Below, piece after piece: positions 1 through 64,000 of a DNA stretch of 64,000 bases. Positions within the stretch are counted from its first letter, which is position 1. Each line of letters opens with the position of its first letter. A program made the translations under genes and the position numbers. The stretch is from a virus (taxonomy: Duplodnaviria; Caudoviricetes). The stretch covers positions 1 to 64,000 of the IMG/VR virus record IMGVR_UViG_3300028588_000015; one strand, given 5' to 3'. The notes under the pieces were generated by a model. The model made no database searches. It was not told where the DNA came from and saw nothing but the letters and a program-made list of their open reading frames with translations.

Positions 1-25
1 TATTTTTTAATCACTCATACACTAA

Positions 26-92
26 TTTATGAGTAAACTCTGACGCAAAATTTCAGAAAAAAATCATCAACAAAAATCAGTTTACTCATAAA
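26..92. repeat. 13-bp perfect inverted repeat at window start
   Basis: TTTATGAGTAAAC (26-38) and GTTTACTCATAAA (80-92) are exact reverse complements around an A-rich spacer. Confidence 0.85.
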
Positions 93-242
93 AACCATAC
101 GTAGAGAAACGTGGCAGGGGGTAGGGCGGCCTTATGTTACAGGAGGGGGCCAAGGGGCCCCCGACTCTAATCTTTACAAGCGAAATTGTTGGGGGGAATT
201 TTTGAGTATTTGAAAAGCTGTTGTAGTATAGACAATTTTACA

Positions 243-254
243 GTCACATATAAC
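243..254 (+). promoter_or_regulatory. Phage promoter-like motif (CACATAT core)
   Basis: GTCACATATAAC upstream of the first gene; same core as at 2534, 7491, 17875, 31162, 38386 but without the downstream GTG. Confidence 0.5.
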
Positions 255-308
255 TATTTTACAATCGATGCGCGATTGTGCTTTTATTACTGTAAAGGAG
301 TTTTTACT

Positions 309-542
309 ATGCCAAGAAAACAAGAGCTTTCGAGCGAGATTGAAATGCTTACCAATCTCAAGGTAGTTTGCCAAAATTCGATTAACAGCTTAGCAATTGC
401 CGGATTTAGTGGCAAAACGCCATCTACTTCGATCGCCGGTGAGGCGGCAGAAATGATTCTCATGACCTCGCAAAGCATTGGTCGAATCGACCGCATGATT
501 CGAAAGGCCAAAAAAGAATTGAGCGAGATACCGGCCGAGTAA
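309..542 (+). CDS. Hypothetical protein (77 aa)
   Basis: ORF 186..542; ATG at 309 has the RBS AAGGAG; followed by a terminator. Confidence 0.7.
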   Translation: MPRKQELSSEIEMLTNLKVVCQNSINSLAIAGFSGKTPSTSIAGEAAEMILMTSQSIGRIDRMIRKAKKELSEIPAE

Positions 543-557
543 CAGTAAACGTAGTAC

Positions 558-592
558 AAAAAGCTACGCTAGTTCAGGTGGCTTTTTTTTTT
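558..592 (+). terminator. Intrinsic terminator
   Basis: AAAAAGCTAC/GTGGCTTTTT stem with long T tract; TTATGCCG at 622-629 downstream. Confidence 0.75.
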
Positions 593-703
593 GTTCTTTT
601 TAGCAACTTGTTGTTTTTCTTTTATGCCGGATAGTCAACATCCTGCAAGTGAAAAGTTACTAGGCTTAGGGATGGTGTAGAACCCCTTGATACTGGAGAG
701 AAC

Positions 704-1390
704 ATGTCAAGCAACGAAGGAACACTTCTGAACAGGTTGTTCGATATCATCAGCCTTGGCACTGACGTCCCACCAAGGCGTCCGGTGATGGTGGCGCCCA
801 GTGCGCTCGATCCGAAAGAGATCATTGCGCATCTGAACAGAACGCCGTACGAGTTCGTATTACATCACCCGCTGCCGGACCCAATGCCACCAATCGGTTT
901 TACTCCCGACGACTTCGCGGAACCATTTCCCTTCAAAATGTGGGGTGCTCCGGTTTTCTACTCGGAAGGCACGGGGGTGCTCAATGATTTGTTCGAGAAG
1001 ACGCTGCGGGATAGAGTACAAAGTAAGCTCGGTCTTCCTTCGGAGACCTTTCGCAAAGTCAATTGGGCTGGTATCAGTTCTGACACCTCGTTGGTTAATC
1101 AGTCGCGAGTCAATGCCCCCTTAAGGGAAATGGCTGCCGCGTTTTGCAAAATAGTAGAAGACGATTTGTTGGCAAGGATCGGCCGACCGGGCTACCACAT
1201 TGAAACCATTGAAGTCGTCGGGCGCGGCTATCAAGGCCGCCGAGTACTGGGTGGCTCGATGCGCCAGAGGAAACGCCGACATCAACTAGCCTTTCTGCCT
1301 GTTCACAAAAAGGTTTCCAAGTTTGTTGAAGTCAAATGGGCATTAGAAGCACCGTCACCGCTCAAGAATAACCTTCCACCTAAAGAGTGA
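704..1390 (+). CDS. Hypothetical protein
   Basis: 228-aa ORF with GGAGA RBS; overlaps the next gene. Confidence 0.7.
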   Translation: MSSNEGTLLNRLFDIISLGTDVPPRRPVMVAPSALDPKEIIAHLNRTPYEFVLHHPLPDPMPPIGFTPDDFAEPFPFKMWGAPVFYSEGTGVLNDLFEKTLRDRVQSKLGLPSETFRKVNWAGISSDTSLVNQSRVNAPLREMAAAFCKIVEDDLLARIGRPGYHIETIEVVGRGYQGRRVLGGSMRQRKRRHQLAFLPVHKKVSKFVEVKWALEAPSPLKNNLPPKE

Positions 1391-1596
1391 ACCCGCCCAT
1401 GCCGCCGAATAACGATAAAGCAGGCCCAGCTGCATTACGGCGTCGCATGATCGAGGAAGGGTTTATCAAACCTTCCATCGCTGACATCGTCCAACTCGTC
1501 CGTCCTGAAACCCCTGCATTTGTGCTCGATCTCGTGAAACAGGCAGAAGCACAAATGCAGGCGACGCCATCCCGCACTCCAGTGCTCTCAACTTAG
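1387..1596 (+). CDS. Hypothetical protein
   Basis: 69-aa ORF, GTGA-coupled to the upstream gene. Confidence 0.55.
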   Translation: MNPPMPPNNDKAGPAALRRRMIEEGFIKPSIADIVQLVRPETPAFVLDLVKQAEAQMQATPSRTPVLST

Positions 1597-1611
1597 GGAA
1601 TAAAAGAAAAA

Positions 1612-2211
1612 ATGAATTTGTTCTGGAAGATTATCGCCTGGATCGTCGCTCGACCGCGCATTGCGAATTGGCTCATCCAACGTGCCATGAAAACACCGTA
1701 CCAACACATCCTGTCGCCCGACCACAGTGAAGTGTATATGTACCGGTTCTGGCTGTTCAATGGGTACCTGACCCAGGCTCAAAAAGACCGGTACAAAGCA
1801 GAAGGTAAGAAACTGCCGTGGCGGTTTCCTTACTCCATCCGTTTGCACCGGATCATGGTACCGGACTTGGCCCGGCATAAGCACGATCATCCTTCCCGTT
1901 CGCGTTCGATTATCCTGAAAGGATGGTACGACGAGGAACGGCTGGAGTATCAGCCACCCTGCGCAGGTATGGATTGGAGTATGTTACCCGAGGCATATCA
2001 CACCTTCGGCTATCATCGCGCTCAAGGTTCGACGGCAGTGCTGGAACTTGGGGAATTTCACAACATCACCCGTGTACCCGATGGTGGCGTTTGGACAATG
2101 TTCATCACCGGACCGCGTGCCAAAGAAGACTGGGGTTACTTGGTCGACGGCAAGAAAGTCAGTTTCCGTGAGTACGTGCGTGAAGGCACGGTTGTCGACA
2201 ACGTACCATAA
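1612..2211 (+). CDS. Phage cupin-like protein
   Basis: Motifs RLHRI..HKHDHP..SIILKGWYDEE and WTMFITGPR..WG typical of phage cupin-fold proteins. Confidence 0.6.
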   Translation: MNLFWKIIAWIVARPRIANWLIQRAMKTPYQHILSPDHSEVYMYRFWLFNGYLTQAQKDRYKAEGKKLPWRFPYSIRLHRIMVPDLARHKHDHPSRSRSIILKGWYDEERLEYQPPCAGMDWSMLPEAYHTFGYHRAQGSTAVLELGEFHNITRVPDGGVWTMFITGPRAKEDWGYLVDGKKVSFREYVREGTVVDNVP

Positions 2212-2229
2212 CTTTTCAAGTAGAACCTG

Positions 2230-2457
2230 ATGTTCGAAACCAAAGTCATTCCGGAGCAAGATTTGATCCCGGTGTATGCCCCACCCAACTTGCTGTCGGT
2301 CATGCCCGGCAACAAGGTCATGCTCCGTTCGGGCAGCCCATGCATGACGGTATCCATTGCCGAAGAAGGCCGTGCATACTGCCAGTGGGAAGAGGATGGT
2401 AAGCTCTCCGGCGACTGGTTTGACCTGCGCTGCCTGACCTGTTACGGCGCACAGTAA
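2230..2457 (+). CDS. YodC/DUF2158-like small protein
   Basis: GNKVMLRSGSPCMTV..YCQW..DWF pattern resembles the G.VV.LKSGGP.MTV..C.WF family signature. Confidence 0.6.
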   Translation: MFETKVIPEQDLIPVYAPPNLLSVMPGNKVMLRSGSPCMTVSIAEEGRAYCQWEEDGKLSGDWFDLRCLTCYGAQ

Positions 2458-2471
2458 CCGTACATACACCA

Positions 2472-2507
2472 CATAAGCGCAGGGGGACTTCCCTCTGCCT
2501 TATGCCG
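2472..2507 (+). terminator. Hairpin with TTATGCCG flank
   Basis: CATAAG-CGCAGGGGG-ACTT-CCCTCTGC-CTTATG followed by CCG. Confidence 0.6.
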
Positions 2508-2533
2508 ATTAACCTTGAATGGAGGAATTTATA

Positions 2534-2554
2534 ACCACATATAACGCTAGTGAG
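2534..2554 (+). promoter_or_regulatory. CACATAT-N7-GTGA promoter-like motif
   Basis: ACCACATATAACGCTAGTGAG, about 50 nt upstream of the ATG at 2602. Confidence 0.65.
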
Positions 2555-2601
2555 TTCAGTTGTATCTCGTTTAGCACATTATCTTTTCAGGAGAAACTAT
2601 C

Positions 2602-2754
2602 ATGACTTCCCAAGAGTTCAAACAAGGCCAAGACGCATACCGCATGAGCCGTCGTAAAACCGAAAACCCGCACCCGAAGGGCAGCGTCCAGTACGCGCAG
2701 TGGAACGCCGGTTACGATTACGAAGCCAAAGCAGAAACCGACGAGCGTGAATAA
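2602..2754 (+). CDS. Rmf/CrpP-like microprotein (50 aa, not in the ORF track)
   Basis: Manual translation MTSQEFKQGQDAYRMSRRKTENPHPKGSVQYAQWNAGYDYEAKAETDERE; GGAGA RBS, own promoter motif and terminator; G..A....NP......W..G[YW] pattern. Confidence 0.65.
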   Translation: MTSQEFKQGQDAYRMSRRKTENPHPKGSVQYAQWNAGYDYEAKAETDERE

Positions 2755-2764
2755 TTGCTAAACG

Positions 2765-2795
2765 AAACACTGGCCAAGACGGCTGGTGTTTTTAT
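2765..2795 (+). terminator. Intrinsic terminator
   Basis: AAACACTGGCC-AAGAC-GGCTGGTGTTT plus T tract. Confidence 0.65.
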
Positions 2796-2834
2796 TTGTT
2801 ATGGTAAAACGTAGAAGAAAGGGGAAGAGCCACT

Positions 2835-3338
2835 ATGGCCAAGTATAATCTAATACGAGTACGTGATGCGGATATGTTCATTCGTCACTTGAATGGCGAA
2901 ACCAACCGCGCCATCGCCAAAGTTTACAACATAACGGATGCGCGCGTTCACCAGATCAATGCCTCAATGTTTCGTATTCTGAGACACCCTCTATATACGC
3001 GCACAGTGCCGTATCCTTTTCCGCGTGAAAAGGCGCCGCATTTGTGGAAGGCATGTTTTCCTGGTACCGACTCGACACTCTTTACGCTGCAACGCAAACG
3101 CTTACGGCCGGAAGAGAAGGAAGCCGATAAAACGTACTGGCTGAAATTGCTGGAACTGTACGAAAAAGATACGGGTATCACGGTCATGCGTGAAATAGCA
3201 GCCATGCCAAGATGTGCCTGTGGTTCAACGTGGCGTCCCGTCCACATGGCCGGTGTGCCGATGAATTGCCGGTTGTGTGGCGAGAGTGTGCCGGAGGTTA
3301 GCTCTCCAGACCTGTCGTTGCCGTTTATTAAAAATTAA
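2835..3338 (+). CDS. Sigma70 region-4-like HTH protein with C-terminal zinc ribbon
   Basis: TNRAIAKVYNITDARVHQINASMFRILRHP aligns by eye with RpoD region 4.2 (..TRERIRQIEAKALRKLRHP); C-terminal CACG..CRLCG. Confidence 0.55.
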   Translation: MAKYNLIRVRDADMFIRHLNGETNRAIAKVYNITDARVHQINASMFRILRHPLYTRTVPYPFPREKAPHLWKACFPGTDSTLFTLQRKRLRPEEKEADKTYWLKLLELYEKDTGITVMREIAAMPRCACGSTWRPVHMAGVPMNCRLCGESVPEVSSPDLSLPFIKN

Positions 3339-3353
3339 AGAAAAGGAAAAGAA

Positions 3354-4868
3354 ATGGATACGAACGAAAAGAAAGTCATCATCAGCATTAGTGGCGAACA
3401 GATCGAGGTGACGCCGACCAACATTGCAACGCTCCTGAAGTTGAAAGGATCGGTTATCGCGCAGCTGGCAACGATCCGACGCCGCGAATTCACCAAGGAA
3501 GACTGGATCAAGATCAACGATGCAATCATCGCCAATCTGAACGTCGGGCGCGCATCTGACATGCAGATCAAAACCAACATGTACGGCATGATGGGTATGA
3601 CGATGGAAGCCATGGAGGATTCCATGCACGCCGATCCGGAGTCGGATTCCTATCGTACGCTGCATGCGTCGGAACCGCCGCCCATTCATAACCGCGCTGT
3701 GCAGGTAGTCAGGAATCTTGTTGAAAATAACCTCGATGTCGACGGCGATGTTTTCAATAGTCACTTTATTACTCCACTGATCTCGGAGGGCATGCCTTTG
3801 CTCGACGAAATGCTTTTGCAATTGCGCCTGAATTCTTTGAAACATCTCCAGCCGCTCGATATCGTGCCTTCTTCGGACAAACCGGAAACCGCTAAGCTAC
3901 ATTTCGGTGTACCGATCGAAGGGAAGCCGACGGTCGCGTTCAACTTCCCGGACGCCACGAAAATCAAGCTGAAAACTGCTTCCGTGGAGCACATCTTGCA
4001 AAAGGGCGGTCACGAGATGGTGCCGATGATCGTGTCCTGTCTGCCAGCGTTTTCGGAAGAAGACCAAGATACGATCCGCAAGGAACTGGACAAGTGGTTC
4101 GTGACGCTGTTGCAGTCGCGCGCCATGGTTACCCGCACCGATGTCGATTCGGTGATACTCAGTGATTATGGCCTCGAAGTGATGAGTGTCCTGCGCAAAG
4201 TCCCTGGCTTCAGGGAAGATGGTGCGCTGCACGGTGGTTCGTACTTTTCGGTCAGCACACCCAACACCGAGAGGGGCGACGTTGGCCAGAAGTTCTACAA
4301 GATGAAACCGGAATACAAGTTCGAGGTTTATCCCACGGAACCCGGCCTTCGTGCTACCGACGTCATCAAAGGGGTACAACTGAGACAGAGCCTGATCATG
4401 GTCGACAGCATTCCTGCCCATACGCCGCTATGGGACGCCATGCTGAGCAATGCTGGTTTCACACCTTCGCCGCAACGCCAAGAGATGTTCAAGAATTACA
4501 TCGCGAGAGACTTGCATTCTGTTTCTTCGTTTGTGATCGATAAACACGGAAACATTGTTCGCGAAGAAAAAGCGCAAGGCGACAATAGCAACTACGCTAA
4601 GCGTTTGAATAACAAGCGTAAAGGTGGTCGTGGTGCCTTAGAAGTCAAACCGCCTGTCGGCACCAACAGCTACGATGGGTGGAGTGACAAAAACGAAAAG
4701 ATTCGCATCGTTCGGTCTCATTTCCACGGCTGGTCCGAGCGAATCGAGATGTACCAAGATGTGTGGAGTCTTTTCCCCAGCAAACACCGTAAACCGAATG
4801 TGACTTCGATGCGTAAGAAAGCCAAGCACCGTGCCCTTATCTCGACCACTTTCATCAATCAGAAGTAA
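3354..4868 (+). CDS. Hypothetical protein (504 aa)
   Basis: Long ORF with AAGGA RBS; basic C-terminus; no motif recognised. Confidence 0.8.
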   Translation: MDTNEKKVIISISGEQIEVTPTNIATLLKLKGSVIAQLATIRRREFTKEDWIKINDAIIANLNVGRASDMQIKTNMYGMMGMTMEAMEDSMHADPESDSYRTLHASEPPPIHNRAVQVVRNLVENNLDVDGDVFNSHFITPLISEGMPLLDEMLLQLRLNSLKHLQPLDIVPSSDKPETAKLHFGVPIEGKPTVAFNFPDATKIKLKTASVEHILQKGGHEMVPMIVSCLPAFSEEDQDTIRKELDKWFVTLLQSRAMVTRTDVDSVILSDYGLEVMSVLRKVPGFREDGALHGGSYFSVSTPNTERGDVGQKFYKMKPEYKFEVYPTEPGLRATDVIKGVQLRQSLIMVDSIPAHTPLWDAMLSNAGFTPSPQRQEMFKNYIARDLHSVSSFVIDKHGNIVREEKAQGDNSNYAKRLNNKRKGGRGALEVKPPVGTNSYDGWSDKNEKIRIVRSHFHGWSERIEMYQDVWSLFPSKHRKPNVTSMRKKAKHRALISTTFINQK

Positions 4869-4894
4869 TCATTCATTTTTCAAGGAGTATTACC

Positions 4895-5674
4895 ATGGCT
4901 GACCTCAACCTGTTCGCTACCATCAATGAAGCCCTGAACGCACGCGAGGAAGCGCCGAAACGGCACCCGCTGCACGCCCTGTCGGGCTTCAAGGCATCCG
5001 ATGTCTGGGACTACCGTACCAACTGGCAACATGAAGACGCGATGCGCACTATCAACACGTTGCGTGACGAGGCTTTGAAAGATGCCATCCAGACCCGCTT
5101 AGTACGAGCCCACACCATTGTCGATACCCTGTCCGGCTACATCTCCAAGCTGACCGTCGCTGGCGGCACTGAACCATTGATCGACATCGAATATACGCAA
5201 AAACACTATGAGGCCGTGCTCACCGAGGCGGCCAAGTTCGATTACGCTGGCGCCAACTTGGATGAATTCTTCGCGCTTCTGGAATTCATCTTGACGCACA
5301 AGAACCCGCTGTTCATCTACGAAGCTATCGACTGGGTCATCACCGACCAGATCATCCCTGTCATCGAGCAGGAAACGGCACGCGACAAGTTCATGATGTT
5401 GCGCGAAGTCCTCGAGATGGAAGTCCCGGAACAGATCAAGATGATCCGCAACGCGCACCTGCTGGCGCAGCGCGATGCGCTGGGGCAAGCGGCGAAAACG
5501 CCGTATGGCCACACCATCGATTTCGGCGAGCCCATCGACATCGACAGCGCCATCACCGAACCGCCAATCGGCGTCGAGGAAGCCAGTAACATCATCGCGC
5601 AGGCGGCCGGGCAGGCGCAAACCGTGTCGATCGATGCAGCCACCGTTCAGGCCGGCATGCCGAAACCGGAGTAA
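4895..5674 (+). CDS. Hypothetical protein
   Basis: 259-aa ORF, AAGGAG RBS, strong C-ending codon bias. Confidence 0.8.
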   Translation: MADLNLFATINEALNAREEAPKRHPLHALSGFKASDVWDYRTNWQHEDAMRTINTLRDEALKDAIQTRLVRAHTIVDTLSGYISKLTVAGGTEPLIDIEYTQKHYEAVLTEAAKFDYAGANLDEFFALLEFILTHKNPLFIYEAIDWVITDQIIPVIEQETARDKFMMLREVLEMEVPEQIKMIRNAHLLAQRDALGQAAKTPYGHTIDFGEPIDIDSAITEPPIGVEEASNIIAQAAGQAQTVSIDAATVQAGMPKPE

Positions 5675-5718
5675 GAAATAACTCAACCAGAGTGGGGTAT
5701 GATCCCCCACTCATTTCT
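5673..5718 (+). terminator. Hairpin after the gene ending at 5674
   Basis: GAGTGGGG-TATGAT-CCCCACTC with outer AAGAAAT/ATTTCTT pairing. Confidence 0.55.
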
Positions 5719-5830
5719 TAAAGGAATTACCATGTAGACTTTCTCGTAACCCGGCGTTGTACCATGAGTGTAGAAATTTCGTTACCTTCCGCGTAACTCG
5801 TAAGACCCCTTTCATCTAAAGGAAAGAAAA

Positions 5831-6610
5831 ATGGAAAAGAATTCCGCAATCGCGCAGCAGATGGAGAGCTTCCTCAAACTCTTCCACGCTACCGACAAAC
5901 TGATCAGCTTCAGTAAACAACACTGGCTCGGCGAAAAGGGTACGTTGACCGGCCTCGTCAACAACACCGAACACCGTCTCATCCTCCAGCCCAGCGAGAT
6001 CGTCAAGACCATCGACACCTACCAGCGCCGTGTGCTCGTCATCGGCACCGCCTTCGGTCCGATCGCGATCTACCCGAGCGTCATCCAGGCCAGCCGGGTC
6101 GGCGTCCCCACGTTGTCGTATTGCACCACCGACGCACTGGCAACAGCTGTTTCGCTCCTCGCCAAGCGGGAATTCCATTCCACCGGCCGTCTCGCCGATC
6201 AAGACGGCTTTCCTTTCTTGGCGCTGGACGAATTGGCCGCCTTCATGCTCGAGGTCGTGACCTACCACCGCGAACGCTTCATGTACGTGGGTGACGGCCT
6301 GAAGGTCTTCAGCAAGAAGAAGTTCAAAGGACCGCAAGGCAATCGGCGGCCCGAGCAAAAGAAAGCCGAGGACAGCAAATCGGCCAAACAACCAAACCAA
6401 GCCCAACAACGGGCCGCCAAGAAACCGCATAAGCATAAAGACAGTCTGCCGAAGCATGGTCCGAAACGGGGTGAAGCCAGCCCGCCCGGCCGCAAGGAAC
6501 AAACTGTTCATGACATCGCCCACGCCGCAATCGTGAATGCGGTGCAAGAAGGTCAGACTTCGGCCGCCACACCGTTGCCGGAAGAATACCATCCGGCGCT
6601 CGCTGCGTAA
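5831..6610 (+). CDS. Hypothetical protein with basic low-complexity C-terminus
   Basis: 259-aa ORF, AAGGA RBS; K/Q/P-rich tail. Confidence 0.8.
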   Translation: MEKNSAIAQQMESFLKLFHATDKLISFSKQHWLGEKGTLTGLVNNTEHRLILQPSEIVKTIDTYQRRVLVIGTAFGPIAIYPSVIQASRVGVPTLSYCTTDALATAVSLLAKREFHSTGRLADQDGFPFLALDELAAFMLEVVTYHRERFMYVGDGLKVFSKKKFKGPQGNRRPEQKKAEDSKSAKQPNQAQQRAAKKPHKHKDSLPKHGPKRGEASPPGRKEQTVHDIAHAAIVNAVQEGQTSAATPLPEEYHPALAA

Positions 6611-6611
6611 G

Positions 6612-6651
6612 CGGCATAAAAGAGCTAGGATGATCCTAGCTCTTTTTTTTT
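6612..6651. terminator. Bidirectional terminator with CGGCATAA flank
   Basis: CGGCATAA then AAAAGAGCTAGGA-TGA-TCCTAGCTCTTTT between convergent genes. Confidence 0.85.
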
Positions 6652-6661
6652 TGCCCTGTAC

Positions 6662-7468
6662 TTAACGATTGCCGCCGATCTGTTGCCGCAGGAAGCGTTC
6701 CCACGACTCGACGTCGTTCATGAGTGCAATCTTGCCCCAACGTTCTTTGAGCATGGTTTTGTAGAGTTCGTTACACTCTTTGAACTCCATCACCATGTCT
6801 TTGATCGCGCCCAACTGTTGACCACCCACCAGTTGGCTGTAGTCCAATTCTAACGCCAGTTCCACATAGATGTGGGCTTTGACGGCGTACAGCACCAGTT
6901 CTGCAAACTTGTGATAACTCTTCAGTTGCAGATGCGACATGTTGTCATCATTAGCGAAGATGCAGCGCAGGTAGCAGTAACCCGGTAACAAGGTCGGGTC
7001 GCGTACCGCCACCACGTTTTCGCCGATGAGTTGTACCTTGGCGGTCGAGATGTTGGGAATCGTCCCGTGCGCATCCATCATGCCTTGTGCGATGTTCAAT
7101 AGCGCCGAACCATTCGACAGCGTTTGCGCCCCCCCATAGCTCAGTGAGTCTGGGCTGGTGAAGGTGATGTTGAGAGCCGACAGAATGCTGCGTCCTTGGG
7201 TGCGGCTTTTGGGAATACGGTAGACGGTGGTGAAGTCGTCCGTCCGGTCTGTTTCCAAACCGCGCAAGTCCACGTAACCTTGCGCGCCACCCATCAAGCC
7301 TACGTCGCGCAGGACGCGCGGACGGATTACTTCATGCATGATGCGTTCATCGATTGAAACCGGTGCTCTCCCCCAAGTACTCGACTGTTGCGGCTTGAAA
7401 ACAATCTCCAGCAAACGACGCGGGATCTCCCGTTTGACTTCATCCAGCGCAGTTGATATCGGGTTCAT
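6662..7468 (-). CDS. Conserved phiKZ-like hypothetical protein, divergent from phuZ
   Basis: 268-aa ORF, GGAGGGG RBS; position next to phuZ as in phiKZ-like phages. Confidence 0.75.
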   Translation of the reverse strand: MNPISTALDEVKREIPRRLLEIVFKPQQSSTWGRAPVSIDERIMHEVIRPRVLRDVGLMGGAQGYVDLRGLETDRTDDFTTVYRIPKSRTQGRSILSALNITFTSPDSLSYGGAQTLSNGSALLNIAQGMMDAHGTIPNISTAKVQLIGENVVAVRDPTLLPGYCYLRCIFANDDNMSHLQLKSYHKFAELVLYAVKAHIYVELALELDYSQLVGGQQLGAIKDMVMEFKECNELYKTMLKERWGKIALMNDVESWERFLRQQIGGNR

Positions 7469-7490
7469 AGACCCCTCCTAAAAATATTTG

Positions 7491-7511
7491 GACACATATT
7501 ACCTAAGTGAA
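7491..7511 (+). promoter_or_regulatory. CACATAT-N7-GTGA promoter-like motif for phuZ
   Basis: GACACATATTACCTAAGTGAA; contains TATTAC, the reported phiKZ early-promoter core. Confidence 0.7.
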
Positions 7512-7604
7512 TCACATACGATTCGCGAAGCTTTAACACTAAATTTTAACTGTGTTGTTTTAGGTTATGTACCAAAAGCAACATCAAAAATGAAAGAGGA
7601 AAAA

Positions 7605-8612
7605 ATGAACGACAAGAACGTTAACACCATCCGCGCGTATAACTTCGGCGGTCTGGGTTTCAACATCGGTGCCCAGCTGGAAACCTTCCGCGACCACGCG
7701 ATCAAGGCCACGGCGCAACTCGACATCGCCTACGCCGACACCAGCGACTCGGACATGCAAGCCGAGATCGACGTTGCCAACTGTTTCTTCTTGCCCGGCG
7801 CCGCCGGCTCCGGCAAGTTCCAAGGTCAACACCTGGACGCGATCGATGCCCATGCCAAGGCCTTCCTGCAAAACTTCAAGCCCTCGGAAACCCTGAACAT
7901 CGTGGTCTCGTCGGCCAGCGGCGGCTCCGGCCCGGCATTCGCGTCGACCATCGTCTCCGAACTGCTCGACGCAGGTAAGAACGTGATCGTCATCGTCGTC
8001 GGTACCACGGCCGACAAGCGCGAAATCACCAACACCCGCAACAACGTGCGCAGCTACATCAACATCGCCGAAGACACCGACAAACCGGTACCGATCGCGT
8101 ACTTCCAGAACAGCACCGCCACGCCGCGCGCTGCGGTCGACAAGGCAATCGTCGCCCTGGTCGGTTCGCTGTGCGTGCTGTTCTCCGGCCAGAACCATGG
8201 CCTGGACAAGCAGGACCTGTACAACTGGCTGCACTTCAACGAGAACAAGACCACGTCCTACGGTGCGCGCATCGCGCAGCTGAGCATGTTCGAAGGCGAC
8301 GACCACATCGGCAACATCGGCAACGTGATCACGGTCGCCACCCTGTCTTCCCAGAAGTCGGGCCACGAAATCGAGCAGACGCCGGAATACCAGGTCGTCG
8401 GCCGCATCCCGGAAGACGCCACCCAGGTCATCATCGAGGCGACCCCGATCCACTTCGTGATCAGCACCGGCCGCTTCGCCGAAGTCCTGAAGTCGCTCGA
8501 CGACAAGCTCGTCGAGATCAACCGTGCACGAGAGGCGGTTGTCGATACGCTGTCCAGCAACATGGGTGACGCGAAAGCGAAAGCCAACAAGCGGGGCATC
8601 GTTGTCGACTGA
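7605..8612 (+). CDS. phuZ: PhuZ phage tubulin
   Basis: Tubulin/FtsZ motifs FGGLGFNIG, GAAGSGK and SASGGSG; short C-terminal tail ending GIVVD; ATG at 7605 with GAGG RBS. Confidence 0.93.
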   Translation: MNDKNVNTIRAYNFGGLGFNIGAQLETFRDHAIKATAQLDIAYADTSDSDMQAEIDVANCFFLPGAAGSGKFQGQHLDAIDAHAKAFLQNFKPSETLNIVVSSASGGSGPAFASTIVSELLDAGKNVIVIVVGTTADKREITNTRNNVRSYINIAEDTDKPVPIAYFQNSTATPRAAVDKAIVALVGSLCVLFSGQNHGLDKQDLYNWLHFNENKTTSYGARIAQLSMFEGDDHIGNIGNVITVATLSSQKSGHEIEQTPEYQVVGRIPEDATQVIIEATPIHFVISTGRFAEVLKSLDDKLVEINRAREAVVDTLSSNMGDAKAKANKRGIVVD

Positions 8613-9343
8613 TGCGTCTCGCGTGGTGTTAGTCACAGGCGGCTCCTTGTGGGTGCGGCTGGGGTTGGCCGCAGCCGCACTACTGACGGGTGCCGGTATG
8701 GTGCTGATGTGTCGGGACGAACTTCCGGCGCAAGAAGCCTCGACCGGTGAAGGTGTTGTCGAGACATTCGACGCATTTGCCTCTACCCGCCTGACTCGAT
8801 CCTTTGCTGAACGTATGCTCGACATCCGTCCGGAATACGCAGGCGATTACGACTGGACTTGGGAAACCGACCCGGCCGTATTGTCACGCTCGATCGACGA
8901 CACCATGCCATCCTCGCCCGGCGTTTGGTCAACGCCGCGGCCTCAATCAATGACCATTGATCCGAACGCCGGCCGCCACAAGGAATCGGACCTTGTTAGG
9001 CAACGGAGTTACGTGATCTTCGGTCCAGTTGAGTCGCGGGGTGGATGGCCCGCAGACCGTAGGACGAAGGGATCGAACCGTTCCTTCTGAACTGGAATTA
9101 GACCAGTCGCGTTAACAACCTGCACTCACCGAGTGGCAGGGGATCGCGTCCACTTGCACCATCGCCGTATCCGAACCACCCACTTACCTGTTACGACGGG
9201 TGAGGGCTGAAATTAGGACCGAGCTTTGGGGTGTAACGCAGATGATCCAGTGAGGGGTGCTATCCGTGCCGCAGAGTGGTGTCATGCCACAATGCAATTA
9301 GCGCCGTAAAGTCACCCCTCACACCAATCCAAGTAGTATCAAA
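8613..9343 (+). ncRNA. Candidate large structured non-coding RNA
   Basis: Many perfect or GU-containing helices, e.g. 8653-61/8672-80, 8644-52/8976-84, 8695-703/8901-09, 9024-30/9090-96, 9183-91/9196-204 with a UACG loop, 9250-59/9313-22; no well-supported CDS. Confidence 0.7.
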
Positions 9344-9452
9344 GTCGAGACGGGCGGATGTTGGTTGGACGCACAGGCGAAAGACGAGAAATCGTGCGAG
9401 TACCTGCGATCTTTAATAGAGACCCGAAGGTTCGATTCCTTCTCTCGACACC
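9344..9452 (+). ncRNA. tRNA-Leu-like element with the anticodon loop replaced by a 25-nt insert
   Basis: Acceptor GTCGAGA/TCTCGAC, discriminator A9450 then CC; Leu-type D arm GCGG..TTGG..CGC; anticodon stem CAGG/CCTG; long variable arm TCTTT-AAT-AGAGA; T arm GAAGG-TTCGATT-CCTTC. Confidence 0.8.
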
Positions 9453-9470
9453 GTTATGAAAGGAGTACAG

Positions 9471-9740
9471 ATGAAATACATCATCACACCGAGTTTCTTA
9501 ACTGTCGTTAATGATGACGGTGAAGAATTGAATGTGCACATATATCCCAGCGAATATGCTGTACTGAGTCACGAAGGCAGAACACTACTAATGATTCAAG
9601 CCGCAAAGGACCCCAGTTCGTTTACCACGTTACCGCACACGAAGCAGGACGTTAAAGAAGCTGTCTTCAATCTCGTATCAACTGCAAGGTACGTTACCAG
9701 AAGAAACGGTATCGACATGCCGTTGTGGTTAAAACCGTAA
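9471..9740 (+). CDS. Hypothetical protein
   Basis: ATG at 9471 with AAGGAG RBS, 20 nt after the tRNA-like element. Confidence 0.75.
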   Translation: MKYIITPSFLTVVNDDGEELNVHIYPSEYAVLSHEGRTLLMIQAAKDPSSFTTLPHTKQDVKEAVFNLVSTARYVTRRNGIDMPLWLKP

Positions 9741-9742
9741 GA

Positions 9743-9793
9743 GGTTTCTTGTCGCCCTTCTTGTCAGGGGTAGCAAGAAACCTTTTTATGCCG
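9743..9793 (+). terminator. Terminator with TTATGCCG flank
   Basis: GGTTTCTTG..CCCT/AGGG..CAAGAAACC, T tract, TTATGCCG at 9786-93. Confidence 0.7.
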
Positions 9794-9854
9794 TGTAATA
9801 AAAAACACCATATGCTAATTTTATGTGGGGTACCCATCTGAGAAAGGAGAGGAC

Positions 9855-10226
9855 ATGCATGTCCGTGCTTGGCTGATCCAAAGCATTGCGGGGTATCTGG
9901 CGGACCTTGAACCGTATTTAACCCAAGCCCTAGCTAAACACCATATTGAACAGAAAGAGGATTTTGTTCTGTGGTTAGTGCGTCAAGAGCTACTGTCGAT
10001 CTATTGCTTGTTCGAACATCGTGCTTTTTTGGCAAGCACGCGGTATTTCAAGGTCTATTCTGATTTACAGGAAAATGTGCCGTTCAACATACAGAAATGC
10101 TTTACGCACTATTTTCGCGCACCCCGTCTTTTCGACGGCGGTCCAGTTGAAGTGAATTTACGGTCCCATCACGTTGTCTGTGTTGGGTATCTGACAAACC
10201 TTGAGAAGTACGATCCCAAAAAATGA
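9855..10226 (+). CDS. Hypothetical protein
   Basis: ORF 9825..10226; ATG at 9855 after GGAGAGG; overlaps the next gene. Confidence 0.7.
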   Translation: MHVRAWLIQSIAGYLADLEPYLTQALAKHHIEQKEDFVLWLVRQELLSIYCLFEHRAFLASTRYFKVYSDLQENVPFNIQKCFTHYFRAPRLFDGGPVEVNLRSHHVVCVGYLTNLEKYDPKK

Positions 10227-10999
10227 TTGACGAAAAATACCCGATCAAACAAGTAGCAATCGTGGAAATCATGGGGGTGGCTGTAGCGCTCCATGAATAC
10301 TACTCGAAGTACCTGATTGCGCCGCCCGGCGGCGTGTACCTGCGTAATAGCTTCAAACCGGTGTTGGTGCCCAATCAGAAATACTACCAGCGCGTTATCA
10401 CGGACACCTCGAGCGGGAACCAGTTGGTAACGATGGTGCCGATCAATTTCGATGACCCATTAACCGAGGTACAAGGCGCTGTTTTTGATGAGAATGGCGT
10501 ACTCCTTGTTTCAGCGCACGCCATCCACATGCTGCGGCCGGAGCCACTGATGCCGGTGGTAGCGACCGAACTGATCCTTGACCTTCTGAACCTTGAGCTG
10601 AATAAGCTTCAGGCATGGGTGCCACACGGTGTCGATCGTAAATTGGAATCTAAAAATAGCGCATATGAAGTTATTATGCGCTACCTTACACCGGAAGCCA
10701 AGGATGCGATTGCCAACGACAACATCCCAAAGACGGGTCCAATGCGTCGCGATATTGCTACCAATGTTGAACTGCTCGAAGAACTGGTGCGCAATCAACC
10801 CGTGCTGGTCGATCTGTTTGAAGACATTCTCCGCCACATGGCGGTGCTGCGTAAACGCATTGTGTCATTCGTGGGTGAAGATGTCTGGTGCGTGCATTTC
10901 ATGGAACATTTGGCACACGGCGCCATTTCGCTGTCCAAGAGCGTCGACTATCGCATCATTGACTGGCACGAAAAGAACGGCGTGCCGATCGATTACTAA
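10223..10999 (+). CDS. Hypothetical protein (phiKZ-like cluster between phuZ and the DNA polymerase)
   Basis: 258-aa ORF in a tightly coupled operon. Confidence 0.75.
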   Translation: MIDEKYPIKQVAIVEIMGVAVALHEYYSKYLIAPPGGVYLRNSFKPVLVPNQKYYQRVITDTSSGNQLVTMVPINFDDPLTEVQGAVFDENGVLLVSAHAIHMLRPEPLMPVVATELILDLLNLELNKLQAWVPHGVDRKLESKNSAYEVIMRYLTPEAKDAIANDNIPKTGPMRRDIATNVELLEELVRNQPVLVDLFEDILRHMAVLRKRIVSFVGEDVWCVHFMEHLAHGAISLSKSVDYRIIDWHEKNGVPIDY

Positions 11000-11011
11000 G
11001 GAAGGTGTGTA

Positions 11012-11467
11012 ATGAAAAAGCAAAGGGCCGTCTTGTTGGACTTGACTGGCCCTGTGGCCGTGCTGGCGCAATCGTTTTACGAATGGGCGATCACTGTGCG
11101 GGAGCCATCGTGGGTGTCACCACCATTCGTCATGATTCGCACCGGCATGTTCAATGAGTTTATCGAAGCGGTGCTCTATGAGATTTTCAAAGAGCATTAC
11201 TTGTCGGGGTACATCGACCAAGAGGCTGAGTCGAACAAGTACCTGCGCGAACAAGGCATGCCGCCTGAACTCGTGCTTAAACTCAAGTGCGATTTTCTGA
11301 ACACAGTAGTTAGCATTATCTACCGTGTCCTGCCTGAGATTAACTTCTTGCAGGTGGAGAATTGCGACTACGGCCTTTGCGATGTGGATAAACTGTTGCT
11401 TCATCTTAACGAAGACGTCAACAGCCCGATGTACTTGGCCGCCACCCCGCCCCCGATGTTAGCGTAA
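11012..11467 (+). CDS. Hypothetical protein
   Basis: 151-aa ORF, AAGGTG RBS. Confidence 0.7.
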   Translation: MKKQRAVLLDLTGPVAVLAQSFYEWAITVREPSWVSPPFVMIRTGMFNEFIEAVLYEIFKEHYLSGYIDQEAESNKYLREQGMPPELVLKLKCDFLNTVVSIIYRVLPEINFLQVENCDYGLCDVDKLLLHLNEDVNSPMYLAATPPPMLA

Positions 11468-11511
11468 ATAAACCCACCACAGTCAGTCGGCTGTGGTGGG
11501 CAGGAGATTTC

Positions 11512-11886
11512 ATGAAAAACGTTATTATTCTGAATTGTAAAAAAGAGATCGAACGTTTCGTGGTTGACGCCATCGATCTGGATTTACCCAGCATCGCCCT
11601 GCCTGTGATTTTGGAACAGATCGTTGACATTCTGAATCATGAAGACCTCGACAAGCGCGACATACACGGCGCCGCCTGCAATTACATTAACAATTGCAAA
11701 ATGGATCTATTTTACGATCCTGTACAATTGGATGGCGCAGAAAATCATCTTTATTCTGCGATGCTAAAATTAGCCGGTTCGATTAGAAATAAACTGCGTC
11801 ACCACCATGCGTATGTTGACGGTCAGTTCCCCTTCACTTTTAAGAAAATCATCCACGATGGCACCTTTTATCTCACCCGGCGATGA
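11512..11886 (+). CDS. Hypothetical protein
   Basis: 124-aa ORF, AGGAG RBS. Confidence 0.75.
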   Translation: MKNVIILNCKKEIERFVVDAIDLDLPSIALPVILEQIVDILNHEDLDKRDIHGAACNYINNCKMDLFYDPVQLDGAENHLYSAMLKLAGSIRNKLRHHHAYVDGQFPFTFKKIIHDGTFYLTRR

Positions 11887-12355
11887 ACCCCAGCAGGCGC
11901 CATCGCCCACTGCACTGCGCGCGCCTTCACACATCATCCTCGACACCCGGCTTCTCGTGCGGGAACTGCGCGACAGCATGATGCCGTTTTATGAAGGCGA
12001 CGGCGCATCTGCCAAACTCATTAACATCTTCTGGCACGGCGACATGGAAAAGATCCTGCCCGAAGTCGTCCAGATCATCTCGTTTAAGAAAGACGCAGAG
12101 CTTTCGCTGCAATACGAGAGTATGCAAATTGTTCAGGAAGCAATTGGCGAACACAACGTGGACCAAGTTGTCGCCTATGCTCGTTTCTTGGTGAACCTCG
12201 GTATGCATTTGTCCCAGCACTTGCAGCGCGCCGGTGCTTACCAGAACGGTATATTGAAGTACACTTACAAGTGCATGCATGGAGATGACATTGTACTTGA
12301 ACACGTTCTCTTTAACGGAGCCGACGATGCCACCGAACCGCCCGTTTCCGCGTAG
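11858..12355 (+). CDS. Hypothetical protein
   Basis: ORF 11807..12355; start uncertain, in-frame ATG at 11858. Confidence 0.65.
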   Translation: MAPFISPGDEPQQAPSPTALRAPSHIILDTRLLVRELRDSMMPFYEGDGASAKLINIFWHGDMEKILPEVVQIISFKKDAELSLQYESMQIVQEAIGEHNVDQVVAYARFLVNLGMHLSQHLQRAGAYQNGILKYTYKCMHGDDIVLEHVLFNGADDATEPPVSA

Positions 12356-12725
12356 TGTGATTTTGGAAGTACCGCCGTATTACGCGCTTTTCCAACGGTG
12401 TCTTAATATACAACTGCCGCTTCCCGTCGAAGACTTTCAAGAAGTGATGCGCCAGTTGATTTATGAACACATGAACTATCCAGCAGACAAGGTGAGGTTA
12501 GCCGTAGGGTTTCTGATACCTGACGTCAATCTTATGCGAGACCCACGCCTTCGTGTTGATCCGGTGTTGGTCAGTCAGCTTTTTTTGGCAACTGAAGCAT
12601 TGGCCGCCATGTTGTGTAGTCATTTTAAGTTTCACGACTTGGTAGATGTCGATGGTACGGTGCCGTATACTCCACGCAATATCCACCACGACATTGTTAT
12701 CCTTGATTACGTGACGGGCGATTAA
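12279..12725 (+). CDS. Hypothetical protein
   Basis: 148-aa ORF overlapping the upstream gene; start uncertain. Confidence 0.6.
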   Translation: MEMTLYLNTFSLTEPTMPPNRPFPRSVILEVPPYYALFQRCLNIQLPLPVEDFQEVMRQLIYEHMNYPADKVRLAVGFLIPDVNLMRDPRLRVDPVLVSQLFLATEALAAMLCSHFKFHDLVDVDGTVPYTPRNIHHDIVILDYVTGD

Positions 12726-12746
12726 CTTCTTCTACTAGGAATCCAC

Positions 12747-13151
12747 ATGGCCACAACCTTTAAACTCAACGGCATCTATCGCTTCGATTTGCAAGCACCC
12801 AGCATCTTGGGGGCCAGCCTCAAGAACGTAACAGTCGTGTCGACGATGACGGAGCGCAGTGCAATCCGCGCTGGTTTGGCCACCCGTGAAATCCACGCCA
12901 AGATTTACAGCCAACTGCCGGTAGGCACGCCCAACAACCCGGATGCTTACACCTACGTCGAATTCCGCACCATGAGTGGCGAGACTGTGATCATGGGCCT
13001 GCCGTGGATCAAGCAAGAAAGTATCGAAGAGATTACGTTGCGCCCCTACAACGTACGTTTCGATGATCTTCCAGCAGTCGACCTGGAACGCCTGAGTCAC
13101 CTTCTTCTCACCGGTGGCTTCAAGAAGTTCACTATCGCACTGGCCGAGTAA
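12747..13151 (+). CDS. Conserved phiKZ-like hypothetical protein
   Basis: 134-aa ORF, AGGA RBS; precedes the DNA polymerase as in related phages. Confidence 0.75.
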   Translation: MATTFKLNGIYRFDLQAPSILGASLKNVTVVSTMTERSAIRAGLATREIHAKIYSQLPVGTPNNPDAYTYVEFRTMSGETVIMGLPWIKQESIEEITLRPYNVRFDDLPAVDLERLSHLLLTGGFKKFTIALAE

Positions 13152-13240
13152 CCAAACGTTGCGTAATGTATGTTATGTGAAAGAAACGTGATGGTGAACT
13201 AGTTTTTTTACTGGGTTACCGTATGTTTTGAGTAGTAAGA

Positions 13241-13529
13241 GGGGTCAGGCTTACCCCGCTGCTTGCGACCGGCACACCGTAACACTCTCCCCGCCGGGCG
13301 TGAGAACCTCCATACGCAAGGAGGATGCCAACAACCGCTGCCAATGCCCGATTTGACCGTCTTCCTTCTTTCTACGGTTAAATTCTTGTTAGATCGATTG
13401 CACACTTGCGCTCCACCGTTTCCCCTCTTTCCGGTGGATTGATGCGTGCGCGATTGACGGGTGGCGCCGTTTGTGAAGTACTGCGTTTTACGGGGACGGG
13501 GCCTTCGGGTCTCGTCCTCTTTTTTTTTT
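13241..13529 (+). ncRNA. Candidate sRNA or leader with twin pyrimidine-loop hairpins
   Basis: Hairpins 13241-57, 13307-24, 13353-81 and 13412-38 in a 450-nt intergenic gap, ending in a strong terminator. Confidence 0.55.
13492..13529 (+). terminator. Strong intrinsic terminator
   Basis: GGGGACGGGGCC-TTCG-GGTCTCGTCCTC with a C(UUCG)G loop and a 10-T run, 74 nt before the DNA polymerase start. Confidence 0.85.
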
Positions 13530-13602
13530 ATTCCGATCTTTTTTCTTTTGCGAAAAAATACCCAACCATGGCATCTTGTGATACCAATAAGGAGTTGCTT
13601 TC

Positions 13603-15768
13603 ATGAATGCACTGGTTGATAACCCATTTATCCTGCCCATCGAAGAATACAAGCGGGACATTGATCCCATGGGTCACTATGCCGATGATGTTGCCTGCTA
13701 CCTGGCTATCATGTCGGATAAAACCAAAGAATACACACGGCCCTACGTCGATCGCCAACTGGGCAAAGGTGGTCGGTTTGAATTCAAAGACCCGCAAGCG
13801 TACTTCCTGTACCGCCAATCGAATGGCGACCGCATCCGGCGTGCCATGCCGTTCTTGGGGTATTTGAACGAAGCGATCAAGAACCAAGAACTCATCGCCG
13901 CCACGTTCACGACTTATATCCACCCATCGAAGAAACAGTCGCTTCTCGTCGACTACATCGACGATAACGTGGCCGGGCGCAGTAAAGCCAAGAAAGCAAT
14001 GTTTGCGGCAAAGGCAGCGGGCGATAAAGCTACTCAGCTACTGAAAAAGATTGAGCAGAATAACCGCAAGATTCGCAACAATGCAATTTCGGGCTCGCAC
14101 CAGACACCATCGACCCCAATGTACAATCCAACGGGGCACAGTACTTTGACGTCGACCTGCCGTGTGACTTCCGGTTATGGTAACGTCAACAACGAGAAGT
14201 TCGTGGCCGGTAATCGACATTACTGGTCACCGCAGGTGACGTTGAACAATATCATCTCGATTGTCAACCACAGCGATTACCAGGCAATCCGGGCGGTGAT
14301 CGAAAAGTACGATCTGGTTTACCCATCGGTGCAAGATACGATGGATTGCATCAGCTTTTCGACCAATCTGTATTGGCCGTTTATGCCAGAAGCCCTTGCC
14401 CGTATCCGTTTGTTTGTTGAAAAGTTGACACCGATACAACGCGCCGCGTTTGTTTACACGGGTGACATGTATCACCTGATGAAACATAACGAAGTGATGG
14501 TGCGTACCTTCTTGGACAAACTATCGCATCGGGCTACGGTTCCGCATACTGACTCTGAACGTATCATCTCGACGGTTCGTGGTGACTACTTGAATTTGGC
14601 TGGTTCGATTTGTGCCGATATTATCATTGCGGCCGCCGAAGGCAAGAACGCTGAACCGCCGTACGGCGCACTCAAAGATAAACCGGTGTACGGGATTATC
14701 GCAGCTACTGCTGAAAATGTTGCGAATGTCTTGGCCGATTATTCTGACCTGATCAAAGCTTTTTGGGTCACGTCCAACGTCCCGGCTTCGCTTGCTAAAT
14801 TGCCCGAGAGCATTCGCCGGGTAGCGCTGGTGTCGGACACCGACTCGACAATCTTTACGGTACAAGAATGGGTGATCTGGCATCAAGGCCGTCCAGGCTT
14901 CGATCCGCAGTGTAAGGCTATCGGCTCATGTATGATCTTCTTGGCATCGCAAACTGTCACCCACTTGTTGGCTAAGATGTCGGCCAACTTCGGTATCGAG
15001 CAAAAGCGTCTTCTTCAGATCGCCATGAAGAATGAGTATTACTTCGACGTGTTTGTACCGACCCGTGTGGCTAAACACTACTACGCGGTCAAGTCGATTC
15101 AGGAGGGTCAAATCTTCGCCGAACTCGAAGAAGAGATCAAGGGTGTGCACTTGAAGTCGTCCAATGTATCCAAGGAAGTCATTAAGGAAGCGGCGGTCAT
15201 GATGCGTGACATCATGGACATGGTGATGGCGGAACGCAAGATCAATCTGTACGACATGGTCAAACGGGTGGCGGACGTAGAGCGCCGGGTGATCGAAACC
15301 ATTCGACGTGGCGACTCCGACTACTTCAAGCAGACACAGATCAAGAACGCTGAGTCGTACACGAAAGACAAGGGCGATTCACCATACCAACACCACACCT
15401 TCTGGCAAGAAGTGTTTGCACCCAAGTACGGCTATGCAGAAGAACCGCCGTACGCTGTGCTGAAGATTTCGGTGGACTTGTCCTCCAACGTCAAGATGCG
15501 CCAGTGGATGGAAAGCTTCAAGGACCGCGAACTGGCGAAACGCTTGGAAGCATATATCGCCAAGACGGGAAAGATGAAAAACATCACCACGTTCCAGTTG
15601 CCACAACCGGTGATTGCACAATGTGGTATCCCGGAAGAAATATTTCAAATGATCGACTATCGGAGGATAGTCATGGATACGGTGAAGGTGTTTTACCTCG
15701 TATTAGAGTGTATCGGGTGGTTTATGGCGACCCCAAGGCTCACTCGGTTAGTTTCTGATGATTATTAA
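13603..15768 (+). CDS. Family-B DNA polymerase, C-terminal (polymerase) part (phiKZ gp50-like)
   Basis: Motif B-like KIEQNNRKIRNNAISG and motif C SDTDS; no exonuclease motifs. Confidence 0.88.
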   Translation: MNALVDNPFILPIEEYKRDIDPMGHYADDVACYLAIMSDKTKEYTRPYVDRQLGKGGRFEFKDPQAYFLYRQSNGDRIRRAMPFLGYLNEAIKNQELIAATFTTYIHPSKKQSLLVDYIDDNVAGRSKAKKAMFAAKAAGDKATQLLKKIEQNNRKIRNNAISGSHQTPSTPMYNPTGHSTLTSTCRVTSGYGNVNNEKFVAGNRHYWSPQVTLNNIISIVNHSDYQAIRAVIEKYDLVYPSVQDTMDCISFSTNLYWPFMPEALARIRLFVEKLTPIQRAAFVYTGDMYHLMKHNEVMVRTFLDKLSHRATVPHTDSERIISTVRGDYLNLAGSICADIIIAAAEGKNAEPPYGALKDKPVYGIIAATAENVANVLADYSDLIKAFWVTSNVPASLAKLPESIRRVALVSDTDSTIFTVQEWVIWHQGRPGFDPQCKAIGSCMIFLASQTVTHLLAKMSANFGIEQKRLLQIAMKNEYYFDVFVPTRVAKHYYAVKSIQEGQIFAELEEEIKGVHLKSSNVSKEVIKEAAVMMRDIMDMVMAERKINLYDMVKRVADVERRVIETIRRGDSDYFKQTQIKNAESYTKDKGDSPYQHHTFWQEVFAPKYGYAEEPPYAVLKISVDLSSNVKMRQWMESFKDRELAKRLEAYIAKTGKMKNITTFQLPQPVIAQCGIPEEIFQMIDYRRIVMDTVKVFYLVLECIGWFMATPRLTRLVSDDY

Positions 15769-15961
15769 TCAGGCCAATTTCAGTCACATATCACTCCGTG
15801 GATATAACCGAGAAAAATCAATAGTGGTATCTGTTGATGGGGTAATTTATGGAAGTATTTTACAAGCATCCAAAGAGTTAGGAGTTTCCCACGGATGCGT
15901 GCAGGCACGTATTAAAAACGCTAAATATCCAACATGGTTTAAAATCGAAAAGGAGCAATAA
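15758..15961 (+). pseudogene. NUMOD1-like DNA-binding domain; probable homing-endonuclease remnant
   Basis: VSVDGVIYGSILQASKELGVSHGCVQARIK resembles NUMOD1 (..G..Y.SI.EAA..LG); AT-rich; overlaps the polymerase end; no nuclease motif. Confidence 0.55.
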
Positions 15962-16152
15962 TGATCCCAACCAGCAACGAGCACGAAAAGACCAACAAAC
16001 CCAATACGTCGGCAAGTAGCGGTAAAACGCCGATCCCGGTACGCCGAGTACCCACCCATAAACTCGTTGGTCAAGACGATTTCGACTACATCGCCAGCTA
16101 TGGCGGCGGTATCCAGCGCCGCGACGGCTACAACGACCCGGACGGAGCATGA
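15961..16152 (+). CDS. Hypothetical protein
   Basis: 63-aa ORF, AAGGAG RBS. Confidence 0.6.
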   Translation: MIPTSNEHEKTNKPNTSASSGKTPIPVRRVPTHKLVGQDDFDYIASYGGGIQRRDGYNDPDGA

Positions 16153-16153
16153 C

Positions 16154-16330
16154 ATGAGTGACAATACCACCAAACCCGTGGCACCGGTTTCGCCACTCGG
16201 CGTCTTTACGGTCAAGCCGGTCTACCTCCATGAGCTTCCGCCGGAGCAGCGGAAACAGATGGCAAAAAATGGTGAACTGACCGAAGTTCAGGCGGAGTGG
16301 GTGCGCCACCACGAACGGGAGACGCGCTGA
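16154..16330 (+). CDS. Hypothetical protein
   Basis: In-frame ATG at 16154 after GGAG. Confidence 0.55.
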   Translation: MSDNTTKPVAPVSPLGVFTVKPVYLHELPPEQRKQMAKNGELTEVQAEWVRHHERETR

Positions 16331-16349
16331 TAACTGAGCGGAGGAATAC

Positions 16350-16529
16350 ATGGACGATAAAGAAACAAACCCTGCAATGGAATCTGGCCAGTTCACACGC
16401 CGCTCCCCAACAACGAAAGGAGGGTATCTTTTCCCAATTTACATGAGGGGATTTTGGCGTGTAACGCCGGATGGCAAAAGTGAATGGGTGTCTGCTGAAG
16501 AAGTATTTGGTTTACCCAAAATTAAGTAG
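16350..16529 (+). CDS. Hypothetical protein (59 aa, not in the ORF track)
   Basis: GGAGG RBS; MDDKETNPAMESGQFTRR...EEVFGLPKIK; stop followed directly by CGGCATAA and a terminator. Confidence 0.6.
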   Translation: MDDKETNPAMESGQFTRRSPTTKGGYLFPIYMRGFWRVTPDGKSEWVSAEEVFGLPKIK

Positions 16530-16530
16530 G

Positions 16531-16578
16531 CGGCATAAAGGAGAGTCGAACGACTCTCCTTTATTTTCTTTTATGCCG
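16531..16578. terminator. Bidirectional terminator flanked by CGGCATAA/TTATGCCG
   Basis: AAAGGAGAGTCG-AA-CGACTCTCCTTT between convergent genes. Confidence 0.85.
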
Positions 16579-17707
16579 TATACAGCTTGTCGAAGATTTC
16601 ATCGATCTCCAAGCTTACATCCACATAGTCCTCGATCGGCAGCATCGCATTGAACAAACTGTCCGACTTATACGACGTGATTGCTCGCCGGACTGCGTTG
16701 ATTTCCAACTGGTTCAATGTCGACACCCGGTCACGACCAGCTTGGAACAAGAACGCCAACACGGGTAAGCGTGCCAAGACCAAACTCCATACCACCTGAC
16801 GTGTGGGCGTCACTTCGGGCAGCTCCATCACTTCGGCCATGTTGGCTTTTGTCACCGCAGGGATGGTGTACAATACTCCCAAGAAGTCTTGACGCTTTTT
16901 GTGGACATACTCCAAAAGTTCTTTGTGAACCTCGGTGACTTTCTTACTGTAATCCGGCAACGCAAACGAGTGGGCTTTCTTGCTCTCACCCAAAGGAGCA
17001 CCCTTTTGCATGTTGTCGATGCGATTAAAGAGTGCCACGTCCAAGTGCGAGGCCAACATGTTGGGAATCACGAACATCCGCAGAAAATGATACACCGACA
17101 ATTGATCACTGGTATCCGCAGTTTGCGCTTCGTAGTTACAGAAAGCGCGGTACATCACGGCCAGCAGCGGGATATTGATGGAGATCACCGCCATCCCGGT
17201 CTCGGTGCCGGTGGCTTTCCCGTCCGGCAAATTCATCATGAGGTCCGAGCGTGGATGTCGTAATACCTTTACCGGTTGTTGGTTACGCCAATTGCGATCG
17301 GCTTCGTAGATGTCAAAGAAGTCGTTATGACCAATCAAGACTTCTCGGCACCCTGGGCCATAGAAGATACCGTTGAACAGTATACCCTTAGAAACCGGTG
17401 ATGTCATTTTTAACGCGCTTGCGGTATTGAATGTACCAGCGTCGACATTCTCAAAATAGCGTTCCAAATTCAATCCTAACGGCACGTCGATCGACATGAT
17501 CAGACGAACCAGAAAGTGCGAACCTTGAACAGCTTGGGGATTACGGCGATGATATCGCAGGATGACTTCGAGGTTGCGTTTCAAGCCATCCCGTACATAG
17601 GGCCAGTGAACGGATTGCAACACACCGTAGTTACTGGGCGGTTTTAGATTAAACAAAGTTCGCATGGGGGATTGTCCGGTCGAAAGATGAGATAGAACAC
17701 ATAACAT
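16571..17707 (-). CDS. Conserved phiKZ-like protein (gp52-like, probably virion)
   Basis: 378-aa ORF divergent from chimallin; synteny. Confidence 0.7.
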   Translation of the reverse strand: MLCVLSHLSTGQSPMRTLFNLKPPSNYGVLQSVHWPYVRDGLKRNLEVILRYHRRNPQAVQGSHFLVRLIMSIDVPLGLNLERYFENVDAGTFNTASALKMTSPVSKGILFNGIFYGPGCREVLIGHNDFFDIYEADRNWRNQQPVKVLRHPRSDLMMNLPDGKATGTETGMAVISINIPLLAVMYRAFCNYEAQTADTSDQLSVYHFLRMFVIPNMLASHLDVALFNRIDNMQKGAPLGESKKAHSFALPDYSKKVTEVHKELLEYVHKKRQDFLGVLYTIPAVTKANMAEVMELPEVTPTRQVVWSLVLARLPVLAFLFQAGRDRVSTLNQLEINAVRRAITSYKSDSLFNAMLPIEDYVDVSLEIDEIFDKLYTA

Positions 17708-17874
17708 GAATCATCACGTCGTGGGCCGTGACAAGAAAACGGCTGAAGTTATTTTTTACTGACATGTTGCTATGTTATAGGAAAAGACTTTGCCGTCGCA
17801 CCTCCGCTTCTGGACGTACCAGAAATGGTACCGATCACAAAGGCCGGTATGATTCATGATTGAAAAATATCATG

Positions 17875-17895
17875 GACACATATAACCTAGGTGAG
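17875..17895 (+). promoter_or_regulatory. CACATAT-N7-GTGA promoter-like motif for chimallin
   Basis: GACACATATAACCTAGGTGAG, near-identical to the phuZ motif. Confidence 0.7.
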
Positions 17896-17974
17896 TCTAT
17901 GGCATTAATGTCGGACTCCAATAACGTTTGTTTGCGCAAACATAAATCGTTAAACAAGTAAAGAGGAAATAAAA

Positions 17975-19933
17975 ATGGGTATCAAAGACGACAACACTCA
18001 AACCGCTCTCGGCGCCGCCATGAATAAAGCCGGTGCATCGAGCCAAGGTCAGCAACCGCAACAACCGCAGAGCAACCAGAACTACGTGCCGCCGGCTGGC
18101 AACCAGCAACAACAACCGGCCAACCGCGGCTGGGCATCGCTGGGCGCCGACATCCAGTACGCGATTCCGCTGAATAGCACCAGCGAAACCCTGGCCAAGT
18201 TCACCAAGTCGCTGCAAGACGTGATCGACGGCCACCGTTCGGATACCAGCCAAGTCGATGTGACCCTGATCCCGGTCGACCGCAACGACGGCGCCAACGG
18301 CGTGCCGATCTCGTACCTGATCGTCGCGACCCGCCTGAAAGCGAACAAGGACGCCGGCGTCGGCTACCAAGCCCTGATCATCGAAGGCTCGATCGATGCG
18401 ATCGCGACCACCGAAGAATACGTGCCGGGCGCGCCGAATGGCAAGGTCACCGTGACGCGTACCGCGGGCGATGCGGACGTTCCGGCGGTACGTGAAACGA
18501 TCAACAAGATCGTGCAGCGCTACTTCCAGACCGACCGCACCTTCGGCGCCATCGCTATGGTCGTGCCGCGTACCTTCACCGACAACCTGGTCGACGTCGC
18601 CTCGCTGAAGAACCTGGCATCGCAGGCGTCCTACAATGCCGCCCTGGCACTGCAAGTGCGCCTGGGCGTGCAGCCGCTGAACGTGGCCAACTTCATCGGC
18701 GGCGGCGATGCGCTGCAAGCCAAGCTGTCGCTCGATCCGCGCCCGGTTCCCAACCTGTTCAACCAGCCGGTGCGCTCCGACATCAAGCTGCAACTGATCT
18801 CGGAACCGACCGCCAAGTCGACCATCCCGGGCTTCGGCCCCACCGGCAGCACCCTGCTGGCGGAAATCTCGGCGTACGTCGAGCCGATCTACCAGCCGAA
18901 GCTGCCCCAGGTCAACGGCCTACCCAACATGCCGATGTTCGGCGGCCCGACCCCGGACATGTACCGCAAGTACATCCCGCGTATCGTCCTGACCGAAATG
19001 CGTTCGGAACGTCTGCGTACCATCGGCGGCCAGCTGCTGGCCCTGGTGGCAGCAATCTCGCTGCGCAACAACGACACCTGGCTGGCCACGTTCATGCCGA
19101 ACCGTTCGATCCCGGCTGGTGAAATCGACCTGCACGACATCGGCGCCCTGAACCTGGAAGTGAACTACCTGGGCGATCCGACCGTCCGCGGCGAGCCGTT
19201 CGACATCCGCGCCGACAACGTCAACACGCCGGCACTGATGGCCTACATGCGCGCGATCTTCCACGAAGGTGTGGTGTTCGCGATCGACGTCTCGACCCGT
19301 GGTCCGGACACCGCCTACAACGGTGCACTGGCAGCGGCCGACGATGGCGACACCGCAGCGATCAACGCGGTGCTGGAAGCAGCGAACCACCTGTCCAACG
19401 GCAACTTCGCCAACATGTGGCCGAAGGACGGCGAAGTCACGCTGAAGAAAGGCGAGACCATCTACCTGGGTCACTACCGTCGTGCCAACGGCGAACTGCG
19501 CGACCTGCGTGAATTGCAAGACTACCTGGCGATGATGAACCTGCTGGGTCGTACTGCACCGGATCTGGTCCGCGACTTCTCGGACACCTTCCTGCAAACG
19601 CAGTACCCGGAACCGATGCGTCTGGCCGCGCGCCTGGAAATCATGCGCAAAGTCGACCCGGCGCTGGTCGTGACCGGTACCGCGCGTCGCGTGACCCTGA
19701 CCGGTATGTTCACCGACATCCTGCCCAAGGCCATCGCGAAGACCAACGTGTCGATCCCGCTGACCGGCAACACCCACCTCGACACCGGCACTGCCGATCG
19801 CGCTGTGGGCAACTTCGGTGCCGGCCTGGTGGCAGGTGGTACGTTCGACATGTACAACCGTACCGTCAACACCCAGAACCCGGTCGGCGCGACGGGTGGC
19901 AACACCTTCGCCAATCTGTACACCGGCGTCTAA
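17975..19933 (+). CDS. chmA: Chimallin, phage nuclear shell protein (phiKZ gp54 / 201phi2-1 gp105-like)
   Basis: 652 aa, Q-rich disordered N-terminus, extreme high-expression codon bias, directly upstream of nvRNAP beta'-N as in Chimalliviridae. Confidence 0.88.
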   Translation: MGIKDDNTQTALGAAMNKAGASSQGQQPQQPQSNQNYVPPAGNQQQQPANRGWASLGADIQYAIPLNSTSETLAKFTKSLQDVIDGHRSDTSQVDVTLIPVDRNDGANGVPISYLIVATRLKANKDAGVGYQALIIEGSIDAIATTEEYVPGAPNGKVTVTRTAGDADVPAVRETINKIVQRYFQTDRTFGAIAMVVPRTFTDNLVDVASLKNLASQASYNAALALQVRLGVQPLNVANFIGGGDALQAKLSLDPRPVPNLFNQPVRSDIKLQLISEPTAKSTIPGFGPTGSTLLAEISAYVEPIYQPKLPQVNGLPNMPMFGGPTPDMYRKYIPRIVLTEMRSERLRTIGGQLLALVAAISLRNNDTWLATFMPNRSIPAGEIDLHDIGALNLEVNYLGDPTVRGEPFDIRADNVNTPALMAYMRAIFHEGVVFAIDVSTRGPDTAYNGALAAADDGDTAAINAVLEAANHLSNGNFANMWPKDGEVTLKKGETIYLGHYRRANGELRDLRELQDYLAMMNLLGRTAPDLVRDFSDTFLQTQYPEPMRLAARLEIMRKVDPALVVTGTARRVTLTGMFTDILPKAIAKTNVSIPLTGNTHLDTGTADRAVGNFGAGLVAGGTFDMYNRTVNTQNPVGATGGNTFANLYTGV

Positions 19934-19959
19934 GTCGTCAGCCGTACCTGTAGTTCTGT

Positions 19960-19993
19960 AAATAAGGAGTCCTTCGGGGCTCCTTATTTTTTT
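19960..19993 (+). terminator. Intrinsic terminator
   Basis: AAATAAGGAGTCC-TTCG-GGGCTCCTTATTT plus T tract. Confidence 0.85.
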
Positions 19994-20021
19994 CATAGTT
20001 TTTGAATGACAGGAGACGACT

Positions 20022-21545
20022 TTGGGCGTTGGATTAGAGCTTGACGATTTCGATGACTTGTATTGGAATCGTTCACGACGCGATAAGGTCATTCTGAATG
20101 ACCTGGACAACGCTACGGAAGCTGATCGAAAGAAACTCGAAAAGCTACTGTACACGCGTTATGATTCGACAGATTTTCTTTCCAATATTCCGTCATGTGG
20201 CTGCGGTGAAACCACCGGCGCTTATGCCGAAGGCCTAGTCGGGTTTGTGTGTCCCAAGTGTGGCACGCACGTCACAAACCCACTGGAACAGGAGTTGGAA
20301 CCACTGGTGTGGATGCGCGTCCCGAACGGTGTAAACGGGCTCGTCAATCCGAACGCGTGGATCATGATGAAAGAACGTTTCAAGCTGAAAGGCTTTGACG
20401 TGATCGATTACTTGACCGACCGTACGTACAAGGCATCGGTCAGGACCCCGCAGGAGTTGGTGCAAGTTGATGCGCTGTTGGCGTCGCTGCGCATCGAACG
20501 GGGGATGAACAATTTCATCGACAAGTTCGATGCCATCATGGCTGGCCTCTTGAACATGAAAGTGTTTAAGAAAGGTACCAAGAAGAAGGAAGAGTTCGAT
20601 CCGTTCCCGCATTTCATTCGCGAGTATCGAACCCGCTTGTTCCCGAAATTCATTCCCGTGCCCAACCGGGTATTGTTCGTACTGGAAAACACGAATCTGG
20701 GTGAATACGGCGACTTATCGATGAATGGCCTCATGAATGCCGTGAGTATCATGACCAACATCGATTCCGACTTGAACCGGTTGTCAGTATCGAAGAAGGA
20801 AACCCGTGTTGTCAAGATGCTCGACAGCTTGGCAATCTTCTTTGACGATATCTACAAGAACCGCTTGGCACCCAAAGAAGGCTGGTTCCGCAAGCACGTC
20901 TTCGGTAGCCGCTCGCACTTCAGCTTCCGTGGTGTGATTGCGTCCTTGACGGATGTCCACGAGTATGATGAAATCCATGTGTCGTGGGGTATTGGTGTAT
21001 CGGTGTTGTCGCTGCACCTGACTAACAAGCTGTTAAAACGTGGTTGGAACAACTACGAGATCAACAACCTCTTGTACGAGTATGCGCAGAAATGGCATCC
21101 TCTGCTGGACGAGTTGTTCAAGGAACTGATTGCGGAAAGCCCTTACAAAGGCATCCCGGTCATCTTCCAGCGTAACCCGAGTTTGGAGCGTGGTTCGGCG
21201 CAAGCCATGTTCATTACGAAGGTGAAGGGATCGGCGGCGCGGCCGCACGATGTTGAGATCCCGACGGTATCGATGAGTATCTTGGCGGTGAAGGGATTTA
21301 ATGCCGACTTCGATGGCGACCAGCAAAACGGTACGCTGTCCATCGACCACATGACGACCGAGCAACTCGCCCGGTTGGCGCCGCACATGAGTGCCTGCGG
21401 TTTGGACGGAGTACGTCAACTGGCAAAGAACATGGCCATTCCAGGACCTGTCGTCAGCACGATCTCCAACTGGCTGCATTGGGAAGAAGAACCACTGACG
21501 GAAGAACAGCAACGCGAAATGGATACCATCCCGTCGATGGATTAA
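20022..21545 (+). CDS. Non-virion RNA polymerase beta' N-terminal subunit (gp55-like)
   Basis: Catalytic NADFDGD motif, Zn-finger CGCG..CPKC, RSHFSFRGVI; TTG start with AGGAG RBS. Confidence 0.92.
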   Translation: MGVGLELDDFDDLYWNRSRRDKVILNDLDNATEADRKKLEKLLYTRYDSTDFLSNIPSCGCGETTGAYAEGLVGFVCPKCGTHVTNPLEQELEPLVWMRVPNGVNGLVNPNAWIMMKERFKLKGFDVIDYLTDRTYKASVRTPQELVQVDALLASLRIERGMNNFIDKFDAIMAGLLNMKVFKKGTKKKEEFDPFPHFIREYRTRLFPKFIPVPNRVLFVLENTNLGEYGDLSMNGLMNAVSIMTNIDSDLNRLSVSKKETRVVKMLDSLAIFFDDIYKNRLAPKEGWFRKHVFGSRSHFSFRGVIASLTDVHEYDEIHVSWGIGVSVLSLHLTNKLLKRGWNNYEINNLLYEYAQKWHPLLDELFKELIAESPYKGIPVIFQRNPSLERGSAQAMFITKVKGSAARPHDVEIPTVSMSILAVKGFNADFDGDQQNGTLSIDHMTTEQLARLAPHMSACGLDGVRQLAKNMAIPGPVVSTISNWLHWEEEPLTEEQQREMDTIPSMD

Positions 21546-21563
21546 GAAAAGAGGAGGGTTTAT

Positions 21564-22196
21564 ATGTCAAGATATGCTGGTATGCTGGACGAGTTCTCTG
21601 TCCTTGCATATGGACAGAAAAATCCGGCCACTGTGCAGTTCATGCAAAATCGTTACAGCGAGTTTCAAGGCATGGGGCACATGCTCACGGATTACGGCAA
21701 GTCGTTCGTGGAAAACAGTAAGAAAGTGTTTGAGTACGTGACGGGGTCTGACGCGATGAGCTTCAGCCAGGCGGTGTTGCGCAAAGTGGAGAACATGTTC
21801 CAGCGCAATGAATACCGTGAACTGCATTCAGTACACGACATCCAACAGTCCCCGCAGATCATGCACCGGGGCTTGATGACGCTGATCGATTTGCGCACGT
21901 TGTACCTAGATCAACGGGTGTGTGGTTTCGATGAGACGTACCTGAATGTGGATGGCAATACCGTGGGCGCCGATCAACGGGATTACCGCCTGTTCAATCA
22001 CGGCCTGTTGCGTGACGATGAGGAGCACGGCTGGCGCCAGTCGTACTACTCGGATGCCATGGAAGAACTCGATGCAGTCGATCGGGTGATTCCGGACATG
22101 AAGTTCACCATTCAGTCCGCCGGGCATTACGTGACGCATGCACTGAAACAGGAGAACGGTCCGGACCCATCGTCGCCGGACGGTAATAAACTGTAA
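21564..22196 (+). CDS. Conserved hypothetical protein
   Basis: 210-aa ORF, GGAGG RBS. Confidence 0.8.
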   Translation: MSRYAGMLDEFSVLAYGQKNPATVQFMQNRYSEFQGMGHMLTDYGKSFVENSKKVFEYVTGSDAMSFSQAVLRKVENMFQRNEYRELHSVHDIQQSPQIMHRGLMTLIDLRTLYLDQRVCGFDETYLNVDGNTVGADQRDYRLFNHGLLRDDEEHGWRQSYYSDAMEELDAVDRVIPDMKFTIQSAGHYVTHALKQENGPDPSSPDGNKL

Positions 22197-22211
22197 GAAA
22201 ACCACAAAGAG

Positions 22212-22250
22212 GCTCCTACTTACCTTAATCGGTAGGTGGGAGCTTTTTTT
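22212..22250 (+). terminator. Intrinsic terminator
   Basis: GCTCCTACTTACC/GGTAGGTGGGAGC plus T tract. Confidence 0.75.
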
Positions 22251-22300
22251 CTTTGATGTTATGTGTTGTTTCTTGGAACGTTTTCTCTACAGGTGAGCCC

Positions 22301-22714
22301 ATGCCCCAAAATGATGTCCCCACATTGTCCCCAGCAGGTTTTCTGCGAACGCCTGCGGAAAAGGTGGACGCTCTTATGGCCCATGCCCAAGCCTCGGACA
22401 AAAGCCAAACGTCACTGTATCCTGGTGAAGTGTTGAGTCTTGCTTGGCTCTTTGAGCGCTATAGCAAAGACCTGACGGAATTGTGCAACGAAATTCGCGC
22501 AGGCTACACGAAGTACTTTACACGTCACTTTGACGATGTAGAGGTCAAAGTCCAAGTCGATGTGGCGTCCGAAAAAACCAATCGCGTGACCTTGCGGATG
22601 TTTATTGGTTTTTCGCAAGATGGCAAGAATTATAGCGTGGGCCAAGAACTCTACGGCTTGAATGGGCGGTACGAGAAAACCATGCGCATCAAAGAAAGTG
22701 GTATCACTTCTTAA
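22301..22714 (+). CDS. Conserved hypothetical protein (possibly gp25-like baseplate fold)
   Basis: ATG at 22301 after AGGTG; VEVKVQV..VTLRMFI beta-strand pattern; fold assignment is weak. Confidence 0.6.
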   Translation: MPQNDVPTLSPAGFLRTPAEKVDALMAHAQASDKSQTSLYPGEVLSLAWLFERYSKDLTELCNEIRAGYTKYFTRHFDDVEVKVQVDVASEKTNRVTLRMFIGFSQDGKNYSVGQELYGLNGRYEKTMRIKESGITS

Positions 22715-22737
22715 TAATCAAGCATAAGGAAAAAGAC

Positions 22738-23346
22738 ATGGAAGACAAACAAGAAAAGGATGTAACGGCGGCTACACGCGACGCAATGCTGCGCGAGCAA
22801 TCGGACTTCATCCAGGCAGCTGCGGAGCAGTTTGGTAACGCCCAAGCGCTGGTGTCGGAAAACAACCGCCTCCATCAGCAGGTGTTCCAAGAAGTGTTCC
22901 TGCCGATGTTTCTAGGTCAACCCAACACCCGGTACCCCGACATCAAGAGCGGTAACTGGGTCACTTTTGCCGGTGGCGTTCATCGCCGTGTCGACATCTA
23001 CGACAACAGCAACAAAAAGGTCCTGACCGTACCGTCGCTGATGCAAAACACCCTCGTGCAACCGATCAATGGCAAAACTGAAGTGGACATGCATTTTGTC
23101 GCGGAACAGGCACGGCTGTACAGTGGGACCTTGCCGATCGTTGGTCAAAACTACTTGAGCGTAGAATTAACTAAGAGGGCATCTCTTATGAGAAACAGTG
23201 ATGCCCCGAACGAAGCGCTGCAAGCTGTGGCCGAATGGATGAAGATTTTCGAATACTTCGGCGTTGTGGCACCCCAAGCGGCTCAAGGCACTACTGGCCC
23301 GAGCAACCCACCCGAAGACCCTGGCTATGAAGACGTTGCGCCCTGA
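22738..23346 (+). CDS. Conserved hypothetical protein
   Basis: 202-aa ORF, AAGGA RBS. Confidence 0.75.
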   Translation: MEDKQEKDVTAATRDAMLREQSDFIQAAAEQFGNAQALVSENNRLHQQVFQEVFLPMFLGQPNTRYPDIKSGNWVTFAGGVHRRVDIYDNSNKKVLTVPSLMQNTLVQPINGKTEVDMHFVAEQARLYSGTLPIVGQNYLSVELTKRASLMRNSDAPNEALQAVAEWMKIFEYFGVVAPQAAQGTTGPSNPPEDPGYEDVAP

Positions 23347-24448
23347 ACTGAACATCCTGAACTTTAGCGACATCCACTTACTTCACCGTACCACCCCAAC
23401 CGCATTCATCATTAACAACTTGGAAAAGCTCACCGCTGACCCGGTGGTACTGGACAAGCTGGACATGATTTGTATCACCGGAGACGTCTTCGATAACCGA
23501 GGCACGCTCTCCGATCCCAGTGTTCCCCGCATCCAAGAGTGGATGGCCAACTTACTCAAGAAGGCCAAACGTCACGACATTGCGGTGCGTGTGCTGAAAG
23601 GCACACCGCTGCATGACTGGGAGCAATCCCAGTTGTGGGAGAGCATTAATGCAATTGCAGATATTGGCGCCGATCTCAAATACGTTAAAACAGTTTCCAT
23701 CGAGTACATAGAGCGATATGGGATAACCATGCTCTATGTACCCGATGAGGCCAATACGACGACCGAAAAAACCCTCAGCCAAGTCCGCGAACTCATGCAT
23801 GCCAAGGGACTGGACAAAGTAGATTTCGCTATGATGCATGGGCAATTCGATTTTCAATTGCCAGCGCACGTGCATGCACAGAAACACGATTCCACGGCGT
23901 ACTTGGAGCTGGTGCGCGAAATCATCATGGTGGGTCACGTCCACACGTATAACCGGTTTGACCGGATTATTCCACCGGGTTCGTTTGACCGGTTAACCCA
24001 TGGCCAAGAGGAAGCCAAAGGCTCGGTTTGGATTCGTGCTAAGACCAACTTTGAGTATGACGTGGAGTTTCGTGAAAACCTGGGAGCGAAGAAGTATATT
24101 ACCGTACCATGTAAAGGATTGACCTTGGCAGAAACGAATGCCTTGATTGACCAGTACGTCCAAGGGTTGCCTGCGGAGTCCCATGTCCGAGTGGAAGCGG
24201 ACAAAGACAACCCCATCTTGACCAATATGCAGGAAGTCATGCTCCGGCATCCTCTGTTTTACTGGTCAAAGATTTCACGCAAAGAAAAGAAGGAGCAAGA
24301 GGAAGCGGCGATTACTCAAGAAAGCTTTACCCAACCGGCGCTGACAAAAGACAACCTAGGCGATTTGCTGCTCAAACGGGTGGTGGATAAAAACCCTCAC
24401 CCGGTAGTATTGGCAGCAGTGCGCCGTTTGATGGAGAAGGTGCTATAA
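23327..24448 (+). CDS. SbcD/Mre11-like metallophosphoesterase nuclease (gp65-like)
   Basis: Motifs SDIH, GDVFD, GTPLHD, MMHG, GHVH. Confidence 0.88.
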   Translation: MKTLRPELNILNFSDIHLLHRTTPTAFIINNLEKLTADPVVLDKLDMICITGDVFDNRGTLSDPSVPRIQEWMANLLKKAKRHDIAVRVLKGTPLHDWEQSQLWESINAIADIGADLKYVKTVSIEYIERYGITMLYVPDEANTTTEKTLSQVRELMHAKGLDKVDFAMMHGQFDFQLPAHVHAQKHDSTAYLELVREIIMVGHVHTYNRFDRIIPPGSFDRLTHGQEEAKGSVWIRAKTNFEYDVEFRENLGAKKYITVPCKGLTLAETNALIDQYVQGLPAESHVRVEADKDNPILTNMQEVMLRHPLFYWSKISRKEKKEQEEAAITQESFTQPALTKDNLGDLLLKRVVDKNPHPVVLAAVRRLMEKVL

Positions 24449-25288
24449 ATGTCCCTTGCAGACTACCCTGGCCGGGCTACTGGCCAATTTCCCATTTCGA
24501 TTGCGACCTCATTAGCGATCGAAGCCGCACTGGGTATTTTTCCAGAGCGTCCTGTGGCTGACGCACCTATCGGACACTACGAAGAACTGTGGATTAACCT
24601 GCGCACATTGTTTCGTAATCTCTACGGCGCCTTTGATAAGGGCGTGGCCGATACAGTGACCATCGAAACTTACGCGGAAGCGCTGAACGATGAGATGGCG
24701 CAAATCCACGAAATCATTACCGGCAAGACCAACGGCTTGACTCGTGTGATCTACTATGTCAGCGATTACGCCGACATGGACAAGAAGTATCCGTATGCAG
24801 TGATCCGGCGTGACTCCACGCCCAAACAAAAGATGTTCACCGCGATGATGCGTGACAGCATTGAGTTATTGCTGAAGATGCATCCGAAAGGAAATATTCG
24901 TACGGTGCGGTTAAAGCTCAAACCCGAGCATAAAACCAAAGCGATGATCATCACGCACATCGCGTACGATTTGGTGTCCTATTCTGATTTCAAGGAATTG
25001 GTGTTGCTGGAATCACATACCGGCCACATCAAGGAACGGGGGCAGTGGGCATCGAAGTATTACGAGGGCACAAGTTTGTCAATGATTCCCTTCCGGGAGG
25101 ACTTGCTACAGATTTTTGGTGACAAAGAGTTCTTCCGTCCCGCAGACATTAAGTTGCGCAAAGAGATCATTGATGTCGCCACGAAGTATCGCTGGGGTCC
25201 GACCACGACCACAGAAAAAATCAAGTACGGTATCAGGGAAATCAAGAATCTGTTTGGTCGTGAAATCCTGATGTCCATACTCGTTTAG
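24449..25288 (+). CDS. Conserved protein (gp66-like), possibly PIN/5' nuclease fold
   Basis: LWINLRTLFRN..YVSDY pattern; synteny after SbcD. Confidence 0.65.
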   Translation: MSLADYPGRATGQFPISIATSLAIEAALGIFPERPVADAPIGHYEELWINLRTLFRNLYGAFDKGVADTVTIETYAEALNDEMAQIHEIITGKTNGLTRVIYYVSDYADMDKKYPYAVIRRDSTPKQKMFTAMMRDSIELLLKMHPKGNIRTVRLKLKPEHKTKAMIITHIAYDLVSYSDFKELVLLESHTGHIKERGQWASKYYEGTSLSMIPFREDLLQIFGDKEFFRPADIKLRKEIIDVATKYRWGPTTTTEKIKYGIREIKNLFGREILMSILV

Positions 25289-25373
25289 CGGCGTGCGGTG
25301 AAAAAATACCCTTACCACACATCGTTTGTATAAGTACTATAACACGATATCTCAAAAATCGAAGGAGGGCCAC

Positions 25374-26186
25374 ATGGCCGACAACCAGTATCAAAACAAC
25401 CGACCGAAGGCACCCAAGACGCTGTTGGACGACCCGTTCCTGCGTTTGACCGCACCGTGCCCGACACCGGCCGGCCAAGCCGCGAATCGCAAGTCCAAGC
25501 TCGGCGTGGTGCTCAAGAAGTACAATCCGCAGAGCTTGCGCAATCCGCACTTCGTCGTCTATACGGGCGACCCGGGCGAGAACGATCAGAGCACGGACTA
25601 CGGCAAGATCATCGCCAAGTTCGACTACGGTACCTGGGGCGCTGCCATCGAAATGATCCGTCAAGCAATCGACTGGGAACCGGGCAAGAAGGACGAGATC
25701 GTCGTCAAGGACAAGGTCTTCGGCGCCGGCGGCCAACGTTCAGCCGAAGCACTGCCGCAGGCGTTCTTCATCGTGGGCAAGGACAAAGAAGGCGTCGTTT
25801 GCCTGTCGATCCGCCACTTCAAGAAAGAGCGGCCGGTCATCGTATTCCGTCTGTTGCCGCCGGCGGAGTTCTTCGACTTCAAGCACGGTGACGGCACCCC
25901 GTACACCAACGCCGAGATGTCGGTGCTGTACACCCGCGCTTACGTCAAGCGCATGGAAGACGTCGTCCAGCAGATCATGGTCGACACGTTCGAGGAACCG
26001 CCGCCGTACGATCCGAACAACAAGGGTGGTGGTAACCGCGGTGGTGGCGGTGGCAACTATCAGCGCGGTGGCGGTGGCGGTGGTAATAACTACCAACGTG
26101 GTGGCAATGGTGGTGGCTACGACGAGCCGGCCTCGGGCGGTGGTGGTGGTGGTGGCGACGAATGGGGCGGTGACATTCCGTTCTAA
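25374..26186 (+). CDS. SSB-like protein (gp67 position) with Gly-rich tail ending DIPF
   Basis: C-terminus GGGG-NYQR repeats then DEWGGDIPF, matching the bacterial SSB C-terminal tip; high-expression codons. Confidence 0.65.
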   Translation: MADNQYQNNRPKAPKTLLDDPFLRLTAPCPTPAGQAANRKSKLGVVLKKYNPQSLRNPHFVVYTGDPGENDQSTDYGKIIAKFDYGTWGAAIEMIRQAIDWEPGKKDEIVVKDKVFGAGGQRSAEALPQAFFIVGKDKEGVVCLSIRHFKKERPVIVFRLLPPAEFFDFKHGDGTPYTNAEMSVLYTRAYVKRMEDVVQQIMVDTFEEPPPYDPNNKGGGNRGGGGGNYQRGGGGGGNNYQRGGNGGGYDEPASGGGGGGGDEWGGDIPF

Positions 26187-26197
26187 ATAGCGGTTCA

Positions 26198-26225
26198 GGC
26201 TAGGCGGATATCCGCCTAGCCCTTT
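26198..26225 (+). terminator. Hairpin terminator
   Basis: GGCTAGGCGGA-TA-TCCGCCTAGCC. Confidence 0.7.
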
Positions 26226-26316
26226 GTGCCTGATAGTGTCGTTTACACTAAAAAATCACAGTCACATATCATCGATGGTGCATTCGTAAACAGTGTCTTT
26301 TTAGGGGAGAGACTAT

Positions 26317-27870
26317 TTGAAACTTATCGTCAAAAGGAAGAGTGCAGACGAAGAAACCTTGGTAGCGCTGGAACACAGAGGGGAAGAGTTAGATTGGATC
26401 GTAGACTTCTTGGACATCAATCCCAAGAAGAATCGGTCCGTGTTCAATGCCGAGGTTAACCCGTATGAGCTTATCAACGGGTACTGGAATTCGCTGTCAC
26501 TGCTTCGACAAGACCAGTTGTTTAATACGTATCGGGAGATTTGGGAAGTCTTCCAATCGATTTACGACTACGACGGGATGACGCGCGCGTTGTTCCCGCT
26601 CGTCAAGAATTTGATCGCGCTCCACGGTGTGGGTGAAATTAAGCAGTGGACGGACTATAAGAGCGGCGTAACTGTGCCGATCAATGATCCCAAACTGTTG
26701 ATAACGTACGACGCGGCCAACGCCAGCAAGAAGCCGCTCGACGGTACTTACTTGCTGGAAGATTACAAATGGTTGATGGCGGTATCGATTCTGGTACGCG
26801 CCATGATTCCGATTTGGGGGGTGTACATCAAGCGCATCAAGCGCGGCTCGGTAGGCAACAACTATAAGGAATACCGGGCGTACCTGTTGCTGAGTGACTC
26901 GGAATTGTTCGAACACCCAGCAATGATTAAGTTGCGGTCATACGTGCGTTTCAACACCAAGCCTGATCAGATGAAAATCTCTGCAATGCGCAACGGTCTT
27001 TCGACTGAAGAGTACGCGGAGTGGATGCTCGGCATGGTGGTGGTACGTAAGCTGGGTTGTTTGGACCTTTGCAATAAGGACTTGACAACCTCAGGTGTTA
27101 CGGTACTGTTCCATTACGTTGTGCATAAGCTCAAAAACAGTGACAACAGCTTCGGCGGCGCTGTCAACGAGAAGAAGTTTGAAGGCACCCACCAGGAAGG
27201 TGAGAACAATCTCTCCAACCTCGAAGGGTACAGAACGCCTGTGGAAATACCGCAAGGTAATATCATGGCGTTTCGGGTGTATGCAGAACGTACCCTGAAC
27301 ATGGCGCAACAGATTTGTCCTGACATCAACATTACTCAGGTCGAACGCTGCGTGCACCATGTACGAAAGCTGCATGGCTCGGTGCCAACGGTAGAGCAAC
27401 GGATGATCTTGCAGCTGGTGGTCAAGAAAGTCTTGTCGCCGCAAGCACTCATGCTGCTCAATCACGAAACCATGATGGGTATCATGGGTGTGGTACAAGC
27501 TGTCTTGTGGCATCGGGGTTACCCAGAACTGGCGGCAGCTGCGTCAGCCAAACGGGTGTATTTGGAAAGTGCTTCGGGTAACGATCACCGTTCACGAATC
27601 CAGCCGGAACAGTTAGAAGAACTGCGCCGCCTGTATCCGTTCCAACGGCGCTTGACCGCGAAACCTAAGCCAGATCAGAATAGTGTGGCGCAGCAAGAAA
27701 TCGAAGCTATCGAGAAAGGGCTGAGCAAATGTAATTGGGTATTGACTTTACCTAAGGAATGGGTGCTGGAACTGAACCGAAGTGAAAACAACAAGCGGTA
27801 TGAAATACCGAATAACTTCCGGATCAGGCTGGCACAACTTGTAATTGCAATCGCGAAAGGGGAATTTTAA
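26317..27870 (+). CDS. nvRNAP promoter-recognition (sigma-like) subunit (gp68-like)
   Basis: 517 aa, TTG start; synteny SbcD-gp66-gp67-gp68-gp69-gp70-beta-beta'-helicase. Confidence 0.72.
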   Translation: MKLIVKRKSADEETLVALEHRGEELDWIVDFLDINPKKNRSVFNAEVNPYELINGYWNSLSLLRQDQLFNTYREIWEVFQSIYDYDGMTRALFPLVKNLIALHGVGEIKQWTDYKSGVTVPINDPKLLITYDAANASKKPLDGTYLLEDYKWLMAVSILVRAMIPIWGVYIKRIKRGSVGNNYKEYRAYLLLSDSELFEHPAMIKLRSYVRFNTKPDQMKISAMRNGLSTEEYAEWMLGMVVVRKLGCLDLCNKDLTTSGVTVLFHYVVHKLKNSDNSFGGAVNEKKFEGTHQEGENNLSNLEGYRTPVEIPQGNIMAFRVYAERTLNMAQQICPDINITQVERCVHHVRKLHGSVPTVEQRMILQLVVKKVLSPQALMLLNHETMMGIMGVVQAVLWHRGYPELAAAASAKRVYLESASGNDHRSRIQPEQLEELRRLYPFQRRLTAKPKPDQNSVAQQEIEAIEKGLSKCNWVLTLPKEWVLELNRSENNKRYEIPNNFRIRLAQLVIAIAKGEF

Positions 27871-29343
27871 ATGAACAGCAATATTATCGTTACCAAGGTC
27901 CTGTTGCAGGAATCCATGACCTACCAACCGCAGTATCGTCGTACCTTCGAAGCACGCGTCGACGGCCGCATCGAAACGCTGATCGCCAACCGCTTCAAGA
28001 ACTTGAAGGGGGAAGTGAGCACGGGCGCCTTGGTGGCCGGGGTCGCCGAAGAATTCATGATGCCCAGCATGCAGCCGGACAAGCAAATCGCCATTGCCGG
28101 TAACTGGGCGCGGCCGATGTACCGCGCCTTGATCAACGTGACGGTCCGTTCGGTCACCGGTCACGACATCGCTTTCGTGCTGACGGCGCACAGCGATCCG
28201 ATCGACCCATCGATCCAAGGTGCGTTCGATGTCAACAAGCCTTTCTACATCACGAACATCGTGCAGCTGCGTCAATTCGTGGACCGCACCAGTGGCGTAT
28301 CGGTACCCGTGACGGCGCTTGCCAGTGCCACCCAAGTGATGGCCAACAACAATTTCGAGGGTTTCAACAGCAAGTACGACTTCCGGCAACGCCCGATGGA
28401 CGTGTTTAGCTATATCGGCCAGGCGGCCCTGAATCTGAACACGCCGCAGGAAGACATCTACGACGAGCGTACGATCCTGTCGAACACGCCGATCAAGTCC
28501 GAAGTACGTAACCAATTACCGAGCGTGTTCGTGTCCAAGGTGCTGGGTGCGTACAAGATGGCAAACGGCAGCTCCGGCTCGATCGGCGGCACCCAGTTCG
28601 ACCAGCTGTCCGAAGCCCAAGGCCTTATCATGGAACAAGAGTCGGCCCAAGATATGTTTTTGGCTGCGCTGCGGGCACAGCGTAAACAAGGGTTCGACGA
28701 GAACGTGACCAACTGGTTCACGCTCGCTGAACTGCATGCGCTCTCGCCGAACGACGTCACGCGCTCGCCGAAGTTGGTACCGCTGTCGCGTGACGTGGTC
28801 AACCTGCGGGCTCAGGGTCCGGGCCAAACCTGGAGCTACAGCAAGCCGCTTCAGCGTATGGCATCCTACCTGAAGGACACGGTGCCGGCCTTGATGATGG
28901 ACAACATGCTGATGCGTGCACACATCCATTGCAGTAACCGGGTGTTCTCCGACGGCCGCATGATGGCTCATGTCAAAGACTGGAATACCTTCGCTGATGT
29001 CGACGTCACGCAGAACATCCAGATGCTGGAAAGTCGTCTGGTGCGCGAAGTGATGATGCCGCTGTCCGAGCAAAACACGCTCGCGCTCGACGTCGACATG
29101 CTCGTGATGGTCGATGCCGACAGCCGTTTCACGATTTCGTTCAATGGCAGTCAGGGCGAGGAATTCGTGGCACCGACGTTTGCGGGCGCGTTGCTGTCGC
29201 CGGTATTGACCTCGAATGCACAGGCAGCGTTCACGATGGCCAACGAGTTCAAGGAACTGGGCGACATGATCAACGATGCGGCGACCCAGATGCCCACGAT
29301 GAAGGGTGCGGTCTTCATGGGCGGCGGTAAGCGCGCCTTCTAA
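27871..29343 (+). CDS. gp69/PicA-position protein (nuclear import factor by synteny)
   Basis: 490 aa directly after the gp68-like gene; assignment by gene order only. Confidence 0.62.
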   Translation: MNSNIIVTKVLLQESMTYQPQYRRTFEARVDGRIETLIANRFKNLKGEVSTGALVAGVAEEFMMPSMQPDKQIAIAGNWARPMYRALINVTVRSVTGHDIAFVLTAHSDPIDPSIQGAFDVNKPFYITNIVQLRQFVDRTSGVSVPVTALASATQVMANNNFEGFNSKYDFRQRPMDVFSYIGQAALNLNTPQEDIYDERTILSNTPIKSEVRNQLPSVFVSKVLGAYKMANGSSGSIGGTQFDQLSEAQGLIMEQESAQDMFLAALRAQRKQGFDENVTNWFTLAELHALSPNDVTRSPKLVPLSRDVVNLRAQGPGQTWSYSKPLQRMASYLKDTVPALMMDNMLMRAHIHCSNRVFSDGRMMAHVKDWNTFADVDVTQNIQMLESRLVREVMMPLSEQNTLALDVDMLVMVDADSRFTISFNGSQGEEFVAPTFAGALLSPVLTSNAQAAFTMANEFKELGDMINDAATQMPTMKGAVFMGGGKRAF

Positions 29344-29389
29344 TAAACAATCATTCCCCCTTCCAAGCGAAGGGGTAGAAAGGAAACTT

Positions 29390-30751
29390 ATGAAATTGCT
29401 TGAATTCGACAAACAGCTGCTGAGTACGGCTGGTCTGGTCTACGACGAGGATGGTTTCGTTTCCCGGAAGGAAGGAAACCAAAGCGTCCCCGTTACCATC
29501 AAGGACCAGCGTCTGGTGCTCGCCACCGATGCGCAGCTGGAAAACAGTGACTGGCAACATCGGGTGGTGTTCAATCCGATGTATGAAGGTCTGGCACGGA
29601 AAGAATCGCCCGTCCATGAAGCATTCCGCCTGATGATCAATGTGCGTCTGAACACGATCTTCGGCGTGCTGCTGGCCAAGCTGCTGGACATCTCGGGCAA
29701 CACCGACCTTCACCCGCACTTGTCGCCGGAACAAACCGAGTTCCTCGACGTCATCAAACGGGTGAAGCCGACCGACACGATGAAGAACTACGTCAAGATC
29801 CTCGAGGCGTTCCCGGGCGACCGTGCCTTTGTCAACATCTACAGCAAACCGGGCGGCCTAGTCGGCGACGTCAAGTACGCACGCGCGGCCATCGTCAGCT
29901 TCCCGATCTACGAAGCGCTGGCGAAGGCGGAAGACAAAGTCATTACCACCCCGGCCGGGAAAGTCACGCTCAGTACCAAGAAGGACATCGAAACCTTCAA
30001 GCTGGCGATCGAGTACATCATCCCGAAGATCAACGACAAGCACTTCTACGATGTCGGCAGCACGTCGAAAATGGCACCGCTGATGGAATCGCTCCTGAAA
30101 GCAGCGGCCGGTATCTTCGTGCCGCTCGACCATCAGGTGCGTCTGTTCGCTGACCGCATCGAAGACGCCGAACTTCTCATGACCCCGCTCGACTGGGCCA
30201 ACGAGATCGACACCAACATCACGGGGCTGTACAACGAAGCGCGCCGTCGCGGCATGATGAACGGCAACGAAGGCGATCCGCTGAACGCACCACCGCCCCC
30301 GGCCGCACCGGCACAGCAACAAGCCGCACAGGCCGCGCCGGCCGTCAAACGGGAAGTGCTGATCAACCCGATCACCGGCAAACCGATGGATATGCGTCCG
30401 CAAGAAGTTAAGCCGTCGCCGTTCCCGACGCCGAATGTGGCGCCGCAGCAGCATCAATTCCAGCCGCCCCCGCAACAGTTCTCGGGACATGGCCAACCGT
30501 TCAACAGTTTCCAAGCGCAAGCGCCGGCTGCACCGGCAATTCGCCCGAACGGTAAAGCAGACCTGATGGCGGCTATTAACGGCAACCCGGCTCTGGCAGT
30601 CGCCACGAGCGGCGTGGCGCTGGGCGGTGTGGCGCCGCAAATGCAAAACCAAGGTCGCACACCCGGCTGGGCACAAGGTGGCGGTCAAGGTTTTGTGCAG
30701 CAGAGCGGTTTCGCACCGGTCGGCGGCGGCACACCGCGTCGCGGTTTCTAA
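29390..30751 (+). CDS. gp70-like conserved protein with Q/P/G-rich disordered C-terminus
   Basis: ATG at 29390 after AAGGA; synteny; low-complexity last ~150 aa. Confidence 0.7.
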   Translation: MKLLEFDKQLLSTAGLVYDEDGFVSRKEGNQSVPVTIKDQRLVLATDAQLENSDWQHRVVFNPMYEGLARKESPVHEAFRLMINVRLNTIFGVLLAKLLDISGNTDLHPHLSPEQTEFLDVIKRVKPTDTMKNYVKILEAFPGDRAFVNIYSKPGGLVGDVKYARAAIVSFPIYEALAKAEDKVITTPAGKVTLSTKKDIETFKLAIEYIIPKINDKHFYDVGSTSKMAPLMESLLKAAAGIFVPLDHQVRLFADRIEDAELLMTPLDWANEIDTNITGLYNEARRRGMMNGNEGDPLNAPPPPAAPAQQQAAQAAPAVKREVLINPITGKPMDMRPQEVKPSPFPTPNVAPQQHQFQPPPQQFSGHGQPFNSFQAQAPAAPAIRPNGKADLMAAINGNPALAVATSGVALGGVAPQMQNQGRTPGWAQGGGQGFVQQSGFAPVGGGTPRRGF

Positions 30752-30756
30752 ACTTG

Positions 30757-30798
30757 CGGCATAAAAGGACGGCGCCCTCACAGGCCCGTCCTTTTTTC
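30757..30798. terminator. Bidirectional terminator with CGGCATAA flank
   Basis: AAAAGGACGG/CCGTCCTTTT between convergent genes. Confidence 0.8.
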
Positions 30799-30802
30799 TT
30801 TG

Positions 30803-31138
30803 CTACAACGTACGCAGTGCTGTGCTGGCTTGGCGGATCGTATCCACAACCGAATAGTTGGGGATAAGGAGGGACGACAAGTCTTCCGGCACCTCTTGCG
30901 CTGACGACAACTGGTTCATTTGTCGCACACAGTAGTGGTATTGCGGCGGAATCCCCATTGCACTGAATAGATCGTAGAGCGCACCTTGGAATCTTTCCAC
31001 ATCTTTGGGCGCCACCGCGATCACTTCATTTTCCGGGTGACTGCGTAAGTAAGTCATGTGGTCGTCAATGACATCACGGATGGCACGATCGTAATAATCG
31101 AGGGTGCCGGGGTTATACATCAGATTGTTGATATCCAT
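30803..31138 (-). CDS. Conserved small protein, possibly LysM/T4 gp53-like baseplate
   Basis: 111-aa ORF; LYDLF..MGIP..Y......N...S....L.IP pattern; weak assignment. Confidence 0.55.
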   Translation of the reverse strand: MDINNLMYNPGTLDYYDRAIRDVIDDHMTYLRSHPENEVIAVAPKDVERFQGALYDLFSAMGIPPQYHYCVRQMNQLSSAQEVPEDLSSLLIPNYSVVDTIRQASTALRTL

Positions 31139-31161
31139 GTTTCACCGTTTAGATTATTAAG

Positions 31162-31182
31162 GTTACATATTACCTAAGTGTA
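31162..31182 (+). promoter_or_regulatory. (T)ACATAT-N7-GTG promoter-like motif for nvRNAP beta
   Basis: GTTACATATTACCTAAGTGTA shares ACATATTACCTAAGTG with the phuZ promoter motif. Confidence 0.7.
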
Positions 31183-31250
31183 CTGAGATTGGTACATTCG
31201 TCATACAAGACTGTTGTTACAACACGAACGAAAGAAGGAAGACAACGCAA

Positions 31251-33419
31251 ATGCCATATGGAAGCAATCCATCAGCAGCATATTACATCAAGACCGAGTT
31301 CAATGAACTGAGAAGGGAGTTCTTAGGTGTTTGTGGGTTAAATCCTTGGTTTCCACACGATTCATCCCCGCGTCAACAGATGTTTGCCAGCCATCTCGGG
31401 CAAGCTCTGGTAATTAACGGGGTCACGCGCCGGTTCTTCCAGACTGGCATGGAACGTGAATACGGGAAGTACACGTTCTCGGTGAAGATGCCTGTCACCG
31501 GTGACATCATCAAAATCGTGGAGCGTTATCGTCGTGGCATCAGCGCAGGCTCGGTGAATCCGCCGAAGAGTCCGCAGACTTTGCTGATCTACGAAAACTA
31601 CGCAACTAAGGAAATCGGGTTCGTGGATTTGCCCACGCACTCGAAGAATCACCCGTACTTTGGTTTCGAGTACCAAGCGACGGACGCCCTCAAAGGTATC
31701 CTTCGCGGTGAACTCCATAGCAATTCGGTGATGGAAGGGAAAATCTTCCTCGATTCACCCGCGAAAGACGCCAAAGGCAATTACGGCTTCGGCATGGAAG
31801 TACCGATGGCGTTCATGACGCTGCCGGGTACCTCCGAGGACAGTGTGGTGGTATCGGACGAATTGTTGCCGCACATGCGCTTCACGATCACGGAACGCCA
31901 CATCGTGGAGTGCGGTCGGGATACCTTCCCGCTCAATATGTTCGGCCACATCAAGCCAGACGGTACGGTGGTGTACAAACCATTCCCGGAAATCGGTGAA
32001 TACATCCGCAGCGATGGTTTGGTCATGGCGACCCGTAAGTACAATGACAATTCAGCATTGTTCGAAATGGGTCTGCATGACACGATGACACTTAACATTC
32101 CGTTCGACTACCCGTGCTACGCGACACCCGGCAAGGGTAAGATTGTCGACATCATCGTACGTCATGACCCGATGAACAACACCGGGTTGGTACCGTTCGG
32201 CATGGACGAGTACTTCAAGAAGTACGACACCGGCATGCGTCAGTTTTACCAGGAGATTTTTTCGGAGTACAAGCGTTTGCTCAGAACGCGTGGTGCGGCA
32301 TTGAAGTTAACGCCTGCCTTCAGTACCCTGGTGGAAGAAGCCATCGCCATGGTGGGCGACCATAAAGAACGCATCCACATGCACCGTCGGCGTAAACCGC
32401 TTGACGACTACACGGTGGAGTTCGTGATCGAGTACGAAGTAACACCGACCGAGGGCTTCAAGCTCACCGACTGTCACGGTGGTAAAGGCGTGATCTGTAA
32501 GATTATGCGGGCAGCTGACATGCCGGTGGACGAAAAGGGTAACCGGGCCATGATCGTGATGGACCCGAACTCAACCGTCTCGCGGATGAACCTTGGCCGC
32601 CTGTACGAGCAGTTCCAAAGCGCGTCGCGCCGTGATGTACGGGTACGTCTGCAAGAAATGCTGGGGATCGAACACAAAGACCCTCAGGCGATTGCGAAGG
32701 TCCAGCGGATTCAGCACAGCGATCCAGTGCTCTTTAATAAGGCATGGGATTATCTGTTGGGTTTCTACAAGATCATTTCGCCCGAGCAGTACAATTGGTT
32801 CATCAGTGGCGAGTACGAAAAGCCGGCGTATGAAACCATTGGCAAGGTGATCGCCGATGATCTCTTCGTTTTCCTGCCGACTGAAAATCAGCCGGAGTCG
32901 GAGCAGATCGTACAAGACCTGTGGAAGTATTACCCACCCACCTACGGGCCGGTGTGGTACACAGGCAATTCGGGACGGCGTATCAAGACCAAAGTGAATG
33001 TCATGATCGGCCACATGTACGTCATGTTGCTGGAAAAGACAGGTGACGATTGGACGGCAGTCTCGACCAGCCGTACCCAGCACTTCGGTGTGCCGTCGCA
33101 GATGACCAATGCCACGAAGTATCTGCAACCCACCCGCACCTCACCCGTGCGTTCGGATGGTGAAGCAGAAGAAAGGATCTTTGCATCGTACTGTGGCTGG
33201 GGGTTGGTGGCCGAGCGTAACGACCGCAACAACAATCCAGTCACACACCGGGAAGTCGCGTATTCAATTCTGACGGCCGATAAGCCGACAGACATTGCGG
33301 CAGCTGTTGACCGTGAAAAGAATCCTTTGGGTAAGAATCGCCCACTGGTAATGACAAAACACATGATCCAAGTCGGTGGCACGGTGCTGACTTACGAAGA
33401 CGTTGGTTTTACGCATTAA
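31251..33419 (+). CDS. Non-virion RNA polymerase beta C-terminal subunit (gp71-73-like)
   Basis: DSSPRQQM, EDSVV, GFKLTDCHGGKGVI and SRMNLGRLYE motifs of RNAP beta. Confidence 0.9.
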   Translation: MPYGSNPSAAYYIKTEFNELRREFLGVCGLNPWFPHDSSPRQQMFASHLGQALVINGVTRRFFQTGMEREYGKYTFSVKMPVTGDIIKIVERYRRGISAGSVNPPKSPQTLLIYENYATKEIGFVDLPTHSKNHPYFGFEYQATDALKGILRGELHSNSVMEGKIFLDSPAKDAKGNYGFGMEVPMAFMTLPGTSEDSVVVSDELLPHMRFTITERHIVECGRDTFPLNMFGHIKPDGTVVYKPFPEIGEYIRSDGLVMATRKYNDNSALFEMGLHDTMTLNIPFDYPCYATPGKGKIVDIIVRHDPMNNTGLVPFGMDEYFKKYDTGMRQFYQEIFSEYKRLLRTRGAALKLTPAFSTLVEEAIAMVGDHKERIHMHRRRKPLDDYTVEFVIEYEVTPTEGFKLTDCHGGKGVICKIMRAADMPVDEKGNRAMIVMDPNSTVSRMNLGRLYEQFQSASRRDVRVRLQEMLGIEHKDPQAIAKVQRIQHSDPVLFNKAWDYLLGFYKIISPEQYNWFISGEYEKPAYETIGKVIADDLFVFLPTENQPESEQIVQDLWKYYPPTYGPVWYTGNSGRRIKTKVNVMIGHMYVMLLEKTGDDWTAVSTSRTQHFGVPSQMTNATKYLQPTRTSPVRSDGEAEERIFASYCGWGLVAERNDRNNNPVTHREVAYSILTADKPTDIAAAVDREKNPLGKNRPLVMTKHMIQVGGTVLTYEDVGFTH

Positions 33420-33470
33420 TGCGCCCCTGGTGAGCAAGAAAGAGGGCCGGGGAAAAGAAACGGAGGAACG

Positions 33471-35576
33471 ATGAAGAAACTGAAACGCATTAAAGCACGT
33501 GTTTTACTGGATTACACGCAAGAGCAGTTGTGGCAAAAGTTTCACGGGGCGTTCACGCTGGTGTTTGATGACGGTTTTGCCATCGACACCAATGCCCGTG
33601 AAACGATCTTTTCGAGTTACGGTTGGGAACTGTTGCGGGTGTACCGTGATACCCCGCTGCTGTATCGACACCATGTGCGCTTCGTCCTCAAGGGTGGCCT
33701 GCTCAACGCCGACACCCACTTGAAGATGTTGGGTGAGGTCATGTGGTCGGTGTACGATCAATACAAGTTGCCGAATTACATGGCACGGCTTTTGACGGTC
33801 GATCCGGTGACAAAGCAAGTCCACGAACGGCTGGTGGAAGAAATCGATCTGCGCGAACATCTGTTCAAACGGGTCTACGAACTCACCAACTACATTTACA
33901 ACGATCTTACCCATCGCTGTGAAGAGTACGTGGTTTCGCTTAACATCCTGGACTTCATGGAGGTGTTGGCGCATCCGGTGATCCGCAAGATCAACAACGA
34001 GCTTCAACCCATTCCGGCCTCGATCAATAACGCGTACAAGGTGGTCAAAAAGACACTGGAAAACGCGCCTGAACTGCAAAAGAATCCGTTGGCCAAAGCG
34101 GTGCATTCCAAGACTGTGAAGGTTGACCAGCTGATGCAGTGTATCACGGCGCGTGGCACACTCACGGACGTGGACTCATATGTGTTCCGGCCACCGGTGC
34201 TACGTGGTTATGCGCGCGGCTTCCGCAGTGTCTACGAGGCGCTCGTGGAATCGCGCTCGGCTGCCAAAAGCTTGGCGTCGTCCAAGGCCCAGTTGCAAGA
34301 TGCCGAGTATTTCTCGCGCCGCTTGCAACTAATCGACCAGATCATGCAGAATTTGCACATGGCCGATTGCGGCAGTACGGATTACGTGGAGTGGCTGATC
34401 CGTGGCGAAGAGTTGGAGGGCGGTCGGGTGCGCCGCAAGTCCGATCTCAAAACCATGGCTGGTAAGCGGTACATGGACGACGATGGCGTCCTCAAGGTCA
34501 TCCATGAAGACGACAAGTCGCTGATCGGGCGTAAGCTCAAGATGCGCTTGGTGCGCAAGTGTCACCACCCAGATCCGTATGGTATTTGCAGTATGTGTTT
34601 CGGTGAACTGGCATTGTCCATACCGCGTGGCTCGAACATCGGCCACATGTGTTGTACGCACATGACGCAAAAGAGTAGCCAATCCGTGCTGTCCCTGAAA
34701 CACTTGGACATGAGTTCGGACGTCGACGGCGTGGTGATCAATTCGATGATGCGCAAGTTCGTGCGTGCCTCCGAAGACGAAAGCTCGTACGTGCTGGCAC
34801 CCGAACTGAAGGACGCCGAGGCGGTAAAACTCATCGTCGCCCCGTCGCAAGCACGCGGTTTGTCCGATGTCAAGGACGTGGAAGAAGTCGACAAGCTGAG
34901 CCTGACGCACGTCTCCGAGATGGAAACCATCACCATCGAGATCACGTACGAAGGGCAAGTTGTGCCCGAAGTGGTGTTCGTGCGCCAAGCAAATCGGTTG
35001 GCCAGTATGACGCATGAACTGCTCGACTATGTGAAGACGTTTGGTGTGACCACTGACACCGGCACGGGCAATTTCGTGATCGATATGGTGAACTGGGACT
35101 GGACGTTGCCGTTCTTAACGTTGCCGCCGAAGCACTTTAATATGAGCGACCACTCGGCCGCCATTGCGAAGATGCTGGAGTCCACGGTGAAGGATGTGGA
35201 TGCCCGCGACACCGAGACTGACCCGATCGAGTTCTTAAAAGAGTTCCACGATCTGGTCAATGATAAGTTGATGGTGAACTTTGCTGTCAATGAAATCATC
35301 GTCGAAGGCGTCATGATTCGTTCGGCCAAAGACTTCGATTACCGGTTGCCAAAGCCGGGGACCGAGGCCGGCCTAGGTGTGCGCTCCAACATTATGGAGT
35401 ACCGCAGTGCTACCGCGCGTTTTGCCTTCCAAGGCCATCGCGAGTTCTTGCTGAACCCAGCGTCGTACCTGAAGTTCATCAACGAGCGCCGCCCGAACCA
35501 TCCGATGGACGGGATCGTGATGCCGCTTGAAGTGGCGAAAGCCGAAAAGAAACGGACCGGTTGGACTGTCGACTGA
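33471..35576 (+). CDS. Non-virion RNA polymerase beta' C-terminal subunit (gp74-like)
   Basis: YFSRRLQ bridge-helix-like segment, DCGS, C..PDPYGIC..CFG Zn motif, QSVLSLKH. Confidence 0.88.
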   Translation: MKKLKRIKARVLLDYTQEQLWQKFHGAFTLVFDDGFAIDTNARETIFSSYGWELLRVYRDTPLLYRHHVRFVLKGGLLNADTHLKMLGEVMWSVYDQYKLPNYMARLLTVDPVTKQVHERLVEEIDLREHLFKRVYELTNYIYNDLTHRCEEYVVSLNILDFMEVLAHPVIRKINNELQPIPASINNAYKVVKKTLENAPELQKNPLAKAVHSKTVKVDQLMQCITARGTLTDVDSYVFRPPVLRGYARGFRSVYEALVESRSAAKSLASSKAQLQDAEYFSRRLQLIDQIMQNLHMADCGSTDYVEWLIRGEELEGGRVRRKSDLKTMAGKRYMDDDGVLKVIHEDDKSLIGRKLKMRLVRKCHHPDPYGICSMCFGELALSIPRGSNIGHMCCTHMTQKSSQSVLSLKHLDMSSDVDGVVINSMMRKFVRASEDESSYVLAPELKDAEAVKLIVAPSQARGLSDVKDVEEVDKLSLTHVSEMETITIEITYEGQVVPEVVFVRQANRLASMTHELLDYVKTFGVTTDTGTGNFVIDMVNWDWTLPFLTLPPKHFNMSDHSAAIAKMLESTVKDVDARDTETDPIEFLKEFHDLVNDKLMVNFAVNEIIVEGVMIRSAKDFDYRLPKPGTEAGLGVRSNIMEYRSATARFAFQGHREFLLNPASYLKFINERRPNHPMDGIVMPLEVAKAEKKRTGWTVD

Positions 35577-35586
35577 TCCACAAGGG

Positions 35587-35618
35587 CGGGGAGCCGTAGT
35601 TCAGGCTCCCCATTTTTT
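35587..35618 (+). terminator. Intrinsic terminator
   Basis: GGGGAGCC/GGCTCCCC plus T tract. Confidence 0.75.
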
Positions 35619-35659
35619 GGTGCGGCATATGTGTCGTTTGTTTTTAAGGAAATTCATCA

Positions 35660-37201
35660 ATGCCCGAATTGCGCGTCCATATACGCACCCATCACTTCGT
35701 CATCCGTGATATTCAGATCCGAGCACGTGCAGCCATCATGGCATTTCGTGGGCGGTACATCCAATACGGTCGGTTAAGTACACCCGGCGGCGGCAATACC
35801 AAAGTTAAGCTGCATACCTTTGGTACTGCTACCAGTGACTGGAGTGAGTTGCGTTTTCATATCAACCAGTTAGAACCCTTTAAGCAGACTCTGAAGCAGT
35901 ACGGTATCATCGATACCATGGTAGAGTTTATCAAGACCCCGCGATTTGCGCCCGTCAAGGTCGAGTTGCCGATCTTCCCCAAATGGCAACCGTTTGAATA
36001 CCAATTACCCGTGCTGGCGTTCATGAACGGCACACCTCCGCCACCCTTCCCGCAAGACTACACTGCGGCGAAGCTGGTCAGCGCCCAGACCGGTAAGGGT
36101 AAGAGTTATATGGGGATGAATTCGATTTCCCATCACGGGTTTCGCACGTGGATTAGCATCAAGCCCATGTACATTGAAAAATGGAAGGGCGACCTGAAGA
36201 AAACCTTCGATATCGACGACGACGATGTTCTCGTCATCCAAGGTGGCGAATCATTGATGGAACTCTTGGACGATGCGGTGAACAATCGCATCAAAGCCAA
36301 GGTTATCATCACCAGTAATAAGACCTTCCAGAACTACATCAAGCTGTACGAACTGTTTGGCCCTAAGCTCGCTGAGCATGGCTACCCGGTGCCACCCGAT
36401 GAGTTTTGCGAAGCTTGCGGTATCGGCCATCGCCTCATCGACGAGGTGCACCAAGATTTCCACTTGAACTTCAAGTTGGACTTGTACACGCATTGCCCGA
36501 CGTCGAATTCCTTGTCGGCCACGCTCACCAGTTACGATGCTTTCCTCTCGTCGATGTACGAGGTGGCCTATCCGTACACTGTGCGCGCGCCTGAGATGGA
36601 GTACCACAAGTACGTGTCGGCGCGCGGGCTTATCTGGGGTTTGCAATCACCAGAGAAGGTGCGGTATAAGAACGGTGGGAACTATTCCCACAATGTGTTT
36701 GAGCAAAGCATCCTGAAATACAAAGGGATGACCGGCAATTATTTGCAGATGATGAAGATCACAATTGACACTGACTTCATCCCGGATCGGCGTGAAGGTG
36801 ACCGGTTACTGATTTTCTGTGCCTCGATTGACATGTGCACGATCGTCACCGAGTACCTGAAGCGCGAATACCCGCAGTTTGATGTGCGGCGTTACGTGCA
36901 AGAAGACCCGTATGAAAATGCAATGGAGCCAGACATCATTGTCTCCACCATGTTATCGGCGGGCACAGCCCTTGATATCCCGAACCTGCGGATGGTGTTC
37001 ATGACCACCTGCATGTCGAGTAAACAAGGTAACATCCAAGGGCTGGGGCGGTTGCGATTCATTCCGGATGTGAAACTGCGCTTCGTTTACACTGCTTGCG
37101 AAAACATCGCCAAGCAGATGGCGTATCACGAAGAGAAGAAGATGTTGCTCCGTGATCGTGCGCTGTATTATCGGACGGACTATTATCGAACGCCCGTGTA
37201 A
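35660..37201 (+). CDS. SF2 helicase (gp75/UvsW-like)
   Basis: Walker A QTGKGKS, Walker B IDEVH, motif III SAT, AGTALDIPNL, QGLGRLR. Confidence 0.9.
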   Translation: MPELRVHIRTHHFVIRDIQIRARAAIMAFRGRYIQYGRLSTPGGGNTKVKLHTFGTATSDWSELRFHINQLEPFKQTLKQYGIIDTMVEFIKTPRFAPVKVELPIFPKWQPFEYQLPVLAFMNGTPPPPFPQDYTAAKLVSAQTGKGKSYMGMNSISHHGFRTWISIKPMYIEKWKGDLKKTFDIDDDDVLVIQGGESLMELLDDAVNNRIKAKVIITSNKTFQNYIKLYELFGPKLAEHGYPVPPDEFCEACGIGHRLIDEVHQDFHLNFKLDLYTHCPTSNSLSATLTSYDAFLSSMYEVAYPYTVRAPEMEYHKYVSARGLIWGLQSPEKVRYKNGGNYSHNVFEQSILKYKGMTGNYLQMMKITIDTDFIPDRREGDRLLIFCASIDMCTIVTEYLKREYPQFDVRRYVQEDPYENAMEPDIIVSTMLSAGTALDIPNLRMVFMTTCMSSKQGNIQGLGRLRFIPDVKLRFVYTACENIAKQMAYHEEKKMLLRDRALYYRTDYYRTPV

Positions 37202-37203
37202 AT

Positions 37204-37234
37204 GGTGGAGGAGGCAACTCCTCCACCTATGCCG
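37204..37234 (+). terminator. Hairpin with TATGCCG flank
   Basis: GGTGGAGGAG-GCAA-CTCCTCCACC then TATGCCG. Confidence 0.65.
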
Positions 37235-37260
37235 GAAAATATACGAAAGAGGACAATCTG

Positions 37261-37560
37261 ATGAGTCAGGTACAAGTGTTAATCGGCAGTGTGCCGCTGA
37301 ACCAAGAGCAAGCAGACGTGGCCAAAACGATGGCCGACATTATGTTTAAACGGTCGCACAGCTTTATGACCAGTTACTATGGGTGGAAGCAATCCAAGGT
37401 GGACGAGCAGTTGAACTATCTGCTCAGGAGTGCAGAGATCTTGCGGCTGTTTGATGGCACTTGGACGCATCCAGCAATCCGGTTTGCAGGTGACAAAGCC
37501 AAACTGAATGGGACGATCGAAGAGGTGTTCGGTCCACCCCACAGTCCTATCGAAGCGTAA
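37261..37560 (+). CDS. Hypothetical protein
   Basis: 99-aa ORF, GAGG RBS. Confidence 0.7.
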   Translation: MSQVQVLIGSVPLNQEQADVAKTMADIMFKRSHSFMTSYYGWKQSKVDEQLNYLLRSAEILRLFDGTWTHPAIRFAGDKAKLNGTIEEVFGPPHSPIEA

Positions 37561-37580
37561 CAATAAAGAAGGAGAAAGAA

Positions 37581-37841
37581 ATGAAGGTCATGCTTTATAA
37601 AGGGGATATTTTCCAGAACAACCCGAACGCCACTGCATGCGTGGCAATCTTGGAACATTGTCGCATCCGTGTCGAAACGGTCCAAGATACTGGTGCATTG
37701 CTGCGCATTTCCAAAGGAAGCAACCACCCTTTAACCGGTATCGCCATTGTTAGCGAAGAACCTGGTTCACCGGTGATCAAGAACTTCGTTGCACTGGTGA
37801 AATGGATTGAAGAACGTGGGCTTATGCCAGCAAATATTTAA
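37581..37841 (+). CDS. Hypothetical protein
   Basis: 86-aa ORF, AAGGAG RBS. Confidence 0.7.
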   Translation: MKVMLYKGDIFQNNPNATACVAILEHCRIRVETVQDTGALLRISKGSNHPLTGIAIVSEEPGSPVIKNFVALVKWIEERGLMPANI

Positions 37842-37852
37842 AGGAGAATGAC

Positions 37853-38314
37853 ATGTTATCAGACACTCTAGCGGATGCATCCGAAGACATCAAAGACGCT
37901 CTGAAGCGTTATCCGGATATGTATTTACCTTGGCACCACCAAGAAGCCAAAAGGCTAGCGCGGGAACTACGCGAACTAAGCGATGAGGTTGGCAACAATC
38001 CGGATTACTGGAAATTTGCTAACCCAAGAACGGGCCAACACCAAGTGGTCATCGACGGTCACATCCTGTCGAATAAGCATGCCAACTTTGTCGTTGAGGC
38101 AATTGAACAACAGCGCGATGACTCGTTCAACCATTTGGCTTTTGGCGAACCCGATGAAGAAGAAAGGGTGCGGTTGGCGCCCGGTGTCTTATCGTTGGCC
38201 GAAGTGATCCATAAAGTGTTGCCCAGCCACGACCTTGCCGGAATCTATTTCGACGGTAAGGGTGAAGCTTATTTCAGTTACGAACCACTTGGGGATCTCA
38301 ATCCGTCCAAGTAA
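37853..38314 (+). CDS. Hypothetical protein
   Basis: 153-aa ORF, AAGGAG RBS. Confidence 0.7.
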   Translation: MLSDTLADASEDIKDALKRYPDMYLPWHHQEAKRLARELRELSDEVGNNPDYWKFANPRTGQHQVVIDGHILSNKHANFVVEAIEQQRDDSFNHLAFGEPDEEERVRLAPGVLSLAEVIHKVLPSHDLAGIYFDGKGEAYFSYEPLGDLNPSK

Positions 38315-38316
38315 CA

Positions 38317-38369
38317 CGGCATAAAAAGCGAGGCTAACCCCTCGCTTTTTTCTTTGTCCTTTTATGCCG
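38317..38369 (+). terminator. Terminator flanked by CGGCATAA/TTATGCCG
   Basis: AAAAAGCGAGG-CTAACC-CCTCGCTTTTT. Confidence 0.8.
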
Positions 38370-38385
38370 ATTCCAGAAAATTATG

Positions 38386-38406
38386 GTCACATATTCTTTC
38401 GGTGAG
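38386..38406 (+). promoter_or_regulatory. CACATAT-N7-GTGA promoter-like motif
   Basis: GTCACATATTCTTTCGGTGAG upstream of the gene at 38460. Confidence 0.6.
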
Positions 38407-38459
38407 TTAGAGCATTTAACTCTATTCGTTTTCAATTTAACCACTGGAGAATAGCAACT

Positions 38460-39143
38460 ATGACGACCATTATCTACAAGAATGGCAAACTTTACGCCGA
38501 CAGCCGCGTGACCTATTTCCGTCAAGAAGAAGATGGAACCAAGGTACTGGATAGCGTAGTCAACGATGTTCAGAAGATCATTGAACCTGACAACCTGTAC
38601 ATTGGTAATCGTAAGGTGCTCGCTTTGGCATGCGCTGGCGATATTGCGTGGACCAAGTACTGCACAGCCATGGATCAGGAAGCAGCTAAGCATGGCGAAA
38701 GTCTCGATATTTTGAACAAAGATTTCTACTCATCCATGTCGTTGTTTGCAGGGTTCGATACGCAGATGATCGCGGTAACGCCGAGCCGTGTATTCCTCAT
38801 TACCTTCCAATTTTTGAATATGACCTATCAAGAGGTCATCCCGACCTCATGGATCGTCATCGGTAGTGGGGTGGAAAATATCCCCAACCTCGGTGACACG
38901 GTGCTAAATGTGTCGGCCGAAATTGGCATGGCTGACGCAATCATGCATGACGAGGGAACTGGCGGTCCAGTAAGTTTTTGGAGGTACGGCCGAAAGGGTG
39001 TGCGGACGCTTGAACTGAACGCGGAGTACTCGTCGTTTACCCGCAAGATGGTGCGTAAGCTGCGTACTCTGCGCAATATCAAAGATGTGTGCTCGATCAT
39101 CAAAGCCCGCATCAAGGTCTATCCGAAAGCGCAGTACGCGTAA
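38460..39143 (+). CDS. Ntn-hydrolase (HslV/proteasome-beta-like) protein
   Basis: N-terminal M-T-T-I..LYADSR, IGSG and D..TGG motifs. Confidence 0.65.
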   Translation: MTTIIYKNGKLYADSRVTYFRQEEDGTKVLDSVVNDVQKIIEPDNLYIGNRKVLALACAGDIAWTKYCTAMDQEAAKHGESLDILNKDFYSSMSLFAGFDTQMIAVTPSRVFLITFQFLNMTYQEVIPTSWIVIGSGVENIPNLGDTVLNVSAEIGMADAIMHDEGTGGPVSFWRYGRKGVRTLELNAEYSSFTRKMVRKLRTLRNIKDVCSIIKARIKVYPKAQYA

Positions 39144-39190
39144 TAAAGGGCAGGGGGAGTATTCCCCTTACTTAACAAGAAAAAGGGGGA

Positions 39191-39601
39191 TTGGCAACTA
39201 TGGATTTCGATTTTGTATTTACCGATGAAGAGTTGGACGCAGCGATCCTTGAAGAAGATCACTGCAAAACGGTAGCCCATCTCTGGCACGATCAGATGTG
39301 CACCGGGAACCCAGACGGCACGGACGTGCTGGCACTGCGCTGGCCGATCGGCCACCTTGGGATGGAACGGATGGACGTCATCTTCTTGGATTTCGATACC
39401 CGCTGCCATCTGTCGCTCGTGAAGAATTTGAAGCGGGGTGCTTTCAAGAAGTTGTGGCCGGAACTGGTGGCGTTTTGCCGTGAACACGGCGTGCAGGATA
39501 TCACCCTGTCTGACAGCAACACGCATTCGCGTGACATCTGGGGTGAGTATGGTTTTAGCGGATACAAGGGCTATCAAGTTCGCATCTATTACATCGACTA
39601 A
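39191..39601 (+). CDS. Possible GNAT-fold acetyltransferase
   Basis: GAFKKLWPELVAFCREHGVQDITL..N..SRDIW..YGF resembles GNAT motifs A/B; TTG start. Confidence 0.45.
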   Translation: MATMDFDFVFTDEELDAAILEEDHCKTVAHLWHDQMCTGNPDGTDVLALRWPIGHLGMERMDVIFLDFDTRCHLSLVKNLKRGAFKKLWPELVAFCREHGVQDITLSDSNTHSRDIWGEYGFSGYKGYQVRIYYID

Positions 39602-39621
39602 AGAACAGGAAATTGTCAGCT

Positions 39622-40536
39622 ATGGAAAACACGAATAATGAAGAAGTGAACGCTGCCGCCGACCCGCAAGAATGGTGGTATGCATCCGGTCCAGTTTCGA
39701 CGATGCGTGGCCACACGAGCATGGCACCGGTCGGGATGATGTGCTGTTCCCACGAGGATCGCCCCGCCATCAAGCGGGTGCAGGGTGAAACCGACTCGTT
39801 CGGGGCAGAATACTTTGGCGCTTGCCAAGAATGTTTGGATGAACTCGCCAAAGACGATGGTACCTATACCGGTACTTGCGACTGGTGCGAGGCCGAATCG
39901 GACAAGCTGCGCGAAACGCGTGACTACGAGGAAGGTATGTCCGGGCCGGTGTATGATGTTTGTCCCGGCTGCCGGCAGAAACAAAATGATGCGGCGGCTG
40001 CGGAACTGGCTGAATACGATAACCGCGACGAGGACGACTACGGCACCGATGGCGATGAACCCGATGAACCGGAACATCCAGTGCCGTACGAAGACCACAA
40101 CGGGTATATCTCCACGAATGCCGAACGCAAGCTGCCGGGCTTGTATTTCTTTGCGCGTACGTATCCTTGCGGGGTGAGACACCACATGATGCAGGTAACG
40201 GTCAGCATCGAGGATCCTTATATCGCCGTTAAACTCTTGCGCGAAAACAAGGCGGGTGTTCGCCAGACGCTCATGCATGTGGTGCATGAGTTGTACACCG
40301 ATCAAATGTACCAACGGCATGACGGCAAAGAGGTGTTGCCGTGGGATGAAAATATCGGTGATCGTCTGTTGATCAATTTCATCCATGAAGTAGCGTGCAA
40401 GCTTCGTCCTTACGATCAACAGCGCAAAATCAATCACGCTGTGGGCGATAGGTCGTTACTGGCCGCAGTGGTAATGCGTTATAAAACCAAGAACAGAAAA
40501 ATCACCTATCCTGTTCAAGCATGGCCGTTCCCGTGA
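39622..40536 (+). CDS. Hypothetical Cys-rich protein with acidic linker
   Basis: Three CxxC pairs (CQEC, CDWC, CPGC); D/E-rich middle. Confidence 0.7.
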   Translation: MENTNNEEVNAAADPQEWWYASGPVSTMRGHTSMAPVGMMCCSHEDRPAIKRVQGETDSFGAEYFGACQECLDELAKDDGTYTGTCDWCEAESDKLRETRDYEEGMSGPVYDVCPGCRQKQNDAAAAELAEYDNRDEDDYGTDGDEPDEPEHPVPYEDHNGYISTNAERKLPGLYFFARTYPCGVRHHMMQVTVSIEDPYIAVKLLRENKAGVRQTLMHVVHELYTDQMYQRHDGKEVLPWDENIGDRLLINFIHEVACKLRPYDQQRKINHAVGDRSLLAAVVMRYKTKNRKITYPVQAWPFP

Positions 40537-40598
40537 AGTAAAAGAAAAGGCGGTTGAACCGCCTTTTTCAATCAACGATAAAGAAAGAAGAAACTATC

Positions 40599-40736
40599 AT
40601 GAACTACGCACAAAATGAATTCAGCAAGTCGCAAGCCAAAGCTCGTCTTGAGAAAAGCCACAGCTGGGTGAACTTCATCGCTGCCGTTGTTGGAATCGCT
40701 GTATGCGTCGTAATGGCGGTTCGCTGCATTCACTGA
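40599..40736 (+). CDS. Small membrane protein
   Basis: 45 aa with a hydrophobic C-terminal helix. Confidence 0.55.
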   Translation: MNYAQNEFSKSQAKARLEKSHSWVNFIAAVVGIAVCVVMAVRCIH

Positions 40737-40748
40737 GAGGAGGAAACG

Positions 40749-41201
40749 ATGGCTGACAACAAGAAGGATAAGAGGTACCTTGCGTATCTTCGCAGAAAGC
40801 TGAAACTTCAGCTGCAAGTGTTCAAATCCACTGTCGTCGACCTTCGACCCATCTGGAAGGTGTGCGAGGAATTCAAAGTCACCGAGAAACAAATTCGGCT
40901 CTGGACTTCTGAAATCAGTAGTATTCTCGAGGAAGAATTCCATGACTGCGTGACCTTCAGTGGTCGATATGCGAGCCGCCCTAAGCACTTTTTAAAGCAT
41001 AGGGTAGATGTGCACCAGGGCATTGCTTCTAAGGATGTTCTGGGTACGGGAAACGAACGTACATACATTCCAAATGAGGATACGTGGTACGGGGAAACAT
41101 GGCCGTACTATCTTGAAGACATGCGGGAAGACAGTGGCGTGTTTGCGCACCTTCTCTATCTTTTTCGGCTGGCCGAGCGTAAAGAAAATGAATCCAACTA
41201 A
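40749..41201 (+). CDS. Hypothetical protein
   Basis: 150-aa ORF, GGAGG RBS. Confidence 0.7.
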   Translation: MADNKKDKRYLAYLRRKLKLQLQVFKSTVVDLRPIWKVCEEFKVTEKQIRLWTSEISSILEEEFHDCVTFSGRYASRPKHFLKHRVDVHQGIASKDVLGTGNERTYIPNEDTWYGETWPYYLEDMREDSGVFAHLLYLFRLAERKENESN

Positions 41202-41216
41202 TCAAAAGAAACTATC

Positions 41217-41465
41217 ATGAAGAAACTTGATCCTCTCAAGTGGTTTAAGTACAGCTACGTGGCCGAAGTAACCTGTGTTGACGGCACCGTAGTACCGGTG
41301 TCGGGTACGACGCTCCTTACTACCGCAATGGAATCGCCTCTAGCTGACCATGAGTATCTGGTTAAATGCGGTATCCTTCTCAAGCATTTTCAACCCGGCC
41401 AAGCAGTCGGTACCAACAATGTCAAATTGTTGGAAATGAAGTTCATCGAAGAGAAGACGGAATAA
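41217..41465 (+). CDS. Hypothetical protein
   Basis: 82-aa ORF. Confidence 0.6.
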   Translation: MKKLDPLKWFKYSYVAEVTCVDGTVVPVSGTTLLTTAMESPLADHEYLVKCGILLKHFQPGQAVGTNNVKLLEMKFIEEKTE

Positions 41466-41468
41466 AAA

Positions 41469-41538
41469 GCATACCGAGGAGGCACCCCACAAGGGTGACC
41501 TCCTCTTATGCCGCGAAAAGAGCATTGCTCTTTTTTTT
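41469..41538. terminator. Tandem hairpins between convergent genes
   Basis: GAGGAGG-CACCC/GGGTG-CCTCCTC with TTATGCCG at 41506-13, then AAAAGAGC/GCTCTTTT. Confidence 0.7.
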
Positions 41539-41542
41539 TGTC

Positions 41543-42001
41543 CTAATGGACCCAGTATGGTGGAATGTACACCGTAATCTCGATCGGCAAGGGATCGAGA
41601 ATCTTGCGTACGACTGGTTCGACTTCTTCCCACCACAGTAACCCACCATTTCCACACCCTGGCGGTGGCATCGCCATCGAGGTAATGCCGTACTCTTCAT
41701 ACTTGGCCGCAATGTCCTTCAATGCGGTTCGCACCCACTCCACTTTGGAGGGAAACCGCCAGTGCTGCTTCGTGGGCATGCAAAGAATCTTGACACCCGA
41801 TACATCATCGTAAATGAAATTGCGATGTTTCATGAAGAAGTAGTCACGACATGCACGCTTGTACGCTTGAAACATATCTGGGTAGCGGGCTTTGAATTCT
41901 TTGGCCACACCCGCCCCCATGACACCCACGGTATTGACAGTACATACCAAGGTTTGCGCTTTACTGCTAAACAGATCACCACCTACGATGGATACCGGCA
42001 C
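41543..42001 (-). CDS. DarG-like macrodomain (ADP-ribose hydrolase)
   Basis: GDLF..VCTVNTVGVMGAGVA..FK..PTKQHWR..PPPGCGNGGL.W matches the DarG-type macrodomain, including the PTK lysine. Confidence 0.85.
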   Translation of the reverse strand: MPVSIVGGDLFSSKAQTLVCTVNTVGVMGAGVAKEFKARYPDMFQAYKRACRDYFFMKHRNFIYDDVSGVKILCMPTKQHWRFPSKVEWVRTALKDIAAKYEEYGITSMAMPPPGCGNGGLLWWEEVEPVVRKILDPLPIEITVYIPPYWVH

Positions 42002-42026
42002 AATCTCTCCTTACCGATTAAACTAC

Positions 42027-42347
42027 TTACACTGGTGGCAGTGCTGCACTGTCACGCGCTTGTTTTTCTTTGCACTCTTGAAGAATGATCTCACACTGCT
42101 CACGGGTATGTGACATGAACGTTTTAAAGTTCTCTCCCGTGTACTTCAATACATCAAACGCCATGAAATCTTTCAAGCGTCGTTGGAAACCACCCCCGAC
42201 AGAACTGTTCTCTGCCGGGTGTAGTAACATAGGCGCAAGTGGGCTGACGCCAGGTTGTTCGTGGTCGAAAATCCTGAAGATTGTTTCGTAACGTTCCCGC
42301 ATGAGCAGTTGCGTGTCCGACGACAACAGTTTTGGTGTCTTTTGCAA
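42027..42347 (-). CDS. Conserved small protein coupled to the baseplate-hub assembly-like gene
   Basis: 106-aa ORF directly downstream of the 42434 gene. Confidence 0.6.
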   Translation of the reverse strand: MQKTPKLLSSDTQLLMRERYETIFRIFDHEQPGVSPLAPMLLHPAENSSVGGGFQRRLKDFMAFDVLKYTGENFKTFMSHTREQCEIILQECKEKQARDSAALPPV

Positions 42348-42433
42348 AACACTGGCAATCTCTTCACGGATTGCCAGTGCAAAGTGCTTATGCTCACCAA
42401 AACTCGATTGCGCTATGTGTATCCTGCCAGGCC

Positions 42434-43939
42434 CTAGTCCCGCAGCCCCAGACGTGCTACCTTCTGGAGCAGAAGGATAAAAAAAGTCGACATCGTGTCC
42501 AGTACCAGATAGTTCGGGAACTGTTGCATCTTGTTCGACGATTCGTCGTAGTCACCTCGGGTCACTGCCACCACCGAAATGGTGGAGTCTTCTGCGAACT
42601 TTTGGATATGGTCGAAGAAGGCTTCGTTGTGTTCGTCCGAACCGCTGTACACATCGAGATTGTTGTCGATGTCTTCGCGGTCGTCGATCACGTCCGAGCC
42701 AAGGTGGATGGCCTTGACCCAGTGGCCGAACTGGCGCACGTTGGTGGCTTTGCCGAGCTTTTCGATGTGTTCGATGCGCTTGGTTTCATTGGCAGCCAGG
42801 CCGAGCGCCTTGTCGACCATCGTCGAGATGCCGTTGACCCACTTGTTACCGCTCTCGAGGTAATCGGCGATCGATGGCACAGCGAGTTCGAAGGCGAGGT
42901 TCTCGTTCACCGTGACGCGGCGGGTGGCGCCGCGCAGGAACTGTTCACGGTAGAGACGAATGGTTTCGAGGTTCACCTTCTGGCCGCGTTGCTTGGCCAT
43001 GTGGTTGCGCTGGCGGTCCGTCAGGGCCAGGTTGTCGGTGATTTGTAGGCCGCCCAGTTTCAGCAGGCCGCTTTCTTCGATGTACGAACCATCTTCCGGT
43101 TTGATCTTGGTTCGGCTGTAGGGGAAACCCTGCGGCCAGATCGTGTAGGCCAGACCCCAGATCAGGATCGGCAGGTCCAGGCAGCTGATGACTTGGTGGT
43201 ACGAGCGTTCGTTTTCGATCAGGTTGCTGTCGTGGATATGGTCGATTACGAAGTCGGCGAGGATGCCGGCGAAGATGGCCGAGTTGTTACCGAAGACGAC
43301 ACCATGGGTGGCGCGGCCAAGATTTGCCTTCTCTTCGGTTAGGCGTCGTTCCAGCTCGACCAGTTCGGTTTCTTCCGGAGCCATGAGGGTGACCCAGATG
43401 CCGGTGTGGTACAGCGGAAAGCTGAAGGTCGTGCCTTGGCCGGTGGCTTGGCGCATGCGCATCATGGCGGCTTCGCCGGTCAGCTTCTTGCCATCGCCCG
43501 CAAGCCAGTTGCGCGTGCTCGCCGCCAGTTTACCGTTTTCGCTCGGCACTTCCTGCATCCAGAAGCTCCCCGGACGGTAGGTGACTTCGGAATACCAACT
43601 GGCCGCCGGCAGCATGAACAGCGATTCACGGAAGCTTTCCATGAACTTGCGACCGGACTCGGATTTGGCGTAATCCTGGTTCGGCATCTGGTTCAGCTTG
43701 TCGACAGTTTCGTTGCGCGTTTCGTTCGGGACTTGGAGCCGCACGCTGTCCGGGCGCGGTTCTTTGGTCGGTTCGATGAAGATGTCGCGGGTTTGTTCAC
43801 CGGTGGGCGTTACCGCCGGAGTTTCGGGCACGTCGGTTTTGGCGATGCTGTCGGCGCCCGTGATCGGATACGTGGTCGTCAAACCGTTATTCGTATCTTC
43901 GACTTTGAGCGAGCCAGCTCGATTTTCTTGTTCGGACAC
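42434..43939 (-). CDS. Conserved phiKZ-like protein (baseplate hub assembly-like)
   Basis: GTG start at 43939 with AGGAG RBS; strong codon bias; function tentative. Confidence 0.65.
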   Translation of the reverse strand: MSEQENRAGSLKVEDTNNGLTTTYPITGADSIAKTDVPETPAVTPTGEQTRDIFIEPTKEPRPDSVRLQVPNETRNETVDKLNQMPNQDYAKSESGRKFMESFRESLFMLPAASWYSEVTYRPGSFWMQEVPSENGKLAASTRNWLAGDGKKLTGEAAMMRMRQATGQGTTFSFPLYHTGIWVTLMAPEETELVELERRLTEEKANLGRATHGVVFGNNSAIFAGILADFVIDHIHDSNLIENERSYHQVISCLDLPILIWGLAYTIWPQGFPYSRTKIKPEDGSYIEESGLLKLGGLQITDNLALTDRQRNHMAKQRGQKVNLETIRLYREQFLRGATRRVTVNENLAFELAVPSIADYLESGNKWVNGISTMVDKALGLAANETKRIEHIEKLGKATNVRQFGHWVKAIHLGSDVIDDREDIDNNLDVYSGSDEHNEAFFDHIQKFAEDSTISVVAVTRGDYDESSNKMQQFPNYLVLDTMSTFFILLLQKVARLGLRD

Positions 43940-43944
43940 GGCAA

Positions 43945-44769
43945 TTACTCCTGGGTGATGACGGTATGAACGAGTTCGCCTTGTTCGTTTGTGGTGACAA
44001 TGGCGATGCTGGTCTTGTCTTCGCCGGCGCCCGGATCGATGCCGACAGCACTTTGGTTGCTGTTCTTCCAAGCGGCTTCGTCAATCTGGAAGATAGGTGA
44101 GTTCATGCCGCGCGGCAGCGGCGGCACAGCTTCCTTCGTCTCGGTGGCTTCTACCGTCGAGATGCCTTGGGCTTCCAGTTCAGCCGTCTTGGCCGCTTCG
44201 GCGTCCGCCATCTTCTTCATCAGGATACGACGACCTTCGTCGTACATGGCACCCAGTTCGGTGATGGTGCGTTCCAGAATGCCTTCCATCTTGGCCTGCC
44301 ATGCGGCGTAGTGTTCGGCGATCTCGATACCGGCGAAGGTTTCGCGCGGGCTGGTCTTGTCGTCGCCGCGGTGTGCGTGTAGGTCGTGGATGGCGTCCAG
44401 TTCCGACTTCAGGGTCTTGATGTCGTTTTCCAGGATGCGTACGCGGTCGGTGAACTGCCCTTGGTCCACGATGTGCATGCGGATGTTGGCGTCGCTCAGT
44501 TCTTGTGCGACTTTGATGCCGATGCCGGCCAAGCCTTGGTTCGATTTGGTGTACAGCTTTTCCAGATCGGACCACAGTTCGCTGTTGTTGCCGCTCAGGG
44601 CTTTCTCTTCTTCGACCTGGCTCAGGCGCGCCAGTTCTTCACGGCGCATTTTTTCCAGCGGGTCTTTGTCGGCTTCTTGGGCAGCGCCGCGTGCTGCTTC
44701 TTTTTGCGCCGACATGGCGCGGGCTTGTTGTGCATCCCGTGCGAGACGGCTATTGCTTTTCTTGGTCAT
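43945..44769 (-). CDS. Conserved hypothetical coiled-coil protein
   Basis: ATG at 44769 with GGAG RBS. Confidence 0.75.
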   Translation of the reverse strand: MTKKSNSRLARDAQQARAMSAQKEAARGAAQEADKDPLEKMRREELARLSQVEEEKALSGNNSELWSDLEKLYTKSNQGLAGIGIKVAQELSDANIRMHIVDQGQFTDRVRILENDIKTLKSELDAIHDLHAHRGDDKTSPRETFAGIEIAEHYAAWQAKMEGILERTITELGAMYDEGRRILMKKMADAEAAKTAELEAQGISTVEATETKEAVPPLPRGMNSPIFQIDEAAWKNSNQSAVGIDPGAGEDKTSIAIVTTNEQGELVHTVITQE

Positions 44770-44927
44770 GTCTGACTCCAAATGGTTTTGTAAGAAATGA
44801 ACGCAAATCATCTGACTCCAGGATGGAGATGCAGTATAAGGATTTGCGGTATTCGGTGATGCGTGTTTAACAAAAAATCAGCAGTCTCCGCTACTCTATT
44901 TCAATCATCAATATTTTTCGACATACA

Positions 44928-45773
44928 TTGGAGCAACACATGCTCGACATGCATTCTAAGTTCTTGACGGACGCAACGACCGCAGAAATGAAGGTCGTGA
45001 TTGACAAGGCGTACGCTATTTTATCGGTGATGGGCAATTCCGGACTTGACGATAGTCTGGAAGAAATCATCATGCTCGACAGCATCAGCGACACGGGCGA
45101 GACGGTCACACGCATTACTAATATGTTGCGCGATATGCAAGACACTTTGCTGGTGCAACACGAAGTCTACGTGGTTGACGGCACGCCACTGGATGTCACT
45201 ACGTCGCTACTGGAAGGCCTCTTGGCGCTACCTGAGTACGAGGACATGGCCACAGTCTACCGCATCGCCACGCTTGACCAAGATCCCGTGGAGGGCTTTT
45301 GCCAAGCCATGCAATTAGTCACGCCGTACGCAGCCGACAATCTCGTCATGAGTTTGGAAAGCGTTGGCGGTAGCTTGTTGCGCCGGATGCGGGAAATTGC
45401 AGGCACCCGTGAAGAAGAAATGCTCTCGGAAGAAGAGCGCATCGAACGGGCCAGCCACATCAGCAAGATCAACCAGTTCTGCCGTTATACCCGTTCCCGT
45501 CATTACCGCATGATTGATATGCTCCAAGATGGCTGGAGTGTCGGGTATCCATTCACTGTGTACGCCGACGATGTGGGTCGGGAGTTCGAAGGGGTGGTGC
45601 CAGAACAAATCGCCAAAGAAATGATCCTGATGGCGTTCGCATCCAGCGACGGTGCAGTTAACCCGCGCGCGGTTATCAAACCCAACATGGAACGTTACAT
45701 TGCCAGCATGAACGTAATGACTCGGGTCGATATCGAAGTCAACAAGCTGTTACAAGGATTTGAACATGAATAA
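44928..45773 (+). CDS. Conserved hypothetical protein (gp79 position, probably virion)
   Basis: 281-aa ORF, TTG start, coupled to the vRNAP subunit. Confidence 0.7.
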   Translation: MEQHMLDMHSKFLTDATTAEMKVVIDKAYAILSVMGNSGLDDSLEEIIMLDSISDTGETVTRITNMLRDMQDTLLVQHEVYVVDGTPLDVTTSLLEGLLALPEYEDMATVYRIATLDQDPVEGFCQAMQLVTPYAADNLVMSLESVGGSLLRRMREIAGTREEEMLSEEERIERASHISKINQFCRYTRSRHYRMIDMLQDGWSVGYPFTVYADDVGREFEGVVPEQIAKEMILMAFASSDGAVNPRAVIKPNMERYIASMNVMTRVDIEVNKLLQGFEHE

Positions 45774-47073
45774 GCGCGAGTTTTTCTTGAAAGCCATGCG
45801 CGCTGACGAGTACAAGCGCCGAGCTTGGGTCATCAGCGCGTTCAGCCTGATCAACGAAGGCGGCGAGCAGTGGAAGACCGATCCGTATCCTTACCGGGTG
45901 GTCCAGATGCCCACTGGCCACTTCTTTGTGGACCCGGAAAATGAGGGGCAACTTACCAAGATCGATGACGCCAAAACGGGTGAGCCGCCGTTCTCCTTCA
46001 AAGAACGCATCCCGCTGAAGAAGGGCGACATGCCCAATGTCGGTATGGACATCGACACCAATTACGGTAATGTGCTCGTCAATTACTTGTTGCTGGTGTA
46101 CCCGTTTGGTCACAAGGTGCCGTTCTTGACCGGTAAGATCAAATCACGTCAGGTCGAACAGATCATTCGGGAACGCCTCATGGATACACCCCCGGCGGAC
46201 CAAGCCCGGGATGACAAGTTCCTCTACGTCGACGAATACAAGAAGTTCGCCAATGCTGCATTTGCACTGGTGGCATACACCCAGTTGTGCGTACCCGCTG
46301 CCACGGAAAAGACCATGACCCCGGCTGAGGGCATTCGTGAATTCCGAGACAAGCTGTACGCTGAAAATGCCGGGAAGCTGCACGACCCGGTGGTGATGGC
46401 CAAGATCGACGCGGCCTTGGTGCAGTATGACCGCGATTGGCTCAAAGGCGACCGGGGTGCCGACTATCTCATTTCTGACAAGTCGCTCACCATCGTGCGT
46501 AAGAAACTCTTCAGCACCTTGGGTGCTGAAGGCGGCCTGTCTGACAGTATTGCGGTGAATCCGATCCAGACCTCACTGGAAGAAGGCTGGGACGCTGAAC
46601 GCTTCCCACAGATGAATGACACGCACCGCGCCGGTTCCTTTAACCGCGGTCACTTGACCATGCTCGGCGGCGAATCGGTGAAGTGGCTCTTGCGTGCGTC
46701 GTCCAACATTAACATCGTCAAGGGCGACTGCGGTAGCAAGATTGGCCGCCAGCTGGACATTACCCCGGACACGGTAGGTATGTTACCGGGTTTTAGTATT
46801 GTGGGAAAAGATGGCCCGATCGCCATTCCTGATAAGGAAGCCGCCCAACAATACCTGGGCAAGAAAGTCATCTTGCGTACGCCCCAGTATTGCAAACTCA
46901 AACTTACTGACTTTTGCGAATGCTGTGTGGGTGTGCGTTTGTCAGCCAATCCGAAAGGTGCATCAGTTGCTGTCGCTCAGTACGGCAGTACCCTGATGTA
47001 TATCTTTATGGCAGCGGGACATGGCAAGGCCATGACATTGGCTAAATTCGACTGGAAGAAAGACATTTTCTAA
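45760..47073 (+). CDS. Virion RNA polymerase beta' subunit (gp80-like)
   Basis: RAGSFNRGHLT, GDCGS, LRTPQYC and FCECCVG motifs of the beta' C-terminal region. Confidence 0.85.
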   Translation: MNMNKREFFLKAMRADEYKRRAWVISAFSLINEGGEQWKTDPYPYRVVQMPTGHFFVDPENEGQLTKIDDAKTGEPPFSFKERIPLKKGDMPNVGMDIDTNYGNVLVNYLLLVYPFGHKVPFLTGKIKSRQVEQIIRERLMDTPPADQARDDKFLYVDEYKKFANAAFALVAYTQLCVPAATEKTMTPAEGIREFRDKLYAENAGKLHDPVVMAKIDAALVQYDRDWLKGDRGADYLISDKSLTIVRKKLFSTLGAEGGLSDSIAVNPIQTSLEEGWDAERFPQMNDTHRAGSFNRGHLTMLGGESVKWLLRASSNINIVKGDCGSKIGRQLDITPDTVGMLPGFSIVGKDGPIAIPDKEAAQQYLGKKVILRTPQYCKLKLTDFCECCVGVRLSANPKGASVAVAQYGSTLMYIFMAAGHGKAMTLAKFDWKKDIF

Positions 47074-47133
47074 GTAAATAATTACTTTATACTCCGTATT
47101 GTTATGTAAGTTAACTAAATACGGAGTCTTACC

Positions 47134-48135
47134 TTGACAGTTAAAAATAAACCAATTAAACCAAAAGGTTTTTACGATGTGCCAGGAAATGATCTGGTTT
47201 GGATTGCCCGTGATGGTAGATGCCTAAGTCGGATCACGGGTAATCCCATTAAGGTCCGTGTAAATGAAGCGGGCTATAAAGTAATGGTGGTATACAGCGG
47301 TCAGGGATGTAACCGAGTAGAAAACTTCTACCATCACAGATTGCTGGCGTTAGCTTTCTTGGGGCGCCCACCACGTCATCTAGATAAGCCTTTCGAGGAG
47401 TTAGAGGTTAACCATCTTGATGGCAATAAATCCAATAACCAGCTTGTTAATCTTGAGTGGTGTACCCCAGAAGAAAATCTCGCCCACGCTGCTTTGTTGA
47501 ACTTGAGTAACTACGAGTTCGTCTTAGCGCGTGACATTCGTAATAATTCCATTCGCCGTTTCTGTGGTTCGACAGGATGCTCGGAGGCGTTTGGTGTAGG
47601 CTTTAAACGAATGAACCGGCATCTTCGTTCTAAATTAGCAGGCTATGTTACCAAGAATTGGCATGTGTTTAAATTGGACGATGGCTCCCCGTGGCCGGAA
47701 CTCCGCGACGAGCACTACTGTGAAAACAGTTGGGAATATCGTTTTGGTGTATGGGTAGCGTCGAGCGTTGAGGTGCCGGGGAAGAAAGTCATTGCCTCGA
47801 CTTTACAAGGACTCTGCAATTTGCTGGGGTTTCAGTTTACCACAGCACAGACTGCGTTGAATCGCAAAAAGAAAGGCACGCCATATTGTGGTTGGGTCAT
47901 TCTTTACGACGACTACAGTCTGGAGAAAGCGGTGGAAGAAGTGAACATCTACACTGAACGTGCAATCTTCCCGCCGAAAGATGTGACAGTAACCAACACC
48001 GATACTGGTGAAGTTAAAACCTTCTCTAGTCGCAAGATCGCCGCTGACTCACTCGGCATCCATCCGGATAAAATTCGTTACGCTATGAAGGCTAAAAATG
48101 GGTTAGTGGGTAATCTTCAATTTGTAGAAGCGTAG
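47134..48135 (+). CDS. Free-standing HNH homing endonuclease (NUMOD4-HNH with NUMOD1-like repeats)
   Basis: YHHRLLALAFL..EVNHLDGNKSNNQLVNLEWCTPEEN..H; C-terminal TFSSRKIAADSLGI; lower GC than its neighbours. Confidence 0.9.
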   Translation: MTVKNKPIKPKGFYDVPGNDLVWIARDGRCLSRITGNPIKVRVNEAGYKVMVVYSGQGCNRVENFYHHRLLALAFLGRPPRHLDKPFEELEVNHLDGNKSNNQLVNLEWCTPEENLAHAALLNLSNYEFVLARDIRNNSIRRFCGSTGCSEAFGVGFKRMNRHLRSKLAGYVTKNWHVFKLDDGSPWPELRDEHYCENSWEYRFGVWVASSVEVPGKKVIASTLQGLCNLLGFQFTTAQTALNRKKKGTPYCGWVILYDDYSLEKAVEEVNIYTERAIFPPKDVTVTNTDTGEVKTFSSRKIAADSLGIHPDKIRYAMKAKNGLVGNLQFVEA

Positions 48136-48198
48136 GGATTATCTTCTAATCTTGTGAATCTCTTTTTTCAACACTGACTCCATCAACGAGGATCAATA

Positions 48199-49017
48199 AT
48201 GGGCAAGAACCAACAAAACAATTCGTTTTCCGGTAACAACAAAACTGCCACGCAAGGTGCCACCGATGCCACGACCAGCCCAACCACTGCCGGCAGCACT
48301 GCTGCTGGCAGCGCTCAAGACCAATCCGCAACCCAAGCCGTTCAATCCGCAGGAAGTGATGCGGGAGCAGCGCAAAGCGTTCAATCCGGGCCGGCTGATG
48401 GCGCAGGAAGCGCAGAAAGCAGCCACGCTGTTTCGAGCAGTGTACCGGGGGCAGACACTGTCGCAGACCAGGCAACCGGTGGTGTGGTGACTCCGCCCTA
48501 TCCGCGCGGCCAAACGCCGTACTTTCAGCACTTCGACGAACTTGCTGTCTTCGACCCCCTGCTCAGTGCCCGTCCCGACATCTCGGCACACGCCATCGGC
48601 CTGCTGCAAGACTTCGATGCCTACGTCGGTGCCATGCCGCCCACCAAGCCGATGTCGCAAGCGGAAGGCGCCACTCACCAGCGCCGCCTGTTCCGTACCT
48701 TGCAAGGTATCGTCAACGATCTCGACGGGATCGACTTCGAAGTCGCCTTCGGCCATGTGTTGGCCACCGTCGAAGCCAACGACAACCACGCGTTCGACGA
48801 CCTCGCCGTGTTCCGCTTCTTCGACGCCAAGGAAATGATCCTGCCGACCGAAGACCGCTTGGCCTTCCGCAACTTCCTGAACTTCCTGCTGAAGATCGCC
48901 CCGGCCAAGTCGCGTGCTACCGTGGCATCCCAAGTCAACCTGAACGCCACGTTCGCCAACCGCGCCTTCACGGACGCTGGTCGTTCGCGCGTGCAGGCAT
49001 ACTGCCGCATCGACTAA
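48199..49017 (+). CDS. Conserved protein with low-complexity N-terminus
   Basis: S/A/T/Q-rich first ~95 aa; strong codon bias in the folded C-terminal part. Confidence 0.75.
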   Translation: MGKNQQNNSFSGNNKTATQGATDATTSPTTAGSTAAGSAQDQSATQAVQSAGSDAGAAQSVQSGPADGAGSAESSHAVSSSVPGADTVADQATGGVVTPPYPRGQTPYFQHFDELAVFDPLLSARPDISAHAIGLLQDFDAYVGAMPPTKPMSQAEGATHQRRLFRTLQGIVNDLDGIDFEVAFGHVLATVEANDNHAFDDLAVFRFFDAKEMILPTEDRLAFRNFLNFLLKIAPAKSRATVASQVNLNATFANRAFTDAGRSRVQAYCRID

Positions 49018-49089
49018 CCGACTGCGCGACGAAGCTGCCGCCCAACCCACGTGGCGGCTTCGTCCTTTCCTCCCATATTGGAGAAGAAA

Positions 49090-49914
49090 ATGCATCCAGC
49101 GATGCCGGCCTATTTCACACGCGGATACGTTCGCCAAGTGCAAATGGCCCTGAATGAGAAGACCAAAAGCACTCTCCCCACGACTGGTCGCTTTAATGCC
49201 GCGTGGGTGGTGGTACTGAAAAAATGTCAGATTCTGTGCGGTATTTTGCCGACCGGTAAGTACGACAGTATGACCCAGGCTGAACTCGAGCCTTTCATGA
49301 TGCGCAAGTATCTTCAGCCGCAGGATTACGACGACGTTGCCGAGTTACTTGGCTGCGACAGTGCGACGATCCTGGCTGTGGCCAAAACCTTTATGACGGG
49401 TTCTGGCTTCATCAGCAATGGTAAATGTCGCATTACGTTTAACCGTAATAAGTTCAGCCATGAACTGCGTAAACAGCGCTCAAACGGAGACATTGCCGCC
49501 TTGCACCGAAAGTACCCCTCGATTGTCTCGGACACGAGTGGCGGCTATCTGTGCGAAGAATATGAGTATATACGGTTCTGTGAAGCCATCGGAATCGATT
49601 CGTACAGTGCCATGAAGTCCACGCATTGGGGGATGTTCCAAATCCCTGGTGCCAACTACCGCCAGTGTGGTTACAGCACCTTGACGTCGTTCGGGGTTGA
49701 CATGCAGCAATCGGAACGCCATCAGTTGTTTGCGTTGGCAAGGTTTATCAAAGCGTCGCCAGTTCTGGCAAAGGCGCTCAAAGAAAAGAAGTGGGAAGAC
49801 TTCTGTCGTGAGTATGCGGGTGCTGGATACAAGACGTACCAGTTTCACCTGATCCTCGCCGCCAACTACAAAGACTTGAGCCTGATCAAGATGCGCACCA
49901 AGACGCCCGCGTGA
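49090..49914 (+). CDS. PG-binding plus N-acetylmuramidase (DUF3380)-like protein, catalytic residues degenerate
   Basis: PGBD-like N-terminus; STHWGMFQIPGANYRQCGY and QLFALARFIK; family VES and FERH positions read FMT and FNRN. Confidence 0.72.
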   Translation: MHPAMPAYFTRGYVRQVQMALNEKTKSTLPTTGRFNAAWVVVLKKCQILCGILPTGKYDSMTQAELEPFMMRKYLQPQDYDDVAELLGCDSATILAVAKTFMTGSGFISNGKCRITFNRNKFSHELRKQRSNGDIAALHRKYPSIVSDTSGGYLCEEYEYIRFCEAIGIDSYSAMKSTHWGMFQIPGANYRQCGYSTLTSFGVDMQQSERHQLFALARFIKASPVLAKALKEKKWEDFCREYAGAGYKTYQFHLILAANYKDLSLIKMRTKTPA

Positions 49915-49915
49915 G

Positions 49916-49964
49916 CGGCATAAAGGGAGAAGCTTTCGCCTCTCCCGTTTTTTCTTTTATGCCG
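49916..49964. terminator. Bidirectional terminator flanked by CGGCATAA/TTATGCCG
   Basis: GGGAGA/TCTCCC stem between convergent genes. Confidence 0.8.
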
Positions 49965-50900
49965 CTATTTCAAAGAACGATGCATGAGCTTCTCAATACC
50001 GGCTACCATGTCAGCCAAATGACGTACCACACCGCGCGCTACCCTAAACTCAGCTTCGTCAAATGCATCACGAGTGAAGGGTTCTATTACGTTTTGTTTT
50101 TCGAAAGGTAATTCAAAATAATCTTCATAATGCATTCCGATGCCGTCAAACCCGGTATCCTCTCCGGTTCTGTTGTCCCACAAAGTGGATATGCTTTCTT
50201 CCACGTCATCGAGCATTTCCAGTACAAGGTTAGCCGCTTTCGCGATTTCTTCTTTGGTAAGTGATTTTACATCTGGAGAACGATGCCTGTAATTTGTTTT
50301 ATGTAGGGAGTATCTCATCATTGATGCCCCCTTTTTTTCTTCTAGGAAGTGCCCGCCAGGCAGCTGTTCGATACGTTTCCCTATTTTTGCTAAAGGAGAA
50401 ATGAGTTCTGGCAATTTCTCCTTAAGAGTACTCAGTACATTATCGATGTCTTTTCCATAGACGCCTTTCAATGCACTCTTGGCAAACTCCTCGCGCTGTA
50501 GTGTAATTCTTGCAAAATCGTGACACCAATGTACGATATCTTTACTCCCCTTGGACGCTGCTGAAAGAATCGAAGAATTTAAATGTCCGTTTACTTCAAA
50601 GAGTGGCGCGATATCGTTAACATGTATTAATCCATCAACAGTTTTCTGTTTTTCCAACCAGTCCTTATTACCGTAATATGAATCGATATTGTTTCTCAAT
50701 TCATTGAGGTACTCACGTTCGTCCTCGCCGTGCTGAATTCGGTTAGATAATGATGGCTTATTTGAAAGGAATGGCAATAGCTCATGCATCGCTGATGAAA
50801 AGGATTCTGCGGCGTAGTGCAATGTTTGGTGCTGTTGGTGAACACGCAACAGCGCTTGGCGGATATTCTTGGACATGACTTCCTCGCAATTGGGTAACAT
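49965..50900 (-). CDS. AT-rich hypothetical protein (possibly a virion-protein paralogue)
   Basis: 311-aa ORF; sampled lines are about 37-38% GC. Confidence 0.7.
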   Translation of the reverse strand: MLPNCEEVMSKNIRQALLRVHQQHQTLHYAAESFSSAMHELLPFLSNKPSLSNRIQHGEDEREYLNELRNNIDSYYGNKDWLEKQKTVDGLIHVNDIAPLFEVNGHLNSSILSAASKGSKDIVHWCHDFARITLQREEFAKSALKGVYGKDIDNVLSTLKEKLPELISPLAKIGKRIEQLPGGHFLEEKKGASMMRYSLHKTNYRHRSPDVKSLTKEEIAKAANLVLEMLDDVEESISTLWDNRTGEDTGFDGIGMHYEDYFELPFEKQNVIEPFTRDAFDEAEFRVARGVVRHLADMVAGIEKLMHRSLK

Positions 50901-50908
50901 ACTATTTT

Positions 50909-50955
50909 CGGCATAAGCGCTGGGAGTACCCAGCGCTTATTTTTCTTTTATGTCG
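50909..50955 (-). terminator. Terminator flanked by CGGCATAA/TTATGTCG
   Basis: ATAAGCGCTGGG-AGTA-CCCAGCGCTTAT. Confidence 0.8.
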
Positions 50956-50959
50956 TGTT

Positions 50960-51322
50960 CTATTTATCGTGCTTCAAGATGTGGAAGAAGTACCAAGGGT
51001 TTTTCTTGCATTCCTCCAGTATGGCCACCTTCTGCTCTTTTGTCAGATTCGGATTCCACGGATCAAGACTTTCAAGCGCTTTGTTGATGAATGTACGAGG
51101 AACCGGCTTCTTGACAATTGCGTAACCCGCTTTGTCGAGACTGTCGAGCAAACTATTGGCAATGTTGACCGGATCTTCGTCTCCATCATACCATCCGGAT
51201 AACCTTCCATGGTAAGCGCTATCGTTAAATGCCACACCGAGGGTAACGATGTCCTCTTTTTCAGTCTGATGTTGATTCACCTGCAAGTCGAGTAATGCCT
51301 CAGCAGTAATTTCATGACTCAT
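50960..51322 (-). CDS. Hypothetical protein ending in a terminase-like segment
   Basis: ATG at 51322 with GGAG RBS; C-terminus LDPWNPNLTKEQKVAILEECKKNPWYFF. Confidence 0.65.
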   Translation of the reverse strand: MSHEITAEALLDLQVNQHQTEKEDIVTLGVAFNDSAYHGRLSGWYDGDEDPVNIANSLLDSLDKAGYAIVKKPVPRTFINKALESLDPWNPNLTKEQKVAILEECKKNPWYFFHILKHDK

Positions 51323-51335
51323 GCTTTTACTCCTT

Positions 51336-53192
51336 TTATGCCGCAATTTCTTCTTCAATAGGTGCCGTCACAATTCGGATAGCACCGGGCGGGGTATCGA
51401 CCGTGGCCGGGTAGGCGACTGGACCGATCTTGATGGGTGGTAAACCTTCGTCTTCCAGGAATGCATCCAGGAAGGTATCGGGCTGCGGGCACTTCAGAAT
51501 CACCGTGGCGAATTCCACACAGTTGGTGTGGCCACCCGACAGGTTAATGCCTTGTTCGCGTTGGTCTTCGAACTCCACATCATCGATCCGGTGCAGTTCA
51601 CGCACCGTGGTGTCTTTCGACATGTTAAAGACCGCGCCACCATTCGGGTAACTGGCCGCCACGTCCAAGTCCCCCACGTGGGTATAAATCCGCGTAACCA
51701 TGCTCGGGTAGTCATACAACAACTTCAGTCCGTTCATGGCGATATTACCAGCCGGGAGCGTACAAATCCACCCTTCCACTGGCACGCAGTACTGGTCCAA
51801 TTCGTGGGCCATCTGGTCCGACGTGGTGCCCAAGACATAGCCCTTGGTCTGCACAAAGAAGTGAAGGTTGTCGGCCGAGCAGCGCGGCTGCGACGAGAAG
51901 TCGTGGTAGTCCGAGGCACCCACCATCATTGGCATGGTCAAGCGCAAGTCGTTGGTGTTCTCGTCGAGTAACTCCGGCCCCACACAGTCAAAGACGTTAT
52001 AGATGCTGTATTCGATTTTGTACTGTGTCTGCATGTACTTGTGCCATGCCAGCCCAGATAGGTGGTCGCCCTTGATTCCCTTTAATTTACCGCGTCCTTC
52101 CAAGTGCTTCTTCATGATGGCATCCAGCGCATAGTTGGGTTCATCCGATTCAGCGCCGGTACGGATGCGCTTGTAGGCACACGCTTGGTCAACAAAGTAG
52201 AAGCTCGCTGGACACACGGCCGTATGCCACTGTTCGACCCACTTCAACGGCTTGACCTTGCCGGAAGCTGTGATCATCTTATTCTTGCCCTCGATGTACT
52301 TGAAGTGGCGGTACTTATTGGGCACCAAAGGATCGCAGAAGATGTCTTTAGGGTCCACGTTGGCTTTGGCAAGCGTCAACAGGACTTTGGGCAAGTCGAA
52401 GTTGATGTTCCAGATCGCCACAAAGTCAGGCTTCCATTCGTGCGCTCGTTGGAATACCCGGCGCACGATTTCGACGGGACCATTAACGATCACGACTTCC
52501 CAGTCAATCTTTCTTTTTTCTTTGTCCTCGGCCATGTAGGTTTCAAACGCGGCCAACAACTGACGGATGGGTTCAGGCATGGTACCCATGAACTTCTCGT
52601 CAATGGCCGTAATGATGCGTTTTTTGTACGACAAGCTGGCCATGATGATTTCTTCTGTACCATGAACCACATCAGTTTCAATATCGAACACCGAGACCGT
52701 GGACGGTGTCGTGACGTGGTTGAAACGTTGCTGGTACGTCCGTTTGATCAGGGTCGACGATTTGATGTCGGCGCCATAGATCCAGGGATTGCGTAGCATC
52801 TGGCGCAGGCCGCCATTGACGCTACGCGGTGCGTCAAACCATTTGGGAAAGCGCGGGTTTGGTTGCATGGTCGAGAGCACCTGGGCAATCCGGTGCTTCA
52901 GTTTCGACTGCGTGGTCGTGAAGCGGTCGAGCTTTTCCTTCTTTTCCCATTCCTTCTTTTCCAGGTGATTCTGCCAACCCGTCTTGGTTACATAGAAAGG
53001 GCGTTCATAGTTTTCGATCACGACAGTACGGGGTTCTACCCGACCGTCTTTGTAGGTTACCACTTCCTTGACAAGGTGATAGTCGTTACGCATGCCCATC
53101 GGGGCTTCGCAAAATACCACGTGACGGGCTTCGATACTCTGAATGTCACTGGGTACATTCTTGAGGTACTGAATGAGGTCTTTGATAATCAT
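51336..53192 (-). CDS. Family-B DNA polymerase, N-terminal part: 3'-5' exonuclease plus motif A (gp82-like)
   Basis: ExoI FDIETD, ExoII WNINFD, ExoIII YNVFD, motif A DLDVAASYP. Confidence 0.88.
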   Translation of the reverse strand: MIIKDLIQYLKNVPSDIQSIEARHVVFCEAPMGMRNDYHLVKEVVTYKDGRVEPRTVVIENYERPFYVTKTGWQNHLEKKEWEKKEKLDRFTTTQSKLKHRIAQVLSTMQPNPRFPKWFDAPRSVNGGLRQMLRNPWIYGADIKSSTLIKRTYQQRFNHVTTPSTVSVFDIETDVVHGTEEIIMASLSYKKRIITAIDEKFMGTMPEPIRQLLAAFETYMAEDKEKRKIDWEVVIVNGPVEIVRRVFQRAHEWKPDFVAIWNINFDLPKVLLTLAKANVDPKDIFCDPLVPNKYRHFKYIEGKNKMITASGKVKPLKWVEQWHTAVCPASFYFVDQACAYKRIRTGAESDEPNYALDAIMKKHLEGRGKLKGIKGDHLSGLAWHKYMQTQYKIEYSIYNVFDCVGPELLDENTNDLRLTMPMMVGASDYHDFSSQPRCSADNLHFFVQTKGYVLGTTSDQMAHELDQYCVPVEGWICTLPAGNIAMNGLKLLYDYPSMVTRIYTHVGDLDVAASYPNGGAVFNMSKDTTVRELHRIDDVEFEDQREQGINLSGGHTNCVEFATVILKCPQPDTFLDAFLEDEGLPPIKIGPVAYPATVDTPPGAIRIVTAPIEEEIAA

Positions 53193-53339
53193 AAGCGTAA
53201 TCTTCTTGTTGGCTACACAAATCGGTAATCTCTATGAGTTTCCACTACTTTTTTGTATAGCAGTGTGCTCGGTCAGAATATCTACCGAGCTTGTTATATT
53301 TGACTTAACCAGCTAATATCGGCCTGAGGACAATCCCCC

Positions 53340-54566
53340 ATGCGTATCATGCAAACCAGCTTAGAGTCGGTTGCGTTCCAGTCCACCCAGTTCCGCGACG
53401 AACTGACGGTGGCAATGGAAGCACTCGACGGCCTTGATCCCAAAAAAGTTTCCGACAGCGAACAAGAAGAACGCCTCGGTAAGCTGATTCGGGAATACAC
53501 CGGCATCAACGCCGCAGTTTCGTTCGGCCAGCATATGCCGGCCGTGAAGGTGCCAGACATCAATAAGAATCACAGTCTCATCAACAACTACGTGCGCAAT
53601 TACGTGCTCGGCGCTGACGGCCTGGCAATGCTGCAAAAGAACGATGGCGTCATGCGCGGTGGGATTGACTTGGTGCGCAACAAAGTTTCGGGCGTGTTCA
53701 CTGAATTCCCCGTGATCATCGTGATGCCTGTGTCGATGCTCAAAAGTAACTACACTGCCCGTGAGAAAGCTGCCATCGTCCTGCACGAAGTCGGCCACGT
53801 GTTCTACTTCTACGCATTGATGGCCAACCTCGCCACCACCAACCAAGCCCTGGAATCGATGTCGAAAGCCCTCGACCAGTCCGGCTCGGTGGAGCAGCGC
53901 GAGGTCGTGCTGCTGTCCGTCAAGAAAGCGCTCAAGCTTGACAACCTGAACGAAAAGGAATTGGCCAAGTCGACCGACAAGAAAATCGTCGAAGCTGTCG
54001 TACTGTGTTCGGTGACCCAGCAGTCGCGCAGTCAACTCGGCCGTAGCATTTACGACAGCACCGGCTTCGAGTACCTGGCTGACCAGTACGCCGCGCGCTG
54101 CGGTGCCTACCGTGACTTGGTGACGGGTCTGGAAAAGCTGTACAAAGGCTACCACAACATCTCGTTCCGCAGCTTGCCGACCTACATGTTTGTCGAAGCG
54201 GTAAAGATTTCCTTCCTGTTTTTTGCGCCCTTGGTCACGATCCTGTTGTGCGCGATGGACGGCAACGACGACCGCTACGACCGTCCGGGTGCACGCATGC
54301 TGCGTATCCGCAGCCAGATCATCGAGAACCTCAAGGACCGCGATCTCGACAAGGAAGACGTTGTGCGTTTGGAAGAAGACCTGAAAGTCATCGACCAGGT
54401 GCTCGAAGGCGTCAACGACCGCCGCCAATTCTTCGGTGTGCTGTGGGATGTACTGAGCCCGTCCGCCCGCAAGGATCGCAATTACACCCATCTGCAACAA
54501 GAACTCGAAAGCCTCGCCACCAACGATCTGTTCGCCAAAGCAGCTCAGCTGCGGGTGACTGCATAA
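53340..54566 (+). CDS. Virion protein with M48-like zinc-peptidase motif
   Basis: IVLHEVGH followed by EYLADQYA; start of the structural block. Confidence 0.7.
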   Translation: MRIMQTSLESVAFQSTQFRDELTVAMEALDGLDPKKVSDSEQEERLGKLIREYTGINAAVSFGQHMPAVKVPDINKNHSLINNYVRNYVLGADGLAMLQKNDGVMRGGIDLVRNKVSGVFTEFPVIIVMPVSMLKSNYTAREKAAIVLHEVGHVFYFYALMANLATTNQALESMSKALDQSGSVEQREVVLLSVKKALKLDNLNEKELAKSTDKKIVEAVVLCSVTQQSRSQLGRSIYDSTGFEYLADQYAARCGAYRDLVTGLEKLYKGYHNISFRSLPTYMFVEAVKISFLFFAPLVTILLCAMDGNDDRYDRPGARMLRIRSQIIENLKDRDLDKEDVVRLEEDLKVIDQVLEGVNDRRQFFGVLWDVLSPSARKDRNYTHLQQELESLATNDLFAKAAQLRVTA

Positions 54567-54583
54567 AACACCAAGGAATCAGC

Positions 54584-55060
54584 ATGAAACAACATTACAT
54601 CGAATTCGTCACCCAAGCTCAACACCAAGTCGTCGAGCCACTGCTGCGCTCGCGTATCATCGCCGCAGCGGTGGCCGTGGCTGTCGCTCAGGCCAATCCG
54701 CTGCCAAGTAGCGAAGTCAGTCACGCCGGGGAATACTTCACGAACCAAGTGATGCCGGCGGCGATGAACGCCATTTCCGAATTTAACGAGAACGTGGTGT
54801 TCGACACCCGGTACGCGCTCGACATCGTGCGCCAACTCTGGCAGCTGCGCTACTGGACGGCGTTCCAGCAAACGGAAAACATCATCCTCAAGGGCGAATG
54901 TTTCTTCTCGTCCTACACAGGGATCGACGTCGTCATCTCCGACGCGGTGCGTGCATTCATGGATCAGAATGCGAAGACCGTCGTCAGTCTGTCCCTGTTC
55001 GCTGGCGATGCACTTCGCAACCGTACTGCGACGCAAACTGCCACCTTTATCGGGGGTTAA
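54584..55060 (+). CDS. Putative virion protein
   Basis: ATG at 54584 after AAGGA. Confidence 0.7.
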   Translation: MKQHYIEFVTQAQHQVVEPLLRSRIIAAAVAVAVAQANPLPSSEVSHAGEYFTNQVMPAAMNAISEFNENVVFDTRYALDIVRQLWQLRYWTAFQQTENIILKGECFFSSYTGIDVVISDAVRAFMDQNAKTVVSLSLFAGDALRNRTATQTATFIGG

Positions 55061-55063
55061 ACG

Positions 55064-56488
55064 ATGTTGCAAAATCTGAATGCAGGTTCGGAATTGCACG
55101 CCGAACCGGAAGACGCGCAAGTAGACGTGATCGACCTGAACCAAGACAACGAGAGTTTCATCGCAATGGAAGCGGCTCTGGCCGATTTGATCGGTTTGTC
55201 GATCGACATCCGTGGCACTGGTGGCATGTCGCGCGGGTTCGCTATGGAAGCGCAGCGCATCATGCCCGAGGTGCTTTCCTCCCCGATCGGCTACTTCAGC
55301 GTATCGCCGAGCGCAACCCAATACCGCGTCTCGCTCGAAGAAATCGACAAAGGCGTCTGGGCGCTCATCATCGCCGGCGTGACCGTTGTCATCGGCGCCA
55401 TCTACAAAATCTGGAAGTGGCTCTCGGGCGACAAAGATGGTGATGGTAACGGCGCCACGGCTGCCGCCAAGTTCGAAGGTAAGGTCGAGGAAGTCAAAGC
55501 CACCAGCGAGGGCACGATGGAAATGGCCTCCGGCATGGTCGATGTCGGTCGTGAGGTGCGTTCCAACCCGATCCAGTTCCAAGGCAAGGACGGTACGGTG
55601 CGCTGGAACAGCATGGACCAACTCATCGACACGGTGTTCGTCAACGAAGATCGCTACGGGGAAGAAAAGAAGTTCTTCCTGACCCCGCGCCCAATCCACC
55701 GCGACATCGTCGAACATGGTCCCTACAGCAAGATGATCGAGCATCTGGCCAAAGGACATGTGTTCAGCAAAGTTGCCGAAGTCATCAAGCAAAAAATCAA
55801 GTTGCTCGAAGACATCGAACACCGTGACCGCAATGCGCAGGGACAGCAGGTGCCGGGTTTGAATAACGAACTCGACCAGATCGCCAAGCCGATCACGGTG
55901 CGTTACGAAGGCGCGGAAATGACCTTGCAGCAATTGGGGTCGAAATTGCGCGGCGCGCGGGAAGGGGCCGAGGCAACGAAAAACACGCATCGTCTGCACT
56001 ACGATGAAATGTACACCAAGGTCGGTAATGTCTACAAGAATAACGACTTGGTCGAATTGCTCAAGCAAGTGATCAACTACCTGCCGGTGCTCGACGAAAT
56101 GCGCCACGGCTTGGAAGCGACCCAGCGTTACGTCGGCGATGTCACCCAAGACGGCCAACCCGGCGGCAACTCACCACAGGTGGCGCAGCGTATCCGCGCC
56201 CTCATCACCTCCATGCACGACCAACTCGCGGGCTTTGCGGCGCTTGCCAACGAGATCGAGCATTACGTCCATCACTTCAAGAGCTTGTCGCAAACCGCCG
56301 CAGGCTTCGGTAAAGAGATCGTGCGTAAGGTGAGTATCCTGATGAAAGCGGCCGAAGTGGAAGAAATTCCGGTCGAGTGGAAAAAGATCGTCGCAGGTAT
56401 CGAAGCGGCGAACGAAGCCATGGAAAAGAGCCACTTCCCCAGTGGTGCCCATGCCCACAACTTGGCACGCGTCTGGCGTAATCGGTAA
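55064..56488 (+). CDS. Putative head/virion protein
   Basis: AME and SLE prohead-protease-type sites; SLEEI..G.W...I...I..IW.W pattern of phiKZ-like head proteins. Confidence 0.75.
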   Translation: MLQNLNAGSELHAEPEDAQVDVIDLNQDNESFIAMEAALADLIGLSIDIRGTGGMSRGFAMEAQRIMPEVLSSPIGYFSVSPSATQYRVSLEEIDKGVWALIIAGVTVVIGAIYKIWKWLSGDKDGDGNGATAAAKFEGKVEEVKATSEGTMEMASGMVDVGREVRSNPIQFQGKDGTVRWNSMDQLIDTVFVNEDRYGEEKKFFLTPRPIHRDIVEHGPYSKMIEHLAKGHVFSKVAEVIKQKIKLLEDIEHRDRNAQGQQVPGLNNELDQIAKPITVRYEGAEMTLQQLGSKLRGAREGAEATKNTHRLHYDEMYTKVGNVYKNNDLVELLKQVINYLPVLDEMRHGLEATQRYVGDVTQDGQPGGNSPQVAQRIRALITSMHDQLAGFAALANEIEHYVHHFKSLSQTAAGFGKEIVRKVSILMKAAEVEEIPVEWKKIVAGIEAANEAMEKSHFPSGAHAHNLARVWRNR

Positions 56489-56536
56489 TAAAACCCCCTG
56501 GCCTACCTTATGGTAACGCCAGGGGGTTTTATGCCG
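56489..56536. terminator. Bidirectional terminator with TTATGCCG flank
   Basis: TAAAACCCCCTGGC/GCCAGGGGGTTTTA. Confidence 0.8.
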
Positions 56537-56538
56537 CA

Positions 56539-59430
56539 TTATAGCAGTTCGAGTCGTTCGTACTCCACCGTCACTGATTCCTGGGTGAAGAGCGTGCCGT
56601 CCGGGAGTGCCACCAACACCTTACGCAAACTGCATCGGGTGGCGTTGTCAAGCACACGCAGGCTGGTCAGGTTATTGTCGCCACCCAAACCGGTCACTTT
56701 CATGTTGACAACATCGGTGCCGTACTGCAAAGACAATGCCGCCATGATCGCATTGTCCGACACGGTTTCTTCTTCCAGCAGTGCACTCAGGATTTTGATG
56801 GTGGTGGCCGTCAGTTGCTTTTTGAGTGCCTCATTGCGATACACTAGGTCAGGCACTTGCAGCCGCACCTTGAAGTCTTGCGCCGCTTCGATGGTCTTGG
56901 TTACCCCATCGCCCACGAGAACGTTGATCATTCCCATCGTGGTTTTCGGATAGAAGTAGATGCGGGTTTTGTCCAGCACTTTCTTCGAGATATCCGACAG
57001 ATCATCCACGAGCCAGCTGACCAGTTTCTTGGTCAATTCTTGGCGGTAGTTCACAGCACTCACGTCGGTAGCAAACCAGTACGTACCGTCGATCAAGAAC
57101 AAGTCAACCATCCGTCGCAGGCTGCGACTCACGACCGGAATCGGATTGTTGTTGGCGTCGAGTACCACGTCACCTTTACGGTGTTTATAGATGGGGTTGC
57201 CGTTGCCATCCAGTACCGGATCACCGCGCTGGTGGAGTACTTCCATCACGATTTGACCGTCGCCATCGAACGAGATGATCGAACCCGACGCATCGGCTTT
57301 GTACACATCGTTCTCGTAGTACATCTGTTCGTCGGTGGTGTATTTTTGGTAGACCACGCCTTCGGTGTAGCTGCGGCTGCGTGCCCACAGCGTTTTGAGG
57401 GCATCCCCGAATTTGATCTTCACCGTTTCATGTGTGACCCCGATGATGCTTTCCGGCAGATAGACACGGCCGAGTAAGGTGTCGATCGTGGCGGGTGACC
57501 ACTGCGCGTCCATTGGTTCGTCGACACTATAAAGGATGTCGAAGTTGGTGGTCAGCTCGGCGTTAGTGACTTTGTACTCGTTGCTGTACATCAGGAACGT
57601 GGTCAATTGCAGCAGGTTATCGCTGGTCACATTGAAGTTAGTGGCCAGGTCAAATTCGTAGACCCGTTCATTGTTGCCAGCCCGACCTAGGTACGTACCG
57701 TTCAGGTAGGCGCGGTCTTTCTCGCCATCGGGGATGTATGCCAGCTGAACGTATACCTTGCTATCGTCCAAGGCCAGGAAGGCTTCTGACGACGTGGTGA
57801 TAATTTGCAAGGTGTATCCATTGGCTGTGCGGAAGATACCGTACTTGGCGGTTGACACTTGGAGCAGGGTCGTGGGGTTTTCTTCCTCGAACGACTTGGT
57901 GACCGCCAGCGGCGCATCCAAGTAGTACGCCCGCATGTCAAATTCGTTACCACTGCTGTCCAGTACGTAGTGGAATGGCGTAAAACGCCACTTCGAACCA
58001 CTGACAGCCAGCGCCTGCTTTTCCGCGCTCATGCCCAAAATCGTATTGATTTCAGCTGCCGCCACAGGGGTCGTGATGCCGTTGTCTTGACGGTACAGCG
58101 TTTGCGGTGTGATGGTGATCGAATCGCCATTGTTGACCACGGTATCGAGCTGGGCCGCTTTCTCCATATCGATCGCAATGGTCTCGATACTGGCAGCGGC
58201 CGCAGTGATCAAGCGCTCATCCGACGGTGTCGGCATGCTCTTGGTGGCCAGGAACACGCGTTCAGTAATGTTATCCACTTCCAACACCACACCGTAACCG
58301 TTTTGTTCCAGCTTGGTTTCGATTTGTACAGTCGAGATCGGGTACTCGATTTCCCCGCCCGTGGAGTTCTTCATCACTCGTTGCCGCAAGACACTCAAAT
58401 CCAGTGCGGCCGAGCCACCGCTTGTGGTGCCGACCGAGTACGGAATCAACTGCTGGAAGCTCGCCATTGGCGCTGTGAAGACGGTGTCGTCACGTTTGTC
58501 GTAGTTGATCCACGTTGCTCCGAATTTGTCCGCCGGGTAGTTCGATAGGTCCAGATCGAGCGCGCCCATGGTCTCGTACATATCGACCCGCACTTTCTTG
58601 CTGTTCAAAATGGTACGGGTGTAGATTTGCGGGATGCGAACATTCAGCGCACCTGCTGCCACTTTCAATACGGCGGTCACGACAGTGGGATCATAAACTT
58701 GACTGGTGTGCGTGGTCGCGATCTCGGTCCAACCGTCAGCAGTCTCCACGTAAACGCGGGCGTAGTAAAACGACTGTTTGAGGGGCATCGCCATCGAAAA
58801 CTCTTTACCGCGCGAGATGTCGTCTTGTTTGCTCTCGATGCTGAATTGCTGCACGTCGAACGACAGCCGCACCCAACGCACCCCGCCGTCGCCTTCTGCG
58901 TATTCCCAGTCCACCTGATTGGTGGCAAGGGTTTGTAGGGGCGATGGTTTCGAGACATCGTACACCACGCGCAAGCCTTCGTGTTGCAGCTGGCGAATCT
59001 CGATGGGGTACTGCAAGGAGAAGATATACCCTGCTGCCGTGAAGAACGAATTGCGTGGGATTACGACCTTACGGCTTTTGGTCGATGGTTCCTCGACCAT
59101 GCGGTTAAGCAATTCGTCTTCGGCAATCAGAATACTGAAACGTGCCGTACTCGGTGCGGCAAAGCGACCCACGTAATCTTTATCCGACATGTGGAGGTAC
59201 AGGTCGTTTTCTGTTTGTGCCAACTGCGGATACAGCTTACGCATGACCGACTCGTGCTGATCCATGAACGCCGTGTACGTGCAGGCCACCGACTCCATGA
59301 GTTGCACCACCGGGTTGGTGGGGTCTACATAGTTGGCGTCTTTGACCAGTGCCAAGAGGTCCCGCTGTACACGAGTGGGGTCGTACTGGTATGCGATCAA
59401 GTTCGCCACAATGGTATCACGGCTACTCAT
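56539..59430 (-). CDS. Large virion structural protein (baseplate wedge-like, gp87 position)
   Basis: 963 aa; DPTNPVVQLME..LYP.LA.T..DLY.HMSDKDYVGRFA.P pattern of phiKZ-like structural proteins. Confidence 0.75.
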   Translation of the reverse strand: MSSRDTIVANLIAYQYDPTRVQRDLLALVKDANYVDPTNPVVQLMESVACTYTAFMDQHESVMRKLYPQLAQTENDLYLHMSDKDYVGRFAAPSTARFSILIAEDELLNRMVEEPSTKSRKVVIPRNSFFTAAGYIFSLQYPIEIRQLQHEGLRVVYDVSKPSPLQTLATNQVDWEYAEGDGGVRWVRLSFDVQQFSIESKQDDISRGKEFSMAMPLKQSFYYARVYVETADGWTEIATTHTSQVYDPTVVTAVLKVAAGALNVRIPQIYTRTILNSKKVRVDMYETMGALDLDLSNYPADKFGATWINYDKRDDTVFTAPMASFQQLIPYSVGTTSGGSAALDLSVLRQRVMKNSTGGEIEYPISTVQIETKLEQNGYGVVLEVDNITERVFLATKSMPTPSDERLITAAAASIETIAIDMEKAAQLDTVVNNGDSITITPQTLYRQDNGITTPVAAAEINTILGMSAEKQALAVSGSKWRFTPFHYVLDSSGNEFDMRAYYLDAPLAVTKSFEEENPTTLLQVSTAKYGIFRTANGYTLQIITTSSEAFLALDDSKVYVQLAYIPDGEKDRAYLNGTYLGRAGNNERVYEFDLATNFNVTSDNLLQLTTFLMYSNEYKVTNAELTTNFDILYSVDEPMDAQWSPATIDTLLGRVYLPESIIGVTHETVKIKFGDALKTLWARSRSYTEGVVYQKYTTDEQMYYENDVYKADASGSIISFDGDGQIVMEVLHQRGDPVLDGNGNPIYKHRKGDVVLDANNNPIPVVSRSLRRMVDLFLIDGTYWFATDVSAVNYRQELTKKLVSWLVDDLSDISKKVLDKTRIYFYPKTTMGMINVLVGDGVTKTIEAAQDFKVRLQVPDLVYRNEALKKQLTATTIKILSALLEEETVSDNAIMAALSLQYGTDVVNMKVTGLGGDNNLTSLRVLDNATRCSLRKVLVALPDGTLFTQESVTVEYERLELL

Positions 59431-60515
59431 TTCGTTCTCCGTTTCAATTGATCCAAGTAAATTGCCATTTTCTGGTTGTAGATGTCATTGGGTACCCACC
59501 ATTCCAAATCCCTGGTCTCGGGATTGATCCGTGGATAACCTCGGTTATTGAAGATACTCAGGAATTCAATGTCGACCAGTTTATACATACTGCTACGGTA
59601 CTGGTTGCGCATCGTGTCATTGAACAGTTGCACAGTGCGGTTAAATTCATGGATCAGGAGTGGGTCTTCGTACATCGCACCCACAGCGCGGAAGTTCACC
59701 GAGATTGTGTCGAATGCATTGTTGATCGGCGACTCGGCTGAGAAGTTAAACAAGGCGCCCATCGGTGCTGAACTGGGGATTGCGGCGCCACAGGCCGAGA
59801 TCGCTTGGACCTTGGTTTTGGTGACGTCCAAAACCAAACGGTAGATGCGCGTTTGGTAGTCGATTTCGTTTTCGATGATGTGCTCAAAATAGGGCACCAA
59901 GATGCCTTGATAGATGAGCGACATGTAGTGAATCCATGCGAAGAATAACAGTATGATAGGACTGCCAGGCATGTTGCGGAAATCGGCCGTAATATCGTAT
60001 GCTGAATAGTCCTGCGCAACGCTATCGACCATCATCCAGGTTTGTTTGTATGCGCCGTCTGGTGCCACATAGGTGTCGGCTTTCAAATCCGGCCACCCAC
60101 TCATGGACGTGAGGTTATTGGTCAGTAACGGCAGGAACGCTTGCTGGTTGTCAATGAACGGGCAGCGAATGCCCTTCTTGACCAACTCCCGGTCCAACAT
60201 GTTACGAATAGCGCGCTGGACGCTTTCTTCTTTTGTTGTCAACAACGGCGTCAGTTGCCGAGAGTTGTTGAGGTTCTCGGTGGTGAGGTTAAAGTGCGGC
60301 CGCGTGAAGAACGTCAAGCCGTGAAAATCTTTGTTGATCGGCGTGGCAGCAGGTGTCTGGCGGTGGTTAATACCGTAGAAACTGTTACCGATCGCCGCAT
60401 CGATCTCGCCCAGTGACGTTGTTTGAAAAACTTGGTTGATCGCTTCTGGAATAGAATCGTAATTGATCTTTTGAATGATCTCTGCGATATCGAATTTGTT
60501 AGCACTATCGGCCAT
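59427..60515 (-). CDS. Virion structural protein (gp88 position)
   Basis: 362 aa, coupled to the 963-aa gene; GLTFFTRPHFNL. Confidence 0.7.
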   Translation of the reverse strand: MADSANKFDIAEIIQKINYDSIPEAINQVFQTTSLGEIDAAIGNSFYGINHRQTPAATPINKDFHGLTFFTRPHFNLTTENLNNSRQLTPLLTTKEESVQRAIRNMLDRELVKKGIRCPFIDNQQAFLPLLTNNLTSMSGWPDLKADTYVAPDGAYKQTWMMVDSVAQDYSAYDITADFRNMPGSPIILLFFAWIHYMSLIYQGILVPYFEHIIENEIDYQTRIYRLVLDVTKTKVQAISACGAAIPSSAPMGALFNFSAESPINNAFDTISVNFRAVGAMYEDPLLIHEFNRTVQLFNDTMRNQYRSSMYKLVDIEFLSIFNNRGYPRINPETRDLEWWVPNDIYNQKMAIYLDQLKRRTK

Positions 60516-60544
60516 CTAAAACCCCATGTAAAAGGAAACGAAAT

Positions 60545-61627
60545 ATGTCAGATTCTCCGACCTTGCTTGCGTTTGTGCGCAAGATCCAGGACCTGTGGCG
60601 CGCCGGTAAGTCCGACTCGCTGATCGACTACACGCAAGAGTCGCGGGTCGAACCGAAGGTGCTCATCGGTACCGACGTGCTCTACAGCGAAATGCTGCCG
60701 GATGTGATGCAGTCCGAGTTGTCCCAGTTCGCGGCGCTGTACTTGCAAGGCATCGCGATCTCGATGACGGTCGGCAACATCGAAGTCCAGCGCACTCTGT
60801 CCAAGCTGAACCCGAAACGCAGTGTGGCCGATGCCGCCGCCGACTCGGCTGGCTGGCTCATGGCCCAGGAAAACTACCAGTATCGTCTGCCGACCCCGGA
60901 AGCCAAAATGGCTCTGGAAGCCGTCAACGACCGTCTCGGCGAAGCGCAAACCTTCCAAGTGCACCGCGACACCAATCGCGAGATCAAAGAGCTGAGCAAT
61001 CTGTCGGTGGGTAAACTGCTGATGGTGGAAGTCGGCGACGGCCTGCACAAAGCCACCATCCCAGTCGCGGTTCGGCTGGAGGCGACAAGCCTCCCAACTG
61101 AGCGACTGGCTCATATCTTAGCGATCGGCGCCAAGGACATCAGCGTGAAAGAGCGCTGGAAGCAAGTCACTTACGGCGAAATTGAGATGATGCGTGACTT
61201 CATCCTCAACACCGATCTGGTCGAAGAACACCGCAAAAACCTGAAGGCTGACACCGACGGCGTCTACGCGGAACTGCTGGCCCGCCGCCGCGGCAACCAA
61301 CTGTCCGCGATCGTCTCGGCCAACCCATCGGTCGCCACCGCGTCGAACATCGCGATCATCTCGCGTGAAACCGCCAACCAGCTGGAAATGCTGGTCAACG
61401 GTAAACTGTCGAACCCGAAGGTGCGTGAAAACATCTTCCGCGACAAGTCGCTCATGAAGCTGACCATCATCGACCAAGCCGACTCGCGCGTGACGTTCTA
61501 CTCGCGCGGTATCGCCCACGGCACCGAAGTCGGTATCCGTGACCTGCGTGATTCGAACAAAGGTAGCGGCCCGAACGTGTCAGACATTTTAAGAGCGTAT
61601 CAGCTTGGGAATAGTCCGATGTTGTAA
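60545..61627 (+). CDS. Virion/head protein (gp89 position)
   Basis: 360 aa, AAGGA RBS, internal ALE site, high-expression codons. Confidence 0.75.
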   Translation: MSDSPTLLAFVRKIQDLWRAGKSDSLIDYTQESRVEPKVLIGTDVLYSEMLPDVMQSELSQFAALYLQGIAISMTVGNIEVQRTLSKLNPKRSVADAAADSAGWLMAQENYQYRLPTPEAKMALEAVNDRLGEAQTFQVHRDTNREIKELSNLSVGKLLMVEVGDGLHKATIPVAVRLEATSLPTERLAHILAIGAKDISVKERWKQVTYGEIEMMRDFILNTDLVEEHRKNLKADTDGVYAELLARRRGNQLSAIVSANPSVATASNIAIISRETANQLEMLVNGKLSNPKVRENIFRDKSLMKLTIIDQADSRVTFYSRGIAHGTEVGIRDLRDSNKGSGPNVSDILRAYQLGNSPML

Positions 61628-61678
61628 AATCGAACCTGATTTAAGTAAATCCTATCTTATCTTAAAGGCTATTCACCC

Positions 61679-62581
61679 ATGTCCATGAAAAAATTCAGCG
61701 ACTTTCTCGCGTCGCTGCTGCCCAACTTCGACAAAGACCGTGTCCTCGAAGACATCCGTCTGCGTCGGGGCGAGATCAAAGAGACCACCCGGCCGGCCTA
61801 CGAAGGCGCCGCGCCATTCCTGGCTCGCTGGGACGTCAAGTCCAAGGAAGTGAAAGACCTGCAAACGGCTTTCCAGCGCGTGACGCATTCGCGTGACAAC
61901 ATGTTCACGCACATCCACAAAGCCTTCCCGGCGATCCTCGAGAACCTCGAAGAAGTCGAACGCCTCGTGGAAACCGTCTACAACGAAGACGTTGCCAGTG
62001 CCGGCCTGTCGTACCTGAAGGCCAACCTGCTGCAATTCGTCGAATGCACGGGCTTCGTGGCGCGTTACGCTCGTAAGCTCCTGTCCTACGTGTTCATCCA
62101 CGAGACCGGCGAATACGAACAAGGCGGCACTAACATCGCCGAAAGCCTGACCCCGTACGAACGCGGCTACGTCGAAGCGAACTTCGCCAACTTCTGCCAA
62201 GCACTGGTGGCGATCTCGGGCAACCCTGCCAACGTCAAACACGCCCTGAAGGAAGTGCCGGATGTCGTGATCACCAACGACAACGTCAGTTCGCTGGCCA
62301 AGACGATGGGCGAAGACAAACTCGATCCGCTCGACATGCGTTTCATCACGGGTGTCTGGTCGCCGATCTACCACATCCGCATGTTCGTGGCGGAATACCA
62401 AGATGCGCGCTACAAAGAAGCCAAGGAAGAACTGGCTACCCTGCAACTGCGTCAACTGAATCTGGAACAGACGAAAGCCGGTAAACCCGATGCCGCTGTT
62501 CAGAAAAAGATCGACGCCCTCGAGCGCCGCATCCAAGATCAGACGGTCAAGATCAAGCGCATGGAGGAAGACAATGGCTAA
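61679..62581 (+). CDS. Virion/head protein (gp90 position)
   Basis: 300 aa, high-expression codons, synteny. Confidence 0.75.
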   Translation: MSMKKFSDFLASLLPNFDKDRVLEDIRLRRGEIKETTRPAYEGAAPFLARWDVKSKEVKDLQTAFQRVTHSRDNMFTHIHKAFPAILENLEEVERLVETVYNEDVASAGLSYLKANLLQFVECTGFVARYARKLLSYVFIHETGEYEQGGTNIAESLTPYERGYVEANFANFCQALVAISGNPANVKHALKEVPDVVITNDNVSSLAKTMGEDKLDPLDMRFITGVWSPIYHIRMFVAEYQDARYKEAKEELATLQLRQLNLEQTKAGKPDAAVQKKIDALERRIQDQTVKIKRMEEDNG

Positions 62582-63176
62582 GACTCGCCCTGGCTGGCGG
62601 CTCTACCCACGTGGTTTCATTGGCGGTATTCCTGCCACCAAGATGGAAAAGATGGAACCACGCGTGACAAGCTTCTCGCATGAGCAAGGCCGTATTGTTG
62701 TGTCCCAGCCTGGCGACAGTGAACTGTGTGTCAACGACAATATCGAGTACTTGTATGCGACATACATCAAGTGCTCCGGCCAAGTCACCACACTGGAATA
62801 CCGCGACAAGATTCTGAAGGCAGCGCTGATCGCGTTCGGGACGATGTCGTTCTTCCGTTGGTACACCGAACAACGCGTCAGTCCCGGCATGGGCGACTTG
62901 CAGTATCGTTTCCTGGCCGACACCCTGCGCTTCATCCAGGGCGGACGCCGGATGGTGGACATTCAGATGTGGGAAACCATTCTGACCGCTACCCAGGCCA
63001 CTGACGTGAATAAGAATTACGTCGAGGCCTGCTACGATTTCTTCGGCGCCTACCCGACTGATTTCAAACCGCAGACCAATGACCGCCTTATCGACGTCAT
63101 TCAAATGTGGTGCAGCCGCCCGAATGGTATTGAAGATTTGCTGCAATCTCTTCACTTATTGTTTGGGAACCCGTAA
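62574..63176 (+). CDS. Putative virion protein
   Basis: ATG at 62574 after GGAGG, overlapping the upstream stop. Confidence 0.7.
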   Translation: MAKTRPGWRLYPRGFIGGIPATKMEKMEPRVTSFSHEQGRIVVSQPGDSELCVNDNIEYLYATYIKCSGQVTTLEYRDKILKAALIAFGTMSFFRWYTEQRVSPGMGDLQYRFLADTLRFIQGGRRMVDIQMWETILTATQATDVNKNYVEACYDFFGAYPTDFKPQTNDRLIDVIQMWCSRPNGIEDLLQSLHLLFGNP

Positions 63177-63295
63177 TTCACGGCGACCGCCGTTATTAAA
63201 TAGTATAGTGGCCTTTTAACTGGTCATGAATTTACTCGCGAGTAAAGTCTCTACTATCCCACTCCAAATTACCCTATTGCAATAGGAGCTTCACA

Positions 63296-64000
63296 ATGCG
63301 TAAACTCGGAATCATCTCCCTGGAAAACGAGGGCGAATCCCAACTGGAAGGCGGCGGCGAAGGCGTCGTCGAAGACAACGCGAACTCGGCGGAAACCGCC
63401 ATGCTGGAAGTGGCCGACAGCGAAGCCGAAGGTGCCGAAGGCGATGCCGCCGTCGACGAAGCCGTCGAAGCCGTGTCCTCGCTCGAAGCCTACTGCGTCG
63501 CCCTGGAAGCAGCCAACGCCACCGGCGGCCTGACCCGCGAAGGCGCCGCCGTCATGAACATCGGCCTGGAACACATCTACAGCCAACTGGGCTTCCGCAA
63601 GGAAGACACCAAGGTCGTGTCGATGGAAAACTTCGGCCAAGCATCGTCGCGTGCCAACGCCACCCAGATCGCCATGGAAAGCGTGAAGGACAAGCTAAAG
63701 GAAATCTGGGCGGCCATCATCGCGCACATCAAGAAAGCGATCGAATGGGTCAAGGGCCACTTCAACAAGATTTTCGGCACCGCCGAGCGTCTCCAGAAGC
63801 GCGCCAAGGCCCTGTCCCAAGCGGCCGGCTCGGCCAACGTCAGCGGCCAACCGAAAGAAAAGACCTTCGAAAACGAGCGTCTGGTCAAGGCCCTGCACAT
63901 CAACGGCGCCATCCCGGCGGACCTGCCGAAAGAGCTGACCAAGATCAAGACCGTTGCCGACAACGTGTTCACCCAGATCGCCGACTTCAACGGCAAGGGC
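63296..64000 (+). CDS. Inner-head protein (phiKZ gp93 family), runs off the window end
   Basis: Manual translation MRKLGIISLENEGE..SSLE..ALE..SME..AMESVKDKLKEIWAAII; acidic propeptide with multiple S/A-X-E sites; AGGAG RBS. Confidence 0.8.
   Translation, partial: MRKLGIISLENEGESQLEGGGEGVVEDNANSAETAMLEVADSEAEGAEGDAAVDEAVEAVSSLEAYCVALEAANATGGLTREGAAVMNIGLEHIYSQLGFRKEDTKVVSMENFGQASSRANATQIAMESVKDKLKEIWAAIIAHIKKAIEWVKGHFNKIFGTAERLQKRAKALSQAAGSANVSGQPKEKTFENERLVKALHINGAIPADLPKELTKIKTVADNVFTQIADFNGKG

Follow-up and report, generated by a model that had tools for sequence, protein, structure and literature searches.

The stretch directly behind phuZ probably gives rise to one + strand transcript that carries a small protein gene and then, on the same mRNA, a stable RNA of about 430 nt from a new family, a reading to which we assign a probability of roughly 0.6. 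The window, that is, the whole 64,000-nt stretch of DNA analyzed from a leaf-litter jumbo phage, holds the following features in this region:

7605 to 8612, + strand: phuZ, a phage tubulin of 335 aa (PHROG 4733 'tubulin PhuZ', E 6.5e-74; Pfam TubZ_C_2)
8438 to 9305, no strand assigned: stretch covered by contigs of three metatranscriptome runs, which carry no strand information
8623 to 9090, + strand: small ORF with a GTG start, 155 aa in the window (codon-position bias, pN/pS)
~8902 to ~9328, + strand: conserved structured RNA of ~430 nt (alignment of 12 relatives, covariation, fold z)
9344 to 9453, + strand: optional tRNA-like module of 110 nt (RNAalifold cloverleaf on four copies)
9471 to 9740, + strand: next gene, for a small protein (MKYIITPS...); it has a ribosome-binding site of its own, and most relatives have a homologue in the same place
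9743 to 9808, behind the next gene: conserved terminator-like hairpin and AT-rich motif, the motif being single-copy in the window

The RNA family is not yet described and by kind stands beside GOLLD and ROOL, the large phage RNAs. An earlier interpretation, made without database searches (the sequence-only reading), had placed a large ornate RNA of a possibly undescribed kind behind phuZ, and this proposal held up, no Rfam match being found. Its size of about 730 nt did not: the folded RNA measures about 430 nt because the first ~290 nt (8623 to ~8910) are a protein gene under purifying selection.

Conservation and covariation of the structured RNA

The RNA is alignable over its full length in 12 related metagenomic jumbo-phage sequences, which have about 20 helices in common. 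Its occurrence is confined to one clade of metagenomic jumbo phages that encode PhuZ, about ten in number; it lies in the same place in all relatives and is present in one copy per genome. The segment 8902–9330 had a fold z of -3.14, with 1 of 100 shuffles as good, and the conserved G-U pairs fit the + strand only.

When the whole RNA or the 5' block was simply aligned with MAFFT, indels made RNAalifold miss or mis-draw helices; blocks, covariance-model realignment and ribosum scoring were used instead. In the central block (covariance model R1, alignment A10), 96.8% of cells were paired versus 82.7% in shuffled alignments (0/500) and 28–50% in slid controls, with changes on both sides in 16 of 27 pairs. 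The 3' domain (model R2, alignment A11) reached 95.3% versus 78.9% shuffled (0/500) and 17–44% slid, and the 5' domain 88.5% versus 78.4% shuffled (0/500) and 26–38% slid, with nine double-change pairs. None of 500 shuffles attained the observed paired-cell share or covariation score in any of the three tests, which are inflated because the 12 sequences are related and amount to about eight distinct lineages, the slid controls being a partial answer to this. The helices are thus kept by compensatory changes beyond both shuffled and slid controls, as expected of a structured functional RNA. Covariation in homologues, which the sequence-only reading had proposed as a check, proved strong in each of the three blocks.

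Domains and helices

The RNA consists of a 5' domain, a three-hairpin segment, a central domain and a 3' domain, with these elements:

8919 to 9036, + strand: 5' domain, made of H1 and a multi-branch closed by Px (covariation test)
8919-25/8931-37, + strand: hairpin H1, bulged in relatives, with compensatory changes
8951-54 and 8956-59 with 9026-29 and 9033-36, + strand: Px, closing the 5' multi-branch that holds H2, Py and H3
8971-75/9021-25, + strand: Py, all five positions of which differ between two sequence types (read from the alignment)
8978-83/8991-96, + strand: hairpin H3 with a 3-bp extension, inside the 5' multi-branch
9036 to 9106, + strand: three-hairpin segment H4, H5, H6 (alignment of relatives)
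9036-40/9049-53, + strand: H4 with a conserved GUGRAG-type loop, its stem varying yet staying paired (read from the alignment)
9066-72/9081-87, + strand: H5, its stem likewise varying yet staying paired (read from the alignment)
9092-95/9103-06, + strand: H6, with compensatory changes in 5/5 pairs
9119 to 9248, + strand: central domain (covariance model R1)
9119-27/9131-40, + strand: H7 with a bulged G and an NCC triloop, with compensatory changes
9141-45/9244-48, + strand: long-range helix PL1 of the central domain
9146-49/9236-39, + strand: long-range helix PL2, outside the R1 model, compensatory changes read from alignments
9156-60/9230-34, + strand: long-range helix PM, outside the R1 model, compensatory changes read from alignments
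9183-91/9196-9204, + strand: hairpin H8, enclosed with short inner helices by PL1, PL2 and PM
9250 to 9328, + strand: 3' domain, a long irregular hairpin (covariance model R2)
9250-59/9313-22, + strand: P3a, with 9–10 of 10 pairs in 9/10 sequences
9265-70/9301-06, + strand: invariant inner helix of the 3' domain
9271-73/9293-95, + strand: GCA/UGC, part of the irregular hairpin
9276-79/9287-90, + strand: H9, the hairpin at the tip of the 3' domain

PL2, PM, Py and the pseudoknot described below rest on a reading of the alignments by eye rather than on a formal test. For helices of 3–5 bp, a free-register duplex search compared with window shuffles did not discriminate and returned wrong registers, and we relied on it only for P3a, H3 and H8.

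Every helix named by the sequence-only reading is complementary at its coordinates, one of them requiring a G-U pair, and conservation in relatives sorts them by position: those from ~8905 onwards can be conserved, and those before are not kept. Compensatory changes maintain 8919-25/8931-37, the GCGGG/CCCGC and GAAGGGA/TTCCTTC arms, 9119-40, 9183-9204 and 9250-59/9313-22. The two hairpins inside the coding part (8653-61/8672-80 and 8739-44/8758-63) and the long-range pairings 8644-52/8976-84 and 8695-703/8901-09 are lost in relatives. Two further pairings, 9024-30/9090-96 and 8850-56/9103-09, clash with the covarying local helices Px2 and H6 (9092-95/9103-06). The pseudoknots that had been read from crossing long-range helices fall with those helices, which are specific to the window.

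Another pairing, of the H1 loop (8926-30) with 9055-59, is kept in 11/12 sequences; it remains a candidate pseudoknot because only one-sided changes keep it. A kissing contact of the H8 loop with GCCGUAA was rejected as inconsistent across relatives. Behind the 3' hairpin lies a single-stranded ACCA (9323-26), present after the helix in 9/10 sequences.

A small protein gene whose frame enters the RNA

The gap behind phuZ holds a gene: an ORF on the + strand (8623–9090) shows coding-type variation to ~8910. In most relatives it begins with a GTG 13 nt past the phuZ stop, the distance being 10 or 22 nt in three, and gene callers predict it in relatives. Its protein opens with a conserved VVILGGG, continues with a hydrophobic N-terminal segment and a variable acidic linker, and has a conserved motif, W-x-TDPAVLSRPIEDTMP, that ends at ~8910. 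No Pfam or PHROG match and no homologue of known function were found for it. No clear Shine-Dalgarno sequence was seen before the GTG, and the ORF is probably translated by re-initiation 13 nt past the phuZ stop; a fusion with PhuZ by +1 frameshift was rejected, as a slippery site was not seen at the stop and re-initiation is simpler.

Differences by codon position were.33/.15/.66 over the first 10 codons and.18/.13/.45 over the 22 codons that end with TMP (8902–8910), versus.35/.28/.36 after TMP. The pN/pS was 0.17 over the last 20 codons up to TMP, which hold the motif, versus 0.8 after TMP, where synonymous sites are more conserved (pS 0.42 versus 0.67 before TMP). Within the motif, some sequences use CGN for Arg where another uses AGA, and Leu is encoded by TTR or CTN. 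By its third-position excess and its lower non-synonymous than synonymous change, the segment from 8623 to ~8910 is a protein-coding gene; ~8910–9328 lacks this signature.

Selection on the protein is therefore seen only to ~8910, and the frame stays open through the first RNA helices. In every sequence it enters the RNA by 30 to more than 60 codons, and in relatives it runs 30–80 codons past TMP; the stop in the window is at 9088–9090. A seemingly gene-free gap can thus hide a small protein gene whose frame enters an RNA structure.

These data bear on two other readings. It is very unlikely that the whole of 8613–9343 is one non-coding RNA with an untranslated small ORF, as first proposed. 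RNA contigs do span the ORF and the folded part alike (below), the GTG lacks a clear Shine-Dalgarno sequence, and the searches gave no homologue of known function. However, the strong third-position bias, the low pN/pS in the motif and the synonymous Arg and Leu codon swaps speak for translation, the helices seen in the coding part of the window are not kept in relatives, and the fold z of that part (8613–8901) is only -1.12, not better than chance against shuffles. It is barely credible that protein coding, whether in this frame or a different one, explains all of the conservation and that the helices are by-products. The frame is open beyond TMP in the window and in relatives alike, but codon periodicity ends there, indels past TMP are not multiples of three, stops fall at differing places among sequences, no conserved ORF exists in 9090–9328, and the compensatory changes alter amino acids on both strands of the helices.

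Expression in environmental RNA

The evidence for expression comes from contigs in three leaf-litter metatranscriptomes (X2–X4), which come from three studies and represent one habitat and one phage; for the relative L001, a search listed no RNA run. The contigs cover 8438–8659, 8672–8982 and 9004–9283 in X2, 8453–8659, 8678–8953 and 9001–9305 in X3, and 9002–9176 in X4. Within 7000–10400 (3.4 kb), the RNA runs cover only 8438–9305, at a word depth of 4–8, then 13–16, then 21–44, deepest over the folded part at 9001–9305; contig depth is a poor measure of RNA level and shows neither strand nor ends. The DNA run X1 has a single word depth of 16.3 from ~7230 to 10400 and a contig break at 8607–8662.

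The sequence-only reading had noted the absence of a terminator between phuZ and the stretch, and indeed no terminator-like site was found there on the + strand. Its assumption of co-expression with phuZ is not supported by the RNA runs, whose contigs begin at 8438–8453 and leave the body of phuZ uncovered. We rejected a promoter or structure within the phuZ 3' end as the cause of this start near 8440, since synonymous change shows no drop there and hence indicates no overlapping element. The contigs span the small ORF as well as the folded part and stop short of the junction with the tRNA-like module. Because the transcript also covers the small ORF, the stable species may be the whole mRNA rather than a processed RNA.

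We propose that the compact fold shields this part of the transcript from host RNases and that, owing to such protection, the shielded part would accumulate as a stable RNA. The RNA would then act in its own right, most likely as a protein-binding scaffold or decoy in infection, a role that we favor over control of a neighboring gene. In every sequence the small ORF extends into the RNA, so translating ribosomes may open up the 5' domain, and the functions of the ORF and the RNA may be coupled rather than separate. As partners, a phage-encoded CCA-adding enzyme, RtcB and Ro were discarded, none being present in the genome.

The main competing explanation, which we consider a minority possibility, is that the RNA is a cis-acting part of the mRNA, either a giant 3' stabilizer or a translational control element for the small ORF or flanking genes, and has no function in trans. 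It would account for contigs that include the small ORF and for the stepwise 3' rise in depth, as for an exonuclease-blocking 3' structure. The ORF overlaps the first helices in every relative, and the conserved peptide end lies 7–9 nt before the base of H1 (9 nt before the paired core in the window), so that a ribosome located there would open H1. In addition, half of an SD-like UAAGGA(G) is paired within the H3 extension. However, that motif has no start codon behind it in most relatives, no gene follows the RNA in two of them (L012 and L024), and coverage is deepest on the part furthest from the small-ORF start. Moreover, ~20 helices, invariant internal loops and a length of ~430 nt far exceed the needs of a stabilizer or translational operator.

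Relation to known RNA families

In Rfam 15, the whole window had no match at gathering score, 8400–9600 had none at E up to 10, and eight relatives had none at E up to 1. ARAGORN called no tRNA or tmRNA in the window, in L001 or in the whole genome. Covariance models of GOLLD, ROOL, OLE, raiA, HEARO and other large Rfam RNAs found no match. BLASTN against 50,697 phage records yielded nothing beyond T-arm-sized matches and short matches of phuZ to jumbo phages of Ralstonia, the latter being the sole hint of Burkholderiales hosts. Scanning IMG/VR for exact motifs recovered only the known relative, and a metagenome scan with a PhuZ profile added one short contig, ending just after phuZ. Searches with models R1 and R2 were negative in the complete RP12, RSL2 and FLC1-1B genomes and in two distant contigs with PhuZ, and within the phage's own genome they revealed no further copy. 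RNase P RNA was rejected for want of a match to bacterial RNase P models, and tmRNA on negative ARAGORN and Rfam searches and the self-contained nature of the tRNA-like module.

It is extremely unlikely that the RNA belongs to a mobile element or that it splices or cleaves itself, whether as a very divergent intron of group I or II or as a new ribozyme. Size and helix density are within the range of group I introns, and a swap between two relatives, described below, amounts to modular exchange. But neither the Intron_gpI core (P3–P9) nor any group II or ribozyme model matched the window (E up to 10) or relatives (E up to 1), and the alignment has no conserved GUGYG 5' end and no domain V-like hairpin. 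The flanking sequences are not joined as exons in one frame, the gene downstream starts independently from a ribosome-binding site and start codon of its own, and the fixed place and single copy per genome also speak against this reading.

GOLLD and ROOL are large ornate RNAs of bacteria and phages (Rfam; cryo-EM PMC12286853). The structured RNA resembles them in exceeding 400 nt, in its many helices and strong covariation, in being phage-borne with a function likewise not assigned, and in adjoining a tRNA-type element in some genomes. Unlike them, it matches neither model, is smaller than GOLLD, is fused to the end of a protein gene whose frame overlaps it, and belongs to one PhuZ-encoding jumbo-phage clade.

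To our knowledge, large intricately folded RNAs that are neither ribosomal nor ribozymes are rare, and OLE, GOLLD, ROOL and raiA are each a puzzle. The present RNA would be a further such family. Its position behind the gene for the spindle tubulin of PhuZ-encoding jumbo phages is constant, comparison with relatives supports most of its ~20 helices, and its expression signal in nature is unusually clear. A partner or activity, if found, could reveal an RNA-based step in cell takeover.

An optional tRNA-like module and the downstream gene

Of the ten sequences that extend this far, four (the window, L008, L012/13 and L024) have a tRNA-like module 16–18 nt behind the large RNA; it is absent from L001, L007, L009, L010, L014 and L025. 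In the module, a 7-bp acceptor stem is combined with a D arm, a long variable arm and a canonical T arm (GGTTCGATTCC), with a discriminator base and CC behind the arms. Compensatory changes in its extended arm were seen by RNAalifold on the four copies. It thus shares with tRNA (RF00005) and tmRNA a cloverleaf with acceptor, D and T arms, but differs in that the 7-nt anticodon loop is replaced by the extended arm, which is capped by GAAA and contains an AGUA/GAA internal loop. Its score on the Rfam tRNA model is 17 bits versus a cut-off of 29, and it is negative in ARAGORN.

Vertebrate MALAT1-mascRNA is a large RNA whose 3' end comes from an RNase P cut before a tRNA-like element. The phage arrangement resembles it where the large RNA is followed closely by a tRNA-like element unable to decode, and differs in that the module is optional, a triple-helix element is missing and processing is only proposed here. 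Where the module follows, host RNase P would cut at ~9343/9344 and so set the 3' end of the large RNA. A bolder reading, which we regard as improbable, is a new functional RNA class of nucleus-forming jumbo phages: either a ribozyme or a GOLLD/ROOL-type particle made of RNA alone or of RNA and protein. Its folding would be coupled to translation of the small ORF, and its 3' end, with the helix, ACCA and in some genomes the tRNA-like module, would mimic a tRNA acceptor and be set by host tRNA-processing enzymes.

Presence of the module in some genomes and absence in others constitutes a natural experiment. In L012 and L024, the next gene is missing and the terminator follows directly behind the module, so the structured RNA is not a leader for that gene. 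Between L007 and L008, the 3' half of the RNA and the module are swapped despite identical PhuZ proteins, which indicates modular exchange.

A small gene and a structured RNA behind phuZ

Behind phuZ lie a small ORF under selection and, following it, a conserved, covarying and apparently abundant RNA domain that matches no known family. The two form one transcription unit on the + strand, ending at a terminator-like hairpin near 9743-9790. The sequence-only reading had proposed a ~730-nt folded non-coding RNA over 8613-9343; this held in part, in that a large folded RNA is real and new, and is shorter than proposed, with a gene preceding it. The window comprises the opening 64 kb of an IMG/VR virus record that is 225.5 kb long; its relevant features are as follows.

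7605-8612, +, phuZ (PHROG 'tubulin PhuZ', E 6.5e-74)
8623-9090, +, small ORF, coding-type to ~8910
8902-9328, +, structured RNA, alignable over its full length in all relatives
9344-9453, tRNA-like module
9471, start of the next gene with a ribosome-binding site
9743-9808, terminator-like hairpin (GTTTCTTG...CAAGAAAC, then a T run) and AT-rich motif TTTTATGCCGTGTAATAAAAAACAC

A PhuZ search returned eight proteins with 57-69% identity, whose contigs we took as relatives, and a profile search with the small ORF added two further contigs. With duplicates removed, the comparison set comprised 12 sequences: the window, the related contigs L001, L007, L008, L009, L010, L012, L014, L024 and L025, and the partial L016 and L017. 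All 12 share the order DUF7484 gene (- strand), phuZ and a ~700-nt stretch, in which gene callers placed at most one short gene in the relatives. In more distant PhuZ phages (Ralstonia phages RP12, RSL2 and FLC1-1B, and two IMG/VR contigs), phuZ is followed by only 120-240 nt or by a terminator, and covariance models of the central block (R1) and 3' domain (R2) of the RNA found no match in these five. The hairpin and AT-rich motif at 9743-9808, the latter present once in the window, are conserved in L001, L010, L012 and L024 and probably constitute a terminator-plus-promoter cassette closing the phuZ unit; a simple terminator scan did not pick up this hairpin. At 58-63% G+C, the block from 7600 to ~9340 that contains phuZ, the small ORF and the RNA stands out from its flanks (40-48%). 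L008 alone carries a TnpB/IS605 OrfB-like gene (7810-8017; Pfam OrfB_IS605, Cas12f1-like_TNB) ~3 kb downstream of phuZ.

A gene occupies the first 290 nt. Counted from the first base of the phuZ stop codon, the GTG that opens its frame lies at 13 nt in eight sequences and at 10 or 22 nt in three others. The encoded protein has four parts. It begins V-V/A-I-I/L-G-G-G and then has a hydrophobic stretch, whose 15-residue Kyte-Doolittle mean is 2.0-2.5 in most sequences; a variable, acidic linker comes next, and last the motif W-x-TDPAVLSRPIEDTMP, ending in the residues TMP (codons 8902-8910). Differences between sequences by codon position were.33/.15/.66 over the first ten codons,.18/.13/.45 over the last 22 codons up to TMP and.35/.28/.36 after it, and pN/pS rose from 0.17 in the motif to 0.80 past it. 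Within the motif, Arg codons vary among CGC, CGG, CGA, CGT and AGA, and Leu codons among TTG, TTA, CTA, CTG and CTC. The coding part folds no better than its shuffles (z -1.12). The protein had no Pfam or PHROG match, and homologue searches found no relatives outside the clade. An Arg/Ser-rich stretch stands between the start and the hydrophobic segment (window 8623-8720 and relatives), and several sequences have an A-x-A-like end past that segment, hinting at a possible signal peptide or membrane anchor; the product of this gene beside the spindle tubulin may be a partner that is secreted or anchored in the membrane. The hydrophobic segment is missing from L012 and L024.

Conservation and covariation of the RNA fold

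From ~8902 onward, constraint acts on RNA. Synonymous sites are more conserved there than in the gene (pS 0.42 vs 0.67), indel lengths are not multiples of three, and the predicted folding energy of this stretch in the window is -168.8 kcal/mol (z -3.14). The fold comprises the following helices.

8919-25/8931-37, H1
multi-branch closed by Px, containing H2, Py, and H3 with its extension
9036-40/9049-53, H4
9066-72/9081-87, H5
9092-95/9103-06, H6
9119-27/9131-40, H7
9141-60 with 9230-48, long-range PL1, PL2 and PM, enclosing short inner helices and H8
9183-91/9196-9204, H8
9250-59/9313-22, P3a, forming the 3' hairpin with an invariant inner helix, GCA/UGC and H9

Tests of the fold (paired cells, observed vs shuffles; shuffles reaching the observed value; double-change pairs; slid controls)
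Central block (R1, realigned): 96.8% vs 82.7%; 0/500; 16/27; 28-50%
3' domain (R2): 95.3% vs 78.9%; 0/500; 6/13; 17-44%
5' domain (own script, identical measures): 88.5% vs 78.4%; 0/500; 9/24; 26-38%

The covariation check on the relatives favoured a fold in all three blocks; relatedness among the 12 sequences inflates the shuffle tests, and the stronger argument is the slid controls together with the number of independent double changes. H6 showed compensatory changes in 5/5 pairs, and 9-10 of the 10 P3a pairs form in 9/10 sequences. Read from the alignments, all five positions of Py differ between two sequence types (CCGAU/AUCGG vs GGCCG/CGGUC), PL2 changes from GCAG/CUGC to GCGU/ACGC, and PM from CCAUC/GAUGG to CCACC/GGUGG, UCACC/GGUGA, GCACC/GGUGU and UAUUC/GAGUA. 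Pairing of the H1 loop with 9055-59, a candidate pseudoknot, is present in 11/12 sequences with one-sided changes only. Columns 32/137 of the R1-derived alignment hold G-U in 9/11 sequences; a conserved G-U would turn into C-A if the opposite strand were read, which places the RNA on the + strand. The helices originally listed are all present and complementary in the window. Those within the gene are not preserved among the relatives, and we dropped the junction helix 9024-30/9090-96 and the long-range 8850-56/9103-09, which compete with the covarying Px2 and H6. The 3' flank of H3 reads UAAGGAGG or UAAGGAGC in L016 (~2150-2165) and L017 (~2295-2310) and UAAGGAAAAG in most others (window 8996-9003), a Shine-Dalgarno-like sequence half paired in the H3 extension; no conserved start codon was found 3' of it in the relatives.

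The RNA is new at the family level, as the sequence-only reading had thought possible. No Rfam 15 model matched at gathering score, and looser cut-offs (E 10 for 8400-9600, E 1 for eight relatives) added nothing beyond chance matches. ARAGORN found neither tRNA nor tmRNA. The RNA lacks a GUGYG 5' end, a domain V-like hairpin, RNase P P4 strands and an exon frame to rejoin, and we found nothing in the literature on an RNA behind phuZ. In kind, it is comparable to GOLLD and ROOL.

Expression in leaf litter and possible function

The sequence was found in one DNA run (X1) and three metatranscriptome runs (X2-X4) from leaf litter, in four studies; no RNA run was listed for the relative L001. Over 7000-10400, X1 contigs showed a single word depth of 16.3 from ~7230 on, with a break at 8607-8662, and RNA-run contigs covered 8438-9305 only.

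X2: 8438-8659, 8672-8982, 9004-9283
X3: 8453-8659, 8678-8953, 9001-9305
X4: 9002-9176

The phuZ body, the tRNA-like module and the downstream genes were left uncovered. Contaminating DNA would cover everything, so the 8438-9305 signal is RNA, and this RNA appears to exceed the messages on either side by a wide margin. Word depth in X2 / X3 was 4.2 / 8.0 in the first piece, 13 / 16.4 in the second and 44.2 / 20.7 in the third, a contig-based measure that shows neither the ends nor the strand nor the true level of the RNA. We read this pattern as a decay gradient toward a protected 3' structure, or as full message mixed with processed RNA; no conserved element was found at the apparent RNA start inside phuZ. 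The X1 break (window 8606-8663) lies just before a perfect 9-bp inverted repeat at 8653-8680 and the RNA-run break at 8660-8671 lies inside it; both are probably assembly effects of the repeat rather than biology.

The fold would shield the 3' part of the transcript, which would then accumulate and act as an RNA binding a partner. The chief alternative is an element that acts only in cis, as a stabiliser or on translation, as might be expected from a small ORF that extends into the fold; such an element fits poorly with the size and invariant loops of the RNA, with L012 and L024, where no gene follows it, and with a depth that is highest in the part furthest from the ORF.

For an accumulating RNA, RNase P might trim the 3' end where the tRNA-like module follows. 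The module (also L008 5236-5344, L012 5230-5336 (L012/13) and L024 2785-2902) is 107-118 nt long, begins 16-18 nt past the structured RNA and occurs in 4/10 sequences reaching this point, six relatives being without it. It has an acceptor stem, a D arm, a long variable arm (3 to 8 bp) and a canonical T arm; in place of the anticodon loop, which is absent, stands an extended arm with a GAAA cap. It scores 17 bits on Rfam tRNA, under the cut-off of 29. The 225-kb phage genome has no tRNA gene, no T-arm motif other than the module's, and no CCA-adding enzyme, RtcB or Ro. ACCA directly 3' of the final helix of the structured RNA in 9/10 sequences may be a tRNA acceptor-end mimic, which we regard as a lead. 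L007 and L008 encode an identical PhuZ protein (P0003), yet differ strongly in H8, the 3' domain and the presence of the module (L007 4515-5260 vs L008 4515-5380), indicating that the 3' half of the RNA has been exchanged by recombination.

Follow-up and report, generated by a model that had tools for sequence, protein, structure and literature searches.

The window analysed here covers the opening 64 kb of an IMG/VR virus record 225.5 kb long, and leaf-litter metagenomes are the source of both the DNA and the RNA runs that contain the region under study. An ORF at 7488-8612 (7605-8612 in an alternative call) encodes the phage tubulin PhuZ, as identified by a match to Pfam TubZ_C_2. The nearest named PhuZ relatives, at approximately 33% identity, belong to the Ralstonia jumbo phages RP12 and RSL2, and relatives on long uncultured contigs share 56-69% identity with it. 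Because of the PhuZ match and these nearest named relatives, we assign the carrier to the PhuZ-encoding jumbo phages, as an uncultured relative of Ralstonia phages RP12 and RSL2. It is presumably nucleus-forming, a reading taken from PhuZ. The PhuZ relatives have a gene order in common, which runs from a DUF7484 gene (minus strand) through phuZ and a small ORF to approximately 320 nt of non-coding DNA ending in CTCACACCAAYC, and then to the next gene. Downstream of phuZ, the window contains the following features:

8623-9090: small conserved protein gene with a hydrophobic N terminus and the motif YDWExDPAVLSRP..DTMP
9013..9332, + strand: conserved structured non-coding RNA, found in all eight related lineages, with the element appended at its 3' end
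9331..9343, + strand: leader AAGTAGTATCAAA, which separates the upstream RNA, ending in ..CTCACACCAATCC, from G1 of the element
9344-9452: tRNA-shaped element
9459..9740, + strand: RBS AAAGGAG (9459-65) and an 89-aa ORF (ATG 9472 to stop 9740), starting 7 nt past the element
9742..9793, + strand: 10-bp hairpin (9742-51/9774-83), T run and TATGCCG (9787-93)

The interval 8623-9090 is protein-coding, as indicated by tblastn E-values down to 1e-17 and by an excess of changes at third-codon positions. A preliminary description of this DNA had placed a large RNA of 730 nt upstream of the element. A conserved structured RNA does adjoin the element, but the proposed length did not hold, as 8623-9090 is this protein gene and the RNA occupies approximately 9013-9332. 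On the other side of the element, the 89-aa ORF is homologous to the gene directly after the upstream RNA in L009, L011, L012 and L014. This ORF is missing in L018, a second lineage that carries the element, and a terminator-like hairpin is found there instead, right after the element. In the window, the feature at 9742-9793 is the first strong hairpin with a T run, and its equivalent in L018 lies directly 3' of the element with no gene between them; the hairpin likely marks the end of the transcription unit. Because L018 has a terminator-like hairpin and no gene at this point, it is the element, or else the end of the upstream RNA, that is under selection, and not the start of a downstream mRNA. 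A scan of 7300-10300 gave no sigma-70-like promoter, where the consensus used may not be that of this phage. The same interval gave no terminator-like site on the + strand and a single one on the - strand (9864-9851), and the phages' own terminators may differ.

At 9344-9452 lies a complete class II tRNA scaffold in which a structured insert of 25 nt takes the place of the anticodon loop. All features given in the preliminary description are present at the positions it assigned, and the element reads as follows:

9344..9350, + strand: 5' strand of the acceptor stem, GTCGAGA, in 7 Watson-Crick pairs with 9443-9449 and invariant in all three known copies
9351..9373, + strand: linker CGG (9351-9353), D arm and A26, following the ARAGORN drawing
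9374..9377, + strand: 5' strand CAGG of the basal stem of the extended 'anticodon' arm, paired with 9403-9406
9378..9402, + strand: 25-nt insert replacing the anticodon loop
9403..9406, + strand: 3' strand CCTG of the basal stem
9407..9425, + strand: class II variable region, with CGA, the stem-loop TCTTT-AAT-AGAGA (9410-9422) and CCC
9426..9442, + strand: T arm GAAGG-TTCGATT-CCTTC with a canonical T loop
9443..9452, + strand: the acceptor stem's 3' strand, TCTCGAC, discriminator A9450, C9451 and C9452, followed by G9453

The D arm consists of a stem GCG/CGC (9354-56/9370-72) plus a G.A pair, with a loop that contains GG and A21. The linker that precedes it carries a C at tRNA position 8, where tRNAs have U8, and at 3 nt is longer by one extra base. 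An ordinary anticodon loop and U33 are absent, as had been proposed from the first reading of the sequence, and the insert with ACGA-GAAA-TCGT is in their place. Within the insert, an internal loop is formed by CGAAA (9378-82) opposite GAGUA (9398-9402), followed by the pair G9383-C9397 with G9396 bulged, and then by a hairpin ACGA/UCGU (9384-87/9392-95) with a GAAA cap (9388-91). The whole arm can be read as a continuous rod, in which a purine-rich 5x5 internal loop follows the first 4 bp, and a G-C pair with a bulged G then leads into a second stretch of 4 bp and the GAAA cap. By inspection, AGUA facing GAA might form a loop-E/bulged-G motif, for which L018 has C in place of G. A kink-turn reading of the same internal loop was rejected on inspection, as neither strand has GA after a 3-nt bulge.

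Standard detectors pass over this element. At default stringency ARAGORN called no tRNA anywhere in the 225.5-kb genome, the window included, either in its default mode or with introns allowed, the check that the preliminary description had recommended, and its default tmRNA search was likewise empty for window and genome. With lowered thresholds the program produced a 'tRNA-Ser 9028-9452 with a 342-nt intron', which we rejected as one among hundreds of noise calls. Rfam gave nothing at gathering score, and by E-value only miRNA noise and a sub-threshold tRNA match. The Rfam tRNA model (RF00005) reaches 17 bits, against a cut-off of 29 bits, and does so with GACGAGA (9383-89) paired where the true 5' strand belongs. 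When 9379-9401 is swapped for any 7-nt loop, ARAGORN at default settings calls a class II tRNA at exactly 9344-9452, and the same swap in the copies of L008 and L018 results in tRNA calls too. The loop alone thus keeps the element from being called a tRNA. Compared with a decoding tRNA, the element has the cloverleaf body (7-bp acceptor, D arm with G18G19, 5-bp T stem and a TTCRANY loop) and lacks the 7-nt loop with U33 and a score at the detector threshold. It is the only site in the genome where a G53/C61 T arm is paired with a perfect 7-bp acceptor stem, and 60 first-order shuffles of the genome yielded 0 such sites. Taken by itself, the element does not reach significance in minimum-free-energy folding (z = -1.1), as is usual for tRNAs, and this value was left out of the argument.

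Homologues of the element are present at 5736-5844 of L008 and at 8319-8425 of L018, an IMG/VR record of 218.7 kb that was reached by a 21-nt pattern. Both lie at the same syntenic place, right after the CTCACACCAAYC motif. Scored with R1, a covariance model built from the element family, the three members reach 125-130 bits and class II tRNAs come next at approximately 37 bits; each of the three carriers has one R1 copy per genome. The preliminary description had named homologues with an ordinary 7-nt loop as the finding that would mark the element as a decayed tRNA. Instead, both homologues keep the insert and show compensatory changes. In a structure-aware alignment of the three copies (A6), 98.8% of cells are paired. 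Four pairs have changed on both sides and still pair, compared with 0-1 in slid controls, a difference that is statistically modest with three sequences. Two of the changed pairs lie in the insert hairpin (ACGA/UCGU vs AUGG/CCAU); the other two are pair four in the basal stem (G-C, U.G and C-G across the copies) and pair two in the T stem (A-U, G.U and G-C).

All three copies agree fully in six parts: acceptor stem and linker, D stem and T loop, GAAA cap and, in the internal loop, the 3' strand GCGAGUA. Opposite it, the 5' strand of the loop is CGAAA, GAAA or CAAA. The segment 9351-9373 is the same in the window and L008, and the D loop is 1 nt shorter in L018. The variable region is the most divergent part, yet its stem-loop is kept. 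Most differences between the copies fall in kept pairs or in the variable region, and none are found in the acceptor stem, D stem or T loop. The discriminator and tail are A-CCG in the window, G-CCA in L008 and A-UCA in L018, so that the tail after position 73 (CCG, CCA, UCA) resembles CCA. Overall identity among the three copies is 83-90% for the element, compared with 69-76% for phuZ DNA and 58-63% for the upstream non-coding DNA. From these comparisons we are highly confident that the element is a conserved structured element, a non-decoding tRNA-shaped RNA family under selection with three known members.

Further searches identified no additional member. A blastn comparison of the region with 50,697 phage records gave no match; RSL2 and RP12 have only 125-240 nt after phuZ, with no R1 match, and the more distant clade of L034 gave none. 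Pattern scans of IMG/VR for exact copies of the insert, or of the T arm together with the acceptor, returned 0 matches, as did scans of metagenome contigs. A looser insert pattern in IMG/VR hit 10 loci, all of them chance matches by R1, and a pattern scan of genome contigs hit two sites in bacterial tRNA clusters that are not family members by R1.

The element is missing from five of the eight related lineages (L007/L033, L009/L010, L011, L012/L013 and L014), and in these the CTCACACCAA motif adjoins the RBS of the next gene. The closest comparison is that of L007 with L008, which encode an identical PhuZ protein and are separated at this locus by a clean 126-nt indel made up of a 15-nt leader, the element and a CCAG tail. 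L033 likewise shares the PhuZ protein of L008 and has no element. The leader is thus part of the module that is present or absent, as it falls within the indel. L008 and L018 have similar leaders before the element, and the leader motif has no repeat elsewhere in the genome, so it is not a repeated promoter-like motif. The carriers do not form a clade in a tree of PhuZ plus DUF7484, and the module has either undergone repeated loss or been exchanged by recombination.

The RNA on which the element borders is itself conserved in structure, with 27 of 70 predicted pairs keeping their pairing through changes on both sides (alignment A7). It is present as a single copy with no paralogue in the genome, and has no Rfam match. 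It ends 11 nt before G1 of the element, and in the carriers the element begins 13-18 nt past the terminal helix of the RNA. As five of the eight lineages have the RNA alone, it does not need the element and matures without it. Contigs from three leaf-litter metatranscriptome runs cover this RNA, with starts at 9001-9004 and ends at 9283, 9305 and 9176. The contigs with ends at 9283 and 9305 stop 38-60 nt before 9344, and a DNA run goes on through the element. The contigs of the upstream RNA are the deepest RNA pieces, and contig depth cannot be used to rank parts of the region. Assembled RNA contigs did not cover any of 9306-10100, which is uninformative on the element, as small structured RNAs are routinely lost; similarly, a look-up with the element alone listed no RNA run, which says nothing about expression. 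The ends of the RNA contigs are compatible with a cleavage at 9343/9344, which is a weak hint.

The scaffold can be compared with genuine tRNAs at several points. In a blastn search with the element alone, the sole matches were to phage tRNA-Ser and tRNA-Tyr genes, which its T arm and acceptor stem resemble. A genuine tRNA-Leu(CAG), found at 6126-6210 of L005, an Obscuribacterales genome, has exactly the same acceptor stem and A73. Outside the family, R1 gives this tRNA-Leu 37.6 bits, an Erwinia phage tRNA-Ser 37.0 bits and a T4 tRNA-Ser 35.6 bits. The element had been introduced as tRNA-Leu-like; its class II scaffold is borne out, whereas a preference for Leu over Ser is not, given R1 scores of 37.6 vs 37.0 bits. 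A plausible origin is a class II tRNA of Leu or Ser type, with Leu-like ancestry also plausible. Both genomes examined (G000 and G001; CheckV-estimated 85% and 82% complete) contain zero real tRNA genes, and because of this the element is not the debris of a tRNA cluster. An integrase/attP origin was also rejected, as the cloverleaf has its 5' half too and a scan of the neighbouring ORFs gave no integrase-family match.

These comparisons allow us to propose a function, to which we give about an even chance, in which RNase P and 3' trimming use the element as a processing handle, and a tRNA mimic that cannot decode is released as well. In such a pathway phuZ, the small ORF, the upstream RNA and the element would be co-transcribed, and host RNase P would cut at 9343/9344, which would both set the 3' end of the upstream RNA and free the element. 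Host 3' trimming and CCA repair would then produce a tRNA-shaped RNA of approximately 107-110 nt. The remodelled arm would provide a binding surface for a protein or RNA partner, and the released RNA would act as a tRNA mimic in its own right. RNase P measures the stack of acceptor and T stem starting at the elbow, and the anticodon arm is dispensable for it (PMC4919913). The invariant or near-invariant parts of the element (12-bp stack, elbow and 3' tail) are just those read by bacterial RNase P, by 3' trimming enzymes and by the CCA-adding enzyme (PMC4919913). Against a reading by RNase P count the C in place of U8, the 3-nt linker and the A at position -1, all of which are atypical for good pre-tRNAs. 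Taken by itself, processing by RNase P and release of the element is about as probable as its opposite. Because the upstream RNA lacks the element in most lineages, this processing model would not be the whole story, and because the strictly conserved arm is useless for end-processing, it would leave part of the function unexplained.

GAAA tetraloops are common docking elements, and the element could instead remain uncleaved as a cis-acting 3' domain of the upstream RNA, either docking through its GAAA loop or serving as a cap against 3' exonucleases. Its constant placement 13-18 nt after the terminal helix of a conserved RNA would fit such a domain, as would its position in L018, where it is the last structure ahead of the terminator-like hairpin. 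We nevertheless consider this unlikely. The upstream RNA has no canonical 11-nt GAAA receptor, the carriers do not share a special 3'-domain variant of it, and it is conserved in five lineages that lack the element; a weak further point is that contigs of the upstream RNA do not reach into the element. Somewhat less probable to us is a chargeable or CCA-tailed non-decoding mimic, which LeuRS or SerRS might aminoacylate and which would, as a decoy or sponge, engage a host factor or a defence that recognises the body or 3' end of tRNAs. The anticodon is not read by LeuRS or SerRS, and in E. coli a tRNA-Leu without its anticodon arm is charged if A73 and the contacts between D and T loops are kept (PMC9976931). 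The element has G18G19 and the T loop, two of its copies carry A73, its acceptor stem is the same as in a real tRNA-Leu(CAG), and its conserved arm calls for some explanation. However, the E. coli LeuRS identity set comprises A73, G18G19 with its T-loop contacts, A15-U48, A20a and U8:A14, and G73 is an antideterminant (PMC9976931). By these rules, which may not be those of the actual host, the element does not have the identity set of a tRNA-Leu, as the discriminator of L008 is G and U8, A15-U48 and A20a are replaced by C8, U15/C48 and U20a. The suggestion of LeuRS-type charging on A73, made when the element was first described, is therefore weakened with discriminators A, G and A and these positions missing, and charging by LeuRS is doubtful. 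SerRS is disfavoured by U2-A71 in place of the G2-C71 of bacterial tRNA-Ser. A decoy would have to act as a single-copy RNA against the whole tRNA pool, and neither G000 nor G001 encodes a CCA-adding enzyme, a Ro/TROVE protein or RtcB. A decoy for anticodon nucleases, which had also been suggested, is unlikely because such a bait needs an anticodon loop, and the element has none.

Two further explanations treat the insert as an accident of a tRNA gene. A decaying pseudogene with an insertion in its anticodon loop would fail tRNA detectors, as the element does, and a dispensable remnant would be missing in most relatives. Yet the same insert is found in three lineages whose PhuZ proteins share only 56-69% identity, the element is more conserved than phuZ, and its changes mostly preserve structure, with acceptor stem, D stem and T loop intact in all copies. 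Judged from these comparisons, decay appears largely refuted and may be treated as excluded for practical purposes. A functional tRNA gene with a short intron is the least probable reading of all, to which we give almost no weight. The anticodon loop, where the insert sits, is the usual site of tRNA introns; however, ARAGORN with introns allowed finds nothing, and in none of the three copies does simple excision of the insert restore a loop of 7 nt with U33. A group I intron would be far longer than this insert of 25 nt, and bacteria and phages are not known to have machinery for short tRNA introns.

The proposed processing handle that releases a tRNA mimic has precedents among known RNAs. In vertebrates, mascRNA at the 3' end of MALAT1 and the tRNA-like element of MEN-beta are released by an RNase P cut that sets the 3' end of the long RNA and frees a CCA-tailed small RNA. 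Like mascRNA, the phage element is tRNA-shaped, has no usable anticodon and directly follows a structured non-coding RNA; the same processing logic is proposed for it. The two are not homologous. The phage element is of class II with a long variable arm, has a lengthened and strictly conserved arm in place of the anticodon arm, belongs to a phage with a bacterial host and is optional among close relatives. On this analogy, MALAT1-mascRNA would be the nearest functional analogue. RNase P also matures the phage RNAs M3 and C4 antisense RNA (PMC11143913). These regulatory RNAs, from phi80 (M3) and P1/P7 (C4), are matured by the host enzyme through a tRNA-like fold (PMC11143913), but mimic only the acceptor/T part, whereas the element is a full cloverleaf with an elbow.

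The nearest phage comparison is T4 RNAC (species 1 RNA), which like RNAD is a phage-encoded small RNA. In RNAC a canonical T arm adjoins a terminal stem, and an anticodon arm is lacking. The roles of RNAC and RNAD are still without assignment (PMC3014915, PMC9697503). Neither is matched by R1, their architecture between terminal stem and T arm is different, and they lie in a cluster of real tRNA genes, whereas the phage of the element has no tRNA genes. Class II tRNAs (Leu and Ser, cellular and phage) share with the element the acceptor stem, D arm, long variable arm and T arm, and differ from it in having the 7-nt loop with U33 and in lacking the C at position 8 and the extra linker base.

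Other families were considered and rejected. YrlA and bacterial Y RNAs are also non-decoding tRNA mimics of bacteria and phages; however, the ends of YrlA form a Ro-binding stem while those of the element form an acceptor stem, and there was no Rfam match and no TROVE match in G000 or G001. A tmRNA was rejected on the empty ARAGORN tmRNA search, the lack of an Rfam match and the pair C3-G70, which is present in place of G3-U70, as the preliminary description had noted in reporting no G3-U70 pair. A plant-virus 3' tRNA-like structure, with its pseudoknotted and chargeable acceptor arm at the end of an RNA genome, does not apply either, as the element forms an ordinary acceptor helix from its own ends and is carried by a DNA phage. 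In the literature on tRNA-like RNAs in jumbo phages and on non-coding RNA of Chimalliviridae we found nothing resembling the element. As a more speculative extension, to which we assign a low probability, nucleus-forming jumbo phages might use a tRNA-shaped tag in the manner of vertebrate mascRNA, with host RNase P releasing the conserved non-coding RNA together with a CCA-tailed and possibly aminoacylated mimic whose arm, by its loop-E-like motif and GAAA cap, captures a specific host or phage factor. Such a mimic would form a new class of phage RNA effector, directed for instance against enzymes or defences that recognise the tRNA body or 3' end.

Non-decoding tRNA mimicry is known from only a few cases, namely mascRNA, Y RNAs, tmRNA and T4 RNAC, and its roles in phages have been obscure for decades. 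The element described here provides a clean, selected example in phages without a real tRNA gene. In it a conserved new surface has been built in place of the anticodon arm, and the parts concerned with tRNA-end processing are invariant or nearly so. Near-isogenic phages that differ in the module occur naturally, as L008 carries it and L007 does not. Should the element serve only as a processing tag, it would represent the use of tRNA punctuation to mature a phage non-coding RNA. If its partner is a host factor or a component of a defence, it would constitute a new type of phage RNA effector.

Upstream of the tRNA-shaped element, positions 9013-9332 hold a conserved structured non-coding RNA, single-copy in this genome; in each of the eight related lineages it lies 3' of a small ORF that follows phuZ. 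Compensatory changes among these lineages were observed in 27 of the 70 predicted pairs, and contigs from three leaf-litter metatranscriptome runs cover the RNA; an Rfam search returned no match to it. The small ORF itself (8623-9090), adjoining phuZ on its 3' side, is a conserved gene whose small protein product carries the motif YDWExDPAVLSRPxxDTMP and is hydrophobic at its N terminus. The preliminary description had placed a 730-nt RNA here. Given that 8623-9090 is a conserved protein gene, that unit resolves into a coding sequence and about 320 nt of RNA. A strong hairpin at 8652-8680 falls within the part of the gene that encodes the hydrophobic segment.

The likely end of the transcription unit is marked in the window and in the related phage sequence L018 as follows.

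Window 9742-9793: 10-bp hairpin and T run, then TATGCCG.
L018 8440-8490: hairpin and T run, then TATGTTCG.

Separately, in L008, a close relative of the window's jumbo phage, an IS605 OrfB/TnpB-type gene (8310-9017; Pfam OrfB_IS605, Cas12f1-like_TNB) lies downstream of the element, a few genes away.

Within the insert that replaces the anticodon loop, GACGAGA (9383-9389) nearly copies the acceptor 5' strand, GTCGAGA. Six of its seven positions are able to pair with 9443-9449, and this was the pairing taken by the Rfam tRNA model. This near copy may be a trace of the origin of the insert, or may provide an alternative fold.

We also considered one RNA of phage T4.

L035 2909-3047, minus strand: T4 RNAC (species 1 RNA).

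Its predicted fold (z = -4.6) places a canonical T arm, CCGGG-UUCGAAU-CCCGG, adjoining the terminal stem, with two long hairpins at the would-be positions of the D and anticodon arms.

Two bacterial tRNA clusters, neither belonging to the element family, were also noted. An Obscuribacterales genome carries an array (L005 5822-6967) with at least seven tRNA-Leu(CAG) genes; another copy (6773-6875), which retains the TTCAGAG loop, bears an insertion (about 18 nt) 3' of that loop and received no tRNA call from ARAGORN. In an odd tRNA cluster on a Roseivirga contig, the T arm and acceptor 3' strand of the element recur at L004 6291-6407, with no matching acceptor 5' strand and no tRNA call.

Finally, we compared L008 with L007, a relative lacking the element (alignment A2, columns 553-700). 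Their PhuZ proteins are identical, and their upstream RNAs share about 97% identity over most of their length but only about 60% in the last domain. This drop in identity indicates a recombination patch, with the element inside it.

Follow-up and report, generated by a model that had tools for sequence, protein, structure and literature searches.

The gap between the gene for SH3DP (SH3-fold protein associated with phage DNA polymerases) and the DNA polymerase gene of a jumbo phage encodes a folded, plus-strand non-coding RNA of ~300 nt (about 13225-13529). The element is very likely a functional RNA. It lies in the record IMGVR_UViG_3300028588_000015, which is 225.5 kb long; the window analyzed is the first 64 kb (64,000 nt) of that record, and all coordinates refer to it. 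The inter-ORF gap (13152-13602) measures 451 nt, in agreement with the ~450 nt given in a first-pass annotation of this DNA, which had described a candidate small RNA with twin hairpins. A conserved plus-strand non-coding RNA with a strong terminator is indeed present, but the small twin-hairpin form did not stand; the element is instead a ~300-nt multi-domain RNA displaying three CU-rich loops. The features are collected in Table 1.

Judged by its genes, the source belongs to the phiKZ-like, nucleus-forming jumbo phages, because it encodes the shell protein chimallin, a family-B DNA polymerase with SH3DP, and homologues of the split multisubunit non-virion RNA polymerase (nvRNAP). By polymerase sequence its closest cultured relatives are Burkholderia phage FLC9 (50.5% identical) and the Ralstonia phages RP12 and RP31 (47%).

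Table 1. Features of the RNA locus and related genes and sites, in window coordinates
Feature	Position	Strand	Evidence or remark
SH3DP, upstream gene	12747..13151	+	Pfam PF20287, E = 4e-25
Conserved 5' block: T7AC (13203-13211), then GGGTTACCGTATGTTTTGAGTAGTAAG	13203..13240	+	putative promoter and 5' end
Hairpin P2, GGGGU/ACCCC	13241..13257	+	helix 2, 95.8% paired; GGGC/GCCC in FLC9 and GGGU/ACCC in L014 at the same place
Hairpin P3 with CU loop A, core CUCUCCC (13285-13291)	13262..13304	+	helix 4, both-sided changes in 6 of 9 pairs
Hairpin P4, CCUCC/GGAGG	13307..13324	+	helix 5, one compensatory pair, 90% paired
Long-range helix P5, 5' strand	13331..13350	+	pairs with 13458-13474; helices 7 and 8, 97.5-100% paired in four genomes
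Hairpin B, loop CUUCCUUCUUUCU (13361-13373), invariant core UUCCUUCUU	13353..13381	+	core unpaired probability 1.00
Helix P7 (13394-13405 with 13446-13457) and hairpin C (13412-13438)	13394..13457	+	helices 10 and 11, 7 both-sided pairs, 96-98% paired
Long-range helix P5, 3' strand	13458..13474	+	closes the junction bearing loops B and C
Intrinsic terminator, 12-bp stem, UUCG loop, U10	13492..13529	+	terminator scan; helix 12, 100% paired, 2 compensatory pairs
Promoter-like AAAAAATACC for the polymerase gene, 3' of the terminator	13553..13562	+	conserved in four genomes; similar in L012, L014 and others
Shine-Dalgarno AAGGAG of the polymerase gene	13589..13594	+	sequence
Divergent family-B DNA polymerase, downstream gene	13603..15768	+	Pfam PF20286, E = 6e-247
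Chimallin shell protein	17975..19933		PF25677
Candidate trans target GAAAGAAGGAAGAC	31230..31243	+	14-nt perfect complement of 13359-13372, 7 nt before the gp71-like ATG
nvRNAP gp71-like gene	31251..33419	+	homologue of PHIKZ071, E = 2e-131 (PDB 7OGP)
Candidate trans target GAAAGAGGG in the gp74-like 5' UTR (80% purine)	33438..33446	+	complementary to loop C
nvRNAP gp74-like gene	33471..35576	+	homologue of PHIKZ074, E = 5e-96 (PDB 7OGP)

The RNA is predicted to consist of a 5' series of hairpins (P2, P3 and P4), then a 3' three-way-junction domain, then the terminator. The junction lies inside P5 and is formed by hairpin B, a mini-hairpin, and P7 with hairpin C at its tip. Hairpins B (TTGACCGT/ACGGTTAA) and C (TCCACCG/CGGTGGA) are the twin hairpins of the first-pass annotation, and both were found where it had placed them, each with its 13-nt all-pyrimidine loop; the GGGGT/ACCCC and CCTCC/GGAGG pairings that it listed correspond to P2 and P4. 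Two features had been overlooked. One is a third conserved pyrimidine loop, CUCUCCCC (13285-13292), which is carried by P3. The other is the long-range helix P5, which unites hairpins B and C in a single three-way-junction domain.

Each of the three loops has a core: CUCUCCC in loop A, UUCCUUCUU in loop B and, within the loop UUUCCCCUCUUUC (13419-13431), CCCUCUUU in loop C. These cores are identical in four genomes despite differing stems. Their unpaired probability in this phage is 0.96 for loop A and 1.00 for loops B and C, and across the genomes it is 0.82-1.0, except for loop A in L004 (0.51), as compared to 0.35-0.41 for the whole RNA. Exposed C/U-rich apical loops on at least two hairpins are the mark of the C-rich-loop sRNA class; here there are three.

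Evidence for the structure comes from comparison of this phage with three IMG/VR relatives whose polymerases are 79-82% identical. The corresponding gap in the three relatives is 413-454 nt long and is found in the same place; among the close genomes it aligns at 75-77% identity, with invariant blocks interspersed. The RNAalifold consensus of the four sequences contains 83 pairs. Pairing is kept in 96.1% of the 332 pair cells, falling to 41-50% when the partners are slid by 1-3 columns. Both-sided (compensatory) changes are seen in 21 pairs, as compared to 1-4 in the slid control and 9.5 +/- 2.1 in shuffled alignments, none of 500 shuffles reaching 21; the shuffle control overstates the significance because there are only four related sequences, and the slid control, by which the result is clear, is the fairer one. 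Hairpin B was misaligned by MAFFT and is absent from these counts. When the sequences were instead folded one by one, its arms were found to differ in all four genomes yet always to pair: UUGACCGU/ACGGUUAA, UAGCUCGU/GCGAGUUA, AUCCAUCUAU/AUGGGUGGAU and GUCACCUG/CAGGUGAC. A MAFFT alignment with the more distant FLC9, L013, L014 and L057 was unreliable past the 5' domain and was excluded from the pair counts.

The stems thus covary while the loop cores stay invariant. Loops that vary on constant stems had been named beforehand as the outcome that would speak against a regulatory RNA; since the cores are invariant and predicted to be unpaired, the opposite pattern was found. The strand is also indicated by the fold. 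Compared to dinucleotide shuffles, the plus strand reaches a folding z of -2.4, and the consensus contains many invariant G-U pairs, which are compatible with the plus strand alone.

Other contents of the gap were considered. A hidden small protein was rejected; the ORFs in the gap differ in every relative and none is common to them. A group I intron joining SH3DP and the polymerase was also rejected, as the stop codon, ribosome-binding site and ATG are conserved, the short-spacer relatives described below have two separate genes, and no Rfam intron model matches. A search with Rfam 15 (4227 models) gave no match in the whole window at gathering thresholds, and a permissive search (E <= 10) of the region 12900-13800 likewise gave none. 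Scanning for tRNA and tmRNA genes with ARAGORN found nothing, and a covariance-model search of the genome found no second copy of the RNA.

The 3' end of the RNA is firmly placed at the predicted terminator. Its stem (13492-13519), UUCG loop and T10 run (13520-13529), the latter ending 74 nt ahead of the polymerase ATG at 13603, all agree with the first-pass description. Hfq-type sRNAs typically have a U10 tract behind their terminator hairpin. Downstream of the terminator, the relatives carry TTTTATGCCG, a phiKZ-type terminator motif, and TTTATGCC occurs 32 times in the intergenic DNA of this genome. The phiKZ-type terminator is a hairpin followed by a TTAT-containing tail (PMC10914365). Such a terminator upstream of the next gene's start, as in the phiKZ-type short RNAs, is found both here and in the relatives. 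The structured conserved part alone, ~290 nt (13241-13529), lies above the 250-nt limit of those RNAs.

Upstream of the first supported helix is a conserved block in which T7AC is followed by GGGTTACCGTATG... T7AC is invariant in the four close genomes and L013, and the block is recognizable in FLC9 and L014. It holds a TAC/TTAC core and TATG, which resemble the phiKZ middle and late promoter motifs; the cores of these are TTAC and TATG, and the middle-promoter motif is AAanTTACc (PMC4666361). With only 2 intergenic occurrences in the genome, T7AC is no general promoter motif of this phage. No promoter was detected by a sigma-70 scan, which is in keeping with the virus group. It is just as possible that the RNA belongs to the SH3DP transcript as a lengthened 3' UTR, because in short-spacer relatives the terminator directly follows the SH3DP stop codon. 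The polymerase gene appears to be served separately. The agreement of AAAAAATACC with the phiKZ middle-promoter motif at 8 of 9 positions suggests that this gene has a promoter of its own at that site.

The arrangement extends well beyond the close genomes. The order SH3DP, long spacer, polymerase was confirmed by Pfam in FLC9, L013, L014, L020, L023, L028 and L057, and the layout with a spacer of 290-650 nt is shared by FLC9 and many metagenomic relatives. FLC9 (LC667451) is the cultured representative; its spacer lies between gp3 and gp2 and contains the terminator TTTATGCCG. An upstream ORF could be identified in 70 further IMG/VR relatives, and in 37 of these the spacer reaches at least 200 nt, mostly 300-650 nt. 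The long-spacer relatives are essentially those whose polymerase is at least ~43% identical to that of this phage. Spacers of only 60-110 nt are found in distant relatives (polymerase 35-37% identical), and also in the closer RP12 and RP31.

The family spacers resemble each other in fold and loops. Folding of 14 of them gave a more stable plus strand in all 14, and CU-rich hairpin loops were predicted on the plus strand in 10 of the 14, with one such loop on the minus strand. CU-rich loops were also present in 20 of the 37 further long spacers. The loops of the relatives, for example UUACCUCCUUUC, UUUCCUCCUUGUUUC, UCCUCCUUU and UUUUACUCCUUAU, resemble the 16S rRNA tail ACCUCCUU. A covariance model (R1) built from the four close sequences matched the distant members through their terminators only. 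Synteny, the 5' block and P2 held in common, and the loop theme are therefore the grounds on which the whole RNA is proposed to be homologous throughout the family.

The best single mechanism, which is put forward with some hesitation, is that the RNA acts by pairing in trans with phage ribosome-binding sites. According to this model, the RNA would be driven by a promoter-like block of its own or arise as an extended SH3DP 3' UTR, and the transcript would end at the phiKZ-type intrinsic terminator. Its scaffold would display three invariant single-stranded, pyrimidine-rich loops that are like the 3' tail of 16S rRNA. These would pair with purine-rich ribosome-binding sites in the phage's own mRNAs, and the pairing would lower or time translation of the targets. 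The candidate targets comprise the messages of the gp71-like and gp74-like nvRNAP genes and of two further genes, encoding 134 aa and 175 aa, and the target set would drift between lineages. The strict synteny of the RNA with the polymerase gene, which a trans-acting RNA does not require, was counted against pairing. In a more elaborate form of the model, which is speculative and rather unlikely as a whole, this would be a dedicated anti-Shine-Dalgarno RNA carried by the nucleus-forming jumbo phages of this clade. Made by the phage nvRNAP, it would mask the ribosome-binding sites of a changing set of messages that includes polymerase subunits, and so provide a cytoplasmic negative feedback or an early-to-late switch outside the phage nucleus.

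The clearest signal for pairing came from the longest complements. Perfect matches to each loop were sought in the whole genome, on both strands and with the RNA locus masked, and were compared to those of 2000 scrambles per loop. For loop B the longest complement was 14 nt in G000 (P = 0.034), 14 nt in G001 (P = 0.007), 13 nt in G002 (P = 0.034) and 13 nt in G003 (P = 0.030), and for loop C it was 18 nt in G002 (P = 0.0015). Seven complements reach at least 12 nt, and every one of them is sense-oriented and precedes an ATG by 1-7 nt. Complementarity of the loops to ribosome-binding sites of phage genes is in line with the first-pass annotation.

The leading targets vary from genome to genome. 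The 14-nt match at the gp71-like gene is lineage-specific, because the site and the flanks of the loop are both different in the three relatives, where only AAGGAA/UUCCUU is left and the gene ranks poorly (75, 165 and 159). The 175-aa gene, which has no assigned function, has complements of 12, 13 and 11 nt in G001-G003 and only 6 nt in this phage. At the 134-aa gene the full complement of the invariant 9-nt core is present in three genomes and 8 nt of it in G001; where the match extends further, it fits the loop flank of the lineage concerned. In G002, the 18-nt site spans the ribosome-binding site of a 53-aa ORF that is present only in G002 and G003; in the G003 counterpart the pairing is interrupted, but one U:A pair is replaced there by A:U. 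A base-pairing regulator with drifting targets would be consistent with these results. The support that they give is moderate and falls short of proof, because any CU-rich sequence will naturally find its complements at purine-rich start sites.

Purine-rich sites in fact account for much of the pairing signal. In each of the four genomes ~260 start regions were ranked by energy, and when the rankings were combined across 76 ortholog families, the gp74-like 5' UTR came out top, with loop C ranks of 2, 1, 7 and 1. However, this UTR is 80% purine, which places it second among 263 in purine content, and for that reason scrambled loops of the same composition also chose it as their top partner (28 of 40 and 23 of 40 trials). 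The true loop scores only marginally better than the scrambles there (-2.93 as compared to -2.28 +/- 0.32, a value reached by 2 of 45 scrambles). By this control, the top position of the gp74-like UTR is mostly a purine-richness artefact. The chimallin gene was rejected as a target of the loops (ranks 67-247). When the loops were swapped between the four genomes, own loops paired no better than foreign ones, and no pattern of co-change between loops and ribosome-binding sites was seen. All individual targets are candidates at present, and none is established.

The count of matching sites bears on a second explanation. Start regions with complements of at least 7, 8 or 9 nt are not clearly more numerous than for scrambles in the case of loop B (P = 0.02-0.4), and loop C shows no excess by the same count. 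The fixed pyrimidine loops might instead be binding sites for a host or phage RNA-binding protein such as S1, Hfq or a nucleus-associated phage protein, which the RNA would titrate or recruit instead of pairing with mRNAs. Protein binding would explain why the loops are fixed base for base although complementary ribosome-binding sites are no more numerous than for scrambles. Three similar loops on a rigid scaffold would suit multivalent binding, and U-rich, UCCUU-type loops are kept over wide family divergence; ribosomal protein S1 favors single-stranded pyrimidine- and U-rich RNA. This explanation is nevertheless unlikely. It does not predict the long perfect complements at start sites, which exceed those of the scrambles, and the neighboring genes, SH3DP and the polymerase, offer no candidate protein.

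A third explanation takes the constant position between SH3DP and the polymerase at face value. The element would act in cis, either as a long 3' UTR that stabilizes or processes the SH3DP operon transcript or as a terminator leader that gates read-through into the polymerase gene. Short-spacer relatives hold the terminator alone, so that the RNA resembles an insertion between stop codon and terminator, and premature termination is the source of many 5'-UTR RNAs in phiKZ and 201phi2-1 (PMC10914365, PMC11512511). A cis role as a 3' UTR is possible, although a stabilizing 3' UTR needs no fixed loop sequences. The leader controlling the polymerase, which was one of the two proposals of the first-pass annotation, gained no positive support. 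In all four genomes the three loops find one of their poorest partners in the polymerase start region (ranks 101-240 of ~260), the gene has its own conserved promoter-like motif AAAAAATACC 3' of the terminator, no conserved antiterminator pairing was seen, and the terminator itself is very strong (12 bp, U10). Taken as a whole, the cis explanation is improbable.

Contacts within the RNA are a further alternative, and a decidedly improbable one. The loops could take part in tertiary or pseudoknot contacts of a large structural RNA, loop C with AAGAGGGG (13242-13249) and loop B with AAGGAGGA (13319-13326). These 8-nt complements are conserved in the four close genomes, but both partners are invariant and hence show no covariation. 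Moreover, the purine tracts are already strands of the supported helices P2 and P4, P2 is compensatory in FLC9 and L014, and by inspection the complement is not kept in those two. Finally, a minus-strand RNA with GGA purine loops (AGAAAGAAGGAAG and GAAAGAGGGGAAA) acting as a CsrA/RsmA sponge, the other strand option of the first-pass annotation, or a DNA-level element such as an origin, can be dismissed as extremely improbable, since the minus strand gives no fold signal (z = -0.07 against dinucleotide shuffles) and no terminator, many conserved G-U pairs turn into C-A mismatches on it, the plus strand folds more stably in 14 of 14 family spacers, and the cumulative GC-skew minimum is near 20 kb, away from the polymerase gap.

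Regulation in nucleus-forming phages is known almost solely through their two RNA polymerases. Located at a constant position in the replication/transcription block, a conserved RNA that is supported by covariation and whose loops resemble the ribosomal tail would offer a handle on post-transcriptional control of messages that are exported from the phage nucleus for translation. Bench testing is feasible because the cultured Burkholderia phage FLC9 has a homologous spacer. For annotation, the "empty" 300-650-nt spacer before the polymerase gene in many jumbo phages is a gene.

Among RNAs of the same virus group, the nearest are the non-coding RNA candidates of phiKZ and 201phi2-1. Those candidates are 5'-UTR-derived or intergenic; like them, the present RNA is intergenic, has a 3' hairpin and a TTAT(G)CC terminator, and lies immediately before a gene with its own start signals. 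They were identified by ONT-cappable-seq, are under 250 nt and have mapped ends (PMC10914365, PMC11512511), whereas the present RNA is ~300 nt (up to ~600 nt in relatives), is supported by covariation and has ends predicted from sequence. The two transcriptomes contain many short RNAs arising by 5'-UTR termination, and none has these loops (PMC10914365, PMC11512511). No candidate is reported at the polymerase gene in either phage; the term "DNA polymerase" occurs 0 times in PMC11512511. A 2026 review says only that phiKZ expresses non-coding RNAs, and a literature search on jumbo-phage sRNAs and Shine-Dalgarno pairing found nothing relevant. The ornate phage and bacterial RNAs GOLLD (RF01998) and ROOL (RF03087) are also large, multi-helix, phage-borne RNAs with no protein product, but the present RNA is much smaller, does not match their models and has no adjoining tRNAs, and its CU loops suggest pairing rather than a cage.

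The loops themselves recall the anti-Shine-Dalgarno 3' tail of 16S rRNA (...ACCUCCUU...). The sequence CCUCCU, read in overlapping windows, yields CUCC (found in loop A), UCCU (loop B) and CCUC (loop C). In the present case, however, the motif sits in hairpin loops of a non-ribosomal RNA, and the mimicry is a resemblance only. The closest functional parallels are RNAIII of Staphylococcus aureus (RF00503), RsaE/RoxS, Listeria LhrC and Mycobacterium 6C, in which several hairpins carry C/U-rich loops complementary to Shine-Dalgarno regions. The RNAIII/RsaE/LhrC grouping is a functional class and no homology family, and the target pairing of the present RNA is a prediction from sequence. As in that class, an intrinsic terminator stands at the end, and regulation of multiple targets through redundant loops is the expected mode. 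Unlike these RNAs, the present one has no sequence or Rfam similarity to them and is encoded by a lytic, nucleus-forming phage; its loops are U-rich (UUCCUUCUU, CCCUCUUU) where C-rich-loop sRNAs have UCCC, and its predicted targets are the phage's own messages. It represents an RNA family undescribed so far, a variation on the C/U-rich-loop riboregulator theme in a nucleus-forming phage.

The minimum-energy fold of this phage alone encloses the entire structured RNA in a GUAGUA/UACUGC helix, and this closing helix cannot form in the relatives. The loop of hairpin P4, ACGCA, is complementary to two conserved UGCGU motifs of the same RNA, and a pseudoknot is possible from this complementarity. 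The pyrimidine loop C of the RNA has a candidate partner elsewhere in one relative. In G002 the ribosome-binding site of a 53-aa ORF complements that phage's own loop C perfectly over 18 nt. The ORF, which is preceded by a terminator-like hairpin, is found only in the relatives G002 and G003 and is absent from the output of the crude gene caller used.

Coordinates of the features discussed
Feature	Source	Position	Strand
Closing helix	this phage	13232-13237 with 13479-13484	plus
P4 hairpin	this phage	13307-13324	plus
UGCGU motifs	this phage	13442-13446; 13481-13485	plus
Purine-rich gp74-like 5' UTR	this phage	33420-33470	
20-bp hairpin	this phage	49914-49966	plus
Split gp71-like gene (L091 + L092)	G002 (IMGVR_UViG_3300034025_000120)	region 34109-35390	
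53-aa ORF	G002	region 114131-114308	
53-aa ORF	G003 (re-oriented copy)	near 208564	
SH3DP-to-polymerase spacer	Pseudomonas phage 201phi2-1 (NC_010821)	42454-42997 (locus L129, 933-1476)	

In Pseudomonas phage 201phi2-1 the spacer between the SH3DP and polymerase genes is likewise about 540 nt long. This spacer has a terminator on either side, carries an annotated hypothetical ORF, gp82, on the reverse strand, and has no pyrimidine-rich hairpin loops.

Two observations concern the non-virion RNA polymerase genes. Purines make up 80% of the 5' UTR of the gp74-like gene, the second-highest share among 263 start regions, and the sequence of this UTR diverges while the purine richness is kept in all four genomes. 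A AAAGAGGG motif is conserved about 25-35 nt ahead of the start codon, 5' of the Shine-Dalgarno GGAGG. The gp71-like gene is single and unbroken in three of the four genomes and lies in two pieces in G002, matching residues 1-418 and 410-722, with about 1.3 kb and a stop codon between them. Introns and homing-endonuclease insertions are known in chimallivirus RNA polymerase genes, and the split is probably one or the other.

The longest stem found by the hairpin scan of the window is a perfect 20-bp hairpin with the pyrimidine-rich loop TTTCGCCTCTCCC. After hairpins at about 30 intergenic sites in this genome (20 plus strand, 12 minus strand) stands TTTATGCC or TTATGCCG. The same tail lies downstream of the structured RNA's terminator stem (ending at 13519) in relatives, and is kept even where polymerase identity is only 31-50%. 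This tail is the published terminator-tail motif of phiKZ.
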